A stretch of DNA of 12,618 nucleotides from Candidatus Hydrothermales bacterium (GCA_039630575.1 JBCNUW010000031.1:1-12618); one strand, 5' to 3'; counted from the first letter of the stretch, positions 1-12,618 are shown. Numbers and translations: made by a program. Notes: generated from the sequence alone by a model not told the origin.

Positions 1-2
1 AA

Positions 3-83
3 ATATTTGATATTACAGGAAGAAAATTAAGAGATATTAATAAAAGAAATAAAATTTATATTATTAGAAAAGAGAAAAAATAA
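3..83 (+). CDS. 3' end of a gene entering from the left; T9SS/Por C-terminal sorting domain-like tail
   Basis: Frame starting at 3 reads IFDITGRKLRDINKRNKIYIIRKEKK* (TAA 81-83). IFDITGRKL...IYII...KK resembles the IYDxxGRxV...GxYxx...Kxx pattern of type A sorting domains. Only 26 codons are visible. Confidence 0.45.
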   Translation: MFDITGRKLRDINKRNKIYIIRKEKK

Positions 84-560
84 GGTAAATTTATGAGAAG
101 TAGAAATTGTATTTGAAAGTCTTTTATTTTTTTAGATTTTTCAATATTAAAATTTTTTGGTCTTTTAAAATTAATACAATTTTTGTCCTGTAGTCTAATA
201 TAAAAATCTAACTTTTATTAAGATATAAAATAGAATAGGAGGGAGTCAATATTTTCTTTCTATTTTTTATTTTTCGGATTTTATTTAGAATATATATCAA
301 CTTTTGAAGAAGATAAACAGGATCCTGATTTTATAAATTTTTGTATAAGTTATTTTTATTTTTCATCTATATGAAGAGATTCTTTTATTCTTTGGTAAAA
401 AGTTTGCTTCATTATATAATTTTTTAATTTTTAGAGCTTCTCTTTTTTTATGCATTTTCGAACTGGTTGAAAAATTTATATACAACCTCAAAATACCTTT
501 CTTTATACTCCTATTTTAAACAAAATTTCGGTTAGATTTTTGCTGAGTCAACTTATAAAT

Positions 561-590
561 TTGAAAAAAGTTTCTGAGCTGCTTTATAAT
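561..590 (+). promoter_or_regulatory. sigma70-type promoter, probably driving a leaderless mRNA for the 597 gene
   Basis: TTGAAA (561-566), 18-nt spacer, perfect TATAAT (585-590). The ATG at 597 follows 6 nt later with no Shine-Dalgarno. Confidence 0.7.
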
Positions 591-596
591 TAAAAT

Positions 597-911
597 ATGA
601 AAAATTATGTTAAAATAATTTTTATAATATTTGGAATTATCTATTTGTTAGGTTGTGAGGGGCGGGTAAAGATAGGTGATTTACACAAAGAACCCAGGAA
701 GTATGTTGATAAAACAGTAGTGATCAAAGGAAAGGTTATGAAATTATCAAATTTTCCAGTTAGGTCTTTTGAAATAGAAGATGGAACCGGTAAGATTACA
801 GTAATTACCAAAAAGCCGTTACCAAGGGAAGGAGAAACGATAAAAATAAAAGGGAAAGTTAAATATCAAGAGGGATTATTTACACGAGGAATCACAATAG
901 AGGAAGAATAA
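597..911 (+). CDS. Small OB-fold lipoprotein (extracytoplasmic OB fold)
   Basis: Basic N-terminus, hydrophobic stretch and lipobox LLGC (C20). The mature part has the OB-fold pattern KTVVIKGKV...FEIEDGTGKITV...GETIKIKGKV. Confidence 0.75.
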   Translation: MKNYVKIIFIIFGIIYLLGCEGRVKIGDLHKEPRKYVDKTVVIKGKVMKLSNFPVRSFEIEDGTGKITVITKKPLPREGETIKIKGKVKYQEGLFTRGITIEEE

Positions 912-992
912 ATTAAAATGAAGATATTTTTATACAGTTACTTAATTTCATAAAAAAATACTTCAAATTATAAACTAAAAAGAGAGCAGAAT

Positions 993-1427
993 ATGGAAGA
1001 ACTAAAAAAATTTTGTGATTTGGTGGAAAGTACTGATTTAAAACTTATTTCAGATTTGAAAAAATTTTTAAGTGAAAATTGCCCTAATTGGAGAAAGATT
1101 GTAAGGGATCCTAACAACTGGGATAAAATTGAAAAACTACAGCCAACTTGCAAATTCGAATCATTTTGTGAAATGATTTTAGAAGAAGCTGGAATAGATC
1201 TTATAGTACGTTGGTTATCTTCTTCGCATAATAGATTAAGAGAATATGCTGCAAAGAAGTTTCTTGATAAGGTAAAGTGGTATGACCCCCTCTCCATTTT
1301 AAATCCACAGCTTTGGGGAAAACTACCGGATGATGCAAAGGAATGGGTTATTTGTGAAATGTTTAAAGAATGGGAAGAGAGACTTAAAAACCTCAGGATA
1401 TATTGCAGGATATATTGGAAAACATAG
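993..1427 (+). CDS. Hypothetical helical protein; probably the N-terminal part of a frameshifted gene continuing in 1403-2371
   Basis: 144-aa ORF with ATG start and the local Lys/Glu-rich composition. It overlaps the next ORF by 25 nt; that ORF lies in the -1 frame. Confidence 0.65.
   Translation: MEELKKFCDLVESTDLKLISDLKKFLSENCPNWRKIVRDPNNWDKIEKLQPTCKFESFCEMILEEAGIDLIVRWLSSSHNRLREYAAKKFLDKVKWYDPLSILNPQLWGKLPDDAKEWVICEMFKEWEERLKNLRIYCRIYWKT
1394..1417 (+). repeat. Perfect 12-bp tandem duplication CAGGATATATTG x2
   Basis: 1394-1405 and 1406-1417 are identical. They encode QDIL-QDIL in the downstream frame and RIYC-RIYW in the upstream frame. Confidence 0.9.
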
Positions 1428-2371
1428 AGTTTGACCGAAGAAAAAAATTTGGTTATTTTTTTGATTATGGTTCTTTATCACTCTTAGGTTACTTATCCTA
1501 TTTATCACAGTATATAAACTCTTTGGTTCAGCCTCATTTTATTTGGCGACTTCAATCAATAGTTGAAAGGGCAGGAGACAAAAAATTTTTAAAAATAATA
1601 AAAGATAAGATTAAGGAGTTTGAAGAAATAGCTAAAAAAATTGAGAATAAAATATTTTCTTTTCCCTCTCCAACTATAACCAGTCGTATTCCTTACACCC
1701 CTAATAAAAATGAAAGAGAACTTATCACACGTGCATTAAATATTTTTAAGAAAAATGGATATCTTTACTCTCCCTTACCTGAAATTTACATTTCTTTAGA
1801 AACTCCTCCTATATTTATTTTTTATCCAGAACTTGAAGAAGAAGTTTTTGAAGAAAGGAAAGAAATTTATGAAGAAAAAAGACCCTGGAAAGAGAGGGAA
1901 AAACCTGAAACAATTTCTATTGAAGACCTTTTAGGATGTTATATTCCAGAGAAGCAAATGATACTTCTATATCAAAGGGGAATAGAGTGGGAGGCTAAAA
2001 AATATCAGATTTCTGAGGAAAGAATTAGAGAAATAGTACTTCTCCATGAGATAGGGCACTGGATAACTCATCTTTTACCTAAACAAGGTGTACCTCCTTG
2101 GCCTCTTGAATTTTACAAATTGACTTCACCAGAGGTTCATGAAGGATGGGCACAACTTATTACATACTGGGTAGTAAAAGATGTAAAGGGAGAATTAGAG
2201 AAAGTTTTTGAAGAAATGGATAAGCATCAACCATCTGAATATCATGTATATAAAGATTTTGCAAATTATAATCAGGACAAAGTGATTTCTTCACTGGAGG
2301 TTTTAAGAAGAATTTCTCGCTCAGTGGAGATTAAAGACTGGGAAAATATTTTAAAATTTGAATTATTCTAA
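1403..2371 (+). CDS. HExxH zinc-metallopeptidase-like protein (gluzincin type), soluble
   Basis: VLLHEIGHWITH (H codons 2045 and 2057) plus downstream HEGWA (E codon 2141, 28 residues after the second His), preceded by a zincin-like LLGCY...ILLY strand pair. No signal peptide. The TTG start is doubtful because the frame is already open from 1388. Confidence 0.75.
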   Translation: MQDILENIEFDRRKKFGYFFDYGSLSLLGYLSYLSQYINSLVQPHFIWRLQSIVERAGDKKFLKIIKDKIKEFEEIAKKIENKIFSFPSPTITSRIPYTPNKNERELITRALNIFKKNGYLYSPLPEIYISLETPPIFIFYPELEEEVFEERKEIYEEKRPWKEREKPETISIEDLLGCYIPEKQMILLYQRGIEWEAKKYQISEERIREIVLLHEIGHWITHLLPKQGVPPWPLEFYKLTSPEVHEGWAQLITYWVVKDVKGELEKVFEEMDKHQPSEYHVYKDFANYNQDKVISSLEVLRRISRSVEIKDWENILKFELF

Positions 2372-3079
2372 AAACAATTTCCTGATCCTGTGAGCATCAT
2401 CAAGTAGTTCTCTTTTTTCTTTCACAACTACTTTGCCATTTTTCATTACAATTACCTCGTCAACTCTTTCTTTTAAGAGTTTTAAATTGTGTTCCACAAC
2501 AAGTATAGTGATATTACTTTCATTTTTTATCTTTGTAATACTTTCTAAGATTGTTGAAGCTGTTGATGGTGCAAGCCCGGCAGTTGGTTCATCAAGCAAA
2601 AGAATATCTTTCCTTTTCATAAGAATCATACTTATTCCCAGGGCCTGTCTTTCACCCCCTGACAATAAGCCTGCTCTTAAATTAAGTTTTTCCTTTAAAA
2701 AAGGAAAATAATTTAAAACCTTTTCAATCCCATCTTTTATCTCTTTTTCTGGGAGCTCAAACCCTGAAAGTTCAAGATTTTCTTTTACACTTAAAATAGG
2801 GAATATATTTTTCACCTGTGTTAAATACCCTATTCCCATATTTATTCTTTTTATTGGTGAAAGATGAGTTATTTCCCTCGTTTTAAAGAATACCTTGCCT
2901 TTAAATGGTTTTAAAAGACCAGCCATTACTTTTATTAATGTTGATTTTCCAGAGCCATTTGGTCCGATAAGAAGTGTAAAGTTTCCCTTTTTTATCTCTA
3001 AATTTACATCAAAAAGAACTTCCCTTTTACCATATCCTGCAGATATTTCCTCTGCTTTTAAAATAACCTCATCTTTCAT
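2363..3079 (-). CDS. livF: Branched-chain amino acid (HAAT) family ABC transporter ATPase, LivF-like
   Basis: ISAGYG start motif, Walker A GPNGSGKST, signature LSGGERQ, Walker B LLLDEPTAGLAP, H-loop VEHN. Confidence 0.93.
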   Translation of the reverse strand: MKDEVILKAEEISAGYGKREVLFDVNLEIKKGNFTLLIGPNGSGKSTLIKVMAGLLKPFKGKVFFKTREITHLSPIKRINMGIGYLTQVKNIFPILSVKENLELSGFELPEKEIKDGIEKVLNYFPFLKEKLNLRAGLLSGGERQALGISMILMKRKDILLLDEPTAGLAPSTASTILESITKIKNESNITILVVEHNLKLLKERVDEVIVMKNGKVVVKEKRELLDDAHRIRKLFLE

Positions 3080-3838
3080 TTAAATACCTACATATATTTC
3101 TCTTACTTCCTTTGCAAAGAGTACATGATCTGATCTTCCAAAGAAAGCAATCTTCCCTTCATTCATAAAATATACCCAATCTGCAAGGTTAAGTATTACA
3201 CTCATGTTATGTTCAATAATAGCAACAGTTTTCTTTTCTTCTTCAATAATTTTTCTAAGTAAATTCTCAATTTTTTTTATCATTTCAGGATAAACTCCTG
3301 CAGTTGGTTCATCTAATAGAAGAACATCATATTTTCCTGCCATTAGTCTTGCAAAGGAAAGAAGTTTTTGTTGTCCAAAAGAAAGTTCAAAGGCATATTT
3401 ATTTTTCTCATTCTCAAGACCTACAAATTCAAGCCAATGCATAGCCTCCTCAGCGTATATATTTTTAATTTTTCTTGTATAAAAAGGATTAGTCCACGCC
3501 CAAAAAGGATTTTCAAATTTTCTTTCTTGTAAAGAAACAATAACATTTTCAAGAACGGATAAGTTTTTAAATATTCTTACATCTTGAAAAAGTCTTCCAA
3601 TCCCTTTTTGTGCAATCTTCCACGGGGATAGTCCTGTTATATCTTCTTCTTCAAGAAAGATTTTACCACTGTCAGGCTTAAGATTGCCGGTTATAAGGTG
3701 AAAGAGTGTTGTTTTTCCAGCACCGTTTGGTCCAATAAATCCTGTAATTCTTGATGGTAGAATACTGAGTGTTACTTCCTTTACAGCCCATAAATCACCG
3801 AAACGCTTACTTACATTAAATAATTTTATCTTTTTCAT
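3080..3838 (-). CDS. livG: HAAT family ABC transporter ATPase, LivG-like
   Basis: VSKRFG, Walker A GPNGAGKTT, GIGRLFQ, LSFGQQK, LLLDEPTAG, IEHNM, C-terminal VREIYVG. Its stop abuts the livF ATG. Confidence 0.93.
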   Translation of the reverse strand: MKKIKLFNVSKRFGDLWAVKEVTLSILPSRITGFIGPNGAGKTTLFHLITGNLKPDSGKIFLEEEDITGLSPWKIAQKGIGRLFQDVRIFKNLSVLENVIVSLQERKFENPFWAWTNPFYTRKIKNIYAEEAMHWLEFVGLENEKNKYAFELSFGQQKLLSFARLMAGKYDVLLLDEPTAGVYPEMIKKIENLLRKIIEEEKKTVAIIEHNMSVILNLADWVYFMNEGKIAFFGRSDHVLFAKEVREIYVGI

Positions 3839-4728
3839 TTTATTTCGTATTCACCAGCAAGCCCGCGTGGTCTTAAAAACATTAAAATAACAAGCAAAAA
3901 ACCATATATAATCTGTCTTACATTTGGTGCAATAGTATCAGGGATTCCCATGAATCTCAGTATTTCTGGCAAAATAATCATAAATATGACACCTGCAAAT
4001 GGACCTTTTATGTTTCCAGAACCACCAATAAGTAAAATACATATATGGAATATGCTTTCCTCAATTGTAAAGGATGTGGGATCAATATAAGTAACATAAG
4101 AAGCATAGAGAGCACCTGCAGCCGAAGTAAATATACCAGTTATAACAAAAGCATAAAGAAAATATCTGAAAACTGATTTACCAAGTGATTCACTAACTTT
4201 TTCGTCCTCTCTCATACTTTTTAAAGCCAGCCCAAAAGGAGAATTATAGAGAATAAAAAGTAAAGAAAGAAAAACAAGGTTTATAAGTAAAATAAGGATC
4301 AGATATTCAAATAAAGAATTTATAGAAAGTTTTAATCCAACTTCTTTAAAAGAGATATTTATTAAAGGTCTTGGAATCGCAGGAATTCCATAAGGTCCCC
4401 TTGTAAGAGAAACCCAATTGTATAAAATTGTAAAAATTATCATTTGAAAGCTGAGTGTTACAATGACAAACATATCCCCTCTAAATCTTAACGCAGGAAT
4501 AGCGATTAAGAATGCAATAATACCTGTTATAATTAAAGAAGCAATTAGTGAAGGTATAAAGGAAAAATTTAAGTGGATTGCTGTTAAGGTATAAACATAT
4601 GCTCCTATACCATAAAAAACTGCATTGGATAGGGAGATGAGTCCACAAAAACCTGTTGTAAGATTAAGAGAGTAGGCAACTATTGAATATATTCCAATCA
4701 TTATTAAAATATGAAGAAGATAGTTCAT
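3835..4728 (-). CDS. livM: HAAT family ABC transporter permease, LivM-like
   Basis: Polytopic membrane protein with SLNLTTGFCGLISL, LRFRGDMF, LTRGPYGI, SPFGLALKSMREDE, IGGSGN, LPEILR and RPRGL motifs. ATGA overlaps with both neighbours. Confidence 0.92.
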   Translation of the reverse strand: MNYLLHILIMIGIYSIVAYSLNLTTGFCGLISLSNAVFYGIGAYVYTLTAIHLNFSFIPSLIASLIITGIIAFLIAIPALRFRGDMFVIVTLSFQMIIFTILYNWVSLTRGPYGIPAIPRPLINISFKEVGLKLSINSLFEYLILILLINLVFLSLLFILYNSPFGLALKSMREDEKVSESLGKSVFRYFLYAFVITGIFTSAAGALYASYVTYIDPTSFTIEESIFHICILLIGGSGNIKGPFAGVIFMIILPEILRFMGIPDTIAPNVRQIIYGFLLVILMFLRPRGLAGEYEIK

Positions 4729-5606
4729 ATTTCCTCAATCCTTTTCTTTGTTCCTATTATTCCCTGTGGTCTTAAAAGGAGTATAAGAATAAGGATTAAA
4801 AATGTAGCAAGTGGTGCCCAGTTTGCAGAAAATTTCCATATAACAAGGCTCTGAATTAAAGCAATAGTAAAGCTTCCTAAAATCCATCCACTTAGTCTAT
4901 CTATCCCCCCAATTATAACTGCAACAACAGAAGTAAGTAAGGCAGGAAGACCCACATGCGGGTTTGTCCCTATGTCAATGACTGTTAAGAGAGAAGAAGT
5001 AAATACAAAAAAAGAACTTATTATAAAGGCAAGTTTTCTTAAATTATAAAAAGGTAAACCAAGGGAAATTAAAAGTTCTGGCTCATCCCCCATCGCCCAT
5101 AGTGCTTTTATTATTTTTGATTTTTTTGCCATTATAGAAAAAATAAGAATAAGAATAAAGCCTATCAAAGCTTGAATAATCTGAATTCTTGTTAGCATAA
5201 TCCCATAAAAAGAATAAGAAGGTTGAACTCCTTCAAGTATTATCTTTATCTCGTTCCCGAAGATAAGAGCTATTAAATTAACAATGATTATATAAATACC
5301 AAGTGAAGCAATAAAAATAACTCCAGAAGATGATTTTTTTTCATAAAAAGGTAAATATACAAATCTTTCAATAAGATAACCAGATACTGAAATAGAAAAT
5401 AAACTTAAAATTAGTGAGATAAAAAAAGGTAATTTTAAAACTTTAAAAAATGTAAAAAAAAGATAAGCTGATAATGTATAAAATCCTGCATAGGCTATAT
5501 GGAAAATCCTTGTAGTTCTATAAACAATTCCGAAACCTATTGCAAGTAAAGAATAAATAATTCCATTTATTAGTCCATTTATAAAAAGTTGAAAAAGGGC
5601 TCCCAT
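4725..5606 (-). CDS. livH: HAAT family ABC transporter permease, LivH-like
   Basis: QLFINGLINGIIYSLLAIGFGIVY...FHIA at the N-terminus, VIIGGI, C-terminal LLLRPQGIIG, multiple TM segments. Confidence 0.92.
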   Translation of the reverse strand: MGALFQLFINGLINGIIYSLLAIGFGIVYRTTRIFHIAYAGFYTLSAYLFFTFFKVLKLPFFISLILSLFSISVSGYLIERFVYLPFYEKKSSSGVIFIASLGIYIIIVNLIALIFGNEIKIILEGVQPSYSFYGIMLTRIQIIQALIGFILILIFSIMAKKSKIIKALWAMGDEPELLISLGLPFYNLRKLAFIISSFFVFTSSLLTVIDIGTNPHVGLPALLTSVVAVIIGGIDRLSGWILGSFTIALIQSLVIWKFSANWAPLATFLILILILLLRPQGIIGTKKRIEEI

Positions 5607-5977
5607 TATTCTTTTAAAAGCTTATTAATCACTTCCATAATTTCTTCAGGATTTAATGGTTTTTTAAGGAAATACTTGGCACCGAGATTAAGCGCCTCAA
5701 CAGCATAATCAAATTCCCTGTAAGCACTCATAACAATAGGTATAGTCTTAAGAGAGTTTTCTTTTATATATCTTACAAGCTTTAAGCCATCCCTGTTTGA
5801 AGGGTCATTTTCATCAAGCCTAATATCAATAATTGCAATATCAATATTCTCTTTATCCAAAATTCCAACACCCTCATTATAACTTCTTGCCTTAAATACT
5901 TTGAACTTAAAAGATAAAATCATTTCAAGAGAGTCAAGATATTCCTCTATATCATCAACTATGAGTATTTTCTTCAT
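5606..5977 (-). CDS. Single-domain response regulator (CheY-like receiver, no output domain)
   Basis: KILIVDD, phosphoacceptor IAIID (D51 counting from the ATG at 5977), IVMSAY, FLKKP. The ORF track starts one codon earlier at a TTG (5980). The stop overlaps the livH start (TAATG). Confidence 0.93.
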   Translation of the reverse strand: MKKILIVDDIEEYLDSLEMILSFKFKVFKARSYNEGVGILDKENIDIAIIDIRLDENDPSNRDGLKLVRYIKENSLKTIPIVMSAYREFDYAVEALNLGAKYFLKKPLNPEEIMEVINKLLKE

Positions 5978-6090
5978 CAATTAATCTTTAATTCTAAAAA
6001 TTTTAGTAATTTCTGAACTCCGCTTTTTTTAAATTCAATTTCCTTTTAGACAAAAATCTATACTATCATAAACAATTAGTATTCTTTCTT

Positions 6091-6543
6091 TCATATTCTG
6101 TGGTGATGATGGGTTGGCTCGTATTTAAGAGCATTCCATATATTTTCAACTTCTTCAAAATCTTTTTCTTTAGGCTTTTCATTATTTATAACTTCTTCAA
6201 TCTTCCTTTTCAAATTGTCAAGATAAAAAGAAATGAAATGTTTATTAGAAATTACTTTAAGTTCTTCTTTGCTACAATCAGGGTGAGAAAGAAAAAAGAC
6301 GAGTACTTTTTTACCGCATTTTTTTGCTGTCCTCCATCCAACTGGATTTTCTGGTTCCTCAGGATTAAAACCTTCTATAATCCACAGTATACTTTTTTTA
6401 ACTATATCTTCAGGGACTATATTAAAATCTTTAAAAGTAAAATAATAAATATCCTCTTTTCTAAAATCAAAAACATAGATAAAAAATCTTAATAAAGCAA
6501 GTGCAAGTTCTTTGCTTCCTACTAAAATCAGGATATTATTCAT
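6091..6543 (-). CDS. Hypothetical protein; probable degenerate receiver (pseudo-REC) fold with C-terminal HHHH
   Basis: NILILVGSKELALALLRFF matches REC beta1-alpha1. ILWIIEGFNPEEPENPVGWRTAK parallels DIAIIDIRLDENDPSNRDGLKLVR of the neighbouring receiver. KVLVFF is a beta4 equivalent. The fold assignment is by eye. Confidence 0.6.
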   Translation of the reverse strand: MNNILILVGSKELALALLRFFIYVFDFRKEDIYYFTFKDFNIVPEDIVKKSILWIIEGFNPEEPENPVGWRTAKKCGKKVLVFFLSHPDCSKEELKVISNKHFISFYLDNLKRKIEEVINNEKPKEKDFEEVENIWNALKYEPTHHHHRI

Positions 6544-6551
6544 AGAGTTAA

Positions 6552-6581
6552 ATTTTAAACAATATAAAAATATAAAATCAA
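6552..6581 (-). promoter_or_regulatory. Putative sigma70-type promoter for the leftward operon (leaderless or near-leaderless)
   Basis: Minus strand: TTGATT (6581-6576), 18 nt, TAAAAT (6557-6552), then 8 nt to the ATG at 6543. No Shine-Dalgarno. Confidence 0.5.
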
Positions 6582-6630
6582 TTGTGATATCTTCATCCCA
6601 AATTATTGGTTTAATTTTCTAAAAGTTTAA

Positions 6631-6660
6631 TTGAAATTATGGAGTGTAAAAGTGTAAAAT
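6631..6660 (+). promoter_or_regulatory. Putative sigma70-type promoter for the rightward operon, overlapped by an AGTGTAAA tandem repeat
   Basis: TTGAAA (6631-6636), 18 nt, TAAAAT (6655-6660). AGTGTAAA occurs at 6643-6650 and 6651-6658. Confidence 0.55.
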
Positions 6661-6674
6661 CAAAAACATTAAAA

Positions 6675-6681
6675 AGGAGGT
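6675..6681 (+). promoter_or_regulatory. Strong Shine-Dalgarno for the binding-protein gene
   Basis: AGGAGGT, 8 nt before the ATG at 6690. Confidence 0.85.
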
Positions 6682-6689
6682 AAAAATCA

Positions 6690-7811
6690 ATGAATAAACG
6701 AAGTCTGTGGATTATTATTGGTGGAGTAATTATCGCAATTCTTGTGATTGTAGGCATATTGATAACACAAAAGCCAACACCGAAGGAAAAGGTTGTCAAA
6801 ATAGGTGCTGTTTTGCCGTTGACAGGTGCAGCAGCTGATATTGGTCAAAAGGCTAAACGTGGGCTTGAAATTGCTGAAAAAGAACTCAAGATAAAAGTGA
6901 TTTATGAAGACTCTGGAAGCGATCCAAAGCAAGGTTTATCAGCTTTCCGAAAGCTTATTACCACTGAGCGTGACCTTGTTGGAGTTATCTCTATGTTAAG
7001 CGGTGTAGGTAATGCAATTATACCTATTGCTGAGACAGAAAAGGTTGTGACATTGCATATTGCTTCTGCTCCTGAGATGGTAACTGGTAAAAAGTTTTCT
7101 TTCAGATGGTATATTACATCTAAAGAACAAATGAAGGCTGTAGTCAAATATCTCCATCAGCAAAATGTCTCTGAGAAATCGCGTATTGCTTTCCTTTTTA
7201 TTAATGACGAGTATGGTAGAGGTGCATTAAAGGAGTTTACAGAAAGTTTCAAGGAGCAATTTGGTGTAGAACCCAATTTAGTTAGTGAAGCTTATGAAAA
7301 GGAGCAAACAGATTTCAAAAATATACTTGTTAAGTTAAAGACCTTTAACCCAGAGATTCTTGCAATAGTTGGTTATAACAAAAGTCTTGGTATATTATTA
7401 AAGCAAATGCGTGAACAAAAAATTGAACCAAGAATTTTAACAGGTGATGATGCAATTTCCTATCCAGAAATTCTTCAAGTTGCAGGTAATGCAGCAGATG
7501 GATTTGTTTTTCCGGGTTTACCACTTGAACCAAAGGAAGGAGAACAAGTTTCACAATTTTTCCAAATTTATAAAGAACAATTTAATGAACCTGTAAGTGA
7601 TTTTGCTTTGTTTGCCTATGGAATGGCTCATATGTTTTACCACTGTGTTATTAATGGAGCAAAAACATCAGAGGAAATTGCTAATTGTCTTGAGACAAAT
7701 GTCTTCAGTACTCCGATAGGTGAAGTTAGCTTTAACCGTGAAACCCATGATGGAAATGTACCACTTCGTATGAAAGAGATCAAAGGAGGCGAGGTTATTG
7801 AGCATAAGTAA
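6690..7811 (+). CDS. LivK/LivJ-type (type I periplasmic binding fold) ABC substrate-binding protein with N-terminal membrane anchor; ligand unknown
   Basis: VKIGAVLPLTGAAADIG, VIYEDSGSDPKQG, FSFR, NDEYGRG, TDFKNIL and GEVSF motifs. N-terminal hydrophobic helix with no lipobox Cys. Confidence 0.9.
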   Translation: MNKRSLWIIIGGVIIAILVIVGILITQKPTPKEKVVKIGAVLPLTGAAADIGQKAKRGLEIAEKELKIKVIYEDSGSDPKQGLSAFRKLITTERDLVGVISMLSGVGNAIIPIAETEKVVTLHIASAPEMVTGKKFSFRWYITSKEQMKAVVKYLHQQNVSEKSRIAFLFINDEYGRGALKEFTESFKEQFGVEPNLVSEAYEKEQTDFKNILVKLKTFNPEILAIVGYNKSLGILLKQMREQKIEPRILTGDDAISYPEILQVAGNAADGFVFPGLPLEPKEGEQVSQFFQIYKEQFNEPVSDFALFAYGMAHMFYHCVINGAKTSEEIANCLETNVFSTPIGEVSFNRETHDGNVPLRMKEIKGGEVIEHK

Positions 7812-8937
7812 AGATACCGATACAAACCCCTTTTATGTGATTGCTTATAGGACACCTTTATGGAGAGTAAAGGAGCTTTCAGTATCAAATGTTAAATATG
7901 ACCATATATTATCCCCTGTTCTCCAGTTCTTAGAGAATTTCACTTCTCTGGATTTACAAGTTAGGCAAATGCTTTTTAGTAACTGCTTTTCACAAGAAAT
8001 GATAAGAAGTTATTCATTTAGAAGAATCCTCTGTAATTATCCTAATATTTCTAACAGGCTTCGGACAGCAAACATATGCTATATTGATAACTCATGTCTT
8101 TCTGCTTTCACTGGTCTTTTGCTAAGTTATTCATATACCCTTGGAGTTAAAGAGATAGATATTTATATTGGATATGAAGATTTAGGATGCGGGAGAGAGC
8201 AATTACTTAATGCAGCTAAAACTTCGCCAGAGCAATTAAAGGTAGAAGATATATGCAGAGAGATTGCTAAAAAGTATTCAATTTCTCATGATATGGCACA
8301 AAAATATATCAAGGAGCAAGTTAAAATAAAAAACAATTCTTTTGAAATTATTTTTTCCCATATTTTGGACAATTATCATAATACAAATAAAACTTCAACT
8401 GCAGTAGATACCTTAGATACAGAAAATTTAATTCAAGAAACAAACTTTAAGACTGATCTTGGACATCCGCCTTATCTTGCTCGTTTTTCAAAAGGTGCAG
8501 GAGTTATCATATGTACTTCTGACCTTGAATTAGCTAAGCAATATAATGGGCTTTGTGTTCATTCTATAGCATGCTATTCTAATATTGGTAATCCTATAGA
8601 GAATTCTCATATTCTTCAGTCAATGGAGCTTGCTCTAAGTAAAGCAAACCTCTCTTGGCATGATATCTCTGCATTTGAAATTTACGATGGGTTTTTAGTA
8701 TTAACTCTCTCAGTAATAAAAGTACTTCAAAGCAAACTTAAGTTAAAGGCTTTTGAGCGTATCAACATTTTAGGTAATGCAATAGTCCGTGGTGATCCTG
8801 TTTCAGCAGTTGGAATATTAATGTTAACAAATGCAGAAAGCGCATTTAATTCCAATATGATTCCTAATAATGCTTATATGTTGATTACTGGATACTCTAC
8901 TACTATTGCGATATCACTTGTTGTATCTAAAGTTTAG
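7798..8937 (+). CDS. Divergent thiolase-fold enzyme with a non-canonical active site
   Basis: Thiolase landmarks occur in order: YRTPL, IDNSCLSA (C100, nucleophile position), IGYEDL, AKKYSISH, GAGVIICTS, ALSKANLSWHDISAFEIYDGF, INILGNAIVRGDPVSAVG. TTG start with AGGAGG (7784-7789) 8 nt upstream. Confidence 0.78.
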   Translation: MSISKDTDTNPFYVIAYRTPLWRVKELSVSNVKYDHILSPVLQFLENFTSLDLQVRQMLFSNCFSQEMIRSYSFRRILCNYPNISNRLRTANICYIDNSCLSAFTGLLLSYSYTLGVKEIDIYIGYEDLGCGREQLLNAAKTSPEQLKVEDICREIAKKYSISHDMAQKYIKEQVKIKNNSFEIIFSHILDNYHNTNKTSTAVDTLDTENLIQETNFKTDLGHPPYLARFSKGAGVIICTSDLELAKQYNGLCVHSIACYSNIGNPIENSHILQSMELALSKANLSWHDISAFEIYDGFLVLTLSVIKVLQSKLKLKAFERINILGNAIVRGDPVSAVGILMLTNAESAFNSNMIPNNAYMLITGYSTTIAISLVVSKV

Positions 8938-8949
8938 GGAGTGTAAAGA

Positions 8950-9834
8950 ATGGAATATACCATAGCAAAGAAGAAATACCTTAAAGACTGGGATGATTGG
9001 AACAGAGTTGCAGTTAAGATTTACTACGAGTCAAAGACACAAGATGCAATTGTTGAGGTAGAAAATCTTATAAGTATCATATCCAATTTCTTTGAGTTTA
9101 AGCAAAAAATTTATGATATGCGGATTCTTGATGTAGGGGCAGGATGGGGCAGACATACATTAGAGCTTTATAAACGGGGTTTTAAGAAAATTTTAGCTAT
9201 AGATTCGTCTCCTCTAATGAAGAAACTTTTTGAGAGAGAGTTAAGTAAAGTAACAGTTGATCCAGGCATTCCAATACCAAGTTATATTCAAGACGATTTT
9301 ATGAACTTAAAGACAGATGATGAATTTGATTTAATTCTTGTGTTATGGTCTATGTTTGGCACTTGTGATAACGATGAGGAAAATTTTGCATTTTTAAAAA
9401 AGAGTGCTGAGGTTTTAAAGTGTGGTGGTAGGTTAGTGATAGAGACTATCTTATGGGATAGATTATGTAAGCTTTTTGATTGTTTTATTAATGTAAATTC
9501 AGTTTTTACCTTTGATGTACCATCTTCTCAAATTAGGCATTGGGAGAAGCGGTATTGGGATGGGCAAGAGTGGTTAATTCTTGGGGCTATGTCATTGAGT
9601 GAAAAAGAGAAAGTTTTGAGGTATTCTCTTTTTGAGTGGGTTATATCAGATTCTCAATTGGTGGTAGAGAGTAGTGGAGCGAGTGGAACGATTAGTCTGA
9701 GATATTACGAGTTAAGAGAGTTAATAGGGATGCTTTCAGATGCAGGCTTTATTATAGAGAGAGTTTACGGACCCTTACTAAACCCAGAGAATTTTTATGA
9801 TACACGTATAACTATGATTGCAAAGAAGTTGTGA
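8950..9834 (+). CDS. Class I SAM-dependent methyltransferase, small-molecule type
   Basis: Motif I ILDVGAGWGRH, LAIDSS, IQDDF, FDLILVLWSMFG, LKCGGRLVIE, and a C-terminal LRYY..RELIGMLSDAGF...VYG segment. SD AGGGAG upstream. Confidence 0.92.
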   Translation: MEYTIAKKKYLKDWDDWNRVAVKIYYESKTQDAIVEVENLISIISNFFEFKQKIYDMRILDVGAGWGRHTLELYKRGFKKILAIDSSPLMKKLFERELSKVTVDPGIPIPSYIQDDFMNLKTDDEFDLILVLWSMFGTCDNDEENFAFLKKSAEVLKCGGRLVIETILWDRLCKLFDCFINVNSVFTFDVPSSQIRHWEKRYWDGQEWLILGAMSLSEKEKVLRYSLFEWVISDSQLVVESSGASGTISLRYYELRELIGMLSDAGFIIERVYGPLLNPENFYDTRITMIAKKL

Positions 9835-9847
9835 AGTGGATTATAAT
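9818..9847 (+). promoter_or_regulatory. Putative internal promoter for the kinase-like gene
   Basis: TTGCAA (9818-9823, inside the methyltransferase 3' end), 18 nt, perfect TATAAT (9842-9847). SD AGGGAG at 9878-9883 precedes the ATG at 9891. Confidence 0.6.
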
Positions 9848-9890
9848 AAATTTTAATCTTTTGATAATTTTTTAAACAGGGAGTTTACAA

Positions 9891-12494
9891 ATGGGAATTT
9901 TTAAATTCCCTAAAGAGAGAGCTGAGCTTACCTCATTTTACAAAAAAGTATGCGAACGGAGTGATGAAGAGAAAGATCTATTTTATCTTTTGAACAATAA
10001 AATTATACCCGAACTCTTTAAAAGGTCTTCTATTGAAATTCGATCCGTTACTTTTACTTCCTATATTGGTGGTAGAAAATACTATCTTATAGATTGGCCA
10101 TTTAAGTGGTATTATCCTGTGCTTGATAAATGGTTGATTGAGAACAAGTTAGATATTCTTACTTCTTTGCATTTTAATAAAGATTTAGATGTTGGTTGGT
10201 TGTTTTTCTCATATATTTTCAAACGACATCAAGAGCGTACTAATTATCAAGTAAGTATAGAAGTGCCTTCACTAATACAAAAGCATGTTAGCCGTTCCCT
10301 TTACAAATTCCATGAGATAGCTACCTTAAACGATGAAAGATGGAAATGTTTGGCTCTTCTCTTTCATCTTATGGCTTTTGATGAGCATTTTATGAGTGAA
10401 GAACCGATTCATTTATTAATTGTTTCTCAAAAAACAAAAATAATGGAAGAACCTGGGGCAGTGACGGTTACTTTAAAACTTGCAGATCCAAATGTTATTA
10501 TTGAATCTTTAGCTGATAAGATAATTGAAACTGTGCTTCCCATTATTACTAAGCGTTTGCAGGGAGTAGTCAGTCATGTATTATTTCTTGAAAAGGCATT
10601 ACATTCTGCTGTTGCTGCTATTATGGCAAGAAATTTTTCTCATTTATGGGGATCTAATTTATTAGAAGTAGCTAAATCTGAGGTGGATGAATATATAAAT
10701 TTATTATCATTGTTATTATCAGAAAAAAATAAAATTATAAAAGAATTAGAGAATGATCTTATAAAATCCAAGGATGAATTTGAAAAATTAAAAAATGTGC
10801 TAAGTTATATTGCTGGTCGTTCTGAACTTATAGCGAATACTACAGCTTATTTACCTATAAATTGGGGAGAAGGATTTTTACAGCAAACACTGAGGAATCA
10901 TAATCTTAAAGAGGGAGTATTGCGGGATGTGGACTGGTCTAGTGCACGCAAGCTACTAGAAAAATTAGGTAGAAACCAAATTAAAGAATTTATTATTGAT
11001 GAAAAATTAGAAAATATAAGTTTTGGTTTTCCTTACGGAAGGTATGTGGGTAGACACGCACTTTATATTATATTAGAAGATTACATAAGAAATATACAAA
11101 AACATGGGTATATTAATGAATCCCCATTAAAAGTGTATCTTCAATTAGGTGAAGATAAAGAAGGGTATGTAGTAGTCAAATTAACATCAAATTCTAAAAT
11201 TGCCTCTTCATCTGAGGAATATGAAAATAAAGCAAATTTTCTTCAAAATATAATGAATCAACCTTTCATAAATCCTGATTCCTCCCCAAATGAAGTAGGA
11301 TGGGGATTTAAAGAAATGATGATATGCGCATTCCTTTTAGCAGGTTTACCTATAGAAAAGTTAGACGAAATGGACTTAAGAAATAAAGTTTTTAGTTTTC
11401 TATATGATGAAGCAAAAAAAGACGGGTTTTATTCTTTTCAATTTATATTAAGAAAGATGAAATTAATAAGAGAATTTAAGAATAAAGATGATATTTCTTC
11501 CTATATAACCTCCGAAGAAATAAAGCCTCTATTAAAATCAGTGCTTATCCATCCAGATTTATTTGACTTGTACGCTGAGAATTGGCATATTTTCCCTTTA
11601 ATGATAGGAATAAAAAAAGGAAATAAAAATATGCCTCAAAATTTAAACAAAAAAGATTATTTTAAAAAATGGCTAAAAAAACGCATAGTAGAGGTAGAAG
11701 AAATTAAATATGAAGAGGTACTTTATAAAGTAGTGGAAAAATTAGGACTTAATAAAGAGACGATTTGGATTAAGGATGCGAGAAGAGAAATAGATAAAAA
11801 AATTCCGTGTAATAATCAAGGATACAACTGGGGACTCTATCATCAAAAGAGTGACAAAGATCAAATGGAAAAAAAATGCCAAAATTATTTTGGGTTTAGT
11901 GGCTATGGCGCTATGTTAGGTATAATTCGAAAAATAATTAATAATGAACCAGGTATTGAAGAAGAATTAAAATTAATCTTAGGTAGTAAGATTCTTATAA
12001 TTGATGATAGGATTTATAAGAAAGTAAAAGAAAAAGAAGAAAGAGAAAAAAAAGAAAGAGAAGAAGAAAAAGAGGAGGAAAAAGAAAAAGAAGGGTATCT
12101 AAAAGAACTTGAAAAGATAGGAATATATGTTTTTCCCGAAAGTGGAACTGAAATAAATATTGAAAGTAATGATGACCTCAGAATCCAAAATATAAATATT
12201 TACAAAAATAAAGAGCTTTACCTTAAAAACTTTCATTTTATGAGTATCCATTTAACTTATCTAAAAAATAAATATGATACTTATAAAAAAGAGTTTCCAT
12301 TATTTAAAGTGGAAAATTTGGAAAAATGTCCCACTTACATATTTGTTCATACTGGTAGAGGCGGTGCTTCAGAAGTAATTTCAGAATATCCTTGGTTCCA
12401 AAAAGTGATTTCTTATCACAATATCTCTTCTGCTTTTAGCACTGATTATGTATTTAACACAAAAATTTTATTAATTGAATCTTTTTATTTTTAA
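9891..12494 (+). CDS. Soluble atypical histidine-kinase-like (GHKL ATPase) protein with an unassigned N-terminal region and a degenerate C-terminal receiver-like domain
   Basis: H-box-like helix AAIMARNFSHLWGS (H251) followed by a helical hairpin. N-box ILEDYIRNIQKHG (N401), F-box-like MNQPF, G2-like GWGFKEM (G470-G472), closing strand FSFQFIL-like. C-terminal KILIIDDR (700-707)...FMSIH...IFVHTGRG. No TM helix is evident. Confidence 0.7.
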   Translation: MGIFKFPKERAELTSFYKKVCERSDEEKDLFYLLNNKIIPELFKRSSIEIRSVTFTSYIGGRKYYLIDWPFKWYYPVLDKWLIENKLDILTSLHFNKDLDVGWLFFSYIFKRHQERTNYQVSIEVPSLIQKHVSRSLYKFHEIATLNDERWKCLALLFHLMAFDEHFMSEEPIHLLIVSQKTKIMEEPGAVTVTLKLADPNVIIESLADKIIETVLPIITKRLQGVVSHVLFLEKALHSAVAAIMARNFSHLWGSNLLEVAKSEVDEYINLLSLLLSEKNKIIKELENDLIKSKDEFEKLKNVLSYIAGRSELIANTTAYLPINWGEGFLQQTLRNHNLKEGVLRDVDWSSARKLLEKLGRNQIKEFIIDEKLENISFGFPYGRYVGRHALYIILEDYIRNIQKHGYINESPLKVYLQLGEDKEGYVVVKLTSNSKIASSSEEYENKANFLQNIMNQPFINPDSSPNEVGWGFKEMMICAFLLAGLPIEKLDEMDLRNKVFSFLYDEAKKDGFYSFQFILRKMKLIREFKNKDDISSYITSEEIKPLLKSVLIHPDLFDLYAENWHIFPLMIGIKKGNKNMPQNLNKKDYFKKWLKKRIVEVEEIKYEEVLYKVVEKLGLNKETIWIKDARREIDKKIPCNNQGYNWGLYHQKSDKDQMEKKCQNYFGFSGYGAMLGIIRKIINNEPGIEEELKLILGSKILIIDDRIYKKVKEKEEREKKEREEEKEEEKEKEGYLKELEKIGIYVFPESGTEINIESNDDLRIQNINIYKNKELYLKNFHFMSIHLTYLKNKYDTYKKEFPLFKVENLEKCPTYIFVHTGRGGASEVISEYPWFQKVISYHNISSAFSTDYVFNTKILLIESFYF
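12026..12095 (+). repeat. 70-nt purine-only low-complexity tract encoding a Glu/Lys/Arg run
   Basis: Only A and G from 12026 to 12095, including A8 at 12046-12053. Encodes KEKEEREKKEREEEKEEEKEKEG. Confidence 0.9.
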
Positions 12495-12508
12495 GTGGAG
12501 GAAAGATT

Positions 12509-12618
12509 ATGATTTATTTATATTTTACTCCTCGAGAAAGAAAAAATTGTAAAGGTATTCAAACTCAAATAAATAATAAAAATATATGTATATCTTATCA
12601 ACAAAAAAATGACGATAT
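12509..12618 (+). CDS. 5' part of the next gene in the operon, truncated by the window edge
   Basis: GGAGG at 12497-12501, ATG at 12509, open to the window end: MIYLYFTPRERKNCKGIQTQINNKNICISYQQKNDD. It starts 14 nt after the kinase stop. Confidence 0.75.
   Translation, partial: MIYLYFTPRERKNCKGIQTQINNKNICISYQQKNDD

What the first reader, a model, noticed from the sequence alone, without database searches (positions are those of the whole stretch)
2363..12618. Candidate undescribed make/import/sense system: small-molecule enzymes, Liv-type ABC importer, soluble atypical kinase and multiple receivers
Seen: back-to-back operons separated by a 146-nt gap. Left: pseudo-receiver, receiver, livHMGF. 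Right: binding protein, remodelled thiolase, methyltransferase, 867-aa kinase-like protein, another ORF. The binding protein is detached from its permeases and coupled to the enzymes instead. The kinase has no TM helix, so it would sense an intracellular cue. No DNA-binding regulator is visible in the window. Knowledge: ordinary liv operons do not carry a methyltransferase, an altered thiolase and phosphorelay parts; import-then-sense logic is known from Lsr/AI-2 and Opp/Phr-Rap. Inference: the enzymes make or modify an acylated/methylated metabolite, the ABC system imports it and the kinase N-terminus detects it, as in quorum or kin signalling. An alternative is uptake and detoxification or catabolism of an external compound.
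Basis: partly seen in the sequence, partly recalled or inferred. Interest (0 to 1): 0.85.

Follow-up and report, generated by a model that had tools for sequence, protein, structure and literature searches.

The report
Swappable enzyme-importer-kinase signalling cassette
This bacterial gene cluster looks like an undescribed chemical signalling system: small-molecule enzymes, the capture protein of an importer and the sensing domain of a kinase are exchanged between genomes as one block, which suggests many private chemical signals plugged into one shared relay.

Summary
The 867-aa protein folds as a soluble GAF-like + histidine-kinase protein and matches no Pfam, NCBIfam or PADLOC family. The linkage test passes: an ABC binding protein (SBP) lies upstream of the kinase in 51 of 51 assessable related loci and in 8 of 8 loci found independently by profile search.

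New result: the SBP body, the enzymes and the kinase's GAF domain form one exchangeable cassette (about 6828-10595 here). Its ends are two conserved coding motifs. Backbones 90-99% identical carry unrelated cassettes, and one cassette turns up on different backbones. SBP sequence tracks enzyme type (24/26 nearest neighbours); the kinase core does not (0/23). The window's own cassette has foreign codon usage.

Best reading (0.55): a self-made small-molecule signal is imported and sensed in the cytoplasm, like Bacillus comQXP pherotypes but non-peptide. Main rival (0.25): import, modify, then sense a foreign molecule. No ligand, export route or kinase activity is shown. The thiolase-fold protein lacks two catalytic residues, and the contig ends before the output genes. 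Ten literature searches found no description.

The parts
2363..3079 (-). LivF-like ABC ATPase (backbone)
   Evidence: PF00005 1.4e-31; LivF model 1.7e-44
3080..3838 (-). LivG-like ABC ATPase (backbone)
   Evidence: LivG model 4.7e-59
3835..4728 (-). LivM-like permease of a system-associated subgroup (backbone)
   Evidence: PF02653 8.3e-44; top similarity tier (51-64%) holds all 4 other kinase-bearing genomes of the phylum
4725..5606 (-). LivH-like permease (backbone)
   Evidence: PF02653 7.2e-19
5606..5980 (-). Single-domain receiver with intact acidic pocket, D51, Ser and Lys; 44-61% identical to stand-alone receivers in most related loci
   Evidence: PF00072 3.6e-20; alignment; identities
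6091..6543 (-). Pseudo-receiver: receiver fold, invariant Glu57 at the phospho-Asp position, His-rich tail
   Evidence: TM 0.60-0.64 to response regulators; E57 invariant in 11 of 11 aligned; profile-profile match to the true receiver not significant
6690..7811 (+). Liv/HAAT-type substrate-binding protein with N-terminal membrane anchor; the first ~46 codons are the left exchange arm, the rest belongs to the cassette
   Evidence: PF13458 4.8e-39; PDB relatives; arm position
6828..10595 (+). Inferred exchangeable specificity cassette: SBP body + thiolase-fold + methyltransferase + GAF-like sensor
   Evidence: Ends inferred from breakpoints in related loci; CGN-Arg use 21/47 against 7/69 in the backbone, p=4e-5
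7798..8937 (+). Thiolase-fold protein; catalytic His replaced by Asp and C-terminal catalytic Cys absent; first Cys probably kept (C100, by motif only); no homolog found
   Evidence: Thiolase_C 3.5e-6; alignment to FadA; only itself among 2787 candidates
8950..9834 (+). Class I SAM methyltransferase with intact motif I; nearest characterised relatives include N-methyltransferases
   Evidence: 3 close homologs at 45-60%
9891..12494 (+). Soluble unclassified histidine-kinase-fold protein: GAF-like domain (16-233), DHp with H251, ATPase domain (~320-525), C-terminal alpha/beta domains; Ser in place of the G1-box Asp
   Evidence: Model pLDDT 76.7; Foldseek; VIA-align Z 9.7 to a kinase domain, Z 8.0 to LasR LBD over residues 28-232; 225 family representatives
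12509..12618 (+). Start of a gene cut by the contig end; by position probably the conserved partner (alpha/beta domain + four-helix bundle) that follows the kinase in 43 of 56 related loci
   Evidence: Translation; tally; no significant sequence match over 36 codons

Best explanation
A polymorphic, non-peptide, import-and-sense signalling locus. A stable backbone (Liv permeases and ATPases, kinase core, partner protein, receivers, variable outputs) accepts an exchangeable cassette running from just inside the SBP gene to just before the kinase H-box. The cassette enzymes make a small molecule from primary metabolites; here probably a methylated amino-acid-like or acyl compound. It leaves the cell by a route not encoded in the locus. 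The matching SBP captures it, the generic permeases import it, and the matching GAF domain switches the kinase and its receiver relay. Only cells with the same cassette respond. Shown: gene content, fold, linkage, cassette exchange, co-variation. Inferred: ligand, synthesis, export, phosphotransfer, social role.
For: Linkage: SBP upstream in 51 of 51 assessable loci and in 8 of 8 profile-found genome loci. Exchange: 33 of 41 locus pairs that align over the kinase core begin 17-41 nt before the H-box Arg codon; 40 of 56 left-arm alignments end within -2 to +6 nt of the SBP LTG motif; 6 pairs share only the upstream cassette part. Co-variation: nearest neighbour has the same enzyme type for SBP 24/26, GAF 16/24, kinase core 0/23; SBP tree needs 5 label changes (the minimum), core tree 12 (shuffled 11.5); pocket residues are type-specific. 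SBP and GAF lie on opposite sides of the membrane, so a transported molecule is the simplest link (inference). Slot enzymes include GTP cyclohydrolase I + PTPS, HMGL-like synthases, an aminomutase-like and other radical SAM enzymes, mostly with intact motifs. The window is itself a mosaic.
Against: No exporter was recognised among the Pfam-annotated neighbours. 2 of 47 Liv-type loci (L005, L013) have no enzyme. Some slot proteins look degenerate: this thiolase, two PALP proteins with Tyr for the PLP Lys, and a prenyl synthase lacking the first Asp-rich motif. In 13 loci the enzyme is fused to the sensor, which fits handing over a product better than broadcasting it. Block inheritance alone also produces co-variation. 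The window's kinase has Ser at the G1 Asp.
Confidence: 0.55

Rival explanations
1. Import, modify, sense: the SBP captures a foreign compound (a competitor's toxin or signal), the cassette enzyme converts or detoxifies it, and the GAF domain reads the product and turns on defence or dormancy outputs. This is Lsr-like logic used for surveillance.
For: Enzyme-sensor fusions in 13 loci; no exporter seen; enzyme-less alleles. Outputs in relatives include an adenosine deaminase matching PADLOC CARF_ADA at 1e-82, HD-CE, TCAD9-deaminase, vWA/tubulin-like genes and caspase-like domains. Restriction and resolvase genes lie nearby in L122 and L120.
Against: GTP cyclohydrolase I + PTPS and HMGL-type synthases start from intracellular primary metabolites (established enzymology) rather than modifying an import. 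No PADLOC match for the kinase, partner or pseudo-receiver. Other outputs are ordinary sigma-54 activators and a PP2C phosphatase.
Confidence: 0.25
2. Enzyme as co-sensor or decoy: the slot proteins are repurposed metabolite-binding modules that touch the GAF domain and report an imported ligand, or damage to a housekeeping enzyme class, without making a signal.
For: Degenerate active sites in this thiolase, two PALP proteins and one prenyl synthase; many slot proteins are diverged copies of core metabolic enzymes; frequent fusion to the kinase.
Against: 18 of 20 radical SAM proteins examined show the full CxxxCxxC motif (the other two ORF calls begin inside it), and HMGL and GTP cyclohydrolase motifs are intact. 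Two-step pathways recur (MTase + HMGL in 5 loci, PTPS + GCH-I in 2).
Confidence: 0.12
3. Nutrient uptake and catabolism with a dedicated two-component regulator.
For: The window's SBP keeps Ser/Ser/Tyr/Asp at positions used for amino-acid binding in LivJ-type proteins (numbering recalled). It is the only Liv system in this genome.
Against: The slot is dominated by SAM-consuming and biosynthetic enzymes, not hydrolases or catabolic series. Distribution is sporadic: kinase in 5 of 272 genomes of the phylum and 0 of 10 closest relatives. Fixed-end cassette exchange is not expected of catabolic operons (inference).
Confidence: 0.08

Closest known systems
Bacillus comQXPA pherotype locus (PMC4008528, passages read); Staphylococcus agr (recalled)
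   Same: Signal-making enzyme and the sensor end of a histidine kinase vary together while the kinase core is conserved, giving private channels.
   Different: No peptide precursor and no membrane sensor; the sensor is a cytoplasmic GAF-like domain, an importer SBP is part of the variable block, and more than ten unrelated enzyme classes fill the slot.
Lsr/AI-2 and Opp with Phr-Rap/RRNPP import-then-sense systems (recalled)
   Same: ABC import followed by cytoplasmic sensing; an enzyme is encoded with the importer.
   Different: The receptor is a kinase relay, not a repressor or TPR protein; specificity is polymorphic; four importer classes are used across the family (Liv, Opp, polar amino acid, NMT1-type).
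livKHMGF branched-chain amino-acid importer
   Same: All five transporter components are present.
   Different: All score below the NCBIfam cut-offs; the SBP is split from the permeases and swaps with enzymes; the LivM belongs to a system-linked similarity tier.
Soluble GAF/PAS histidine kinases (phytochrome, HWE and HisKA_2 types; NifL)
   Same: GAF-like + DHp + ATPase fold; ESM Atlas features nearest to HWE/HisKA_2 kinases at 0.88, a lead only.
   Different: No HisKA, HWE or HATPase_c profile hit; own motifs RNxxH, ENxxRN and WGxxEM; long C-terminal extension.
Ternary conflict systems with receiver and vWA effectors (PMC7159879, PMC8195603; passages read)
   Same: Relatives carry TCAD9, iREC, HD-CE, vWA and tubulin-like genes nearby.
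   Different: Those papers' passages describe receivers acting without histidine kinases and mention no SBP or importer link.

Membership tests
Histidine kinase superfamily | DHp helices with conserved His followed by a GHKL ATPase domain | tested here: met
   H251 invariant in 40 of 40 aligned; fold matches HK853, RetS, CckA at Z 8.9-9.7
Histidine kinase superfamily | Canonical N, G1 and G2 boxes | tested here: inconclusive
   N401 and G472 conserved; the family's G1 DN is SN here
Histidine kinase superfamily | Autophosphorylation and transfer to a receiver Asp | not testable with these tools
   needs a biochemical assay
comQXPA/agr pherotype loci | Co-varying synthase and sensor domain on a conserved kinase core | tested here: met
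comQXPA/agr pherotype loci | Membrane-embedded sensor domain | tested here: not met
   maximum hydropathy 1.44; only 5 of 132 family N-termini exceed 1.9
comQXPA/agr pherotype loci | Peptide precursor gene and its processing enzyme | tested here: inconclusive
   No ComQ- or AgrB-type hit in the window; gaps between cassette genes are at most 56 nt; ORFs under 60 aa were not listed
comQXPA/agr pherotype loci | A secreted self-made signal activates only cognate strains | not testable with these tools
   needs cultures or reconstitution
Lsr/AI-2 | LsrK kinase, LsrR repressor, sugar-type SBP LsrB | tested here: not met
   No such hits in the window; the SBP is Peripla_BP_6
Canonical LIV importer | SBP, two permeases and two ATPases of HAAT type | tested here: met
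Canonical LIV importer | Binds Leu/Ile/Val | not testable with these tools
   Pocket residues partly LivJ-like here, type-specific elsewhere
Thiolase (EC 2.3.1.9/16) | Cys-His-Cys catalytic set | tested here: not met
   GDPVSA aligns with GHPLGC/GHPIGA and no C-terminal Cys is present
PADLOC defence systems | Core proteins match a system's models | tested here: not met
   0 hits for kinase, partner and pseudo-receiver; generic hits only for the MTase and receiver

The most novel reading that the evidence does not exclude
A widespread, open-ended 'chemical barcode' system. Any small biosynthetic module can be slotted, with its matching binding protein and GAF receptor, between two conserved coding arms. 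This gives kin-restricted small-molecule signals, which in many hosts gate immune-type outputs such as ATP deamination, nucleotide hydrolysis or membrane effectors: a kin-limited alarm or quorum-gated defence.
Probability: 0.3. Interest if true: 0.95.

Novelty: categorically new. Interest (0 to 1): 0.82.

Why it matters
Known pherotype systems use peptides or one class of lipid signal. Here the locus layout pairs each unknown small molecule with its maker, its transporter and its receptor, across more than ten enzyme classes and several phyla. That gives a direct route to new signal molecules and to matched biosensor parts, and a test of whether uncultured bacteria use kin-specific chemistry to control defence. 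It also implies that near-identical ABC permeases can work with binding proteins only about 30% identical.

Tried and rejected
Literature: ten searches found no description of this system, including a search for the family motif. The library is open-access only, and no supplements were read; the large supplementary neighbourhood tables of conflict-system papers could list these loci.

Sequence searches that found nothing useful: kinase against PDB sequences, plasmids (no match) and PADLOC. Viral contigs gave 1 locus, so a phage-borne system is not indicated.

The partner protein's fold gave only generic four-helix-bundle matches and a weak KaiA match; a phosphotransfer (HPt) role is not shown.

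No partner or output gene was found elsewhere in the assembly, and read contigs did not extend the right end. No RNA holder was listed.

A site-specific recombination site at the cassette ends was rejected because third codon positions vary freely. No meaningful repeats in the window; promoter-like hits were 9 against 5.2 +/- 1.9 in shuffles.

Split kinase genes in 27 of 68 loci were checked as possible artefacts. Most of the 23 junction sets printed show an overlapping or closely following start at a domain boundary, so they look like real fissions; L005 has an in-frame stop and L066 looks like a frameshift.

Complex prediction for MTase with the GAF domain was not available, so direct contact is untested.

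Full report
OBSERVATION. The window is the whole of contig C25 of a 1.89-Mb, 94.7% complete genome. Two operons diverge across 146 nt. Leftward are a 150-aa protein, a 124-aa receiver and livH/M/G/F. Rightward are a Liv-type substrate-binding protein (SBP), a thiolase-fold protein, a SAM methyltransferase, an 867-aa protein and about 36 codons of a gene cut by the contig end. The 150-aa protein has a receiver fold (TM 0.60-0.64) with an invariant Glu at the phospho-Asp position, so it is a pseudo-receiver. The thiolase-fold protein has Asp for the catalytic His and lacks the C-terminal Cys (catalytic roles recalled). It had no homolog among 2787 candidates.

THE KINASE. It has no Pfam, NCBIfam or PADLOC family. 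An AlphaFold model (pLDDT 76.7; residues 113-166 poor) matches histidine kinases (Z 8.9-9.7). Residues 16-233 match GAF-like folds: LasR ligand domain Z 8.0, CepR2 and NifA GAF Z 7.2. These are middling scores that show a fold, not a ligand. There is no TM helix here, and only 5 of 132 family N-termini reach hydropathy 1.9. The family has 225 representatives at E<=0.001; 142 of 152 retrieved proteins carry RNxxH and 147 carry E[ND]xxRN. H251 is invariant. The G1-box Asp of the family is Ser in this subfamily, so activity needs testing.

DISTRIBUTION. The kinase was not found in 40 relatives, and LivM was not found in the 10 genomes of the same genus, family and order. In the phylum, 5 of 272 genomes have the kinase; in a Bacteroidota-centred sample, 5 of 401. 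Named records include Planctomycetia, Prolixibacteraceae, Thiohalophilus, Bacteroidia and Ca. Kuenenia. LivM matches fall into tiers. The top tier (51-64% identity, 9 other genomes) holds all 4 kinase genomes; 4 of the other 5 show a receiver, pseudo-receiver, SBP or output gene on short contigs, and 1 shows none. None of the 17 lower-tier loci fetched (10 of 10 middle tier, 7 bottom tier) had the kinase.

LINKAGE. I examined 68 loci; about six are near-duplicates. Seventeen are cut off upstream. All 51 others have an SBP upstream: 47 Liv-type, 3 Opp-type, 1 polar-amino-acid type (my tally). In the Opp and polar loci permeases lie between SBP and kinase, so their layout differs. Of the 47 Liv loci, 45 have an enzyme between SBP and H-box, as a separate gene or fused to the kinase (13 fusions seen); L005 and L013 have none. 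The metagenome scan used the H-box-arm motif, so that motif's conservation there is by construction. The 8 loci found by profile search are free of that bias, and all 8 show SBP-enzyme-kinase; one uses an NMT1-type importer. Slot enzymes include many methyltransferases, radical SAM proteins (HemN-, SPASM-, BATS-, B12- and aminomutase-like), HMGL-like synthases, isopropylmalate-dehydrogenase-like proteins, PTPS with or without GTP cyclohydrolase I, PALP, ICMT, GNAT, and AlaRS-like, citrate-lyase-like and prenyl-synthase-like proteins. Most motifs are intact, but two PALP proteins lack the PLP Lys and the prenyl synthase lacks its first Asp motif (motifs recalled). A conserved partner follows the kinase in 43 of 56 loci with a downstream gene.

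THE CASSETTE. Loci with nearly the same backbone carry unrelated middles. L043 and L053 are 99.5% identical from just before the H-box onward, yet have 35% identical SBPs, unrelated GAF regions and different enzymes. L013/L029, L040/L043, L063/L068, L058/L069 and L050/L051 behave alike. Over all pairs, 41 align across the H-box and at least 500 nt beyond. Of these, 33 start 17-41 nt before the H-box Arg codon, 2 are cut by a contig end, and 6 are 98-100% duplicates. Of 56 left-arm alignments, 40 end within -2 to +6 nt of the SBP's LTG motif. Six pairs share only the part upstream of the H-box; L010/L031 are 93.8% identical over 3.5 kb of cassette on different kinase cores. The pairs are not independent. 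For loci grouped by enzyme type, the nearest neighbour had the same type for SBP in 24 of 26, GAF in 16 of 24 and kinase core in 0 of 23 (permutation p 0.0005, 0.0005, 0.98). On trees of 18 labelled loci plus the window, enzyme type needs 5 changes on the SBP tree (the minimum) and 12 on the core tree (shuffled mean 11.5). Several core rows are long branches, partly because split genes were joined. SBP pocket residues are type-specific. Third codon positions in both arms vary, so exchange is probably by homology in conserved coding motifs.

THE WINDOW AS AN ALLELE. Its GAF domain is closest to P0012 (33%, E 2e-38), whose core is only 28% identical. Its core is closest to P0005 and P0006 (39%, 37%), which show no GAF match. 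Cassette genes use CGN for 21 of 47 Arg codons, against 7 of 69 in the backbone and 5% genome-wide (p=4e-5); their codon adaptation is 0.63-0.69 against 0.70-0.75. The MTase has three close homologs. One, P0159, has the same longest-contig length (7717) and source as P0012, which hints at, but does not show, the same MTase-GAF pair elsewhere. The inferred cassette is about 6828-10595.

OUTPUTS. They are unseen here. Relatives carry sigma-54 activators (Pfam-confirmed in L002, L090, L091, L092, L119), a PP2C phosphatase, multi-receiver proteins, an adenosine deaminase with intact motifs (10 of 68 loci; PADLOC CARF_ADA 1e-82 for the one tested), HD-CE, TCAD9-deaminase and vWA/tubulin-like neighbours.

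MECHANISM. The exchanged block holds the three parts expected to touch a ligand: an extracellular SBP, cytoplasmic enzymes and a cytoplasmic GAF domain. The permeases and kinase core stay. The simplest reading is one molecule shared by all three (inference). Several enzyme sets start from primary metabolites, which favours a self-made signal (0.55). Fusions, enzyme-less alleles, the missing exporter and defence-type outputs keep import-modify-sense of a foreign compound alive (0.25). Degenerate enzymes, including this thiolase, support a co-sensor reading (0.12). Plain nutrition is unlikely (0.08).

COMPARISON. It works like comQXPA, where the N-terminal sensor of ComP varies against a conserved cytoplasmic domain and defines pherotypes (PMC4008528, passages read). 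It also resembles Lsr- or Opp-type import-then-sense systems (recalled). It is a member of neither: there is no membrane sensor, no LsrK or LsrR, and the kinase family is unclassified. Passages of two conflict-system papers (PMC8195603, PMC7159879) describe kinase-independent receivers only. Ten searches found no description; other papers were seen only as listings, and no supplements were read. Three earlier scan notes describe what looks like the same family in other genomes, and one mentions swapped ligand-contacting parts. They are unchecked AI notes, not support; the exchange was measured here independently.

VERDICT. Real, recurrent and apparently undescribed. The architecture is strongly supported; the chemistry and direction of signalling are inferred. 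Interest 0.82.

Noticed in passing
L067:4309-12428: Two sensor+H-box half-genes with different enzymes sit in tandem before one C-terminal kinase half, as if two cassettes share one catalytic core.
   Followed up: partly
27 of 68 loci, e.g. L049, L040, L014: The kinase gene is split at recurring points: after the H-box helix, after the DHp, or after the ATPase domain, mostly with overlapping stop and start.
   Followed up: partly
window 6091-6110 (-): The pseudo-receiver ends in a His-rich tail that is kept in most homologs; possible metal binding.
   Followed up: no
window 597-911 and G000:C89:67804-68118: An OB-fold membrane protein gene has an 86% identical paralog elsewhere in the genome; read depth over 1-840 is higher than over the rest.
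   Followed up: no
window 1403-2371 (+): 322-aa protein with an HExxH zincin-like motif; partial DNA matches in 2 of 4 same-genus genomes; its stop overlaps the livF stop.
   Followed up: partly
L042:13385-15265 (+) and 9 other loci: Unannotated ~620-aa downstream protein with receiver-like motifs and C-terminal hydrophobic helices, possibly a membrane effector.
   Followed up: partly
L002:9487-11523 and L090:4431-6425: Dihydroorotate-dehydrogenase-like + ferredoxin + Maf fusion downstream of the kinase.
   Followed up: no
L098, L103, L104, L105, L106: A second tier of Liv loci lacks the kinase but has enzymes beside the SBP or lies next to defence genes (Pycsar-like, NotI-like, AbiE).
   Followed up: partly
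L121:8898-12245 (+): Kinase with an N-terminal SLOG-like domain, beside an NMT1-type importer and a methyltransferase; suggests a nucleobase-type ligand.
   Followed up: no
window 12016-12094: Low-complexity Glu/Lys insert in the kinase C-terminal region, absent from close homologs.
   Followed up: no
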